Position numbers and translations under genes: made by a program
In this document: piece after piece, positions 1 through 48,135 of the stretch
Layout: the number at the start of each line of letters is the position of its first letter
Position numbering within the stretch: position 1 is the stretch's first letter
The notes under the pieces: generated by a model
Database searches by the model: none
Seen by the model: only the letters and a program-made list of their open reading frames with translations
Told to the model about the DNA's origin: nothing
Source: Candidatus Woesearchaeota archaeon
GTDB taxonomy: Archaea; Nanobdellota; Nanobdellia; Woesearchaeales; GW2011-AR4
Assembly (NCBI GenBank): GCA_016181305.1
Contig: JACOZN010000004.1
Location: forward strand, 1 to 48,135
Direction: 5' to 3'
DNA: 48,135 nt

Positions 1-577
1 GGACATATTAAAAGACAAGACGATGCAGGCAATGTTTGTTTTCAGGCTGATGAATGCTTTCGGAATATCCGCATTAATGGGATTTTTGCCCCTGCTTGCT
101 GAAAGGATAAACATAACAATATTTCAAATTGGTTTTGTTGTGACAGCAAATTTGCTGGTGTCTTCCTTATTTCAAAGATATTTTGGCATTTTGGCAGATA
201 AAAGTGATAAGGTTGCAATGCTTATTGCTGGAAGCATTATGATGCTTATCGCGCTTGCATTAATGCCTTTGTCAACAGGATTTTACACATTACTTTTATT
301 CAATTTATTGATGGGTTTTGGCTCAGCTATTTCAATACCAGCAGGAAGCGCGATAACAGCGCAGCTTGGAAGAAAGCTTGGCATGGGCTCTGTGATGGGA
401 ATATTCAACACGGCATTCGGCATAGGGGGCGGCATAGGGCCGATAATTGCAGGCTTGATGATGGTTGCATTCGGCTTGGCAACTGTTTTTGTTTCATCGG
501 CCGTAATTGTTTTGATAGGCACAATAATATTTTATTATCTGATGAAGAAGAATCTGGAATATAAGAGCTTGGCATAA
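1..577 (+). CDS. MFS transporter, 5' end outside the window
   Basis: Hydrophobic helices with the MFS motif-A-like FGILADKSDK and GxxIGPxIAG. The frame stays open upstream of the ATG at 23. Confidence 0.8.
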   Translation, partial: DILKDKTMQAMFVFRLMNAFGISALMGFLPLLAERINITIFQIGFVVTANLLVSSLFQRYFGILADKSDKVAMLIAGSIMMLIALALMPLSTGFYTLLLFNLLMGFGSAISIPAGSAITAQLGRKLGMGSVMGIFNTAFGIGGGIGPIIAGLMMVAFGLATVFVSSAVIVLIGTIIFYYLMKKNLEYKSLA

Positions 578-579
578 AA

Positions 580-1086
580 ATGGACATATTCGCCCATGGC
601 TTGTGGAGCTTTGCAATTTTCCATAAAAAGAAATATGCATGGATGGCAACCTTATTTGGAATTTTGCCTGACTTGCTGTCTTTTGGGATTATTTTTGTGA
701 TTAGCTTATTAAATGGGAATTTACGCAGGGTACCGCCGGCATTAAGCTCTTTGCCAGAATGGCTCTTTGCAGCCTACAACATGACGCATAGCTTAATCGT
801 ATTTTTTATAGTCTTTCTTTTAATATATATTTTTACAAAAAAATGGCTGTGGGCTTTAACTGCATGGGCTGCCCATATAGTGATAGACATACCAACACAC
901 TCAACAAGATTTTTTCCAACTCCATTTTTATGGCCTTTGTCTGACTATGTTTTCAACGGCATAAGCTGGGGAACTCCGTGGTTTATGCTGGTTAATTACA
1001 GCAGCTTATTGGCTGTTTTCCTTGTTATTGCGCACAATAGGGCCAAAGATAAGAAACTCACAATAACTTTAAAAAAGAACAAATAA
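580..1086 (+). CDS. Membrane-bound metal-dependent hydrolase (YdjM/DUF457-like)
   Basis: MDIFAHG, GILPDL, THSL and HIVIDIPTH motifs among TM segments. Confidence 0.7.
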   Translation: MDIFAHGLWSFAIFHKKKYAWMATLFGILPDLLSFGIIFVISLLNGNLRRVPPALSSLPEWLFAAYNMTHSLIVFFIVFLLIYIFTKKWLWALTAWAAHIVIDIPTHSTRFFPTPFLWPLSDYVFNGISWGTPWFMLVNYSSLLAVFLVIAHNRAKDKKLTITLKKNK

Positions 1087-1096
1087 CACTTGTTTT

Positions 1097-1795
1097 ATGT
1101 ACGAGATAGAAAAACTAAAAGTTGAATACGCTAATAAGAAAGACAGAATAAAGGAAAGGTTAAATCAGTTCGAAAAATTCTTCAGCGAGCCTTATTCATG
1201 GAATTATGCAAGCGGCGAATTAAAGCTGCTTCCTTCTGAGGCAAAAGATGACTACAGGCTTTTTGAGGAGCTCGCTTTCTGCATTTTCACAGCCAACACA
1301 AGCGCAGAGATGGGCGCGAAGGCAGTCGATGCCGTGAGGAATGTTTTGATAAACGGAACTGCTGATGACATGACAAGAAGGCTGGAGGGAATTTACAGGT
1401 TTAACAATGTCAGGCCAGCCCATATAATCCATACAAGGACTTACCTGAAAAATTCATTGAATTTTGAATTAAAAAACAAAATAAAATCATTCAAGAATAA
1501 AGATGAGTTGCGAAATTTCTTTGCCCTCAATAAGGGCGTCAAAGGGCTTGGAATGAAGGAGGCGTCGCACTTCCTGAGGAATATAGGGTTTAAAGGCTAT
1601 GCAATCCTTGACAAGCACATAATAAATTCTTTGCACGAGTTTGGAGTTATTGAAAAAAACGAAAAGCCGAAAAATGCAAGGGAATATTTGGAAATTGAGC
1701 AGAAATTCATTGATTTCTCAAAGCAAATCGGAATTGATATTGACGAACTGGACTTACTGCTTTGGAGCAGGAAGAATGGAAGGATTTTGAAATGA
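1097..1795 (+). CDS. ogg: 8-oxoguanine DNA glycosylase/AP lyase, archaeal Ogg2 type
   Basis: HhH motif VKGLGMKEASHFLRNIG followed by AILDKH, and C-terminal LDLLLW. Confidence 0.85.
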   Translation: MYEIEKLKVEYANKKDRIKERLNQFEKFFSEPYSWNYASGELKLLPSEAKDDYRLFEELAFCIFTANTSAEMGAKAVDAVRNVLINGTADDMTRRLEGIYRFNNVRPAHIIHTRTYLKNSLNFELKNKIKSFKNKDELRNFFALNKGVKGLGMKEASHFLRNIGFKGYAILDKHIINSLHEFGVIEKNEKPKNAREYLEIEQKFIDFSKQIGIDIDELDLLLWSRKNGRILK

Positions 1796-2460
1796 AAATG
1801 GCTTCCATAAAAAACATCTCCAAAATAATTAATCTTCTAAAACAAGAAATCAGGCACTTTGAAAACCCTATCGCAACAGAAATAGGCGAAAGAACCAAAG
1901 ACCCATTCCTTGTCTTGATTTCCTGCATTCTAAGTCTAAGGACAAAAGACACTACAACAGGCCCTGCTTCAAAGAGATTGTTTGACTTGGCAGACAACCC
2001 AAAGGACATGCTAAAATTGTCAAAAAAGCAAATAGAAAAAGCAATATTTCCAGTCGGTTTTTATCCTACAAAAGCCATGTATATTAAAAAAACCTGCAAG
2101 ATTTTGGTTGAAAAGTATGATGGAAAGGTGCCTGATACAATGGAAGAATTAACAAATCTTCCAGGTGTTGGTAAAAAATGTGGCGCAATTACTTTAGTTT
2201 ATGGTTTTAATAAACCAGATTTTATACCAGTGGACATTCATGTTCACGTTATTGCCAATCGTTTAGGATGGGTAAAAACTAAGCACCCAGATAAAACTAT
2301 GGTTAAACTTATGGAAATTATACCAAGGAAGTACTGGTACGATTTGAATAACTTACTTGTAGCGCACGGTCAGAATATATGTGTTACTAATTCTCCATTT
2401 TGTAGTAGATGTGCTATAAATAGTTACTGCCCACGAATAGGTGTAATGAGAAGCAGATAA
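1792..2460 (+). CDS. nth: Endonuclease III
   Basis: DPFLVLISCILSLRTKD, HhH LPGVGKK, VDIHV and the [4Fe-4S] motif C-X6-C-X2-C-X5-C. Start placed at ATG 1792, overlapping the upstream stop. Confidence 0.92.
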   Translation: MKMASIKNISKIINLLKQEIRHFENPIATEIGERTKDPFLVLISCILSLRTKDTTTGPASKRLFDLADNPKDMLKLSKKQIEKAIFPVGFYPTKAMYIKKTCKILVEKYDGKVPDTMEELTNLPGVGKKCGAITLVYGFNKPDFIPVDIHVHVIANRLGWVKTKHPDKTMVKLMEIIPRKYWYDLNNLLVAHGQNICVTNSPFCSRCAINSYCPRIGVMRSR

Positions 2461-2488
2461 ATAGATTATTTGTTAAAGAAGGTAAATG

Positions 2489-2656
2489 CGCCGCGGCTGG
2501 GATTTTCACCCAAGAGGATATCCTTCAAAGGATTTGTTCGCAAAAATCGAAGATTTTTGGAACCCCGAAAATGCTATGCATTTTCGACGGAACCCAGACG
2601 TCCTTGCGGACAGGGAGTTCTCAGTCCCCCGCTCCTCCGGATTGAGCGACCGCGGC
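2489..2656 (-). tRNA. tRNA-like gene with GAG anticodon and class II (Ser-like) body, interrupted by an 84-nt insert in the T-arm
   Basis: Acceptor stem GCCGCGG/CCGCGGC with G73, D-stem GCTC/GAGC, anticodon loop CTGAGAA with an imperfect stem, variable hairpin GTCC-GCAA-GGAC, T-stem CTGGG/CCCAG. Removing the insert gives 84 nt. Confidence 0.7.
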
Positions 2657-2696
2657 ATGAAAAGCTTTAAATACTAGCATATAATATAACCATTTT

Positions 2697-2733
2697 GGGT
2701 TCTCAGTCTCCTGTTCTGCCGTGATTGAGCGGC
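2697..2733 (-). repeat. Degenerate copy of the tRNA 5' half (D-arm and anticodon)
   Basis: GGGTTCTCAGTCTCCTGTTCTGCCGTGATTGAGCGG aligns with GAGTTCTCAGTCCCCCGCTCCTCCGGATTGAGCGA at about 2615-2649. Confidence 0.65.
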
Positions 2734-2867
2734 TTTTATTTTTATTTAATAAGTGTGAGCACTTGCCCTTTAAATATTTCAGCCAAGAATGTTCAGTGCT
2801 TGTAGAGTATATATTTTGTAAAATAGGAATCGTAATTTGATAGTTGAAAGGTTGTTTGAGATTATTT

Positions 2868-4081
2868 TTAAAATCCAACCCCCTGAAAAATCACCTGATA
2901 AAGCAGGTACCCGTTAAATCCCAATATAACAATTCCAAATATAACAGCAAATATTGTTGTTATTTTTTTATTGACTAATTCTTTCATTATGCCTTTGTTT
3001 GATGTATAAAAAATCAATGGTATCAAAGGCAGTGGAATCAAGAGAAAACGGCGATTGTAACGGGTATAACATTAATGAATCTTGTTATCAGCCTTCTGAC
3101 CCACAAGCTTATCCTGAAGCCCGTCAAGCCGTCCATTACAGACTGCCCAGCCAGAGTCCCTGTCACCGAAGAGGATATGCCTGCAGAAAGCAGCGCCAAT
3201 GCAAAAACAATTGCTGCAAATTTGCCAAACAAAGGTATCAAAGTAGTATACGCCTGGTCAAGGGTTGCAACATTCGCCACTTGGTAAAAAGCAGCCGCTG
3301 ACATTATTATTATTGCAGCATTGATGAATCCGGCAATTGTAAGCGAAACAACATTGTCTATCAGATGATATTTCAAAATCCTGGATTTGCTGCCAAAATT
3401 GTTGCCAATAATCTTGTTTTTGATTAGCCATGAATGCACGAACAATGCATGAGGCATCACTGTTGCCCCTATAATGCCGACAGCAATCAAGGCGCTTTGG
3501 CTTGTTAATATAGGCTTTACAGAATGCACCAAAATAGATGAAACATCAGGCTTTGTGATAAACAGCTCATAAACATATCCCAAGCCGATTATTGAAACAA
3601 ACAGGACAAAAGACTGCTCCAGAGTCCTGAATCTTTTTTGTGTAAGCAGCAATATGAGCAATACATCAGCAACTGCGATATAAGTGCCAAAAAGCAACGG
3701 AATCCCGAAAAGAAGATTTAATGCAACAACAATTCCGAGAAACTCCGCCAAGTCAGTTGCCAAAATTGCAATTTCTGCCAGCATCCAGTAAGAAAGCACA
3801 AGCCATTTGCTTTTGAGCTTCTCCTTAACCAGTTCCGGCAAAGAATAGCCTGCAATCCCAAGCTTGCCTGAAAGATACTGGAAAAGCATTGCCATGCCTG
3901 AAGCAAGCCAAACAACCCAAAGCAAGTCATAGTTAAAAGATGCCCCTCCGGCAATGTCAGTTCCCCAGTTTCCGGGATCCATGTATGCAACGCTCACAAT
4001 CAGCCCAGAGCCCATGAATGCAAGCAGCTTCCTGTCTGAAAATATCCTAAAATAATTGAAAAACTTTTGAAAAGCTGCCAT
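2868..4081 (-). pseudogene. mntH: Nramp/MntH Mn2+/Fe2+ transporter, frameshifted near 3040
   Basis: AYMDPGNWGTDI and IGATVMPHALFVHS motifs. The ORF stops at 3038, but the C-terminal helices (IPLPLIPLIFYTSNKGIMKELVN...FNGYLLYQ) continue in another frame to 2868. About one TM segment is missing at the junction. Confidence 0.8.
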
Positions 4082-4090
4082 TTTATTGAT

Positions 4091-5305
4091 TTAACCCAAA
4101 ACCAGAAACCCTGTTGCGTACATTACCAGCAATCCAGCCATAAATCCAAGGACATTTGTTACAGTAAAAAGTGAGGTCCACTTGCCTTTTGCCATGTAAT
4201 GCATTATGTCATATGAAACATCAAAGATTGCGCCCGCCCCTATAGAGAGAAACAGCACCGCTAAGGCAGGGGAGTATGCAAATCCTCCAATGACAGCGCC
4301 GATTATTGTAGGCGCTCCAGCCAACAATCCCATTATGACAAGGTGAAAATAGAAATTACCAACCTGCCTTACGAATCTGGTCAGTGGGGCAACTATTGCG
4401 ACTCCCTCAGTAACATTGTGAATCATAAATCCAATGACGAGCAGGCTTCCTAATGCAACCTCTCCGACTGCGTACGCGCTTCCTATTGCAAGCCCTTCGC
4501 CTAGATTATGCAATCCTATCCCAAGCGCAATCAAATAACCAAAAATTAAAGCCTGAAAATGTTCGCCTTTAATCTGCCTGTGGTGCTCTGACTTGTAGCT
4601 TATGGCGGATAAAGTAAGGATTGACAAGGTAAATCCGATTAATATTATTCCAATTCCATTATATGCATTGGGTATAGCTTCCAAAAGGTCAAATGATTCC
4701 GCAAGCGCATCAAATCCCAGGAATATAAGCAATCCGACCGTCAATGCAAGCAAAAAGCTGTACCACCTTTCTTTTAACATCCTCAAAAATGGAAGCCATA
4801 GCAGCCCCAAAAGAACAGGGATCACACCGACATAAATTCCAAGCAGCGCAAAGGCTTTCAGATAAAAGCTGTTGAATATTGGTGTTATGGAAGCAACTTC
4901 TATTTCTTTTTCAAAGGTAATACCATTTCTGGATACTAAAGTTATTTTTTCAAAGTCTCCCTCAAGCCAGGGGTAGTTTATTTCAACTTTACCCCTATCT
5001 AAAGGCTCAAGTGTAGTGCTTGGAGCCATTTCAAACTGCCAATAAGCGTCGTTTACAAGAACTTGGGCTATTGTGACTGGCTCAGGGCCGTCATTAAATA
5101 CTTCCAGTGAAATATGCTCGGGTGAAAAAACAACTCTTTGTATGAAAATATTTTCTATCGGGACAACTGACGATTTGAAAACTCCTAATGGGCCGAATTT
5201 GACAAAAACCAAGAGAAGTATCCCTAACAATATAAGGGGCAATAAAGCCCTCATCAAAAATTTTGCATTACTTTGTTTTTCTGGCTGATTTTCCACTTTA
5301 TTCAT
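4091..5305 (-). CDS. ZIP/ZupT family metal transporter with N-terminal extracytoplasmic domain
   Basis: LHNLGEGLAIG and IHNVTEGVAI ZIP signatures. Confidence 0.85.
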   Translation of the reverse strand: MNKVENQPEKQSNAKFLMRALLPLILLGILLLVFVKFGPLGVFKSSVVPIENIFIQRVVFSPEHISLEVFNDGPEPVTIAQVLVNDAYWQFEMAPSTTLEPLDRGKVEINYPWLEGDFEKITLVSRNGITFEKEIEVASITPIFNSFYLKAFALLGIYVGVIPVLLGLLWLPFLRMLKERWYSFLLALTVGLLIFLGFDALAESFDLLEAIPNAYNGIGIILIGFTLSILTLSAISYKSEHHRQIKGEHFQALIFGYLIALGIGLHNLGEGLAIGSAYAVGEVALGSLLVIGFMIHNVTEGVAIVAPLTRFVRQVGNFYFHLVIMGLLAGAPTIIGAVIGGFAYSPALAVLFLSIGAGAIFDVSYDIMHYMAKGKWTSLFTVTNVLGFMAGLLVMYATGFLVLG

Positions 5306-6523
5306 GAAACATGTACATTCCGGGATACCTGAATTTTACATCCAAAATTGATCTTTCCGCTTGCGCAAATGACACAATATCTGTGTAAGCATTCGGCTCT
5401 TGCTTTGTTCCGGTTCTGTATTCATCAAAGAAAGTTGCATGAAGATGAAATGAGTTAATGGGGTCAAATTCAACTATATTAACCAAATAAATCCTGATTA
5501 ATTCATCTTTCTTTACTTTTATGGGGTTTAACGCATAGTAAAATGCCTTTGTGTTAACTGCATAAACCTCATTTTCTCCGTCCAGAGTTGTATCAAATGC
5601 GTTCATTACCATGATCATTTCTTTATCTGCTTTGGACCTTGTGTCATTTTTAGGGTCGACAATGTAAGCGCCGTAAAGGCCTTTGCTTATATGCTGCTTT
5701 AGCGGAACAGAATGGCAATGGAATAGATGAACTCCGAATGGGTCCGCATCAAATTCATAAGTGAAATCCTGTCCTTTGTGAAATGAATTCTTATCCTATC
5801 TCCTTCTGTTGCCCTTATAGTAGGAGCTGGCACCTGCCCATTGTAAGTCCACGCAGGAAAGAAAACCCCTGGTGCAATCTCAATTTCCTTGTCTTCTGCG
5901 GAAATCCAGTATTCCCTCAGTAAGCTGCCATCAGAGCGCCTTGTTTCTTTGTAAAATTTGCTTCTTTCATTTGCTGGAAGATTGTTATAATTCCATGTTG
6001 ACAAGTATTCCATTGCATTAAACCCGCCATCTTCCCCGTACTTTCCAACAATCCCTATTTTTTCCTGTGCTGTTCTCTGAGGGTCATTTGAACTTGAGTG
6101 CATTATGCCCCTCATTTCCGCAAATGATTCAATGCATTTTGGGTCTGTAGAAATAGGATTTGTGCAATATTTTGCAGCTTCCTTCATCTTGTCAAACTCT
6201 GTTTCTGCCTTGACATCTTTTGTAACATATTTTAGAGCTGCAAAGCCAGCCACCAAAAGCATGATTATCAGCAATGGTACGGGTTTCCTTAAATTGTTTT
6301 TAAGTTTATCAATGGGAAATCTAAATGTTCCTTGCTTTATAGAATATATTATACATGCTAAGCCAGTCCCTACAATTACAAGCCCCATGACTAAGTGCAA
6401 AAAATGCGGGATATTTGCTCCAAATGTAACTAATTCCTGCAAATCATGGGGCAGAAATGCGAATATTAAGCCAAATACTATAAGCAATGCAGATATTACA
6501 ATAATTAATTTTTTATTTTTCAT
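5298..6523 (-). pseudogene. Membrane-anchored two-domain multicopper oxidase, disrupted
   Basis: WTYNGQVPAPTIRATEGD, then after a frameshift near 5777 FGVHLFHCH, NSFHLHA and YPGMYMFH. The first HxH motif and the C-terminal ligand segment are missing. Start placed at MKNKKLII (6523). Confidence 0.8.
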
Positions 6524-6539
6524 TTTATTTAAGCAGAAC

Positions 6540-6938
6540 TTATTGGGATATTGGCTTCCCATGGGGGTCTTTCTTCGGGTTGCCAAGCAGCCTTCTTAAT
6601 TTTGTTATAGATTCGTCGCTGAATGCGTGCTCAAGCCTGTGCGCTTCGTGATGTATATTTTTTGAATTTATTTTGAGTATCTTCTTTAAAAAAAGCTCTA
6701 TTAGCCTGTGCTTTGAGGTCAATTTTTGCGCAATCCTGCGCCCTTTTGAAGTGAATCTCAATTTTGAGTATTTTTTATAGGATATCAGTCCCTCTTTATT
6801 GAGTTCTTTGGCCATCTCGGAAACGCTGGGCTTTGAGACATCAAGGTAATGCGCCAAGTCAATGGACTTAATCTCGCCTTTTTCCTCCTCCAGTATGTAA
6901 AGCCCCCTTAGGTAGTCTTCCCTGTTTGCAGTGAACAT
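6540..6938 (-). CDS. mntR: DtxR/MntR metal-dependent repressor without FeoA/SH3 domain
   Basis: REDYL, VSKPSVSEM, KHRLIELFL, EAHRLEH and DPHGKPI motifs. Confidence 0.92.
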   Translation of the reverse strand: MFTANREDYLRGLYILEEEKGEIKSIDLAHYLDVSKPSVSEMAKELNKEGLISYKKYSKLRFTSKGRRIAQKLTSKHRLIELFLKKILKINSKNIHHEAHRLEHAFSDESITKLRRLLGNPKKDPHGKPISQ

Positions 6939-6942
6939 AGAA

Positions 6943-6960
6943 AGTTAGGTTAGCCTAACT
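6943..6960. promoter_or_regulatory. DtxR/IdeR-type operator
   Basis: AGTTAGGTTAGCCTAACT is a near-perfect palindrome matching the TTAGG-TTAG-CCTAA DtxR box. It lies between the minus-strand TATA box (6961-6970) and the mntR start. Confidence 0.85.
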
Positions 6961-7032
6961 TATATATAAAGGTTGTGGTTTTAGGTTTTAGCTATCAAAA
7001 ATATTATAAACAAGACAATACACCTGGGTTAC

Positions 7033-7434
7033 ATGCCAAAAAAATACTTCACAGTTGAGGGCGCGCAAAAGCAAATGCCAAAAATAAAGAAGTCACTGAT
7101 TAAGCTTCAAAATTTGAAAAAAGCGATAGATGCTGTACTTTCAGTAGAGATGGACTCTAGAGAGGTCGAGTATGAAGAAATTATTGAGACAAGCGCCAAG
7201 CTGAACAAAGAATACCATAAACTCTCTTATGATTTTCACAGAGAGATTGAAAATTTGGAAAAAATAGGCTGTATATTGAAAGATTTAGAGCAGGGCTTAG
7301 TTGACTTTTACTGCAGGCTTGAAGGCAGGGACATATTCCTGTGCTGGAGGCTTGGAGAAGGCAGGATAAAAGCGTGGCATGAGGTAGAGGAGGGCTTTGC
7401 AGGCAGGCAGCCAATCATTGGCTTGGAACAATGA
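7033..7434 (+). CDS. DUF2203 family protein
   Basis: YFTVEGA N-terminus and LKDLEQGLVDFY...IFLCWRLGEGRIKAWH...GFAGRQPI. Confidence 0.8.
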   Translation: MPKKYFTVEGAQKQMPKIKKSLIKLQNLKKAIDAVLSVEMDSREVEYEEIIETSAKLNKEYHKLSYDFHREIENLEKIGCILKDLEQGLVDFYCRLEGRDIFLCWRLGEGRIKAWHEVEEGFAGRQPIIGLEQ

Positions 7435-8918
7435 AAACAAAGGTAAATTGGCTGGAATGGGGCAAGGCGTCATTTGAAAAGGCAAAAAATGAGGACAAGC
7501 TGATTTTACTGGACTTGACAGCTGTCTGGTGCCACTGGTGCCATGTAATGGACGCAAATTCTTACTCAAATGATGAAATTGCAAAAATAATCAACAATGA
7601 ATATGTACCTATAAAGGTTTACATTGACAAAAGGCCTGACATAAGGGAGCGCTATAACATGGGCGGGTTTCCCTCAACAGTTTTTCTCAATCCAGATGGC
7701 TATGTTGTAGCAGGCGACACTTATGTGCCTCCTGAAAGGCTCAAGCTTATGCTCGAGGCTGTGAAAGGCGAGTATAAGAAAAGAAAAGACGAAATCAAAG
7801 CAAACATTGAAAAAATGAAGGAAGGAATTGAAAGAGAAAAAGAACCCAACACTGCAAAAATAAGCGAAGTGATGATAAAAGAAATTCTTCTTTCCGTAGA
7901 GGACAACTTTGATGCATTCTACGGCGGATTTGGAATTCAGCCGAAATTTCCAACTCCTGAGGTTTTAGACTTGCTGTTTATCATTCACAAGAAAACAGGC
8001 GCCAAAAAATACCTTGACATGGCTTTGAAAAACCTTGACGGAATGCATGATGGAATATATGACAAAGCTGACTTTGGATTTTTCCGCTATTCTGTAACCC
8101 GAGACTGGAAAATGCCGCATTATGAAAAAATGCTTGACACTAATGCAGGCTTGCTGAGAAACTTTGCTGTCGCGTTTGAAATCACAAATGATGAGAAATA
8201 CAAGAGAATTGCAGAAGAGATGATACAATACATAAACAAAGGTTTGTCAAGCCAAAATGGCGGATTTTACGGCTCTCAGGATGCTGATGAAGAGTTTTAT
8301 AGCTTAAAGCCTCAGGAGAGAAAGCAAAAAACTCAACCTTACATCGACAAGACATTTTATGTTGACTGGAATGCAATGATGGTGTCCTCCTATATAAAAG
8401 CCGGCGCAGTATTAAATGACGGCAAAGCTGTTGATTTTGCCGTAAAAACAGCTGATTTTATTCTTAAAAATTGCTATAATAGTGAAAATGGCTTATTCCA
8501 TTTTTTTGACGGAAACGCAGGCATAAATGGGCTGCTGAGCGATAATATATACTTTTTAAATTGTCTGATTGATGCTTACTTTGTGACTCAAAATCAGAAA
8601 TATCTTGAAAAAATTAAGGAAATTGCCGATTTTATATTAAAAAATTTTTATGACAGTAAAGATTATGGATTTTTTGACAGAGTAATAAAAAAAGATGATT
8701 TTGGGGATTTAAAGCATCAGGAAAAGCCATTTTTAGAGAATTCTTTTTCGGCAATCGTGTTTTTAAGGCTGCATATGCTGACTGGTGAGGAAATGCACAA
8801 GCAAGCTGCTGAAAATACAATAATATATTTCGCTGACACCTACTTGAACTTCGGCTATTTTGCAGCAATGTATGCTATAGCTGTTGATATGCTTTTGAAT
8901 CAAAAACTTAATAAATAA
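7431..8918 (+). CDS. Thioredoxin-domain / DUF255 (YyaL/SSP411-like) protein, short C-terminus
   Basis: VNWLEWG, WCHWCHVM, GGFPST, GGFGIQPKFP, PHYEKML and WNAMM motifs. Confidence 0.88.
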   Translation: MKTKVNWLEWGKASFEKAKNEDKLILLDLTAVWCHWCHVMDANSYSNDEIAKIINNEYVPIKVYIDKRPDIRERYNMGGFPSTVFLNPDGYVVAGDTYVPPERLKLMLEAVKGEYKKRKDEIKANIEKMKEGIEREKEPNTAKISEVMIKEILLSVEDNFDAFYGGFGIQPKFPTPEVLDLLFIIHKKTGAKKYLDMALKNLDGMHDGIYDKADFGFFRYSVTRDWKMPHYEKMLDTNAGLLRNFAVAFEITNDEKYKRIAEEMIQYINKGLSSQNGGFYGSQDADEEFYSLKPQERKQKTQPYIDKTFYVDWNAMMVSSYIKAGAVLNDGKAVDFAVKTADFILKNCYNSENGLFHFFDGNAGINGLLSDNIYFLNCLIDAYFVTQNQKYLEKIKEIADFILKNFYDSKDYGFFDRVIKKDDFGDLKHQEKPFLENSFSAIVFLRLHMLTGEEMHKQAAENTIIYFADTYLNFGYFAAMYAIAVDMLLNQKLNK

Positions 8919-8937
8919 CATCCAAATAGCTTTTGTT

Positions 8938-10417
8938 ATGAATGCAGCTGCTTCTGTAAAAAACTAAAATTAAAGACAGCGCTTTAGTAGTCGGATTTTT
9001 CAAGGAAAAATTTGGATTATCCCCTGAATTAAAAAAATTAGACAGCCAATTTGGCAACGTTATAAGCTCATGCATAAAAACCAGCGGTTTTAAAGCCGAA
9101 AAGGGCGAATTCAAGAATATCTACGTAAATAAAAGCATAAAAAACATTGTCTTGGTGGGATTAGGAGAGCAGGAAAAATATAATTTTGACATTTTGGCTG
9201 CTGTAATCGCAGACGCCTCAAAAAGGCTTCGCGACAACGGGGCAGAAAGCTTTAGCATATTCTTGGACTCTTTTGTCAATGGCAAAATTAGATATGAGGG
9301 AGCTGTTGAGAAGATAACATTAAGCTCGCTGATGGGCTTGTACAAGTTTACAGAATACAAAACCAAGGACAAAGACAAGATAAAGAACATCAAGCAAATA
9401 TCTATAGTAACAAATTCAAATAACAGCTTCGAAAATGAAATAAAATACGCTTACGTAGTTGCAGACGCTGTCAGCAAAACAAGAGACTTGGTTAATACGC
9501 CTCCAAATGTTGCAACGCCCGAGTATGTGGCAGATTATGCAAAAGAGCTTGCAAAAAGAAATGGCCTTAAATGCACTGTATTTGACGAGAAGCAGATTGA
9601 AAAGATGAAGATGGGCTGCTTCATTGGGGTGGCAAAAGGCAGCATCAACAAGCCAAGGATGGTTGTTATTGAGTACAATGGCTCCAAAAGCAAAAAACCC
9701 GTTGCAATTGTAGGCAAAGGCGTGACTTTTGACAGCGGAGGGTTGAATTTGAAGCCTTACCCTTACATCCTAAATATGAAGGATGACAAGGCAGGAGCTG
9801 TTGCGGCAATCCACATAATTGAAGCCTGCTCAAGGCTGAAGCTGCATTTAAATTTGACAGTTGTAACACCTTTGTGCGAGAACATGATAGATGCTGCTTC
9901 CTACAGGCCAGATGATGTTTTGACAGCATTCAATGGGATAACAGTTGAGATTAAAAACACAGATGCAGAAGGCAGATTAATTTTGGCAGACGCCTTAAGT
10001 TATGCCGCTGAAAAGAAGCCGCAAGCCATAATTGACATTGCAACCCTGACAGGCGCAAGCCTTGTTGTCCTTGGCTATGTCGGGACGCCTTTTGTCTGCA
10101 CTGACGAGAATTTGAGAAAAAAAATTAATGAAGCTTCCCCAAAAAGCCTTGAAAAGGTCTGGGAACTTCCCTTGTGGCAGGAGTATGATGAAAGCCTGAA
10201 AAGCGACATTGCGGATGTGAAGCACATTGGCGACGAGGGAGAAGCTGGAGTCATAACAGCAGCAATGTTTTTGAAAAATTTTGTAAATGAATTGCCGTGG
10301 CTTCACATTGACATTGGCACAACAGTCTGGAGCAAGGTTGACAAAGGTATTTTGACAAAAGGAGCCACTGGAGCGACTGTGAGATTGATGATGGAATTGC
10401 TGAGGGAGTGGAAGTAG
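8938..10417 (+). CDS. pepA: Leucyl aminopeptidase (M17), with an apparent +1 frameshift in an A6 run at 8958-8963
   Basis: VGKGVTFDSGG, MKDDKAGA, NTDAEGRL, DIATLTGA and WLHIDI. The reading frame is open from 8960, well upstream of the TTG at 9152. Confidence 0.88.
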
Positions 10418-10419
10418 TA

Positions 10420-11199
10420 TTAAGCTCCAATTTTTGCATTTTTCCATAAAACATTAAAATATTGCATATAGCTATTAACTACTTCTTTATTTTGAACCAA
10501 AAAGCAAACTTTTTGTTCTGGTGTTGCTATGATGGTTGCAACTTTGTCATTAAATACCAAAACCCAAGAGGGTGTTACAATGCCTTTCGGCAAGTATCTT
10601 TGCTGGGCCAGTACTCTTTTCTCTCTTTTTTTCAAAAACCATGTATCATAATCATAGATAACCTTTCGAATAACACCACTATTATCACACTTTTTATGGT
10701 ACTCTTTCCAATAAGCATCAAATAAATTACTTGCGTATGGCGGATAACCAAATGCATATACTATATCTCCTTTTTTACTTTCTTCGAAAGACATATCAAA
10801 AACTGTAATTAAGCCCCTATTTCCCTCAAATATTTCGGCATTAAACTTGCTGTTTGCCATATTCTCTTTAGCCACTAATTCTGGCAGTATTTTCTTGAAT
10901 TCTTTTTTGTGTGATTCTAATTCCTCTTCTTTTAGCTTTATAAAATCAAGAACTTTATGTGGAGGTGTTGCTCTGAAGTGTTTAACCTTACCTTCAATAA
11001 TATAAGAAACTAGTCCTTTTTCTATTAGCCTCTTTAATACATCATAGATTTTAGAGGGAGAAATTTTTGACTGTTCTATAATCTTGCCAGTTGTGGACTT
11101 TCCTATTTCTAATAGAGCCACATAAACTCTTGCTTCACCATCCGTAAGGCCTATATCTCTCAATAATTTTAATTCCATAGCCATAGTTAATATGAACAT
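10420..11199 (-). CDS. TrmB family transcriptional regulator
   Basis: LRDIGLTDGEARVYVALL and SKIYDVLKRLIEKGLV TrmB wHTH, plus a C-terminal effector domain. Confidence 0.88.
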   Translation of the reverse strand: MFILTMAMELKLLRDIGLTDGEARVYVALLEIGKSTTGKIIEQSKISPSKIYDVLKRLIEKGLVSYIIEGKVKHFRATPPHKVLDFIKLKEEELESHKKEFKKILPELVAKENMANSKFNAEIFEGNRGLITVFDMSFEESKKGDIVYAFGYPPYASNLFDAYWKEYHKKCDNSGVIRKVIYDYDTWFLKKREKRVLAQQRYLPKGIVTPSWVLVFNDKVATIIATPEQKVCFLVQNKEVVNSYMQYFNVLWKNAKIGA

Positions 11200-11220
11200 A
11201 TATAAAAATTCTTCTATTTA

Positions 11221-11240
11221 CTACCCTATAAGGGGGGTAG
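11221..11240. promoter_or_regulatory. Palindromic operator CTACCC-N8-GGGTAG
   Basis: GC-rich inverted repeat between two divergent TATA-like elements (near 11200 and 11246). Confidence 0.55.
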
Positions 11241-11288
11241 AAAGATTTAAATAGAGACATCAAAAATAAGAGTTAGGCAGGTGAAATT

Positions 11289-11900
11289 ATGAAAAACATG
11301 CATTACCATCACTTTAAAGGTGATGATCTATCTAGGTCAGAATTCATACAGAGGAAAGTTGTGGAAATGATATTAAACAGTAATCTTCCTGATGAAGAGA
11401 GAGAAAGTTCTAAGATATGGGAATTAAAGCATTCTTCTGGCTGTGTTCAAGTTGGTAGAATATTGGCTGAAAGGAGAGGGCTTAATAAGGAATTTGCGGA
11501 ATTAATATGCATATTACATGATATTTATGTCATCGTAACTGGTAAGTATAGTGATCATGCACATTTGGGAGCCCCAATGGCAGAACAAATTTTAAGAGAG
11601 ACAAACAAGTTTGCTCCTGAAGAAATTAAAATTATTACAGAAGCAGTGTTCCATCACAGCGATAAGCATGTCTATTCAGAAAATCCTTATGTGGAATTAG
11701 CTAAAGACGCTGATACTCTAGATTGCTTCTTATACGATAATGTAGAAGACTATTATATCTACAACAAGCCGCCCCAGGTGGCTAAAGAATACTTTAAGAG
11801 AATTATAAAAATCAGAAAAGATTTAGGAATGAAAGCCTTAAAAAAACATCTGGAGATACTAAAACAATTAGAAAAGAAATCTGCTAAGGTAAAAACATGA
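11289..11900 (+). CDS. HD-domain phosphohydrolase
   Basis: H...LHDI...H...HH...DAD metal-binding pattern. Confidence 0.85.
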   Translation: MKNMHYHHFKGDDLSRSEFIQRKVVEMILNSNLPDEERESSKIWELKHSSGCVQVGRILAERRGLNKEFAELICILHDIYVIVTGKYSDHAHLGAPMAEQILRETNKFAPEEIKIITEAVFHHSDKHVYSENPYVELAKDADTLDCFLYDNVEDYYIYNKPPQVAKEYFKRIIKIRKDLGMKALKKHLEILKQLEKKSAKVKT

Positions 11901-13354
11901 TAGAGGAATGGTTTAGATGGGAACGTGAAAGTACTATCCATCCCTTATTTGTCCCTTACATAGGCTCATTTACAAGACAGAGGGAGTACATCGGAACAAA
12001 TTGGCCCACTACCCTACTTATCTTTAGGGGTCATGTAGTTTTGTGGTGCAACAAAATAGAGCCTTTACATAAATTTGGACAAAAATTAATCTATTTATTT
12101 TTGACTACGAATAAATTAAAAAAAGTCATGAAGGACTTAAATTCCTACATTAAAAAATTGAAACAGCATTTTGCTAAAATAGGAAAGTTTGATTTGAACA
12201 GATTAAGTAATGAAGAACTTCTAGAAGTTTATAATGATTTCATGAATGATTATATAGATTACTGGAAAGTTGGTATGCTAGCCGAACCTGTTGGTATTCA
12301 AGGCGAACACTTGATAAAATCTAAATTAAAAGGTATTAAAGATAACAAATTGTTTAACCAGTATTTGTCAGTTTTAATTGCCACCACCAAGAAATCTTTT
12401 TCACGGCAGCAAGAAGAAGACTTGCTAAAAATTGCCATAAAAACTAAAGGCAATGTAAATTCGTCACTTACAAAGAATTTGCTAAAAGAGCATTCCAAAA
12501 AATACTTTTGGATGAACAATAATTATTATACAACTGAAGTACTAGATGAAAATTTTTTCTTCAAAGAATTAAAGGATTTGCTATCTAAATATAAACAACC
12601 TGAAAAATATCTGAGAGAAATGGAAAAATTAGACAAAGAATCTATTAGTAATAAAAAATCAGTTATAAACAAATTAAAATTAAGCAAAAAAGACAAAAAG
12701 TTAGTAAAAATTATTGATGATTTTGGTTGGTTTCAAGATGAGAGGAAGAAATACAACATGATGGCAAACCACTACTTGGACTTGCTTTTAAATGAAATTG
12801 GAAAAAGAAGTAAACTAAGCCTAATGGAAATAAAATTCACTATACCCTACGAAACTGAATCAATTTTAAAAGGAACTTTTAACAAAGAAGAAATTAGCAA
12901 AAGAATGAAAAATTGCTTAATTGTATGGGAAGGAGATAAAGATACTTATGAAATTTATACTGGCAAGAAAGCAGTTCAAAAAGAAAAGCAATTATTTTCT
13001 GGTAAGACGGGTGTACATGAAGTTACAGAAATAGAAGGAATGACGGCTAGTACTGGGCGTGTGCGAGGCTATGTACGTGTAACCATGAGTGCCAAAGAGG
13101 CAAAAAATATCAAAAAGGGAGAGATTTTAGTTACCTCTATGACTTCCCCTGATTTTATAGCAGGCATAAAAAATGCTGCAGCCATTGTAACAAATGAGGG
13201 GGGAGTTACATGCCATGCAGCTATTATTTCTAGAGAATTTGGAGTTCCATGTGTTATAGGGACTAAGATAGCAACTCAAATATTGAAAACTGGAGATTAT
13301 GTGGAAGTTGATGGTATTCATGGGGCTGTACGCATTTTAAAGAAGAAGGTTTAA
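11897..13354 (+). CDS. Dikinase-like subunit: large helical/substrate domain plus C-terminal phospho-His swivel domain
   Basis: GEILVTSMTSPD and TNEGGVTCHAAIISREFGVPCVIG at the C-terminus. Confidence 0.85.
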   Translation: MIEEWFRWERESTIHPLFVPYIGSFTRQREYIGTNWPTTLLIFRGHVVLWCNKIEPLHKFGQKLIYLFLTTNKLKKVMKDLNSYIKKLKQHFAKIGKFDLNRLSNEELLEVYNDFMNDYIDYWKVGMLAEPVGIQGEHLIKSKLKGIKDNKLFNQYLSVLIATTKKSFSRQQEEDLLKIAIKTKGNVNSSLTKNLLKEHSKKYFWMNNNYYTTEVLDENFFFKELKDLLSKYKQPEKYLREMEKLDKESISNKKSVINKLKLSKKDKKLVKIIDDFGWFQDERKKYNMMANHYLDLLLNEIGKRSKLSLMEIKFTIPYETESILKGTFNKEEISKRMKNCLIVWEGDKDTYEIYTGKKAVQKEKQLFSGKTGVHEVTEIEGMTASTGRVRGYVRVTMSAKEAKNIKKGEILVTSMTSPDFIAGIKNAAAIVTNEGGVTCHAAIISREFGVPCVIGTKIATQILKTGDYVEVDGIHGAVRILKKKV

Positions 13355-13380
13355 ATAGAATTATTTGTAATTATTCTCAT

Positions 13381-14316
13381 ATGCACAAAAATGAATTCGT
13401 CCTTTGGTTTGAAGATATAAAGAAAAAAGATACAGTATCTGTAGGTGGTAAGGCAGCTAATTTAGGAGAGCTTTATTCCAAATTTCCTATACCTGACGGA
13501 TTCTGTATAACTGTTAAATTTTTTGATGACTTTTTACAATCTACTGATATAAAGGATAAAATTCTTGAATTACTGAAAAAGCTAGATGCAAAGAAATCTG
13601 AGAATGTAGACAATATTTCAAATAAAATAAAGAATTTGATTACAAAACAAGCAATTCCTAATAATCTTAGAATATCAATTTTAGAAAATTATATGAAATT
13701 AGGCGGATTTGTAGCAGTTCGGAGTTCAGCCGTGGCTGAAGATTTAAAACAGGCATCTTTTGCAGGGCAACAATCTTCTTTTCTGAATGTAAAAGGCAAG
13801 AATTTGATAAAATATATTAAAAAATGTTGGGCGTCATTCTATAATTCAAGAGCGATAATATATCGAGAAAAAAATAAGTTTAGTCATGCACCTTCTATGG
13901 CAGTTGTTATACAAAAAATGGTTAACGCCAAGAAATCAGGCGTTATATTTACAGTTAATCCTGTCAATAAGAACAAGAATGAAATGATTATTGAGTCTAT
14001 TTTTGGTTTGGGCGAAGCTATTGTTTCTGGTATAGTAACTCCAGATCATTATGCAATTGAAAAGAAAAATTTGAAGATTGTAAAAGAGATAATTAACGAA
14101 AAGAAGATAGCTATATTAAGAACAAATGGCAAAAATAAAACAATAAAATTAGACGCAAAAAAAGCTAATTCAAAGACTCTAAACTTTAACGAGCTAAAGC
14201 AATTGGCAAAAGAGGCATTAAAAATTGAAAAGCATTACAAAAAGTCTATGGATATTGAATGGGCTATTGATGATAAATTGTATATTCTGCAGGCTAGACC
14301 AATTACCACACTTTAA
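13381..14316 (+). CDS. Stand-alone PPDK/PEP-synthase N-terminal ATP-grasp subunit
   Basis: VGGKAANLGEL, AVRSSAVAED, SFAGQ, GLGEAIVSG and DIEW. It ends at LQARPITTL, the domain boundary. Confidence 0.88.
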   Translation: MHKNEFVLWFEDIKKKDTVSVGGKAANLGELYSKFPIPDGFCITVKFFDDFLQSTDIKDKILELLKKLDAKKSENVDNISNKIKNLITKQAIPNNLRISILENYMKLGGFVAVRSSAVAEDLKQASFAGQQSSFLNVKGKNLIKYIKKCWASFYNSRAIIYREKNKFSHAPSMAVVIQKMVNAKKSGVIFTVNPVNKNKNEMIIESIFGLGEAIVSGIVTPDHYAIEKKNLKIVKEIINEKKIAILRTNGKNKTIKLDAKKANSKTLNFNELKQLAKEALKIEKHYKKSMDIEWAIDDKLYILQARPITTL

Positions 14317-14367
14317 CAAATCAAAAAAAGAGTAACCTTTTAAAATCCATCCAAATTCTAAAATCTT

Positions 14368-15303
14368 ATGTACGACGTAATCATCATCGGGGCAGGCGCA
14401 GCTGGATTGACAGCAGCAATCTACACCTGCAGGAAGAAGCTCAAAACCGCAATATTGAGCATTGATGTCGGCGGGCAGACTAATCTGACAAGCCATATTG
14501 AAAACTACCCGGGCACAGGCCCTATGCACGGCATTGAGTTGATGAGAAGATTCCAAGATGAAGCAATAGGCTTTGGCGCAGAAATTATTATGGGCAAGGC
14601 AAACAAAGCGGATAAAACTGAAAACGGCTTTAGAATTGGACTGGCAAATGGCGAAAGCTACGAGTGCAAAGCACTCATTCTTGCATATGGAAAAGTCCCG
14701 AAAAGTTTGGGAATTGAAGGCGAGGAGAAATTCATGGGCAGGGGTGTTTCAACATGCGTGACTTGCGATGCTCCTTTGTATAAAAACAGGGATGTTGCTG
14801 TAATAGGCGGCGGAAATTCTGCTGTTGAAGGCTCCTTGGAGCTTGCCACAATTGCAAAAAGGGTTTACATAGTCCACAGGAGAGATTCTTTCAGGGCCGA
14901 TGAGATAACAGTTGAAAAGCTCAAAAGCAATAAAAACATAGAGCTTGTTCTTAACAGCATTCCGACAAAAGTAATTGGCGACAAGAATGTTGATGGCATT
15001 GAAGTTGAGAATATCGTGTCAAAAGAAAAAAAAGAATTGAAAGTTGACGGGGTTTTCATTGAAATTGGCTATGTGGTTGACACTTCCTTTGTGCAACATC
15101 TTGTAAAAGTAAATGAGAAAAAAGAGATTATTGTTGATGAAAGGTGCAACACATCATGCCTTGGGATATTTGCAGCAGGCGACATAACTCCAGTCCCGTT
15201 CAAGCAGACAGTTATAGCAGCGGGCGAAGGCTCAAAAGCAGCACTTGAATGCTACAGGTGGCTTACAGGCGGAAAAGGGGCTGTATTGGACTGGACTCAT
15301 TGA
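14368..15303 (+). CDS. trxB: Thioredoxin reductase
   Basis: GAGAAG, the CVTC redox motif, GGGNSA and GIFAAGD. Confidence 0.93.
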   Translation: MYDVIIIGAGAAGLTAAIYTCRKKLKTAILSIDVGGQTNLTSHIENYPGTGPMHGIELMRRFQDEAIGFGAEIIMGKANKADKTENGFRIGLANGESYECKALILAYGKVPKSLGIEGEEKFMGRGVSTCVTCDAPLYKNRDVAVIGGGNSAVEGSLELATIAKRVYIVHRRDSFRADEITVEKLKSNKNIELVLNSIPTKVIGDKNVDGIEVENIVSKEKKELKVDGVFIEIGYVVDTSFVQHLVKVNEKKEIIVDERCNTSCLGIFAAGDITPVPFKQTVIAAGEGSKAALECYRWLTGGKGAVLDWTH

Positions 15304-15395
15304 AAATAAATATATATTCCATTCATAAAACAATTAAAAAATAAAAAACGAGAGCGTCCTCTGAATGTAATCGCGTTGGAGGAAACCCGCTTTTT

Positions 15396-16136
15396 ATGTA
15401 CAAAAAAATAATATCGCTGGCGCCGAGCAACACAGAAATTCTTTATGGATTGAAAGCAGATGGCAATTTAGTTGCCGTCACAAGATACTGCGATTTTCCC
15501 GATGAGGCAAGAAAAAAGCCAAGAATAGGGGGCTGGCTGGATATAAGTGATGAATTGATTAAGAGCTACAACCCTGATTTGCTGCTGGCTTCCACATTCG
15601 TGCAAAACAAAATCACTGATAAGTATAGGAAAAAGACAACGCTAAAAGGCGTTTTTGATTCAATAGAAAAAATCGGAAAATTAGTCGGCAAAGAAAAAGA
15701 GGCATTGCATTTGATTCAGTCAATGAAAAATAAATTCAATGAAATACAATATAAAATAAAAAATATAAAAACAAAGCCAAGGGTTTATATTGAGGAATGG
15801 CACAAGCCGCCTACAGTTTCAGGCAACTGGGTGCCAACTCTTGTGAATATGGCTGGCGGCGATTATAGCTTGATAAAGGCAGGAGTGCACAGCAGGGCTG
15901 TTTCAACAGAGCAGATTCAGAAGTATGATCCTGGAATAATCATTGTTTCAATCTGCGGCATGGCTGACAAAGTCCCAAAAGAGTGTGTTACAAAAAGGGA
16001 AGGCTGGAAGAATTTAAGCGCTGTAAAGAATGGCAAAGTTTATGTTTTTGATGATTCGTGGCTCAACCGCCCTGGGCCAAGATTAGTTGTTGGATTGGAA
16101 AAATTAGCGAGAGTGATTCATCCTGAGTGTTTCTAG
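15396..16136 (+). CDS. Cobalamin/iron-siderophore periplasmic-binding protein (BtuF-like), no signal peptide seen
   Basis: IISLAPSNTEIL, VTRYCDFP, LSAVKNGKVY and RPGPRL. Confidence 0.82.
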   Translation: MYKKIISLAPSNTEILYGLKADGNLVAVTRYCDFPDEARKKPRIGGWLDISDELIKSYNPDLLLASTFVQNKITDKYRKKTTLKGVFDSIEKIGKLVGKEKEALHLIQSMKNKFNEIQYKIKNIKTKPRVYIEEWHKPPTVSGNWVPTLVNMAGGDYSLIKAGVHSRAVSTEQIQKYDPGIIIVSICGMADKVPKECVTKREGWKNLSAVKNGKVYVFDDSWLNRPGPRLVVGLEKLARVIHPECF

Positions 16137-16861
16137 GCTGGTTTTTCAGCCATTTTGTGCATTCCAAGGGAATAGCCGGTTTCCTGCATTATCCTGTATG
16201 TGTTGCTTACAAGCTTGCCAAGCACACTTGGCGCTGCAACGGAATAGGGTGTTTTGTCTTTTGGCTCTGTTTTTTCATCACCTACTATGAATTTCTTGAA
16301 TACCCAAGCCTGAAGCGCAAGCGCTGGAATCTGGGCTAGCGTAGGCAAAAATGTGGTTAAATAAGTCGGAACTGAAAGTATGGCCATAGCCAATTTATTG
16401 ATTTTTTTGTATTTGTCCCAAAAATTTTCAATTAGCAGCTTTTTTCTCTCTATGACATTTTCTGTCAGCATGTAGTATGCATTTGCTGCCAACTGCCATG
16501 CTGGAATCAGTGCAGCCCTTGCGTATGGATTCAGGGCCCCTATAGGCTCAAAGGTATATTTTGCAAATATTGAGAACAGCGTGCCGATAAGGGACTTTCT
16601 CGCTGCAGAGCCTGAACTTCTGTCATTGCCGCCAAAATATAGCCCAGCTGATGTTGCAGTTGCTCCGAAGCCGCCCATTCCATTAAAATTTCCTATGCCT
16701 CTGTCAGCAGCCAAAGGAAGCCCTATTGCAGCGCCCATATTGGCTACCTTTTTCACTCCGCCGATGATTTCTTCCAGAGTGCCTCCCGATGCTTCTGCTT
16801 TTTTCTGCACGCTTGCAGGTTGGGCGGTTGGATTGATTTTATCGCCTATATCTTCAGCCAT
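16133..16861 (-). CDS. Hypothetical membrane protein C, with an Mpv17/PMP22-like C-terminal half
   Basis: Start at MAEDIG (16861), overlapping the RHH stop. Gly/Ala-rich hydrophobic helices; tail GYSLGMHKMAEKPA. Confidence 0.6.
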   Translation of the reverse strand: MAEDIGDKINPTAQPASVQKKAEASGGTLEEIIGGVKKVANMGAAIGLPLAADRGIGNFNGMGGFGATATSAGLYFGGNDRSSGSAARKSLIGTLFSIFAKYTFEPIGALNPYARAALIPAWQLAANAYYMLTENVIERKKLLIENFWDKYKKINKLAMAILSVPTYLTTFLPTLAQIPALALQAWVFKKFIVGDEKTEPKDKTPYSVAAPSVLGKLVSNTYRIMQETGYSLGMHKMAEKPA

Positions 16862-17044
16862 TTTCTTCCTCAAGCAGTTTTTTGACTGCAAACTCTACAA
16901 CGTGGCTTTTGTTCCTGAATCTGCCGCTTTCAATAGTTTTCAGAATATCAAAAACCACTTTCTCGTCGATTGTTATGCTGAGTTTGTGTTTCATTTTGAC
17001 TATGCCGGCTTTTCAGCCATTTTGTGCATTCCAAGGGAATAGCC
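16143..17044. repeat. Identical 35-bp direct repeat pair (16143-16177 and 17010-17044)
   Basis: TTTTCAGCCATTTTGTGCATTCCAAGGGAATAGCC occurs twice. Confidence 0.9.
16854..16994 (-). CDS. Ribbon-helix-helix (CopG/MetJ-like) regulator, 46 aa, absent from the ORF track
   Basis: MKHKLSITIDEKVVFDILKTIESGRFRNKSHVVEFAVKKLLEEENG. Confidence 0.85.
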   Translation of the reverse strand: MKHKLSITIDEKVVFDILKTIESGRFRNKSHVVEFAVKKLLEEENG

Positions 17045-17967
17045 TGTGTTCTGCACAATTTTGTACAAGCCGCTCAGTAGTTTTGTTGGAGCAGTGGCTG
17101 CAGCTTTTACGTAAGGAACAGGGTTCATTGCCTTGAAAAGGTTCTTTAGGCTGGCTCCTTCGCTTTTTGGCCCTACAAGCCTGAACAAGAAAGTCATCAA
17201 AGAGCCGTAAGCCAGCTGCGCGGCTATTCCAAACTGGTATAGATACAGGACATTAAATGCGCTGAAAGGCAAAACATATTTCCATACCCTTTTCATTGTA
17301 GGCCAGTAATCGTTCTTGAATTTTGTGTACAAGCCTTTAAAGCTGAAATTCTGCACAATATGATTAAGCCCGGTGTACAAGCCTACAAATGCTGCCTGCC
17401 CAATAGCAAGCGCTCCGACAGCTGCAGCTGCGCCGGGTATTGCGCCCGCATAATTAGTTGCATACTGCCTTGCAACCTCTATGTATTTGAAAAGAGCTTC
17501 AAGCGGGGGCATGATTGCTGTTCCGACAAAAGATTCCTTTGAAGCCTTTACATTTGCTTTCAGGTCAATGGGCTTTTTTGCCATAATGTCATCAACCCTT
17601 GCTCCCAATGACAAGGGATAGGCGTTAATCATTGCATTTGTCCTTGCCTCTCCGGAAAACATGAACGGGAATGCAATTTCAGCTGCAACTGCCCCTACAT
17701 TTTTGGCAGCATAAATTGACTCGTCTATGACGCGCTCCAATGTTCCTTTCTCTTCTTTCTTCTCCTGCTGCGGGGCATTCTTTGCTGCCTGTTCCTGTTC
17801 TCTTAGTTTATGAAAATCGCGGAGCTCTGATTGTATGTCCTCAGCCATTTTGCACCTCAGTGTGGGTTTGTTGGGAAGTGGGCAGGCGTATGCCACTCGC
17901 CTGTGGCGAGTTTTCCTCAAGCAGTTTTTTGACTGCAAACTCTACAACGTGGCTTTTGTTCCTGAAT
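16866..17967. repeat. Identical 55-bp direct repeat pair (16866-16920 and 17913-17967)
   Basis: TTCCTCAAGCAGTTTTTTGACTGCAAACTCTACAACGTGGCTTTTGTTCCTGAAT occurs twice and encodes the 3' part of both RHH genes. Confidence 0.9.
17000..17848 (-). CDS. Hypothetical membrane protein B, with an Mpv17/PMP22-like C-terminal half
   Basis: Start at MAEDIQ (17848). KFKNDYWPTMKRVWKYVLPFSAFN resembles the Mpv17/PMP22 motif. Same tail as protein C. Confidence 0.65.
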   Translation of the reverse strand: MAEDIQSELRDFHKLREQEQAAKNAPQQEKKEEKGTLERVIDESIYAAKNVGAVAAEIAFPFMFSGEARTNAMINAYPLSLGARVDDIMAKKPIDLKANVKASKESFVGTAIMPPLEALFKYIEVARQYATNYAGAIPGAAAAVGALAIGQAAFVGLYTGLNHIVQNFSFKGLYTKFKNDYWPTMKRVWKYVLPFSAFNVLYLYQFGIAAQLAYGSLMTFLFRLVGPKSEGASLKNLFKAMNPVPYVKAAATAPTKLLSGLYKIVQNTGYSLGMHKMAEKPA

Positions 17968-18041
17968 TTTCCTGAAGAAAGAGCCTTGGCTATCTCAGCA
18001 ACCACTTCCTCATCCAGAGTTACGCTCAGCTTTGATTTCAT
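17841..18041 (-). CDS. Ribbon-helix-helix regulator, paralog of 16854-16994, extended by an inserted sequence
   Basis: MKSKLSVTLDEEVVAEIAKALSSGKFRNKSHVVEFAVKKLLEE. Confidence 0.85.
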   Translation of the reverse strand: MKSKLSVTLDEEVVAEIAKALSSGKFRNKSHVVEFAVKKLLEENSPQASGIRLPTSQQTHTEVQNG

Positions 18042-18553
18042 GTTGCATAAGACGGCTGCGCCATCTTCCTCCTGTAGCCAAGCGTAGAAGCTATGTAGCC
18101 AAATCCTGTGATTAGAGATTCTACTGCGTATGGAAGAATGAAAGCCAATGGCCCTGTCAATAAGCCTGTGCCAAGCGCCAATGCTGTAACAGCTCCAGCC
18201 AGCGGATAAGTAATTAAGTAACTTCCAAGATGCCTTACTCCAAGATTGAAGCCATCTTTGACAAAGCTTATTTTGCCCTTTAAGCCTTTGTACTTTTCCT
18301 TGTTGAAAGAATACAAAGAAGCTGCAAAACCAAGTTGGTCGCCAATAAAATTAGAAGCTATTCCCAAGCCAAACAAACCAAGATTGGAACTTACAAGATT
18401 TCTGCCAAAAGGAACGTAATTAGATATAATTTCAGGATAACTAAAACCGCCATAAACTCCGGCAGCTGTAGCTGCAAGTCCAACACCTTGCCCTATAGCT
18501 ACAGATTCATTATACCCTTTCAGCTTTTTTTCTAGCCCGCCTTCTTCTGCCAT
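18038..18553 (-). CDS. Hypothetical Gly/Ala-rich membrane protein A
   Basis: Start at MAEEGG (18553). Four hydrophobic segments; its stop overlaps the RHH start. Confidence 0.65.
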   Translation of the reverse strand: MAEEGGLEKKLKGYNESVAIGQGVGLAATAAGVYGGFSYPEIISNYVPFGRNLVSSNLGLFGLGIASNFIGDQLGFAASLYSFNKEKYKGLKGKISFVKDGFNLGVRHLGSYLITYPLAGAVTALALGTGLLTGPLAFILPYAVESLITGFGYIASTLGYRRKMAQPSYAT

Positions 18554-18574
18554 GCTGTACCCCAATATTGTAAG

Positions 18575-18601
18575 TACTACTAAGTAGTATAAAATACTAC
18601 T
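18575..18601. promoter_or_regulatory. Triple TACTACT/AGTAGTA inverted-repeat operator
   Basis: TACTACT-A-AGTAGTA and AGTAGTAT-AAA-ATACTACT overlap, just downstream of the minus-strand TATA box TTTATAAA (near 18606-18613). Confidence 0.65.
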
Positions 18602-18687
18602 ACTGTTTATAAATCTTTCTATTTGTTATTATTTTAAAGTGGTTACAGAATTTTATAGGACAAAACCTGTTTATACCAAAAAATATA

Positions 18688-18837
18688 TATACCAATTAGT
18701 ATAATCATTTAGAAACGTAAACCTTAAATATAACTTCTATACAGAAAGGTATATTGATTTAAAAAATATATACCAAAAAGAATAAAAACAAAAATCAAAA
18801 CATTTTTATATTATAAGTATATATGCCAATTGGTATA
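18688..18837. promoter_or_regulatory. Two 16-bp palindromes near consensus TATACCAATTGGTATA, plus half-sites
   Basis: TATACCAATTAGTATA at 18688-18703, TATGCCAATTGGTATA at 18822-18837, half-sites TATACCAA at 18672 and 18769. Confidence 0.7.
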
Positions 18838-18849
18838 AGAGGAATTTAG

Positions 18850-19995
18850 TTGGCTGGAAAAGAGGCTTTTGTACGGAGAGATTACTACCTGAATTTGCTA
18901 GATAAAAGTACGGATTCTTTCAAAAAGGGCTCTGCAAAAAATATTGCTTTGCTCGGCGCGAGGAAATCCGGCAAAACATCAATTCTAAAAGAGCACCTCA
19001 AAAACGCAAAGGATGTTGTTGCTGTCTACATTGACTTGGGAAAAATAAGCCTTAACCCCGAAAACTTCTCAGTCGAGTTCATTGGAAATGTAATCTTTCA
19101 TTGCCTTAAAAAGCCGCTGAGGGAATATAAAAAATTCTTATTGCTGGAAAATATTGTCAGATTTGAAGACGAATTAAAAAGCAAAAATGCGTTTTCTTTG
19201 GTAAAAAATGTTGAGAATGAATTATTAAAGATTAAGCCGAATCAAAAGCTGCTTGTTGAAAGCGCTTTCAGATTTGCCGAAGCATGGGGGAAGGAAGCAA
19301 ACAGGAAATTTTTGATTGCCTTGGACAATTTTGAAAATCTGCTGGACTTGAATAATTTCTCACAGATTAAAGATGTCATTTCAATCATTGACTTTGAAGC
19401 TCGGAATGTAAGCTATATCGCGGCAAGCTCTGCAGTCAGGCAGATATTGGCTTTGAAGAAATTTGAGTGCTATGAGATAAAAAATCTTGAAAAGAATGAG
19501 GCAGCGGAACTGGTAAAATCCATAACAGGCAAGGCAGAGCAAAAAACAGTTGATGAAATCTTTGCATTAAGCAACGGGCACCCACTCGTTACAATATCAA
19601 TTTCAAAAAAATACAACGAAACAAAAGATGCTAAAAAGGCATTTTTGATTGAATTATTGCAAAAAAACAACTCTGTTTATAATTATTGCAATGAGTCTCT
19701 AAATTATTATTATAACAGGGCACGTGGGCAAACCCTGCTTAAAACAATTCTAAAAACAATAGCAAATGAAGAGCTTCGCTTAAGTGAGATTGCAAAGAAA
19801 ATCTACAGGAGCGCTCCTGTCACAAAAAGCATCATTGAAAGGCTGATGGAAGTTGACGTGATTTACAAGAAAGACAACAAGTTCTATTTTGCTGATAATG
19901 TGTTGAGGCTTTGGCTTAAATTAACTTCGCAAGGCTATGAGTTTGATGAAATTCCTGACGATAAAATCCTTGATGAGGCTGCAAAGGAATTATGA
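18850..19995 (+). CDS. Archaeal-type AAA/STAND-like ATPase with C-terminal wHTH
   Basis: Walker A LLGARKSGKT, variant Walker B IALDNFE, SNGHP (GxP) motif and C-terminal HTH LRLSEIAKKI. Confidence 0.82.
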   Translation: MAGKEAFVRRDYYLNLLDKSTDSFKKGSAKNIALLGARKSGKTSILKEHLKNAKDVVAVYIDLGKISLNPENFSVEFIGNVIFHCLKKPLREYKKFLLLENIVRFEDELKSKNAFSLVKNVENELLKIKPNQKLLVESAFRFAEAWGKEANRKFLIALDNFENLLDLNNFSQIKDVISIIDFEARNVSYIAASSAVRQILALKKFECYEIKNLEKNEAAELVKSITGKAEQKTVDEIFALSNGHPLVTISISKKYNETKDAKKAFLIELLQKNNSVYNYCNESLNYYYNRARGQTLLKTILKTIANEELRLSEIAKKIYRSAPVTKSIIERLMEVDVIYKKDNKFYFADNVLRLWLKLTSQGYEFDEIPDDKILDEAAKEL

Positions 19996-21185
19996 AACTG
20001 AATAAAATGCTGTGGATTTTTGCATTGGTTTTGTTAGTTGTAATTCCGTCTGCTTTTGCGCTGCCTGCGTTTTTGAGAAATGTCTGGGTGATGCTGGGGG
20101 TAAATTCGCTTATAATATGGTTTATTCTCTTTGCGCTCCAAACCATGATTGTTCCAGAAAAATTAGAGAAAGAAAAGACAGTGCTGTTTATTATAACGCT
20201 TGTAGCGTCACTATTGATTTCATGGTTTTTGGTTGGCGGCGGAGGGTATATCTGGGAAGTTGGAAAGCTGGCTGGCTTCTTCAGCTTCAAGCTCATAGTC
20301 AACACGATAATAATCTCGCTTGTTGTTTATTTCGGGCTTGGGCTTGCCGGAGTAAAGCCCGGCACAAAGGAAGGGCAGATTGGGATTGCATTGCTGGCGA
20401 TAGGCATTGGGCTGTTGATAGCGTTTAATGTTGGCAATGAGTGGCTGTGGAAGCATCCTCGCGGGGAAGCACTTTATAATTATCTGCTTGGGCCTGAACA
20501 ACCAACAGGCAAAAAGGATAGCAAAGGAAATGATATTACAGAAGGAGGCATATTAGTGCCTCCAAGATTGATTGTATTCGGCATATCTGCCATGCTATTC
20601 GTATGGTTCTTTACAAGCTATCTAATGGAAAAAGCAGATCCAAGGCTGACTTGGGCAATTGCAATTATCCTTGCCGCAAATCTTGCAAGAAGGGGCAACA
20701 CGTATAATGCGGTAATTATGCTTGGAGAGATATTTGCAATATTGATCATAGCAAACCACATCGCTGTTGGAAAAGGCGCTGCTGGAAGCATCTTAGGATG
20801 GATAATAACAATAGTGCTTGTAGAAACTGTTTTTTGTGTTGTATTTGGCAACAGCGCTCTCTCACAATTGTTTAGTGGAATATTGAAAGCATTTAGTGAT
20901 ATGTGGTTTGTGGGTGGTATTTTTGGGAAAACGGCTGCCTACTTAAACAATATTTGCCCGCTTACAACTGCATTAGTAAGTGGTGATATAGATGATATTA
21001 AAGGTATAGTAAAGGTGATAGAAGCAGAGGCAGAGAAAGTAACAACTCCTACACCCACTATTAAAGGACCGTTTGGTATTACGATTGAACCACCTACTAA
21101 AAAGGAGGAACTTCCTGGGATTGGTAGTAGATCTCGTGGATGGTGGGATAGGACAAAAGAGCGTTGGAAGAAGGCAACAGAATGA
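19992..21185 (+). CDS. Multi-pass membrane protein with signal peptide and repeated two-helix TM units
   Basis: Signal-peptide-like N-terminus ending SAFA and about 9-10 hydrophobic segments. Confidence 0.7.
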   Translation: MKLNKMLWIFALVLLVVIPSAFALPAFLRNVWVMLGVNSLIIWFILFALQTMIVPEKLEKEKTVLFIITLVASLLISWFLVGGGGYIWEVGKLAGFFSFKLIVNTIIISLVVYFGLGLAGVKPGTKEGQIGIALLAIGIGLLIAFNVGNEWLWKHPRGEALYNYLLGPEQPTGKKDSKGNDITEGGILVPPRLIVFGISAMLFVWFFTSYLMEKADPRLTWAIAIILAANLARRGNTYNAVIMLGEIFAILIIANHIAVGKGAAGSILGWIITIVLVETVFCVVFGNSALSQLFSGILKAFSDMWFVGGIFGKTAAYLNNICPLTTALVSGDIDDIKGIVKVIEAEAEKVTTPTPTIKGPFGITIEPPTKKEELPGIGSRSRGWWDRTKERWKKATE

Positions 21186-23221
21186 TAAGAATACTAAGCA
21201 ATTTGTGGACTTGGATTAAGGGGCATAAAATCTGGGTTATAACTCTTATAATTCTAGGCTTTGTTTTTATTAGTGGATACACCCTAATAAAAATATTATT
21301 TTATTTCATAATACCCACCCTATTGGATTTTATATTCAATGTAGTCTTAGGCTATGCAGTAAACTTAGGGGATAACCTACCTGTTACTCCATGGCTTACT
21401 TTTATTGTTAACTCGCTCCTAGTCTTGGTAATGTTGTTTGGGCCATTGTGGCAGCGCCTAATAGTTTCATTTTTAGCATGGTGGTTTGGATATACTGGAA
21501 CCATATTTTTAATATTTTTATGGATAGTAAGATTTTTTATTAAAAGGGTACCTTTAGCAGGCAAACTTGTAGGTTATTTGGATTCTTTATTCAACACTTC
21601 GCGTCTGTTTGGATGGTGGTCAAAAAAACAAAAGCGCAAGACAACAATTTGGAAATCATTAAGGAAATACGGTTTGGGAATTATCTTCCGCGGGCTGAAA
21701 AAATCTCCTTTGCGTCCACTTGTGTGGCTAAGGCGGAATTGGACAATGAAAGACCCATACTTAGAGGGAGAGTTGCCATTCGCTTTTAAAGACTTAAGGG
21801 CAGAGCTAATGATACTTATGAACTACCAAACAAGGCTGCACACATTTTTTGGCAAGCGGGAAAAGGTCCAGCAGGCTATTTGGCAGGCTAATGCCATAGA
21901 ATCCTATTTTGACGCCGCCAATAAGACATACGACACTATGGCAAACTCCCTGGACAAGTATAGATTTGGCGGCTTAAGTATGACAGAAAAGAATTATGGC
22001 TGGTCAAACAATAGGGACCTAATAGCCTTTTTTTTCGAGCATCTTAAAAAAAATCTCGAATCTGACATAGATTTAAGAAGGCCTATAGCTGATAGTGAGA
22101 AAGCTAAAGAAATGCGTATTGGAGGGATAATATCAGACTTAAATGATAGATTAAATTTAATGTCTGGTGCATACGGGCAATTTGTTACAAACTGCAAAAG
22201 ATTTGGATTGATTCACAGGCTCAAAAGCATAAAAATGAGCATACTTGACTTGCTGGCTTTATATGGAGTATACAAGCATTACTACAGGTTTGCGAATGAA
22301 AATGCTTTATTTGAATACTGGCGATGTAAACCATCCAAAGGTGATGGTGTTACAAGAGATGCAATACCAACCGAGCGAATTGAGACTTGGGAAACAAAAC
22401 GTAATAATGTTGTCAATCGTGTCAAAAGGGAACTTCTTTTGGAGTTTATTGAAAAGTACAAAAGGGAACTAAAATATGACGAGGCAAAGACAACTTACAG
22501 CCCTGACAAAATTAAAGAACTTCAGAAAGAAATTTGGGAAAAAGCCCGGACTGAAGTTGGAAAAGAATATAAAAAGAGAATGCTTCCAATATATAAACTT
22601 GGCTTTGATCCTGATTCTCCTGGAAAGGCATTAAGGTACGAAGTTGACATAAGGGGTTTTCTGCTAGCAGATATACACAAGATTGAAATTGACTATAAAA
22701 ATTTGAAGTATATAAGGAGGGTAAAGATAGGAGATATAGATGATTTCCCAGGTGATACAAAAGACTTGGCTACATATTCTGCCATATACCCAAAAATTCT
22801 TTCAGAATGGGACTTCCATAACGAGGACTTAAGATTTGGCACTTATCACACAAACAGCAGGTCAGACATTGACTACACTAACGTAATGGAGAAACTAAAA
22901 ACTATAGATATGCTCAAGAATATAGGCAAAACACCTCCTGACAAGCAGAATAAGTACTTTGCATTTGATTTGGAGGCATTTAAAATATCTGGAAAATTTG
23001 TTTACTGGGGCAGGAGAAATTATTGGGATACATTTCCGGAACTAAAAAATCCTTACCCCATGCTGTCAACGGCAGGCTTATCAAGATTTATGACACAGCT
23101 TATAAAATTAAGAGTTGAGCAAAATGAGATTTATAATAAGTACCTTAGCTACTGGATATGGGATAGTGCAGGTCCAAAAGAAGATATGTTTACCACATTG
23201 CTGGCTGGAGAGAAAAAATGA
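21182..23221 (+). CDS. Large hypothetical protein: N-terminal TM helices plus a C-terminal domain shared with 24938-26713
   Basis: Long ORF with overlapping start and stop codons in an operon. Internal motifs are listed in the findings. Confidence 0.75.
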   Translation: MIRILSNLWTWIKGHKIWVITLIILGFVFISGYTLIKILFYFIIPTLLDFIFNVVLGYAVNLGDNLPVTPWLTFIVNSLLVLVMLFGPLWQRLIVSFLAWWFGYTGTIFLIFLWIVRFFIKRVPLAGKLVGYLDSLFNTSRLFGWWSKKQKRKTTIWKSLRKYGLGIIFRGLKKSPLRPLVWLRRNWTMKDPYLEGELPFAFKDLRAELMILMNYQTRLHTFFGKREKVQQAIWQANAIESYFDAANKTYDTMANSLDKYRFGGLSMTEKNYGWSNNRDLIAFFFEHLKKNLESDIDLRRPIADSEKAKEMRIGGIISDLNDRLNLMSGAYGQFVTNCKRFGLIHRLKSIKMSILDLLALYGVYKHYYRFANENALFEYWRCKPSKGDGVTRDAIPTERIETWETKRNNVVNRVKRELLLEFIEKYKRELKYDEAKTTYSPDKIKELQKEIWEKARTEVGKEYKKRMLPIYKLGFDPDSPGKALRYEVDIRGFLLADIHKIEIDYKNLKYIRRVKIGDIDDFPGDTKDLATYSAIYPKILSEWDFHNEDLRFGTYHTNSRSDIDYTNVMEKLKTIDMLKNIGKTPPDKQNKYFAFDLEAFKISGKFVYWGRRNYWDTFPELKNPYPMLSTAGLSRFMTQLIKLRVEQNEIYNKYLSYWIWDSAGPKEDMFTTLLAGEKK

Positions 23222-24960
23222 CTAACGGATATACCAACGAATCGGATAACAAATTAATCTTAAAAAATCTGGAGGAGGCGGAAGCCATATTCAAGGAGTT
23301 ATTTGAAAAAAGGCTTGATGAAGTGGCAAAGCTCGATGCGAAAAGGATTGAGATTTCAAAGGCTATAAGCAATGACAAAGAATTTTATGCAAAAGACCCA
23401 AATTTGCTCCTAATAGGTTTGATTGAGAACACTTACAGGGAATCCAAAGGCAATTTCCTGTTGTTTTTAAGGAGCTTACGAATGAAAAGGGCATGGATTG
23501 AAAGACTCCAAGGAGAATTGCCACAAGATGTATTGAAGCAGCTGCAAAGAACCGAAGCAGAATTCGGGAATCGAGATACTTTTAGGATACTTATACAACT
23601 ATATCTCCACATTATACAGAATGCAGATAAAGATTACATTGTTGGGTTTATGAGAACCGAACCGCATCCACTAGAACTGCGAAGTGCAATAAGCTACATA
23701 AAAAACAAGACTTTAGCCAACCGCATAAGGGAAGCAATTTCTGCCCTTACAAAGGAGGAATTGGATTATTTGGTAAAATACCATAGGGAAATTACCTTAT
23801 GGAGAAGCAAGGAAGTGGTGACAGAAGACATCCCGTTCTTTGTTTTAAGAACAAGAATATTCATCGAGGGAGGAGAAAGAGGCTACTTAGGGTTATTTTC
23901 AATTTTCAAAGATGAAAAACTAAGACAAAAATTAGTGTCAAGCCCTGCGTTTTTGCGGCTTATGAGGCATAAGGAGCAAGCGGCGTTTTTGATGAAATTA
24001 AGAAATGATGTAATGTCTTATAAAACTGACCCAAAATGGGAAAAATTCCTTAAGTTTTATGATGATGTGGAAAAGATTGCAGATGAATTGAGAAATAAAT
24101 TCGGAAATCCTGAAGTTGATTATGGATTATTGGGCGCTATATATTCACATTTGGGCAAAAAGGAAATTGCATCTGAATTGTTTGAAAACAAGAGCAAATT
24201 CAGGCAGTTTCCTCAAAAATGGCTTGAATATTTCAACAATTTGCTGTGGCTTGTGAACTCAAAAGAAAACAAAAGAAAGCATGTTATAGAGCCGTTCATA
24301 AATGAAATGGACAGAATTTTTGGTGATAGGATACATGAATTAATAGTCATGACGTTGCCTGAGATTAGCCAGTTGAAAGATGCATTAACTCCATTGATAA
24401 AGCTGGAAAAAAACTCGTTTGATAAAATCATGGAAGAGACTGCAGATTCCAGAAAAAATGCAAGAAAAAGATTGCAGAAATTAAGGGAAAAGTTTGATGA
24501 TGCAAGCGACAGATGCATAGATGCATTAACAGATTTTGCCGAAGCAAAATATAGAATTGTTAATGTGGAAATAATGCAAGAAATCCTGTTAAGACTAAAA
24601 AATGCAAAAACTTATGCTCAAAATGAGGGGCAGTTTGGAAGGCATAGCCTTCAAGTAATAGGTGATGATTTAGAAAAGGCAGTGAGCAACCCAATTAAGG
24701 GTTTGACATTATTATATAACTTTGATAAGGCATCAAGAGCAACAATAAATGTTAGCTACAACTTGCGCTCGATAGGCAATATTTTTACGCGGAAGGAGAT
24801 TTTAGCAAAACTAGAAGAGTTGAATAGGTATATGGAAACTACATCGCGAACATACCACAAACTTGAAGGTTTAATAAATACAAATTTGCAATTTTTATTT
24901 GAGCCAAAATCAGAAGAGCAGTCAAAGGGTGAGGAATATGGCAAATCCAGAGCAGCCTGA
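23218..24960 (+). CDS. Large soluble, predicted all-helical hypothetical protein
   Basis: 580-aa ORF rich in K/E/L, with no family recognised. Confidence 0.72.
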   Translation: MTNGYTNESDNKLILKNLEEAEAIFKELFEKRLDEVAKLDAKRIEISKAISNDKEFYAKDPNLLLIGLIENTYRESKGNFLLFLRSLRMKRAWIERLQGELPQDVLKQLQRTEAEFGNRDTFRILIQLYLHIIQNADKDYIVGFMRTEPHPLELRSAISYIKNKTLANRIREAISALTKEELDYLVKYHREITLWRSKEVVTEDIPFFVLRTRIFIEGGERGYLGLFSIFKDEKLRQKLVSSPAFLRLMRHKEQAAFLMKLRNDVMSYKTDPKWEKFLKFYDDVEKIADELRNKFGNPEVDYGLLGAIYSHLGKKEIASELFENKSKFRQFPQKWLEYFNNLLWLVNSKENKRKHVIEPFINEMDRIFGDRIHELIVMTLPEISQLKDALTPLIKLEKNSFDKIMEETADSRKNARKRLQKLREKFDDASDRCIDALTDFAEAKYRIVNVEIMQEILLRLKNAKTYAQNEGQFGRHSLQVIGDDLEKAVSNPIKGLTLLYNFDKASRATINVSYNLRSIGNIFTRKEILAKLEELNRYMETTSRTYHKLEGLINTNLQFLFEPKSEEQSKGEEYGKSRAA

Positions 24961-26713
24961 GGCTGTAGGCCCCGGCAAATGGGGCAGAAGAATTAAAAAT
25001 ATTTTGATAACCGGGTTAAGGAAAACACTAGGCAAGCCTGTGAAAAAAGCTACAGGCTACGAATTTCAGTATGAAATGTATGAAGGGCAGGGCATCCAAG
25101 AGATACAGCCTGTAAGAATATTAAGGGATAAAAATCTCTTAAACATAATGCACAGCCGTTCAAGTTCTGCTATTGAAGTGGAAAACAACTGGGATTTTTT
25201 TGACAATGACAAGCCAAAAGGCAAGAGGCAGGAAATTGAAGATTTGTACGCAAATTCCATGATTTATCTCGACCCCGATACAAGTGCATTTGAATTTGAA
25301 ATGTACCAGAATGGGATTAATAAACCGCATGATATAGAAGAGATTAGGATTAGGAATGGAACATACCGATACCCTGTTCCTCCAAAAGTTAAAATTAGGT
25401 ATCCAATACCTGCTATGAAAAGGGATTGGGTGGTGACTATCAGCCCTTTTGGTTACAATAAAAGAGATGCTTATAAAGATGAATATCAAAAGGTAATTGA
25501 GAAAATTTGTGATGATGCTCAAGAAGACGCTTTAAGAAATGCTTCAGATGAAGAAAAAGAAGTGATAAAAAGCTGGATTGGGGGTATAAAACAGGCTTAT
25601 ACTGAAGTTATTCCTGACTTATTGTTAAGCTATTGTGGTTCTGGAGACGAAGAAACTACTGAACCTACATTACTTGGCACCTATGCACAAATAGAAAAAA
25701 AGCAGTATTCATTTGTTAAAAAGGCTGTGGAATCCAGCCTAAAAATAAAAGGTTATTATGCTACTCTTTCCCAAAGGCGCCAATTTTTAGAAAAGCAAAA
25801 TGTTATATATTACAATACTTTTAGAATTATACAGCCTGTTCTATATGGAACCAAGGATGAAAGTGCTGTCGTAAAAGATAGTCTTGAAAGCCATGGGTGG
25901 ATAACAAGACCGAATGAACTCGGTCCAGGTCTTGATGAATATGGTTATACATTGGAAGTTGGCTATGATGGCATTGTGCTCCTTGATAAGTTTAATCACG
26001 TAGCTGACCCAAGACATGTTCCAACCCAATTTGTTAAGGACATAGACCTTCTGGAATTAGTAAATTACATTAGTGTAAGGCATGATACTTTCAGGGATGA
26101 CACAAGAGACGGGCGTTTCCACGGAAAAACTCTGACCATTATGGATTATGTACAAGCCAACAATAAATCATTATGGGGATTATGGAAAACGAGGGATGAA
26201 AATGAAATAACAGACCAGTCAGAATTTATTATTGATCTTACAGCATCATGGATGGATTTTAAACAAACAAGAATAAAAATAAAACCTACAGACAAAAATC
26301 CAGCATTTGATTTAAGGGCTTTAAAGGAGGTTATAGGCGGAGAAGAAAAAGAAAAAGTGCCTGTTTGGAAACATATTGGAAGAAAGCACTATTACCAAGT
26401 GCCTGACGAAAGTTTTGCACTTATGGACGAAAATCCTGAATCGCATATGTCATCAAGGGGTGCTTCAATGTACGTAATAGAAAAAATAATCCGAGAAATG
26501 AGAAAATTTGATGACGTAATAAAAGTTTTGGATGGTATTGGGGAGCAGGGGCCCGGCTTTGATTACGGGCCTAGACCTTGGAAACAGCAGTGGGGAAAGG
26601 CTATGATACAGCATGTTTTTGACTGGAGGAGGGTATTGGCAGAAGTAAATGCACCCCTACCAATAGAATATAATGAAGAAGACTATAAAAAAATGTATGA
26701 CATACGCAAATAA
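24938..26713 (+). CDS. Large hypothetical protein, paralogous C-terminal domain to 21182-23221
   Basis: ATG at 24938 preceded by an SD-like GGGTGAGGA; shared motifs with the 21182 protein. Confidence 0.75.
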   Translation: MANPEQPEAVGPGKWGRRIKNILITGLRKTLGKPVKKATGYEFQYEMYEGQGIQEIQPVRILRDKNLLNIMHSRSSSAIEVENNWDFFDNDKPKGKRQEIEDLYANSMIYLDPDTSAFEFEMYQNGINKPHDIEEIRIRNGTYRYPVPPKVKIRYPIPAMKRDWVVTISPFGYNKRDAYKDEYQKVIEKICDDAQEDALRNASDEEKEVIKSWIGGIKQAYTEVIPDLLLSYCGSGDEETTEPTLLGTYAQIEKKQYSFVKKAVESSLKIKGYYATLSQRRQFLEKQNVIYYNTFRIIQPVLYGTKDESAVVKDSLESHGWITRPNELGPGLDEYGYTLEVGYDGIVLLDKFNHVADPRHVPTQFVKDIDLLELVNYISVRHDTFRDDTRDGRFHGKTLTIMDYVQANNKSLWGLWKTRDENEITDQSEFIIDLTASWMDFKQTRIKIKPTDKNPAFDLRALKEVIGGEEKEKVPVWKHIGRKHYYQVPDESFALMDENPESHMSSRGASMYVIEKIIREMRKFDDVIKVLDGIGEQGPGFDYGPRPWKQQWGKAMIQHVFDWRRVLAEVNAPLPIEYNEEDYKKMYDIRK

Positions 26714-26729
26714 AATCAATTTTTTACAT

Positions 26730-28205
26730 TCACCCCAAAAACCCCCTCACAAACCCAGCCCTTGCTATGTTCTCTGAAAGCTGCCTGTAGTCCCTTCTTT
26801 CAAAATCATCAAGTATTATGGAAGTTATTTTCCTGTGCTTTTCGTCAGCATCATAGTCAATCATTTTGGATGCGCTTCCGGCATTCTCGGCTATCTCCTT
26901 GGGGAATATCTTAAGATTGTCTTTATTCAGGTACTGCAGCGAGTCCCTTAAGTCATTGTCAAAATTGGCGTAAATGTCTTTTATGTAGTCTACATCATTT
27001 TCATTAAGCGCATTCAGGCCAAGAATCTCAGGAGGCAGCCCGTAGGAGTACAATGCAGCGCAGAATGTTATCGCTCTCGGCAATTTAAGCTCCCCTATGC
27101 TCCTTGAATACCCAAACAGTCCTATGTGCAGCTTTCTTTTCCTCCTTGACGGGACATAAGGAGACATGTCGTTTACAAGCTTTCCGATGAGCTTGACCTG
27201 CCTTTGATACCCTTTTGTCAGCTTTTCAATGATTGAAATGCATTTTTCCTCGTCAACGTCAACAGGCTTTGAGGGCTTTGAGTCGTTCAGAAACTTGACT
27301 GCGCCTGCAATATCCTTTATATTGTAATCGTACTTGAAAGCGGACTGCAATGTGAATGTATAAACGCTGGGGTAGCCCTGCACGCAGTTTTTCACGTTGG
27401 TTGGCTTGAAATTGCCCCTGAAAGGCGCTGAGCCGCACCCAAGAATCGGGAGTATGTCAACTGACATACTCTCCTGGAGATCCTGCAGCTTCTGGAATGA
27501 AACCTTGAGCATGAGCACAGTCGCAAGATTGCCGTAGTTAAGCGCAGGGTCGCTTCTTGCAAGCCACACCCTTTGGTAGCCCTCGACTTTCTCCTCCTTC
27601 AGGTAGCCCTCTACAATCCTGTCGGGGTTCAGTATCGTTTCCTTTGTCTCAATCAAAGGTATGATTCTCAGTGTCTCTGGCTGGAACTTGCCTATCCATT
27701 CCGCGATTGTCATGTCCTTTCCAAGCTGGCGGTGCTGCTTTCCCACAACGTGGTGCTTGTAGTACTCTGCAATCCTGGCAAGCTCCCTGTAGTCAGTAGT
27801 CATCGGCAGTGCAATCTCAAAAATGGGCGCAATGTCCTCATCGTAAAAAAGCCTTGCAGCATCAAAATTCCTCGGTATGCTTTCAAGCGTTTCAAGCAAA
27901 ATCTTTGCCTCACTTTTTTCAATGGAAGGATTTGGCACTCTCAGTGTTAGAAAAATGTCCTTTCCAAGCTTGTGCCTTGTAAAATAAGGCTCGTACTTGT
28001 TCAAAAGCTTCTTCACGACAAAATTGTCGACTTCCTTGCCTTCGCAGTCCCAAAGCTGCTCCCTTGAGTGTATGTGGGAAAAGGCGTAGAAAACCTCCTT
28101 TATCTCGTCTTCTCCGGCAAGCTCAGAGTTGTCCGAAAAAAAAGGCGCATGCACATTATCAGGGTGCTGTGTCGACATTGTCCTTGACACATTGTGATTT
28201 GCCAT
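26730..28205 (-). CDS. ppcA: Phosphoenolpyruvate carboxylase, archaeal type
   Basis: RTMSTQHPDN, WDCEGKE, RVWLARSDPALNYG, GCGSAPFRG and LPRAITF. Confidence 0.95.
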   Translation of the reverse strand: MANHNVSRTMSTQHPDNVHAPFFSDNSELAGEDEIKEVFYAFSHIHSREQLWDCEGKEVDNFVVKKLLNKYEPYFTRHKLGKDIFLTLRVPNPSIEKSEAKILLETLESIPRNFDAARLFYDEDIAPIFEIALPMTTDYRELARIAEYYKHHVVGKQHRQLGKDMTIAEWIGKFQPETLRIIPLIETKETILNPDRIVEGYLKEEKVEGYQRVWLARSDPALNYGNLATVLMLKVSFQKLQDLQESMSVDILPILGCGSAPFRGNFKPTNVKNCVQGYPSVYTFTLQSAFKYDYNIKDIAGAVKFLNDSKPSKPVDVDEEKCISIIEKLTKGYQRQVKLIGKLVNDMSPYVPSRRKRKLHIGLFGYSRSIGELKLPRAITFCAALYSYGLPPEILGLNALNENDVDYIKDIYANFDNDLRDSLQYLNKDNLKIFPKEIAENAGSASKMIDYDADEKHRKITSIILDDFERRDYRQLSENIARAGFVRGFLG

Positions 28206-28344
28206 AATTCAGGGGGTTGTGTTTCGGTTTAAATAGGTTATGAAACTAAAATTTCAGAGCCTCCGAAAATTTATAATTTTTGGTAAGTTATGGAAACAGC
28301 AAAACCATGAAGTTTATAAATAAAACATTATTTATTGTTTAATC

Positions 28345-29136
28345 ATGAAATCAATAGCCTTTATCGGGACAGGCAGGATGGCATCAGCCTTGATTAGCTG
28401 CATCCATAAAAGCAGCATTTCCAAATCAATCATTGCAAGCGACAAAAGCGATATAAACCTGGCAAGAATCAAGAAGCAGTTTAAGATAAAAACAACAGCG
28501 GACAACAAGGAAGCAGCCGGAAATTCCGATATTGTTTTCATTTGCGTAAAGCCGCAGGATATTGATGCTGTCCTGGACGAGATTAATGATGTTGTCAAAA
28601 ATCAATTGGTTGTTTCAATCGCTGCTGGAATCAGATTAAAGCACTTGGAAAATAAATTAAAAAATAAAAGAATAATCAGGGTGATGCCTAATATAAATTG
28701 CCTGGTTGGGGAAATGGCAGCAGGGTTTTCAGCAGGAAAATACGCAACAAAGGAGGACATAAAAAACGTATCAGGCATATTGAATTCCGCTGGAATTGCA
28801 TTCTTCATGAAAGAGGATTTGCTGGATGCAGTAACCGGGATAAGCGGCTCAGGTCCTGCATTTTTTGCTTATTTTATTTACGCATTTGTGAAAGCCGGAA
28901 TAAAAAACGGATTGCCGAAAGAAGTTGCCTTCAGGCTCGCATGCCAGACTGCTATTGGAACAGGAAAATTGCTGATGGAAAGCGGCATTACAACAGACGA
29001 GTTGATTGGGATGGTTGCATCAAAAAAAGGCACGACTATTGCCGGGTTAAACGCATTGAAAAGGCACAAAGTTAAAGATATTTTAACAAAAACTATAGAT
29101 GCTGCTGTAAAAAGAAGCAGGGAATTGGGGAAATGA
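28345..29136 (+). CDS. proC: Pyrroline-5-carboxylate reductase
   Basis: IAFIGTGRMA, RVMPN, TGISGSGPAF and VASKKGTT. Confidence 0.93.
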   Translation: MKSIAFIGTGRMASALISCIHKSSISKSIIASDKSDINLARIKKQFKIKTTADNKEAAGNSDIVFICVKPQDIDAVLDEINDVVKNQLVVSIAAGIRLKHLENKLKNKRIIRVMPNINCLVGEMAAGFSAGKYATKEDIKNVSGILNSAGIAFFMKEDLLDAVTGISGSGPAFFAYFIYAFVKAGIKNGLPKEVAFRLACQTAIGTGKLLMESGITTDELIGMVASKKGTTIAGLNALKRHKVKDILTKTIDAAVKRSRELGK

Positions 29137-30428
29137 ACATATTAAAACAAGCGCAAAGGGCAAAAGAAGCATCGCTTAAGCTGGCTGTACTAAACACAAA
29201 AACAAAAAATACGGCACTGATTGCAATAGCAAAAGCCCTGAAAAGAAATTCAAATGCAATTCTTCAGGCAAACAAAAAAGATGCTGAAGAAACAAAAAAA
29301 TCAGGGCTGAATGATGCCCTGATAAAAAGGCTCATGCTTGACAGGCACAAAATAAGCGAGATGACAGAAGAAGCCCGAAGCGTTGCAAGGCTCGAAGACC
29401 CTGCTGGCAGGGTTTTATCGCAGGTTGAGCTTGACAAGGGCCTGATGCTTTACCAGGTTGCATGCCCTATTGGGGTGATAGGCGCAATCTTTGAGTCACG
29501 CCCGGATGCTGTTGTGCAGATATCTGCGCTCTGCCTCAAATCAGGAAATTCAGTGATATTAAAAGGCGGCTCAGAAGCCAAAAATTCAAACAGGATTTTA
29601 GTTGAGATTATATCAAAAGCTGCTGAAAAAAACGGCATTCCAAAAGGCGCTGTCCAGTTGATTGAAACAAGGGAAGAAGTAGCTGAAATGCTGAAATTAA
29701 GCGATTATATTAGTTTAATCGTACCTCGAGGCTCCGGCAGCTTTGTAAAGTACGTGCAGGAGCATACAAAAATACCAGTTTTAGGGCATTCTGAAGGCAT
29801 ATGCCATGTTTACGTAGACAAATATGCCGATATGAAAAAGGCATTGGACATTTGCTTTGACGCAAAATGCCAGTACCCTGCTGTATGCAATGCAATGGAA
29901 ACAATGCTTGTGCACAAGGATATTGCAAAAAGGTTCCTGCCGTTGATGATAAAAAAATTCCGGCAGGCAGAAGTAGAAATAAGGGGAGATGAAAAAACAA
30001 GAAAAATTGTAAAAGGCATTAAGAAAGCTGCTGAAAAAGACTGGAAAACCGAATACAACGGCTTAATATTATCTGTAAAAGTTGTCAATGACTTAAATGA
30101 GGCAATAAATCACATTAATAGGTATGGCTCCAGGCATACAGATGCAATTGCCACGGAAAACATGAAAAATGCGGAGGAATTCATGGACAAAGTTGACTCT
30201 GCATCCGTGATGTGGAACGCCTCAACAAGGTTTGCAGACGGGTTTAGGTATGGTAAAGGCGCTGAAGTCGGCATAAGCACTGCAAAAATCCATGCAAGGG
30301 GCCCTGTCGGATTGGAAGGGCTTGTTATTTACAAGTACAAGCTTGTCGGCAAAGGGCAGGTTGTAAAAGACTATATTGGCAGGAATGCAAGGAAGTTCAG
30401 GCACAGGATAATCAAGAAATTGCTTTAA
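29133..30428 (+). CDS. proA: Gamma-glutamyl phosphate reductase
   Basis: PIGVIGAIFESRP, LKGGSEA, CNAMET, NASTRFADG and HARGPVGL. Confidence 0.95.
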   Translation: MNILKQAQRAKEASLKLAVLNTKTKNTALIAIAKALKRNSNAILQANKKDAEETKKSGLNDALIKRLMLDRHKISEMTEEARSVARLEDPAGRVLSQVELDKGLMLYQVACPIGVIGAIFESRPDAVVQISALCLKSGNSVILKGGSEAKNSNRILVEIISKAAEKNGIPKGAVQLIETREEVAEMLKLSDYISLIVPRGSGSFVKYVQEHTKIPVLGHSEGICHVYVDKYADMKKALDICFDAKCQYPAVCNAMETMLVHKDIAKRFLPLMIKKFRQAEVEIRGDEKTRKIVKGIKKAAEKDWKTEYNGLILSVKVVNDLNEAINHINRYGSRHTDAIATENMKNAEEFMDKVDSASVMWNASTRFADGFRYGKGAEVGISTAKIHARGPVGLEGLVIYKYKLVGKGQVVKDYIGRNARKFRHRIIKKLL

Positions 30429-30435
30429 TCAAAAA

Positions 30436-31218
30436 ATGCGGAACATAAAATCAGGCAAAATTGTAGTTAAAATCGGCACTAATGTAGTCACAAGCAGCAA
30501 CGGGATGCTGGACCTGAATGTGATGCAGGGCCTTGTTGAGCAGATTGCAAAGATAAAAGCAAAAGGAAAAGACGTGCTGGTTATAACAAGCGGTGCAATA
30601 GGCGCGGGAATGAAGGAGCTTGGGCTGGTCTCAAGGCCTAAGGAAGTCGTCATGCAGCAGGTATGCGCTGCGATAGGGCAGGGCATTTTGATGTCAGCGT
30701 ACCACTCATTTTTCAGCAGGTACGGCATAAAGGTAGCCCAGATACTGCTGACTTATGACGTTTTTAAGAACAGGAAAACCTACAAAAATCTCCTCAACAG
30801 CCTGAACAAGCTACTCAAGCTTGGCGTAGTTCCAATAATAAATGAGAACGACCCTATTTCAATTGATGAGATTGGGCCTTCCTTTGGCGACAATGACAGC
30901 TTGTCCGCCCTGATTGCAGGCAAAATGAAGGCTGATTTGCTCGTCATGCTGACGGATGTCGAAGGGCTTTACAACAAGGAGCCAACCCAAAAAAGCGCAG
31001 TGCTGATAAAGGAAGTTACTGATGCAGCTAAAGTAGGAAGGAAAGTAAGCAGCATGTCCAATGGGCTTGGCACAGGCGGCATTAAGACAAAGCTTATGGC
31101 AGCCAAGACGGCAACAGAGGCAGGCGCATTTGTTGTTATTGCCAACGGCAAAGCAAACAATATTCTGCTCAAGATAGTGAATAACGAGGATGCTGGAACT
31201 GTATTCTATCCAAAGTGA
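30436..31218 (+). CDS. proB: Glutamate 5-kinase without PUA domain
   Basis: VVKIGTN, TSGAIGAG, VPIINEND, GDNDSLSA and GTGGIKTKL. Confidence 0.95.
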   Translation: MRNIKSGKIVVKIGTNVVTSSNGMLDLNVMQGLVEQIAKIKAKGKDVLVITSGAIGAGMKELGLVSRPKEVVMQQVCAAIGQGILMSAYHSFFSRYGIKVAQILLTYDVFKNRKTYKNLLNSLNKLLKLGVVPIINENDPISIDEIGPSFGDNDSLSALIAGKMKADLLVMLTDVEGLYNKEPTQKSAVLIKEVTDAAKVGRKVSSMSNGLGTGGIKTKLMAAKTATEAGAFVVIANGKANNILLKIVNNEDAGTVFYPK

Positions 31219-31397
31219 GTAATAAACCATAATATTTATAAATAGTAAATATTAGTTCTAAATAAAAGTGTGTATAGTTATAAAATATTAACTAAAAAAC
31301 TAAAAAAATGTATTAATATATTAAAAAATAGAATATTAAATGATTAAAAATAATTAAATATTTGAAAATAATAAATAAATATTTATAAAAAATAAAC

Positions 31398-31916
31398 ATG
31401 CTATCCTTGTCTGATAACGAGTTCAGCGTACTCAGCTTTCTTGTTAGAAACTTCACTGAAAGGCTTACTATAAGGAACATCGCTCACCGCCTTGATTTCA
31501 GCCCTGCAGGAGTCTTCAACATCCTAAAAAAGCTTGAAAAGCAGGGCATTGTTGCCGGGCAGAAGCTTGGCACAGGCTTGTTTTATTCAATCAATTTTGA
31601 AAGCAGGATTGCATGCCATCTTGCCTCAATTGTCTTGCTCTATTCTGATGAAAAAATTGATGTTGGCATTGAAAAGCTAAAAAGTGCAAATGCCGCCATA
31701 ATCGACAAAAAGAACTTAATTCTCATAACTGACGGCATGACAGTGCTGGATGTTTCCATTGACGGCGTGAATATAATCACAAAAACAGAGGATGAAATTA
31801 CCGATTTGCTGAGGAAGAAAGATGCGCAAATGCTCCAGATTTTGAAGAACGGCGTTGTTTTGTTTGGAGAGGAAAAGGTTGTTGCAATAATAAAAAAATG
31901 CGTTTCAGGGTTTTAA
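31398..31916 (+). CDS. wHTH-domain protein, putative regulator
   Basis: LTIRNIAHRL...GVFNILKKLEKQGIV wHTH. The C-terminal part may be a degenerate nucleotidyltransferase fold. Confidence 0.65.
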   Translation: MLSLSDNEFSVLSFLVRNFTERLTIRNIAHRLDFSPAGVFNILKKLEKQGIVAGQKLGTGLFYSINFESRIACHLASIVLLYSDEKIDVGIEKLKSANAAIIDKKNLILITDGMTVLDVSIDGVNIITKTEDEITDLLRKKDAQMLQILKNGVVLFGEEKVVAIIKKCVSGF

Positions 31917-31919
31917 AAA

Positions 31920-33620
31920 ATGAAATCGTTAAATAAAAAAATAATAAATGCATCAATTTTGCTGATTGCATTAATAGTATTATTTTCAACCATCACTTAC
32001 GCAAAGCCCTTCACAGATGTCTTAAGGGACAGCCTGACAAGGATAAATGACTTCTTTGCGCAGGAAAACTACAAGCCCTATGCAAAAACCATTGACTTTT
32101 TCATATTCTCCATAATATTTATATCAATCTATCTCATTGGAGTGAGGTATGCTTTCAAGGAAGTTAAGAGACCCGAGCAGGCTGTTGCAATTGTGCTGGG
32201 GTTTACAACTGCATTTTTGTTTGTGCTAAGGGATTATTCAATAACATCTCTGCTGCCTTACATGCAGTACCTCTTGTACGCATTTATCTTTGTAATGTGG
32301 ATGCTTGTGCTAAAGGGCATCAAAAGCAAATTCTGGAGATTTGTGCTTGCATTGCTGCTGACATTGCTGACTATAGGTTTAGTCCAGTGGCTATACGGCT
32401 TATTGTCGCCGCCTGAAATCGGAGCGCAAATAACCCAACCAGCATTTTTAGGCGGATTGTCCAAGTCAGCAGGAGACTTTTTTAAATCATTTGGCGACAG
32501 TTTCAAGGGCATGGACTTCCAGCCCCCTGAAGTTCCTTCATCAGTAAAAATGCTTGGCGAAGGCCCCCCTGTTGTTGGACCGACTCCTGCGACAGGTGCG
32601 CCTTCAACTTCAACACCTGCTCCGGCGACAACTGCTGAAGAGCAAAAAAGGCAGGCTGCGGAAGCGGCTACTAGGCAAAAAGCTGAGGCTGAGGCAGCGG
32701 CAAAGAAGGCTGCGGCAGAAGCAGCAGGAGCTGTAGGAGGAGCCAGCTTTTACAAGCCATGGACATGGGGCAGTTCAGACACTTCATGGTATAATGCATG
32801 GTATATATGGACATTAATCGGTCTTTTGCCTTTTATTTTAACTAATAGAAATATCGGTGGCAGAATTAATACAAAACTTGGAATGTGGGGTGCTATAGGT
32901 CTAAGCGCTGAAGCAGGACTGGAAACTTCTATCATGATTGACCAAATAAATAAAACAATTAAAGAAAAAGAGGAAAGAATGGATTATATCAGGAATACGC
33001 ATGAGCTAAAAAGCAAGTTAATAACACTTGGCGAAAACAAAGAAAAACTTCTTGAGCAGCTTGAAAAAGCAAGTAGCGCAAACCTTTGGACAAATGAAGG
33101 AAGGAAGCTAATAAAAAAAGAGCACCCAATTTTAAACGAGCTCCTTGCAACAGAAGAAACATTAAGGTATCAGTTAAAGGCATTGATGGTTACTGAAGAC
33201 AGCTTCCTGAGCAGATTGGACGGATGGAAATCTGCAGCACCGCAGCAATATACTGAGTATCTTAAAAAACTGGTTGAAAACATCAGGAAAACTATTTCAG
33301 TTTATGGCAATTTAGAGAAAGGCGACGAAGATTCAACAAAAGAACTCGAGCAATTAATGAAAGAAGGCAAAATCGAAGAGCTTGTTCATGGAAAATTCAA
33401 GAATGTTAAAGGGGACTGGAACAAGCTGCAACAGTACAATGAATACGAGCAAAAGATAATCCGGTCATTGGAAGGAAAAATCAAAAGGCAAATTGTTGTT
33501 TTGCAGGCTTTGGAAGGGAGGGTTATCGCACCTAAAACAGGCAATAAACAAAAGGCTCAAGAAAAAAATGGAAAGCCCCAACCGGGTGAAGAACATCCAA
33601 AATATGAAAGAGCTGCTTGA
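31920..33620 (+). CDS. Membrane protein with signal peptide, TM hairpins, P/A/T- and A/E/K-rich linker and coiled-coil tail
   Basis: Architecture read directly from the translation. Confidence 0.7.
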   Translation: MKSLNKKIINASILLIALIVLFSTITYAKPFTDVLRDSLTRINDFFAQENYKPYAKTIDFFIFSIIFISIYLIGVRYAFKEVKRPEQAVAIVLGFTTAFLFVLRDYSITSLLPYMQYLLYAFIFVMWMLVLKGIKSKFWRFVLALLLTLLTIGLVQWLYGLLSPPEIGAQITQPAFLGGLSKSAGDFFKSFGDSFKGMDFQPPEVPSSVKMLGEGPPVVGPTPATGAPSTSTPAPATTAEEQKRQAAEAATRQKAEAEAAAKKAAAEAAGAVGGASFYKPWTWGSSDTSWYNAWYIWTLIGLLPFILTNRNIGGRINTKLGMWGAIGLSAEAGLETSIMIDQINKTIKEKEERMDYIRNTHELKSKLITLGENKEKLLEQLEKASSANLWTNEGRKLIKKEHPILNELLATEETLRYQLKALMVTEDSFLSRLDGWKSAAPQQYTEYLKKLVENIRKTISVYGNLEKGDEDSTKELEQLMKEGKIEELVHGKFKNVKGDWNKLQQYNEYEQKIIRSLEGKIKRQIVVLQALEGRVIAPKTGNKQKAQEKNGKPQPGEEHPKYERAA

Positions 33621-34438
33621 AAATGCTTGAACAAATACTAGGGCTTTTATTGGGGATTGTAATAGGTTTTATAATGGTTTATAAAAATAAGGGCAGGACA
33701 TCTACAACAGCAGGAGGAGCGACTGGTGGAACAGGAACGTCAGGAACTGGTGGCCCAACTGGCGGGACAGCAACTGGAGATGCAGGCGAAGCAGAACGAC
33801 AAAGGCGAGAGGAGGAAAGACAAAGGCAAGATAGGCAAAGACAAGAAGAAGAAGCGAGGAGGCAAAGAGAAGAACGACAAAGGCAGGAAGAAGAAAGATT
33901 AAGACAAGAGGAAGAAAGAAGACGAAGAGGGACTGGAAGAAGAGGTACACGAACAGGAGATTTTAGCGCCAAATTCAAAGAAAAACCTCCTGATGAGCAC
34001 AGGCAAAATGTTGAGCAATGGGAGAATATCAAACGCTCCTACCAATCTGGAAGAACAAACCTATTCAGAATGTTGATAGATGTAAAAAATACTACATGGA
34101 GCAACGGATGGGAACCTGATGTTAAATTGGTCAAAGATGTTACAAACTTCATTGTAGAGGAATTTACCAGACATCCAGAATTGCTTAGTAATAGCATAGA
34201 GTTAGGTAAAATTCGGAGAGGAATTATTTTTATATTTCATCCTGATAGGGTAGGGAAAAGAGAAGAAGAAGGGAGAACCGCAGAAAATCATATAATAAAT
34301 AAGCTTTATACAGATATTATAAAATCATTTAATGTGTTTTTCGATTCTTTGGAGGATAGTTTGAAAAAAAGGTATCACATCAATTACTCCATCAGCTTAG
34401 GAAAGTTAAAGCACGATATTGACAAATGTTTTAAATAA
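33617..34438 (+). CDS. Single-TM protein with G/T linker, E/R-rich helix and HPD-containing J-like C-terminal domain
   Basis: N-terminal TM, RQEEE repeats and KIRRGIIFIFHPDRVG. Confidence 0.65.
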   Translation: MKMLEQILGLLLGIVIGFIMVYKNKGRTSTTAGGATGGTGTSGTGGPTGGTATGDAGEAERQRREEERQRQDRQRQEEEARRQREERQRQEEERLRQEEERRRRGTGRRGTRTGDFSAKFKEKPPDEHRQNVEQWENIKRSYQSGRTNLFRMLIDVKNTTWSNGWEPDVKLVKDVTNFIVEEFTRHPELLSNSIELGKIRRGIIFIFHPDRVGKREEEGRTAENHIINKLYTDIIKSFNVFFDSLEDSLKKRYHINYSISLGKLKHDIDKCFK

Positions 34439-34599
34439 GAAAATTTAATGACACAAATACTGAATGAAAATCTAATTTAGATTTAAAATAAGTTAATTTG
34501 TTATACAGCCGCAATTCAGCCTTTTTAAGCCTAAATTATAGAAAACTTTAAATAATAGTTCTTTTATATCATTTATTATTAGTAAATTAAGTGATGTAA

Positions 34600-35226
34600 A
34601 TGGATATGCAAAATATCATCAAAAAGCTTGAAGGGCTGCAGACAGTTGACAGCATAGCAGTAAGCCTTGGGATAGCCAGAAGAACCGCTGTTAACTATGT
34701 ATGGGCGCTTAGAAAAGGGGGCTTTGTAGAGACTATTTATGGAAAAAGGAAGATTAGGATGTACAGAATATCCCCTATCAAAGCGCCTAAATTCGGCTAT
34801 CCCGGGCTTTATGAATTCCTGAACCAAAATTCAAAAATAAAGGTTTACCCGCCTTATGTGGAAAGAATCTATGACCACAAGCCAACTGCCGAGGAAATGA
34901 TTTTAAAAGCCATTAAAACAGGCAATTTAAGGACAATACTCTCCTCATTGGCTTTATTCAACAAAGTTAAGGATTGGACAAAACTCAGCCAAATTGCAAG
35001 AAATGAGAATATTGGCAGAAAAATAGGGGCATTATATGATGCTGCAAGAACAATAATTCGGGTAAGAAGGATGGACAAAAAGACAAGAAAAGCATTGCTA
35101 AGAAGCAAAATAGATGACAAGTTTATTGTGAAACATGCACGAACAAAAGATTTGAACCAGATAGAAAAAGAGTGGAAGATTTACCTCCCTTTTAATAAGG
35201 CAGACTTGGAGGCTTATAAAGAATGA
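34600..35226 (+). CDS. HTH protein, putative antitoxin of an AbiE-like pair
   Basis: N-terminal HTH (TVDSIAVSLGIARRTAVNYVWALRKGG). Its stop overlaps the nucleotidyltransferase start. Confidence 0.55.
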   Translation: MDMQNIIKKLEGLQTVDSIAVSLGIARRTAVNYVWALRKGGFVETIYGKRKIRMYRISPIKAPKFGYPGLYEFLNQNSKIKVYPPYVERIYDHKPTAEEMILKAIKTGNLRTILSSLALFNKVKDWTKLSQIARNENIGRKIGALYDAARTIIRVRRMDKKTRKALLRSKIDDKFIVKHARTKDLNQIEKEWKIYLPFNKADLEAYKE

Positions 35227-35918
35227 TTAATTTAGAGGAACAGATAAGCTTGTTTAAGATTATAGGAAGCCAACTTAAGACGAAAGTAGAGTGCATTGCA
35301 ATAGGCGGCTCTGCAATGATGTTTTATGGGGTTAAATCTACAACAAGAGATGTTGACTTGGTTTTCTTAAAAATAGAATATGTGGAGGCTGTCAAAAAAA
35401 TTCTTTTCGATTCCGGATTTGATGAAAGGAAAAATATAAGAGGCATATTTAGGGAAGATGAAGAAGCGGGAAAGCCTGTGATGATGGACGGAACTGAAAC
35501 AAGATTTGACCTTTTTTTAAATGAGGTGATAGGCTTCAGAATCCATGGAAAAATCCTTGAAAGGGTGCTGGAATTGCATGAATTTGGCAATCTTATAGTA
35601 AAAACAGCAAGCCCAGAAGACATTTTAATGATGAAAGCCTGCACAGAGAGGGACAAAGACAGGGATGATGCAGCAGAAATTATGAGGAAGTTTAATATCA
35701 ACTGGGGTATTGTTTTAGGAGAAACTTCAAATCAGACAAAGATTGGGATTGCTGCTTTCCCCATATTGATTTATGACTTTCTCACAGAATTAAAAGACAA
35801 CTATAAGATTGATGTTCCAAAAAATGTAATAAAAGATTTGTTGAAAATTGCAGAAGAAAGGCTAAAAGAGCTTAAGAAAAAAGACAAGTTAATTAGAGTC
35901 ACCAAATTCAAAAACTAA
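35223..35918 (+). CDS. Pol-beta-like nucleotidyltransferase (DUF6036/AbiEii-like)
   Basis: IGGSAM...TRDVDLV, and SPEDILMMK...RDKDRDD. Confidence 0.72.
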   Translation: MINLEEQISLFKIIGSQLKTKVECIAIGGSAMMFYGVKSTTRDVDLVFLKIEYVEAVKKILFDSGFDERKNIRGIFREDEEAGKPVMMDGTETRFDLFLNEVIGFRIHGKILERVLELHEFGNLIVKTASPEDILMMKACTERDKDRDDAAEIMRKFNINWGIVLGETSNQTKIGIAAFPILIYDFLTELKDNYKIDVPKNVIKDLLKIAEERLKELKKKDKLIRVTKFKN

Positions 35919-35952
35919 AACCTTTATATACTTCCTAGTTTCATTTTACTGA

Positions 35953-36807
35953 ATGAAAAGGATACTACCTCCGGAAAAATCCAAAAAAACATTGCCCTTG
36001 CTTGTGAAGTCCTTCAGGCTTGCTAAATCCAGCCCGAGCAAGGTTGGCTTGATGGTTCTTTTTGATGTATTGTTCTTGATTTCAGCTTTGGCATTGAACA
36101 ACCTCTTCAGGTATGCGGCAGGAAGCATGAAAAGCCCTGCCCCAACCCCTTCATCTGTAGCTGTTTTCATTGCTTCTTCATTGGTTTATTCTTTGATAAT
36201 ATTGTTTGTTTATTCATTCTTTAAATACATCATCTTAGACTTCACAAAGTCACTGTTCGAGAAAACGGAATTCTCATTCAAAAAGCTGTGGAGATTTTAC
36301 CTGCTGAATGTGATTATTGCAGGCATTTTTTTTGTTGCAGCAATAATTTTGACTTTTATATTTGCAAATATAAAGGGGCCTTACCAGATATATTTTTTTG
36401 TGCTGCTGGCATCCCCATACTGGGCTTTGGTGGGCAACAACGTGTATGCCCTGTTTTCCATCCCCTCGCTGCTCTCGTATGCCATAGTAAATATGTCCCA
36501 TTCATTTTTTTATGAAGGTGATTCAATAAAAATTGCCCTTAAAAAAAGCTTTAAAATCACGTTCACCAGAATAAAAAGCTACAGGGGGGCAATACTGGCT
36601 GTGATTTTGTTCGCGCTCGCATTGTGGCTCTTGTTCCTTGGCAGCGGTTATTTGATAAGGATTATTGGCTCAAAAAATTATGTTTTGTACCTGAGCGCTT
36701 ATGCTTACTTCAAGCACGCCTCTATTGCCATTTTCTACATAGCCTTGTATTCCCTGATTTTATTGAACAGGATATCTTTTTACAGCATATCAAGAGAAAA
36801 CAAATAG
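35953..36807 (+). CDS. Hypothetical multi-pass membrane protein
   Basis: About 6-7 hydrophobic segments. Confidence 0.65.
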   Translation: MKRILPPEKSKKTLPLLVKSFRLAKSSPSKVGLMVLFDVLFLISALALNNLFRYAAGSMKSPAPTPSSVAVFIASSLVYSLIILFVYSFFKYIILDFTKSLFEKTEFSFKKLWRFYLLNVIIAGIFFVAAIILTFIFANIKGPYQIYFFVLLASPYWALVGNNVYALFSIPSLLSYAIVNMSHSFFYEGDSIKIALKKSFKITFTRIKSYRGAILAVILFALALWLLFLGSGYLIRIIGSKNYVLYLSAYAYFKHASIAIFYIALYSLILLNRISFYSISRENK

Positions 36808-36857
36808 CGCTTCAAAACTCCAATAAATTTAAATAACTTCTTTAAATCCATAATTCC

Positions 36858-39095
36858 ATGAAAAGAACCCATACCTGCTGCGAGCTGGCAGACAAGGATA
36901 TCAACAAGAAGGTTGCTTTGGCCGGGTGGTGCTCTACAAGAAGGGACCATGGGGGGGTCATTTTCATTGACCTGAGAGACAGGTACGGCATAACCCAGAT
37001 AGTTTTTGACCCAAGCCATGACATGCAAAGCCACAAAACCGCTGAAACTTTGAGAAGGGAGGATGTGGTTATAGTTGAAGGGCACGTAAGGAAAAGGCCC
37101 AAAGGCATGGAAAACGAAAGGCTTGTAACAGGAAATGTCGAAGTTCTTGTTGATAAAGTTCTGGGCATAAACAGGTCAGAAACCCCACCTATTGAGATTG
37201 ATGACAGGATTGAGGCTTCAGAGGAAATGAGGCTGAAATACAGGTACCTTGACTTGAGAAAGCCAAAGATGCAGAAGCAGCTTATATTCAGGCACCATCT
37301 TGCATCTGCAATAAGAGAATACCTGAATGAGCATGGCTTTATTGAGATTGAAACTCCAATGCTGATTAAGACAACTCCTGAAGGAGCCAGGGATTACCTT
37401 GTGCCCAGCAGGCTTCATCCCGGAAAGTTCTATTCATTGCCCCAATCCCCCCAGATTTACAAGCAGATTCTGATGATTGCAGGGTTTGATAAGTATTATC
37501 AGCTGGCAAGATGCCTGAGGGACGAAGACTTAAGGGCAGACAGGCAACCGGAGCACACACAGCTTGACTTGGAGATGTCATTTGTTGATGCTGAAGACAT
37601 ATTTCATCTTACAGAAGGCTTAATCAAGGAAGTTTTCAGGAAACTGCTTAACAGGGACATTAAGACTCCTTTCAGGAGGATTGATTATAATGATGCAATG
37701 GAAAAATACTGCACAGACAAGCCGGACATAAGGTTTGGTATGGAATGCTGCACTGTGACCGAAACAGTGAAAAACTCTGAATTCAAGGTTTTTCTGGATG
37801 TAATAAAAAAAGGCGGCATTGTAAAGGCATTGAATGCGGAAAATTGCGGGGAAAAGCTGAGCAGGAACCAGATTGACGAGCTGATAGAGTTTGCAAAGCA
37901 GAACGGCGCGCAGGGATTGGCGTGGATGAAAGTAGGGAAGAATAAAGCGCTTGAAAGCAACATCGTGAAGTTTTTCCCGGAAAATGAGCAAAAAAAATTG
38001 ATTGAAAAAACCAATGCAAAAATGGGGGATTTGCTGCTTTTTGCAGCAGACAACTCTAAAATTGTCAATGATGTGCTGTCAAAAATAAGGCTGAAGCTTG
38101 CAAGTTCATTGAATTTAATAAAAGAAGTAGATTTTGGCTTTTGTTTTGTAACAGACTTTCCGATGTTTGAATGGAATGAAGACGAGCAGAAATGGGACTT
38201 TGGGCATAACCCGTTTACCATGCCGAAAGAAGAATGCTGGGAATATCTTGAAAAAGAACCTTCCAAGGTTGTTTCTTACCAGTATGACTTTGTGATGAAC
38301 GGCTCTGAGCTTTTCTCAGGCTCTGTCCGAAACAATATCCCGGAATTGCAGATGCGGACCTTTAAAGTGACAGGAATGTCCGAGGCTGAAACAAAGGATA
38401 AGTTCGGGTTTTTGCTTGAGGCATATAAATACGGCGCTCCAAGGCACGCTGGCTTTGGATTGGGATTTGACAGGCTGGCTGCGCTGATGCAGGGCATACA
38501 TGACATAAGGGAAGTTATTGCTTTCCCGAAAAACAAGGCAGCAGAAAACCCAATGGACGGCTCTCCAAACGAGGCTTCTGAAAAGCAGCTGCAGGAACTG
38601 CACATTAAGCTGGACTTTGTAAAAGACACGAGAAATGTCGTGCTGGACAGGATAATTGATGCGCTGAACAAGGAGAAGATTGAATATGAAGTGCTGGAGC
38701 ACAAGCCAGTTTTCACAAGCAAGGAGGCTGCTGAAGTTCGCGGAACAAAGCCTGAGCAGGGCTGCAAGGCATTGATTTGCAAAACAGAGGAAGGCTTTAT
38801 ACAAGCAGTTGTGTCAGGGGCAAAAGAATTGGATATTGAGAAACTGCAAAAATTGACTTTGTTTAAAAAAATTGAGTTGGCAAATGCAAAGGAAGTAAGA
38901 AAAGTAACTGGCTGCAATATCGGAAGCGTTCCTCCATTCGGCAATTTGTTTGGCCTGAAGGCTTACTTTGACAAAAGCGTCGTGCAGAATGACATTGTCG
39001 CGTTCAATGCAGGCACTCACGCAAAAAGTATAAAGATGAAGGCAAAGGATTTGGTTAAGGTTGTGAATCCGGTTATGGGGGAGTTTGGGAAATGA
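36858..39095 (+). CDS. aspS: Bacterial-type non-discriminating aspartyl-tRNA synthetase fused to a C-terminal YbaK/ProX-like domain
   Basis: RRDHGGVIFIDLRD, YRYLDLR, SPQIYKQ, CLRDEDLRADRQPEHTQLD, GAD insert, GLGFDRL and FPK. Followed by HKPVFTSKEAA...KALI...GSVPPFG...FNAG. Confidence 0.93.
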   Translation: MKRTHTCCELADKDINKKVALAGWCSTRRDHGGVIFIDLRDRYGITQIVFDPSHDMQSHKTAETLRREDVVIVEGHVRKRPKGMENERLVTGNVEVLVDKVLGINRSETPPIEIDDRIEASEEMRLKYRYLDLRKPKMQKQLIFRHHLASAIREYLNEHGFIEIETPMLIKTTPEGARDYLVPSRLHPGKFYSLPQSPQIYKQILMIAGFDKYYQLARCLRDEDLRADRQPEHTQLDLEMSFVDAEDIFHLTEGLIKEVFRKLLNRDIKTPFRRIDYNDAMEKYCTDKPDIRFGMECCTVTETVKNSEFKVFLDVIKKGGIVKALNAENCGEKLSRNQIDELIEFAKQNGAQGLAWMKVGKNKALESNIVKFFPENEQKKLIEKTNAKMGDLLLFAADNSKIVNDVLSKIRLKLASSLNLIKEVDFGFCFVTDFPMFEWNEDEQKWDFGHNPFTMPKEECWEYLEKEPSKVVSYQYDFVMNGSELFSGSVRNNIPELQMRTFKVTGMSEAETKDKFGFLLEAYKYGAPRHAGFGLGFDRLAALMQGIHDIREVIAFPKNKAAENPMDGSPNEASEKQLQELHIKLDFVKDTRNVVLDRIIDALNKEKIEYEVLEHKPVFTSKEAAEVRGTKPEQGCKALICKTEEGFIQAVVSGAKELDIEKLQKLTLFKKIELANAKEVRKVTGCNIGSVPPFGNLFGLKAYFDKSVVQNDIVAFNAGTHAKSIKMKAKDLVKVVNPVMGEFGK

Positions 39096-39649
39096 TTATA
39101 AATTTCGTAACCTCCAACATCAACAAGGTAAATGAATTCAGACAGATTCTGGAGCCAGCAATAAAAGTAAATCACATTAAAATTTCTTATCCTGAGCTGA
39201 GAAGCGACAATCCAGAGGAAATAGCAGGGCATTCTGCAGAGATGCTTGCAAACAAGCTTAAAAAAGTTGTTGTCGTTGAGGATTCTGGCTTGTTCATAGA
39301 TGCCTTAAATGGCTTTCCAGGCACCTGCTCTGCCTACATCCACAAAAGAATCGGGCTAAAAGGAATTATAAAGCTGATGAAAGGCATAAAAAACAGGAAT
39401 TGCACTTACAAAAGCGCTGTTGCCTATTGCGAGCCGAACAAAAAGCCAGCAAGCTTTCTTGGCGAGGAAAAAGGCAAGGTTGCAGAAAGCGTAAGAGGCA
39501 GTTTCGGCTTTGGGCATGACCCAATTTTCATCCCGGAAGGCAGCAATAAAACCTATGGAGAAATGGAAGATTACAAAGAAGTCAAGAAATTCAGGCGAAG
39601 GGCTGTTTTGAAGCTAAGGAACTGCTTGCTGGAAAAGAAAAGGTTATAA
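39092..39649 (+). CDS. Non-canonical purine NTP pyrophosphatase (HAM1/RdgB)
   Basis: FVTSNINK, VEDSGLFIDALNGFPG and GFGHDPIF. The usual C-terminal SHR appears as FRR. Confidence 0.88.
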   Translation: MIINFVTSNINKVNEFRQILEPAIKVNHIKISYPELRSDNPEEIAGHSAEMLANKLKKVVVVEDSGLFIDALNGFPGTCSAYIHKRIGLKGIIKLMKGIKNRNCTYKSAVAYCEPNKKPASFLGEEKGKVAESVRGSFGFGHDPIFIPEGSNKTYGEMEDYKEVKKFRRRAVLKLRNCLLEKKRL

Positions 39650-39672
39650 ATACAATTAAACTCATTTTCCCC

Positions 39673-40248
39673 ATGCTTCAGAGAATAAAAGACTTGATGA
39701 AGGTAAAAGGGGACATTGATATTATAAACAGGAATATAGAAGAAAACAACAGGCTTATTTCTGACTTGAAAGTGCAATTGGAATCATTAAAAAACGATTT
39801 AATCGAGACAAAAAAGGAACAGAAAGAATTCCTGCATAACTTCAAGGAAAATCTAAGTATAATAAAAAACCTGAGGGAGGATTTTGGAAAGGAACTGGTG
39901 GAATTCAAGCTCCTGAAAGGGCAATTGCAAAGAAAAATACTTGACAAGTTTGAGGAAGAACTGCAAAAGGACTTGGAAGTCAGCAGGGAAAGCCTGAAGA
40001 AAGACGTTGAAGACTACAATGAATTAAGAAAAAAGGTTGCTGAAATCCTGTCGAGATTGAATTCGGCAACCGAGGAAATCGGCAAATTCATTGAAATAAG
40101 CAAAAGCATAAGGAAAGAGGACTTCGAGCTTACAAAGTTTGCCCGCCATTTGATGGAGATGGACAGGGAAAAGCTCGAGCTGATGAGAAAAATCGACACT
40201 CTTGAAAGATTGGTTTCAAAGATAAGAAGAAGGGAATTGGTGAGATAA
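39673..40248 (+). CDS. Hypothetical coiled-coil protein
   Basis: Heptad-rich K/E/L sequence. Confidence 0.65.
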   Translation: MLQRIKDLMKVKGDIDIINRNIEENNRLISDLKVQLESLKNDLIETKKEQKEFLHNFKENLSIIKNLREDFGKELVEFKLLKGQLQRKILDKFEEELQKDLEVSRESLKKDVEDYNELRKKVAEILSRLNSATEEIGKFIEISKSIRKEDFELTKFARHLMEMDREKLELMRKIDTLERLVSKIRRRELVR

Positions 40249-40265
40249 TTATCTTAATTTTCTAA

Positions 40266-40700
40266 TTATTTTCGTTTGGGATTGTTTATAAATCCGCTAT
40301 AATACAATATCTTGTCCATTGAATCAGCTGTAATTGAAATGCCAAGTTCAGGGAAATAGAAGCCTTCTGGAACGGGCTGCAGGCTTAAAGATGGTAATGG
40401 TAAAAATCTGGCAATGACTAATCGTCGTCCGTATATAACTTGGACATCTGAGGTTTTACTTCCTTTAAAAGAAAAAGTTCCTTTGAATGCACTTAAATCG
40501 TCTAGGCACTCTACTCCAGAAACATGCCAATCAGGAATTCTTGAATGTTCATCAAAATCATCTGCGGTAAGCCCCATGCCATAATAGACAGGAATGCACT
40601 CGCGCTCTAGAATTTCTCTTGGCGGATACGAGGACTCCAAAACTTTCTTTTCCAAGGGCTTATTGCCATTTCCTAAAAATATATTCAACCAAAAAGGCAT
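40266..40700 (-). CDS. Hypothetical protein
   Basis: Likely start MPFWLN at 40700; no family recognised. Confidence 0.45.
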   Translation of the reverse strand: MPFWLNIFLGNGNKPLEKKVLESSYPPREILERECIPVYYGMGLTADDFDEHSRIPDWHVSGVECLDDLSAFKGTFSFKGSKTSDVQVIYGRRLVIARFLPLPSLSLQPVPEGFYFPELGISITADSMDKILYYSGFINNPKRK

Positions 40701-40749
40701 AAACTTAATTATAAGGCAATAATTTATAAAAGTATCGATGCATTTATTA

Positions 40750-40841
40750 TAGAGAATTTTGAAATACATTAATTTTGTCAAAATTCTCTAAGAGAACTTT
40801 GAATGTAAAGTGATAAAATAGTAAGTTATTCAAAGTTCTCT
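40750..40841. repeat. Two adjacent perfect inverted repeats with related arms (AGAGAAYTTTGA x4)
   Basis: TAGAGAATTTTGA (40750-62) / TCAAAATTCTCTA (40778-90), and AGAGAACTTTGAAT (40791-804) / ATTCAAAGTTCTCT (40828-41). Confidence 0.85.
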
Positions 40842-40910
40842 ATATAAAACTCATATAAAATTTTTGAAATGTGCATATATGACTCTTTAAGAAAGATAAT
40901 TTAATGTTGA

Positions 40911-40974
40911 AAACATAGAAATAACAGCATAATGGAGGTGTTAAACATAGAAATAACAGCATAATGGAGGTGTT
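40911..40974. repeat. Perfect 32-bp tandem duplication
   Basis: AAACATAGAAATAACAGCATAATGGAGGTGTT twice. Confidence 0.9.
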
Positions 40975-41006
40975 GCCCCGGGCTTGAGGAGTGATAAACC
41001 CGGGGC
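40975..41006. other. GC-rich stem-loop
   Basis: GCCCCGGG...CCCGGGGC, an 8-bp perfect stem with a 16-nt loop. Confidence 0.7.
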
Positions 41007-41153
41007 AAAGATGGATTTCAATAGCCTTCGTGCATCACCTCGCTATTGGTTAGATTCCAAAAAAGAATAGAGCCATGTTTATATACCATGTGAATATTAC
41101 TTCTGAAAGTATCTTCCATAAGCTTTATAAAGCAAGTATTTAGAGCTGTATTC

Positions 41154-41858
41154 ATGGTGCAGTTTGTTTTCAGCCCGAAATGGTTTTGGGGGAAGGATAT
41201 TTTCATTGATGCCATAGGGGTGTTTGTCCTTGTGCTCATAGCTGTTTTCAGCACAAGGTACTACAAGCTTAATAAGAACAGGAACTATCTCTATCTTGCC
41301 CTTTCATTCTACCTCATTTCATTCTCGTACCTGGCAAAGATACTTACAAACTTCACAGTCTACAGCAAGGTGCTTGAAACTGCAACAATAGGGCTTCTTA
41401 TCATTACATACCAGAAAGTGAGGGTTTCTGAGATATTGTTCTTCATAGGGTTTTTCCTTTACAGGCTGTTCGCACTCTCGGGATTCTACGCCCTTTACTC
41501 AGTGCATGAAAAGCAGTCAAAGCTTAGCATATTCCTCATGCTTTATTTTATGGCAATAGCCACCTATTTCAGCCTCAGCCCATTCTCCTACTATGTGTTT
41601 TACTTCGCCTCATTTATCCTGCTGAGCAGCATAACTATGCACTATTACAAAAGATACAAAAAAAATAAGTACTCGGCAACAAAGTTTCTTGCAGTGAGCT
41701 TCGGCATAATAGCTATAAGCCAGATTTTCTTCATGTTCGTGGGCATAAACCTCAACATTTATGTAGTAGCTGAGATTATACAGCTGATTGGGTACATAAC
41801 TTTGCTTGCAGCCTTCGTGATGGTGCTCAAACATGGAAGGGAAAAGAACAAGGGTTGA
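41154..41858 (+). CDS. 7-TM membrane protein, possible sensor
   Basis: About seven hydrophobic helices and no cytoplasmic output domain. Confidence 0.7.
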   Translation: MVQFVFSPKWFWGKDIFIDAIGVFVLVLIAVFSTRYYKLNKNRNYLYLALSFYLISFSYLAKILTNFTVYSKVLETATIGLLIITYQKVRVSEILFFIGFFLYRLFALSGFYALYSVHEKQSKLSIFLMLYFMAIATYFSLSPFSYYVFYFASFILLSSITMHYYKRYKKNKYSATKFLAVSFGIIAISQIFFMFVGINLNIYVVAEIIQLIGYITLLAAFVMVLKHGREKNKG

Positions 41859-42105
41859 CATCATAGGGGACATGCTCTCTTCCATAGCCGGCAAAGGGGG
41901 GCAGATAAAGCCGACTCATCTGATGTACAAGTCAAATATGTCCCATGGGCAGATGAAGACCTATATTGACGACCTGGTGCAGAAAGACCTGATAAAAAAA
42001 GTCAAGAAAAACAACTATGATTATGTAATCATTACCGACAAGGGGCATGAATTCCTGCAGAAACTGAGGGAAATGAGGGAATTTGAAAAGGCGTTTGGCT
42101 TGTAG
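41833..42105 (+). CDS. Archaeal wHTH transcriptional regulator
   Basis: KRTRVDIIGDML, KPTHLMYKSNMS and ITDKGHEFL. Confidence 0.82.
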   Translation: MEGKRTRVDIIGDMLSSIAGKGGQIKPTHLMYKSNMSHGQMKTYIDDLVQKDLIKKVKKNNYDYVIITDKGHEFLQKLREMREFEKAFGL

Positions 42106-42141
42106 GCAAAATATATAAATAATGCCTTAATAACTTATTCT

Positions 42142-42361
42142 ATGGAAGTTGACAGGAAGCTTTTGGAGCACGTTGCAGATGTTGCAAGGCTTAAGCTGAA
42201 TGAAGAGGAAATAAGGAAATTCCTGCCGCAGCTCAAAGAAGCTTTAGAGTTCTTCTCGAAATTGAAGGAAATAAACACAGAAATGCTTGAGCCAAGATGA
42301 TGCCTTGTCATTGACAGAGCACAAGAAAGGCGGCTATTTCAAGGGCCCGAGGGCTGTATGA
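42142..42361 (+). pseudogene. gatC: Asp/Glu-tRNA amidotransferase subunit C, frameshifted by an internal deletion
   Basis: MEVDRKLLEHVADVARLKL... stops at 42300. The C-terminus KCLSQDDALSLTEHKKGGYFKGPRAV is in another frame. Confidence 0.82.
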
Positions 42362-43800
42362 TGGAGAGTATTCACAATCTTATCAACAAAATCAAAGCTC
42401 AGGAAATTGACATAGTCGAGCATACTTACAAATTAATAGAAGAATGCAAGGAAATAAACAGGGAATATAATTATCTAAATATAATTTCTGAGGAGTTGGC
42501 GTTAAACCAAGCCAGAGAAATAAAAGTGCAATTAAAGCAAAAAAATAAAAACATAAAAAACAAAAAGCTTCTTGGAGTCGCAATTTCCGTCAAGGATGCA
42601 ATCTGCGTCAAGGATGTTGAAAGCGCTGCAGGCTCTAAAATACTGCAAAGCTACAAGCCTTTGTTTGATGCTTTTGTGATTCAGAAAGTGAAAGAAGAGG
42701 GTGGCATTATAATTGGTAAAACTTCTCAGGACGAGTTTGGTTTTGGGGGATTCAGCGTGAATGTCGGAATTGGCTTCAAAGTGCCAAAAAACCCTTTTGA
42801 CATGGAGAGAAGCTGCGGCGGCTCTTCAGGAGGGGCAGCAGGCATAAGCCAGAAATTAAGCAATCATGTTGCATTAGGAGAAAGTACAGGAGGCTCAATT
42901 GTTGAGCCTGCTTCTTTTTGCGGAGTGTATGGATTGTGTCCAACATACGGCAGGGTTTCAAGATACGGGTTGATTGATTTCTCAAATTCCCTTGACAAAA
43001 TAGGGCCTATGGGAAAAAATATTGAAGATGTTGCACTGCTGATGAGCGTAATTTCAGGCTACGACAAAAATGACAGCACTTCATTAAATGTTAAGGACGA
43101 TAATTATGAAAGCTATTTAAAAAAGCCAATAAAGGGAATGAAAATAGGTATTATAAAAGAGGCATTTGGCTCTGGAGTTGAAAGAGAAGTTGAGAAGAAT
43201 GTCTACAATGGGATAGAAGAGCTAAAAGAGGAAGGCGCAAAAACCGAGGAAATTTCTTTGGAACTGCCGATAAAGTATGGCATTGCAACCTACTACATGA
43301 TTGCAACATCAGAGGCAAGCACAAATCTCGCAAAATACTGCGGAATGCGCTATGGAGCTTCTGAAAAATTAGAGGGCAGCTTTAATGAATACTTTACAAA
43401 AGCCAGGAGCAATAATTTTGGAGACGAGGCAAAGAGAAGAATTATTCTTGGCACTTTTGCAAGGATGGCTGGCTATCGAGATGCTTTTTATCTTAAGGCA
43501 ATGAAAGTCAGGACATTGATGATTAACGAATACAAGAAAGCTTTCAAGAAATTTGATGCATTGGTAAGCCCTACAGCATCGATTTTGCCGCCAAAGTTTG
43601 AGGACATTGAAAAATTAAGCCCGCTGCAGCACTACATGATTGATGTCATGACAGTTTCGCCAAATGTTGCAGGCTTGCCTCACTTGAATGTTCCAGTCGG
43701 CTTTGAAAAGAACCTTCCAATTGGAATGCTGCTGATTGCAGACCACTTGCAGGAAGGGAAATTGCTGCAATTTGGAAGCGCAGTGGAGAAGGGGAAATGA
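42358..43800 (+). CDS. gatA: Amidotransferase subunit A
   Basis: ISVKDAI, GGSSGGAA, GESTGGSI, PTYGRVSRYG and RRIILG. Confidence 0.95.
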   Translation: MMESIHNLINKIKAQEIDIVEHTYKLIEECKEINREYNYLNIISEELALNQAREIKVQLKQKNKNIKNKKLLGVAISVKDAICVKDVESAAGSKILQSYKPLFDAFVIQKVKEEGGIIIGKTSQDEFGFGGFSVNVGIGFKVPKNPFDMERSCGGSSGGAAGISQKLSNHVALGESTGGSIVEPASFCGVYGLCPTYGRVSRYGLIDFSNSLDKIGPMGKNIEDVALLMSVISGYDKNDSTSLNVKDDNYESYLKKPIKGMKIGIIKEAFGSGVEREVEKNVYNGIEELKEEGAKTEEISLELPIKYGIATYYMIATSEASTNLAKYCGMRYGASEKLEGSFNEYFTKARSNNFGDEAKRRIILGTFARMAGYRDAFYLKAMKVRTLMINEYKKAFKKFDALVSPTASILPPKFEDIEKLSPLQHYMIDVMTVSPNVAGLPHLNVPVGFEKNLPIGMLLIADHLQEGKLLQFGSAVEKGK

Positions 43801-45209
43801 AACACTTCACAACCGACATCGTAATCGGGCTTGAAATACACGCAGAGCTTGACACAAAAACAAAACTCTTTTGCAGTTGCCCGACTCATGGAAGCGAAGA
43901 GCCTAATACAAGAACTTGCGAAGTTTGCCTTGGAATGCCCGGCTCAAAGCCTGTTCTAAACAAAAAAGCAGTTGAGTTTGCATTGAAACTATGCCTTGCA
44001 CTAAATTGTGAAATTTCTCCAGAATTGATTTTCTCAAGAAAATCTTATTTCTATCCTGACATGGCAAAAAACTATCAAATCTCGCAATACGAAATCCCGC
44101 TCGGAAAAAATGGAAGTCTGAAGTTAAGAGAGGGGAAAAAAGTCGGAATTACAAGAGTCCATATGGAAGAAGACCCAGCTTCACTAATTCATCCTGCTGG
44201 AATGAAGGAAAGCGCTTATGTCCTTGTTGACTACAACAGAAGCGGCAATCCTCTTGTTGAGATTGTGACAGAGCCTGAACTTGAGTCTCCGGAAGAAGCA
44301 AGGGATTTCATGAAGCAGTTGATTACAGTGCTTAACTATCTTGAGATTTTTGACATAAATGAAGGAATAATAAAAGCAGATGCAAATGTTTCAATAAAAG
44401 AAAGCAACTATGCAAGGGTTGAGATAAAGAACATAACTGGATTCAAGGAGATAGAAAGAGCTTTGGTTTATGAGGTTAACAGGCAAAAAGAAGAAGCAAA
44501 GCATCACAAGAAAATTGAGCAGGAAACTAGGGCATGGGATTCAGAGAATGGCGTAACATTTTCCTTGAGAAAGAAAGAAACAGAAGAGGATTATGGCTAC
44601 ATAATTGACACCGACCTGACAATTGTTGATATTGAAGAAAAATGGCTTAAGGAAATCAAAAAAGAAATGCCTGAACTTGCACAAGACAAGGTAAGGAAAT
44701 TTGTTGAAAAGCATAAACTAAAGAAAGAAGACGCGGAAATCCTTGCAGCAGAAAAGGAACTGGCAGAAATGTTTGAGAAAGTTGCAGAGGAAATAAATCC
44801 AGTTTTGGCGGCAAAATGGCTCAGAAGGGAATTGGTCAGGGTTTTAAACTATAACAAAAAAGAGCTGCACGAAGCTGAAATTGATGAAAAGCACATGATT
44901 GACTTGCTGAAATTGGTAGAAAACAAGAAAATAACAGACAATGTTGCAGCCAAAATACTTGAAAAGCTGGTTGAAAAGCCTTTTGATGTCAAGGAATATG
45001 TGAAAAAAGAAAAATTAGAGGCGGTTTCTGACATTGAAGAATTGGAAAAATACTGCAGGGAAGCGATTGGTGAAAATCCAAAAGCAATTGAAGACTACAG
45101 GAAAGGAGAGGCAAAAGCACTGAATTTTATTGTGGGCGCTGTAATGAAAAAAACAAAAGGAAAAGCAACTCCGAAAGAGGTTAATGAGATTATTTTGAGG
45201 ATGATTTGA
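43797..45209 (+). CDS. gatB: Amidotransferase subunit B
   Basis: IGLEIHAEL, RKSYFYPD, HMEED, DYNRSGNPLVEIVTEP, DANVS and the Yqey-like tail. Confidence 0.95.
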   Translation: MKHFTTDIVIGLEIHAELDTKTKLFCSCPTHGSEEPNTRTCEVCLGMPGSKPVLNKKAVEFALKLCLALNCEISPELIFSRKSYFYPDMAKNYQISQYEIPLGKNGSLKLREGKKVGITRVHMEEDPASLIHPAGMKESAYVLVDYNRSGNPLVEIVTEPELESPEEARDFMKQLITVLNYLEIFDINEGIIKADANVSIKESNYARVEIKNITGFKEIERALVYEVNRQKEEAKHHKKIEQETRAWDSENGVTFSLRKKETEEDYGYIIDTDLTIVDIEEKWLKEIKKEMPELAQDKVRKFVEKHKLKKEDAEILAAEKELAEMFEKVAEEINPVLAAKWLRRELVRVLNYNKKELHEAEIDEKHMIDLLKLVENKKITDNVAAKILEKLVEKPFDVKEYVKKEKLEAVSDIEELEKYCREAIGENPKAIEDYRKGEAKALNFIVGAVMKKTKGKATPKEVNEIILRMI

Positions 45210-45654
45210 TAATTTGTTTTAATTTTCTTATATTGGCTATCCTTTCCTCTATAGGTGGGTGAGTTTTATAATTATAAGTTATCTTTCGATCTTTTATCAT
45301 CTGCTTAATTCTTTTAAGCATGGATAAAGTTGGTTTTATACCAATTTTCCTAGCTGCATAAATATCAGCTTCCAATTCTTGTAATTTTTTTATTTTATTA
45401 AAACAAAATATTAACCAAATTTTCTTAATTTCATAAAGAAAATTATATTTATAATGCCAATACTCATGGGCTATAAGGGCATTCTTTCCTTTAGGTGAAA
45501 AAGAAAAAAATAGCTTATCAACATTTATATAACCAACTCCCAAAAAACCTAATACGCTTGAATCGGCAATAAAAGGTTCCTTAGGATTCCTTATATATTT
45601 TAATTCCAAATTTTTATTTAAAAATTTGAAGTTAATAAAAGATAAATCATTCAT
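45190..45654 (-). CDS. M48/M56-like zinc metalloprotease
   Basis: IAHEYWH (HExxH), ELEAD and THPPIEERI. Confidence 0.7.
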   Translation of the reverse strand: MNDLSFINFKFLNKNLELKYIRNPKEPFIADSSVLGFLGVGYINVDKLFFSFSPKGKNALIAHEYWHYKYNFLYEIKKIWLIFCFNKIKKLQELEADIYAARKIGIKPTLSMLKRIKQMIKDRKITYNYKTHPPIEERIANIRKLKQIIKSSSK

Positions 45655-45658
45655 GATA

Positions 45659-46876
45659 TTAAAGCTCCATCTCCAAAACCCTTCCAACTTCCTCCTTGAC
45701 TCTTTTCTCAAAGTCGTGGACATTCTCGCCTTCCTGTTTTTCTGAGGATAAAATTTTCATCAAATTCTTTATAAGCTCCTCTTCCTTTTCCAGGCTTAAA
45801 TTCTCAAGCTTAATCTGCCCAAGATGCTCCTTTATCAAAAACGATTCTATGTCCTCAACATTCCTTGCATCAGTCTTTATCTCCTCAAACTCTTTGGAAG
45901 AGACTGCATGCGAGCTTTTCATGACAAAATACGCTGATTTGCCATAAAGAAAATTAAAAATATCCCTGAAATCAATGTCGCTTGGCTTTCCGCTTTCCAG
46001 AACTCCGGCTAATCTTATTAAAACAACCGTGTTATTCAGTTCTTTATTTTTGAAATGATTTAAAATCGCATTTTTGATTTCATCAGGATTTTTATGATTG
46101 CAGTCCACCTGCAGTTTCTCAATGTTGTAAATCTGTATCGGCTCCCATCTTGCTTTGCCATCATCAACAATGTAAAACCCGCCCCTTTCAAGCTTTTCAA
46201 GCTCTGCAAAGCTGTTCGGGAACAAAGGCCCGGGATAAGCAATCCTGCCATATCCTTCGATCTGCCTGTCATCAACAATATGGACATGCCCGCCTGCGTA
46301 ATAATTAAATCCTTTTGGCAGCAATGACAACGGCTGCGATATTATGTTTTCCATCTCCTTCGGCTTCAGCTCATCAATTCCTGAGTGAAATATGAATATT
46401 TTATAGCCACCCTCATTTTCAAGATTATCTAAAATCAATTTTTCGTAATAAGACTTTTCAAGAGCCCCTCTTTTGCCTAGCATCCCGGTTATTTTAGCGC
46501 CTGTTTTTTTGTCGACAGTAAAATTCAGCTTTAATTTGCCATTTTCAGCGCTTCCCTTGAAAACATTTACAAACAATCCAGCCTCCTCAAGTACATCAAG
46601 AATTGTTTTTCCGGATGCGCTGTAGTCATGGCTTCCCGGCACAATGTAAACAGGAATGTTCAAGTCTTTCAGCTGCTTGAATTTTGTGACAACTGTCTTC
46701 AGGTTGTCCAGTCTGGGGAAAGATGTGTTGAACAAATCGCCTGCAATAAGAATAAAGTCCACTTTTTCCCTGATACACTTGTCAACTGCCTTGCAGAAAG
46801 CCAAAGTGCTTGTGTCTTTAAGCTTTGGGTCTCTCCATGAGCCTATATGGCAGTCAGCTAAATGCGCGAATTTCAT
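45659..46876 (-). CDS. mre11: Mre11/SbcD-like DNA repair exonuclease
   Basis: MKFAHLADCHIG, AGDLF, PGSHD, FHSG and GGHVH. Start placed at 46876. Confidence 0.85.
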   Translation of the reverse strand: MKFAHLADCHIGSWRDPKLKDTSTLAFCKAVDKCIREKVDFILIAGDLFNTSFPRLDNLKTVVTKFKQLKDLNIPVYIVPGSHDYSASGKTILDVLEEAGLFVNVFKGSAENGKLKLNFTVDKKTGAKITGMLGKRGALEKSYYEKLILDNLENEGGYKIFIFHSGIDELKPKEMENIISQPLSLLPKGFNYYAGGHVHIVDDRQIEGYGRIAYPGPLFPNSFAELEKLERGGFYIVDDGKARWEPIQIYNIEKLQVDCNHKNPDEIKNAILNHFKNKELNNTVVLIRLAGVLESGKPSDIDFRDIFNFLYGKSAYFVMKSSHAVSSKEFEEIKTDARNVEDIESFLIKEHLGQIKLENLSLEKEEELIKNLMKILSSEKQEGENVHDFEKRVKEEVGRVLEMEL

Positions 46877-46997
46877 AATATGGGGTAAGATATAGTGATT
46901 TTTAAAGGTATTTATAAACTGCAGTACCACTGGACAAAAAAGCACTGGACATTCTTGTGTAAGATTTATAAACTCCAAGTTATGCACAATAATCAAT

Positions 46998-47783
46998 ATG
47001 GAATTCAAATATGATAGTATAAAGCATGGGGATGTACTAGTGGAATTAGCTAAAATTCCATCTAATTCAGTTCATTTAGCAATAACTTCGCCACCCTACA
47101 ATGTAGGAAAGGACTATGATAAACATAATGATAAGATGGAGTATAAGCAATATCTTAAATGGCTTAATAATGTGTGGAAAGAAACAAAAAGAGTTTTAGT
47201 TCCTGGAGGCAGATTTTGCTTGAATATTGCTCCAACAGGCATAAAGGATTTTACTCCGATACACCACGACTTTATAGCCCAGCTAAGAAAAATAGGTATG
47301 ATATTCAGGGCTGAAATAGTTTGGTATAAGCAAACAATGCTTAAAAGAACTGCTTGGGGAAGCTGGAAAAGCCCTGCAAATCCGCATATTGTACCTTCAT
47401 GGGAATATATTTTAGTTTTTTCAAAATTTCAGCCAAAATTGGAAGGCGACTCAAAAAATTCTGACATCACTGCCGAAGAATTTATGAAATTCTCAGATGG
47501 ATTTTGGCAGATTCCTCCAGAAACTCAGAGAAACGGGCATCCCGCGCCATTCCCAGAAGAATTGATATACAGACTGGTAAAATTCTATTCCTACAAAAGC
47601 AACACTATTTTAGATATGTTTGGAGGAACTGGAACAGTAGCTGTAGTTGCAGCTAAAACTGATAGAAATTTTATACATATAGATATTTCAAAAGAATATT
47701 GTAAAGTGGCGGAAAAAAGATTAAATTCAGCAAAAGAAAAAATGTCACAAGCCAAATTGAACATCATTATTGATGAGGGTTAA
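46998..47783 (+). CDS. Beta-class amino (N4-C/N6-A) DNA methyltransferase
   Basis: TSPPYN near the N-terminus, HPAPFP, and LDMFGGTGT near the C-terminus. Confidence 0.92.
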   Translation: MEFKYDSIKHGDVLVELAKIPSNSVHLAITSPPYNVGKDYDKHNDKMEYKQYLKWLNNVWKETKRVLVPGGRFCLNIAPTGIKDFTPIHHDFIAQLRKIGMIFRAEIVWYKQTMLKRTAWGSWKSPANPHIVPSWEYILVFSKFQPKLEGDSKNSDITAEEFMKFSDGFWQIPPETQRNGHPAPFPEELIYRLVKFYSYKSNTILDMFGGTGTVAVVAAKTDRNFIHIDISKEYCKVAEKRLNSAKEKMSQAKLNIIIDEG

Positions 47784-47799
47784 ATATTTAATAATGTAA

Positions 47800-48135
47800 G
47801 TGATAGCCTTGAAACAATCAAAAGATAACAAAGCAAGCGAGGTTGTTCAATCTGAAATGCTTATGGAATTCTTTAAGAAAAATCCAAACAGAGATGTGCC
47901 TCATCCTGAAGTTGTAGATTGGGTTACTGCCGAATATTTAAAAAGAACTGGTAAAGTATTTAGGGATCCTGATAGAGGCATTCGCAAATTGCACCAAACT
48001 GGTTACCTACAAAAGATTAAGAAAGGAGTTTATAGGTACAGTCCAGATTATGTAAAGACTAGAGAATTAGATGATTTCAGTCCTTCTGTAAGAGAAGCTA
48101 TATTTAAGAAAGATAATTACAAATGTGTTCTTTGT
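47800..48135 (+). CDS. Putative HNH restriction endonuclease, truncated by the window end and absent from the ORF track
   Basis: Open frame ...MLMEFFKKNPNRDVPHPEVVDW...KKGVYRY...REAIFKKDNYKCVLC. It ends in an HNH-type RDxYxCxxC-like start, directly after the MTase. Confidence 0.7.
   Translation, partial: MIALKQSKDNKASEVVQSEMLMEFFKKNPNRDVPHPEVVDWVTAEYLKRTGKVFRDPDRGIRKLHQTGYLQKIKKGVYRYSPDYVKTRELDDFSPSVREAIFKKDNYKCVLC

Follow-up and report, generated by a model that had tools for sequence, protein, structure and literature searches.

Most lineage-specific genes of DPANN archaea, abundant symbionts that have escaped cultivation, still lack an explanation. The locus considered here raises a specific question: what is the function of an archaeal operon in which the head gene is conserved among related species, whereas the remaining genes exist in deeply diverged versions between conserved flanks? 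The operon is located on contig JACOZN010000004.1 of a Candidatus Woesearchaeota archaeon (GCA_016181305.1), and the window, that is, the whole stretch of DNA that was analysed, comprises 48,135 nucleotides. We found no published description of this five-gene operon in the literature. All five genes are co-oriented on the plus strand, between positions 18850 and 26713, and their open reading frames were confirmed on the window:

18850 to 19995, plus strand: g1, a 381-aa P-loop NTPase of the Arch_ATPase/AAA_14 type with a putative C-terminal winged helix; conserved, outside the cassette described below
19992 to 21185, plus strand: g2, a 397-aa polytopic membrane protein; the first ~150 aa are conserved and the remainder belongs to the variable cassette
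21182 to 23221, plus strand: g3, 679 aa; 4 TM segments at the N-terminus lead into a basic juxtamembrane stretch, and the soluble part is predicted to be cytoplasmic
23218 to 24960, plus strand: g4, a 580-aa soluble protein without a TM segment or known family; the most divergent gene
24938 to 26713, plus strand: g5, a 591-aa soluble protein with a confidently predicted fold, the whole model being without a structural match

Direct reading of the sequence confirmed every junction at which the preliminary description had placed an overlap of start and stop codons. The g1/g2, g2/g3 and g3/g4 junctions are ATGA overlaps (19992-19995, 21182-21185 and 23218-23221, respectively), and g4 and g5 overlap by 23 nt, with the ATG of g5 at 24938 preceded by GGTGAGG and the stop codon of g4 ending at 24960. 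The start of g5 agrees with the N-termini of its orthologues, and the TTG start of g1 at 18850, with GAGG 8 nt 5' of it, is backed by the N-termini of 17 orthologues. The operon is single-copy in its genome. The order g1-g2-g3-g4-g5 is kept in 19 other loci of the genus or order and in 3 more distant loci; the genes co-occur in every related locus examined, and the arrangement is not a product of chance. The proposal of one conserved, translationally coupled unit in a DPANN archaeon is supported, the relatives being labelled Candidatus Woesearchaeota or Nanoarchaeota; the number of five genes is correct here but depends on the lineage, g2 and g3 forming a single fused ORF of 813-1250 aa in 12 of the 22 related loci.

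Searches of Pfam, NCBIfam, PADLOC, PHROG, PDB and ESM-Atlas returned no family match for g2 to g5, in agreement with the earlier failure to recognise families for these four proteins and leaving them without confident matches to known families of unrelated function. No operon protein matched PADLOC-DB 2.0 at E<0.001 (the best match is that of g1 to mad8, with E 0.005, followed by g4 with E 0.62; g2, g3 and g5 had none), and no toxin, nuclease or protease domain was recognised in any of them. The family was found in 45 species, exclusively Woesearchaeota/Nanoarchaeia, and the operon in a few families of the Woesearchaeales. The chromosomal place is constant as well, between proC-proA-proB and an array that shares the intergenic region upstream of g1:

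16133 to 18565, minus strand: array of Mpv17/PMP22-like membrane genes and small RHH genes, divergently transcribed, a constant neighbour

Homologues of up2/up3 are present upstream of g1 in most loci, and HEPN/MNT, VapBC, AbiEii-like and AAA_14-DUF4143 genes cluster directly beside the operon in relatives, a setting that points to conflict.

The central observation concerns the variation within this constant frame, as seen in a comparison of species representatives of one genus:

20440 to 26713, plus strand: hypervariable cassette, consisting of the C-terminal part of g2 together with g3, g4 and g5; recognised by DNA identity and the AU test

In the closest species, G015, AspRS is 93% identical, g1 90%, proC 86% and PEPC 88%. 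Of the first 150 residues of g2, 132 are identical, after which identity falls to ~40% and then to none, and g3 to g5 retain 26-29%, in patches only. At the DNA level, identity is 73-93% up to ~20440 and 61-64% up to ~20870, drops to the level of unrelated sequences up to 26713 and rises to 93-97% beyond; blastn gave 85.7% over 18556-20440 and 92.7% from 26719 on, and detected no DNA similarity over 20825-26719. The same borders delimit the cassette in the pairs G008/G007 and G011/G013, and in G001, with AspRS 65% identical, g5 is 49% identical over its full length. In the g1 tree, the window and G015 are sisters (support 100/99), and a clade of the carriers of cassette type A is rejected by the AU test (p = 2.7e-7, delta lnL 97). 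The types of g4 and g5 co-vary, and at least ~10 deeply diverged cassette types are found in 20 loci. Because the distribution of the types disagrees with both the species tree and the g1 tree, these comparisons show, at the level of sequence, that the ~6 kb from the middle of g2 to the stop codon of g5 is a replacement cassette exchanged by homologous recombination. By contrast, g1 probably stays conserved because it sits outside the variable block (identity of 63-90% across the genus and a mean column identity of 75%, versus 24% for g4).

As for the description of g1 as a P-loop ATPase with a winged helix-turn-helix, a Walker A motif, GARKSGKT (G-x4-GKT), is present at residue 36, and the putative winged helix corresponds to weak Pfam matches of residues 288-348 to HTH_45 (E 0.034) and HTH_Cmi2_C (E 0.024), found in 4 and 8 of 18 orthologues, respectively. 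In the window, g1 matches AAA_14 (PF13173) with 20.9 bits, below the Pfam gathering cut-off of 27, alongside weak matches to DUF815 and AAA_16, and ATPase_2 (PF01637) is not among its listed Pfam matches; among the orthologues, AAA_14 is matched by 18 of 18 (best 5.6e-7) and ATPase_2 by 11 of 18 at E<=0.01 (best 3.2e-6). No relative was found when g1 was searched against PDB by sequence profile. The Walker B region reads ALDNFE, with the Asp present, Asn rather than Glu after it and Glu two residues on; D159, N160 and E162 are invariant in 18 orthologues. Upstream of g1, three putative operator copies were identified:

18688 to 18703, no strand: distal operator palindrome TATACCAATTAGTATA, 162 nt upstream of the g1 start, with 1 mismatch versus TATACCAATTGGTATA
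18761 to 18785, no strand: third, half-site-like copy of the operator repeat, TATACCAAAAAGAATA, of direct-repeat family D1, 84% to the reference copy
18822 to 18837, no strand: proximal operator palindrome TATGCCAATTGGTATA, 28 nt upstream of the g1 start

All 21 of 21 loci carry 2-5 copies of the motif TATACC-N4-GGTATA in the 230 nt that precede g1, with one match elsewhere in these loci, and each locus has a copy that ends 1 to 65 nt before g1 (18 to 40 nt in most). Given this conserved upstream operator and the D-N in place of D-E in Walker B, a regulator or switch seems a better description of g1 than a motor, and the operon is probably self-regulated. The putative operators could instead be bound by the neighbouring RHH proteins.

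Within the cassette, g3 and g5 have a C-terminal domain in common:

22589 to 23131, plus strand: g3 C-terminal domain (g3-C), a degenerate paralogue of the g5 core domain (hhalign)
25805 to 26617, plus strand: g5 C-terminal alpha/beta domain, conserved, with near-invariant residues in 143 family members

The two domains are homologous (hhalign 99.7%, E 2.2e-26). In g5, 20 residues are near-invariant across the 143 members (D333, E340, R359, D383, R386, D387, D388, R390, D391, R393, H395, P455, D458, G481, Y485, Y486, R507, G508, D542 and G544), and the invariant motif is kept across all cassette types; in g3, the Asp/Arg/His motif is decayed, the charges of RDD, DGR and STRG being lost. Judging from this conservation, the g5 domain is probably catalytic or ligand-binding. 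The structure of g5 was predicted with pLDDT 93.6 and pTM 0.88, and a structural search with the whole model yielded nothing past a helical hairpin. Neither a TM segment nor a signal peptide was seen in g4 or g5, as expected from the description of g5 as a soluble protein of ~590 aa; for g4, the length of 580 aa stands, and its helical nature is backed indirectly, by weak PDB profile matches to helical bundles. Prediction of a complex, originally envisaged for four proteins, was run for the pair of g3-C and g5 and produced a weak contact with ipSAE 0.53 (runs 0.53, 0.58 and 0.17; best of 3 controls 0.00), to be read against a score mark that 58 of 80 solved complexes, but also 2 of 110 mismatched pairs, attained, with scores of 0.60 or lower belonging to 7 of the 80 solved complexes and to both mismatched pairs that passed. 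The runs, made with custom alignments, agree in at least 19% of the contacts, with partner pLDDT of at least 56, and lend weak support to a predicted contact between g3-C and g5. From this prediction, together with translational coupling and co-variation of the types, we infer that the proteins may form a complex.

The pattern of conservation and exchange has to be weighed against a less eventful explanation, namely, that the operon encodes a housekeeping machine of the membrane that is specific to the lineage, serves, for example, the envelope, lipids, division or the import of compounds from a host, and evolves fast under weak constraint, with recombination being incidental and no conflict involved. 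Within the genus, the operon is core-like (each query matched 19 of the 24 genomes and 17 genomes matched both, many of the genomes being incomplete). Defence systems are rarely so nearly universal at one fixed locus, here adjoining metabolic genes, and a housekeeping function would fit this presence. It would also fit the conserved operator, the lack of defence or mobile-element domains in PADLOC and PHROG, and the retention of the invariant functional motif in all cassette types. However, DNA at the level of unrelated sequences between flanks that are 86-97% identical is not producible by point mutation, and the AU test rejects co-inheritance of the cassette with g1. Moreover, the upkeep of ~10 deeply diverged types in one genus matches balancing or diversifying selection as reported for replacement genomic islands (PMC4033161). 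Finally, the family was not found in most other families of the Woesearchaeales (392 of 401 sampled genomes lack it), and the operon is therefore not a general necessity. We consider the housekeeping explanation unlikely.

Topology was estimated from hydropathy and the positive-inside rule. The earlier assignments of g2 as a multi-pass membrane protein with a signal peptide and of g3 as a TM-anchored protein of ~680 aa agree with this estimate: g2 has ~8-10 hydrophobic segments and a signal-peptide-like N-terminus, and the 4 TM segments of g3 are followed by 553 soluble residues. In g3, the 75 residues past the last TM segment include ~20 Lys/Arg versus 3 Asp/Glu, and because this strongly basic stretch precedes it, the soluble part is predicted to be cytoplasmic. 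Part of the cassette, the loops of g2 and the TM segments of g3, may be surface-exposed, so that receptor variation is conceivable; attachment to hosts is the way of life of DPANN cells. Under such an alternative, selection would target variation in the outward loops of g2 and g3, serving as virus receptor or host-attachment site, and g3-C, g4 and g5 would co-evolve with the membrane part. The left border of the cassette, at about residue 150, indeed coincides with the start of the first long hydrophilic loop of g2, which varies in length (37 aa here versus ~70 aa in G015); the signal-peptide-like N-terminus and the host-attached lifestyle are compatible with exposure, and replacement islands typically encode exposed structures (PMC4033161). 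Nevertheless, with g4 and g5 lacking signal peptides and the soluble part of g3 predicted to be cytoplasmic, the bulk of the protein would lie inside the cell, with more than 1,700 of the ~2,000 cassette-encoded residues assigned to the cytoplasm; by hydropathy, no hydrophilic loop that joins two TM segments is longer than 37 aa, and a Pfam search detected no Ig, adhesin or S-layer-like domain. This alternative appears improbable to us, and the same distribution of mass narrows the original proposal of a membrane-associated machine: the conserved, coupled unit stands, whereas a machine for secretion, uptake or host contact finds no support in it.

An integrated virus, plasmid or other mobile element, or the target of a diversity-generating retroelement, is very improbable: although the operon consists of ORFans, with toxin-antitoxin genes nearby in relatives and an integrase ~7 kb downstream in two of these, the locus and flanks are the same in all species, GC content is not distinct, there is no PHROG match, a motif scan of IMG/VR found no relative of the g5 domain, no integrase lies in the operon or its immediate flanks within the window, no RVT_1 match to a reverse transcriptase was found in the genome (78% complete), and divergence spans the whole ~6-kb cassette rather than one short variable repeat.

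Taken together, these results are best accommodated by a model, which we hold with moderate confidence, of a vertically inherited, self-regulated operon that encodes a membrane-anchored cytoplasmic complex, contains a recombining block of ~6 kb and probably functions in conflict or recognition. Under this model, g2 together with the TM segments of g3, one polypeptide in many relatives, would anchor the soluble part of g3 to the membrane from inside the cell, where it would associate with g4 and g5. The working site would be carried by g5, in its conserved Asp/Arg/His-rich alpha/beta domain, a fold without a match, with which the decayed copy in g3 probably pairs. The small Arch_ATPase/STAND-like NTPase with a winged helix, g1, would most likely be a nucleotide-dependent switch or repressor acting on TATACC-N4-GGTATA, and conflict or recognition would drive the diversification of the cassette. 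We prefer an antiviral sensor/effector, with intracellular parts that co-evolve with viral proteins; recognition of host or partner cells is a close second. More tentatively, the operon might represent a new class of archaeal immune or self/non-self system, a membrane-anchored heteromer with the C-terminal domain of g5 as an effector enzyme of a new fold and g3 as its pseudo-enzyme partner, in which cassettes would be exchangeable specificity modules under frequency-dependent selection and the STAND-like NTPase would set the on and off states.

The operon is a workable module: besides a conserved operator and a regulator-like NTPase, it comprises four new protein families, one with a confidently predicted fold without a match. 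Replacement of a block between conserved flanks, against the species tree, is a signature that usually marks genes facing viruses or partner cells. Should the operon prove to be an immune or recognition system, the short archaeal list would gain a new kind, and the specificity between virus and host or symbiont and host would become more accessible in groundwater Woesearchaeota; should it prove to be a housekeeping one, a clade-specific membrane machine has been identified. Under either reading, the g5 domain may represent a new fold, that of an enzyme or a ligand-binding protein.

Among known systems, g1 resembles the Arch_ATPase/ATPase_2 and AAA_14 proteins in its length of ~380 aa, its GxxxxGKT Walker A motif and the predicted order of NTPase domain and winged helix, but scores under the Pfam cut-offs and has L-D-N-F-E in Walker B instead of the usual D-E. 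Zorya and Kiwa are membrane-anchored bacterial defence systems with cytoplasmic partners. The operon shares their general layout, a membrane component and large cytoplasmic proteins encoded in one operon; unlike them, it matches no PADLOC model (the comparison made here), is core-like rather than patchy in its presence and is headed by a conserved regulator-like NTPase. Like the VARTIG hypervariable module of Thermococcales (Makarova et al. 2021, PMC8416519), for which a role in conflict or self/non-self discrimination has been proposed, it is archaeal, lineage-restricted and hypervariable through recombination. In contrast to VARTIG and to the polymorphic toxin systems treated in the same work, it has no Ig domains, toxin or immunity genes or variable downstream content, and, unlike in VARTIG, its gene order is fixed and all versions are homologous. 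Replacement flexible genomic islands, described from aquatic prokaryotes (Lopez-Perez et al. 2014, PMC4033161), vary among strains of one species, and what they encode is for the most part exposed polysaccharide or surface structures, whereas the content here is one operon of mostly cytoplasmic orphan proteins, and the variation is seen between species of a genus. The cassette agrees with these islands in other respects: it occupies the same locus between conserved flanks, with sharp borders, a non-alignable interior and phylogenetic incongruence, and combines homologous function with deeply different gene versions exchanged by homologous recombination.

The preliminary description had read five genes here that overlap at their start and stop codons, and direct reading of the sequence bears this out: five co-oriented open reading frames overlap at all four junctions.

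Features of the operon and its surroundings in the window
16133-18565, minus strand: Mpv17/PMP22-like membrane genes alternating with small RHH genes
18850-19995, plus strand: g1, 381 aa
19992-21185, plus strand: g2, 397 aa
21182-23221, plus strand: g3, 679 aa
23218-24960, plus strand: g4, 580 aa
24938-26713, plus strand: g5, 591 aa
26730-28205, minus strand: archaeal-type PEP carboxylase (PEPC; PF14010, E 2.8e-179)
36858-39095, plus strand: AspRS, 745 aa, with a C-terminal extension of ~150 aa

Three of the junctions are ATGA overlaps, and at the fourth, g4/g5, a 23-nt overlap is accompanied by a GGTGAGG motif preceding the g5 ATG. The start codons of g1 (TTG) and g5 (ATG) are consistent with the N-termini of the orthologues. 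Using the window proteins as jackhmmer queries, we recovered the order g1, g2, g3, g4, g5 in 19 other loci, and three far more distant family members display the same architecture; the genes thus co-occur in related genomes, as the preliminary description had anticipated, and form a conserved, chromosomal, single-copy operon. The count of five genes is correct for the window but does not hold as a general rule: in 12 of the 22 related loci, g2 and g3 are fused into a single open reading frame (813-1250 aa), so that the five-gene form is one of two architectures that occur naturally. The possibility that a simple frameshift had split g2 from g3 was considered and rejected, since several species carry the split form and several the fused form; the ATGA junction is also clean, which speaks against a frameshift introduced in sequencing.

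Conservation along the operon is uneven. Across the genus, identity of g1 ranges from 63 to 90%, and its mean column identity is 75%, compared to 24% for g4. The unevenness is also apparent in the comparison of the window with the closest species, G015.

Identity between the window and G015
AspRS: 93%
g1: 90%
proC: 86%
PEPC: 88%
g2, first 150 aa: 88%
g3, g4 and g5: 26-29%, in patches only
DNA up to ~20440: 73-93%
DNA from ~20440 to ~20870: 61-64%
DNA from ~20870 to 26713: level of unrelated sequences
DNA from 6 nt past the g5 stop: 93-97%

The similarity collapses within residues ~150-190 of g2 (20440-20600), in the first long hydrophilic loop of this protein, which itself varies in length (37 aa in the window vs ~70 aa in G015). 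The same borders of the hypervariable cassette, which comprises the C-terminal part of g2 together with g3, g4 and g5, were observed in two other species pairs. Mutation after the split of the species cannot account for undetectable similarity in the interior between near-identical flanks; the block has been replaced by recombination. In the genome G001, AspRS is just 65% identical to that of the window, yet g5 is 49% identical over its full length. When the carriers of type A were defined by g5 similarity, prior to any tree building, their monophyly was rejected by the AU test on the g1 alignment (p = 2.7e-7), and in the g1 tree the window and G015 are sisters (support 100/99). Among twenty loci, there are about 10 types of g5 and 12 types of g4, and the types of the two proteins co-vary.

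The family has a narrow distribution. Relatives of g1 and of g5 were each detected in 19 of the 24 sampled genomes of the genus, 17 of which carry both, and both are also present in one further family of the order. Among 401 genomes sampled from the phylum, just 9, from four families, contain the g5 domain. When 185,579 species representatives were scanned for the motif, 45 loci were obtained, all labelled Woesearchaeota, Nanoarchaeota, Nanoarchaeia, 'uncultured Methanosarcinales' or bare 'archaeon', and 1.84 billion representative proteins, searched exhaustively with a profile, yielded 194 family members. The labels of the operon-bearing relatives are Candidatus Woesearchaeota, Nanoarchaeota or Nanoarchaeia, and some operon-bearing TPA bins are labelled 'uncultured Methanosarcinales' despite belonging to the same GTDB genus. 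Many bins with the latter title (L033, L034, L038, L041, L042 and others) share contigs with Candidatus Woesearchaeota MAGs, and the title probably reflects mislabelling or was entered as a placeholder.

The preliminary description recognised no family for the products of g2 to g5, and this assessment stands: searches of Pfam, NCBIfam, PADLOC and PHROGs returned nothing, and Pfam searches with all sequences in the g4, g5-long and g5-C alignments revealed no recurrent family. Sequence-profile searches of the PDB gave only coiled-coil or helical-bundle noise for g4 (best E 1e-4) and nothing for g5, and a feature search of the ESM Atlas with the soluble part of g3 and with g5 gave no usable match. 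These are new protein families. AlphaFold2 performed poorly on g5 with a 13-sequence alignment (pLDDT 53); with 143 sequences, it produced a model with pLDDT 93.6 and pTM 0.88, in which the N-terminal half is helical, also containing a four-stranded sheet and a long hairpin of helices, and is followed by an alpha/beta domain (residues ~290-570). The whole model matched nothing in Foldseek searches of the PDB and BFVD at E<=0.001 and nothing above a TM of 0.2 in the Atlas fold search; in the structural searches, only the helical hairpin matched. Taken as a whole, the predicted g5 structure would thus represent a new fold.

Twenty g5 residues show conservation of at least 90% in the family, all of them within this C-terminal domain; among them are residues of the motifs D-x-x-R-D-D-x-R-D-G-R-x-H, N-P-A-F-D, G-R-x-Y-Y, S-T-R-G and D-Y-G. 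The domain is common to g5 and g3 (hhalign 99.7%, E 2.2e-26), a homology that took profiles to detect; direct BLASTP comparison is not significant (E 0.098-0.17). In the g3 copy, the charges of RDD, DGR and STRG are mostly lost. The combination of one intact and one decayed copy of a domain is common in pseudo-symmetric heterodimers, and g5 and g3 might form such a pair. Using alignments built in this analysis, the predicted complex of g5 with the g3 C-terminal domain scored an ipSAE of 0.53 (runs 0.53, 0.58 and 0.17), compared to a best of 0.00 for three controls. The mark was reached by 58 of 80 solved complexes and 2 of 110 mismatched pairs; scores no higher than 0.60 were obtained for just 7 of the 80 solved complexes and for both of these mismatched pairs. 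Contact agreement between runs was at least 19% and partner pLDDT at least 56. This prediction weakly supports a contact between g5 and the g3 domain.

With regard to cellular location, g2 contains ~8-10 hydrophobic segments, and g3 contains four, after which come 553 soluble residues; neither hydrophobic segments nor a signal peptide are present in g4 and g5, which are predicted, from sequence, to be cytoplasmic. The stretch past the last transmembrane segment of g3 contains ~20 Lys/Arg vs 3 Asp/Glu, so that the soluble part of g3 is likewise predicted to be cytoplasmic.

The reading of g1 as a P-loop ATPase with a winged helix-turn-helix is consistent with a Walker A motif and with weak matches to AAA_14, AAA_16, DUF815 and winged-helix domains. 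ATPase_2 was matched weakly as well, NB-ARC or NACHT gave weak matches to single orthologues, and PDB profile searches gave P-loop noise alone. The Walker B position is occupied by an invariant D-N; Walker B is usually D-E. We read g1 as a candidate nucleotide-dependent switch or repressor, not a motor. Upstream of g1, a 16-bp palindrome, TATACC-N4-GGTATA, occurs in 2-5 copies within 230 nt in 21 of 21 loci, including distant ones. In every locus, a copy is found 1 to 65 nt ahead of the g1 start (28 nt in the window), and the ~340 kb searched contain a single further match. The element is a conserved, putative operator, which could be bound by g1 or, with equal plausibility, by the RHH proteins encoded divergently.

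The Mpv17/PMP22-like and RHH genes are divergent from the intergenic region that carries this operator, and almost every related locus has homologues of the array, with a copy number of 1 to 4, upstream of g1. Downstream, the neighbours are usually proC-proA-proB. Between these genes and the operon, some relatives have HEPN/MNT, VapBC, AbiEii-like or AAA_14-DUF4143 genes; HEPN/nucleotidyltransferase pairs, VapBC pairs and AAA_14-DUF4143 genes directly adjoin the operon in relatives' loci L016 (12210-16780), L032 (2662-3758 and 13578-14586) and L030 (923-1542). Given this accumulation, the operon junctions behave as a hot spot at which small defence or toxin-antitoxin modules insert. Only the window and G015 have PEPC between g5 and proC, and the two differ by a ~130-nt indel near its 3' end (26830-26960 in the window); other relatives have toxin-antitoxin or defence genes, or proC directly. 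Further downstream, the entire AspRS, extension included, finds matches in the genus and in G033; in most other families of the order, only residues 1-590 match, and G027 has a separate match to the extension shortly after that to AspRS, a pattern that suggests gene fusion or fission.

We prefer, with middling confidence, to interpret the operon as an antiviral sensor/effector or as having a recognition role. Its products may form a membrane-anchored cytoplasmic complex, with g5 as the functional core and g1 as the regulator of the operon, and conflict would drive the diversification of the cassette. A housekeeping machine that simply evolves fast appears rather unlikely. Variation of surface loops or of a receptor, with co-evolving cytoplasmic partners, is unlikely as well. 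A mobile element or the target of a diversity-generating (DGR) system is highly improbable and was rejected, given that the locus is constant, that neither PHROGs nor the g5-domain motif scan of IMG/VR yielded a viral match, and that the search for a reverse transcriptase in the source genome (1.07 Mb, 78% complete) was negative.

A search of the literature found no description of this operon. In its recombinational block replacement, the cassette behaves like replacement flexible genomic islands, for which such replacement has been described (PMC4033161). The VARTIG module of Thermococcales (PMC8416519) is similarly hypervariable but has no component in common with the cassette.
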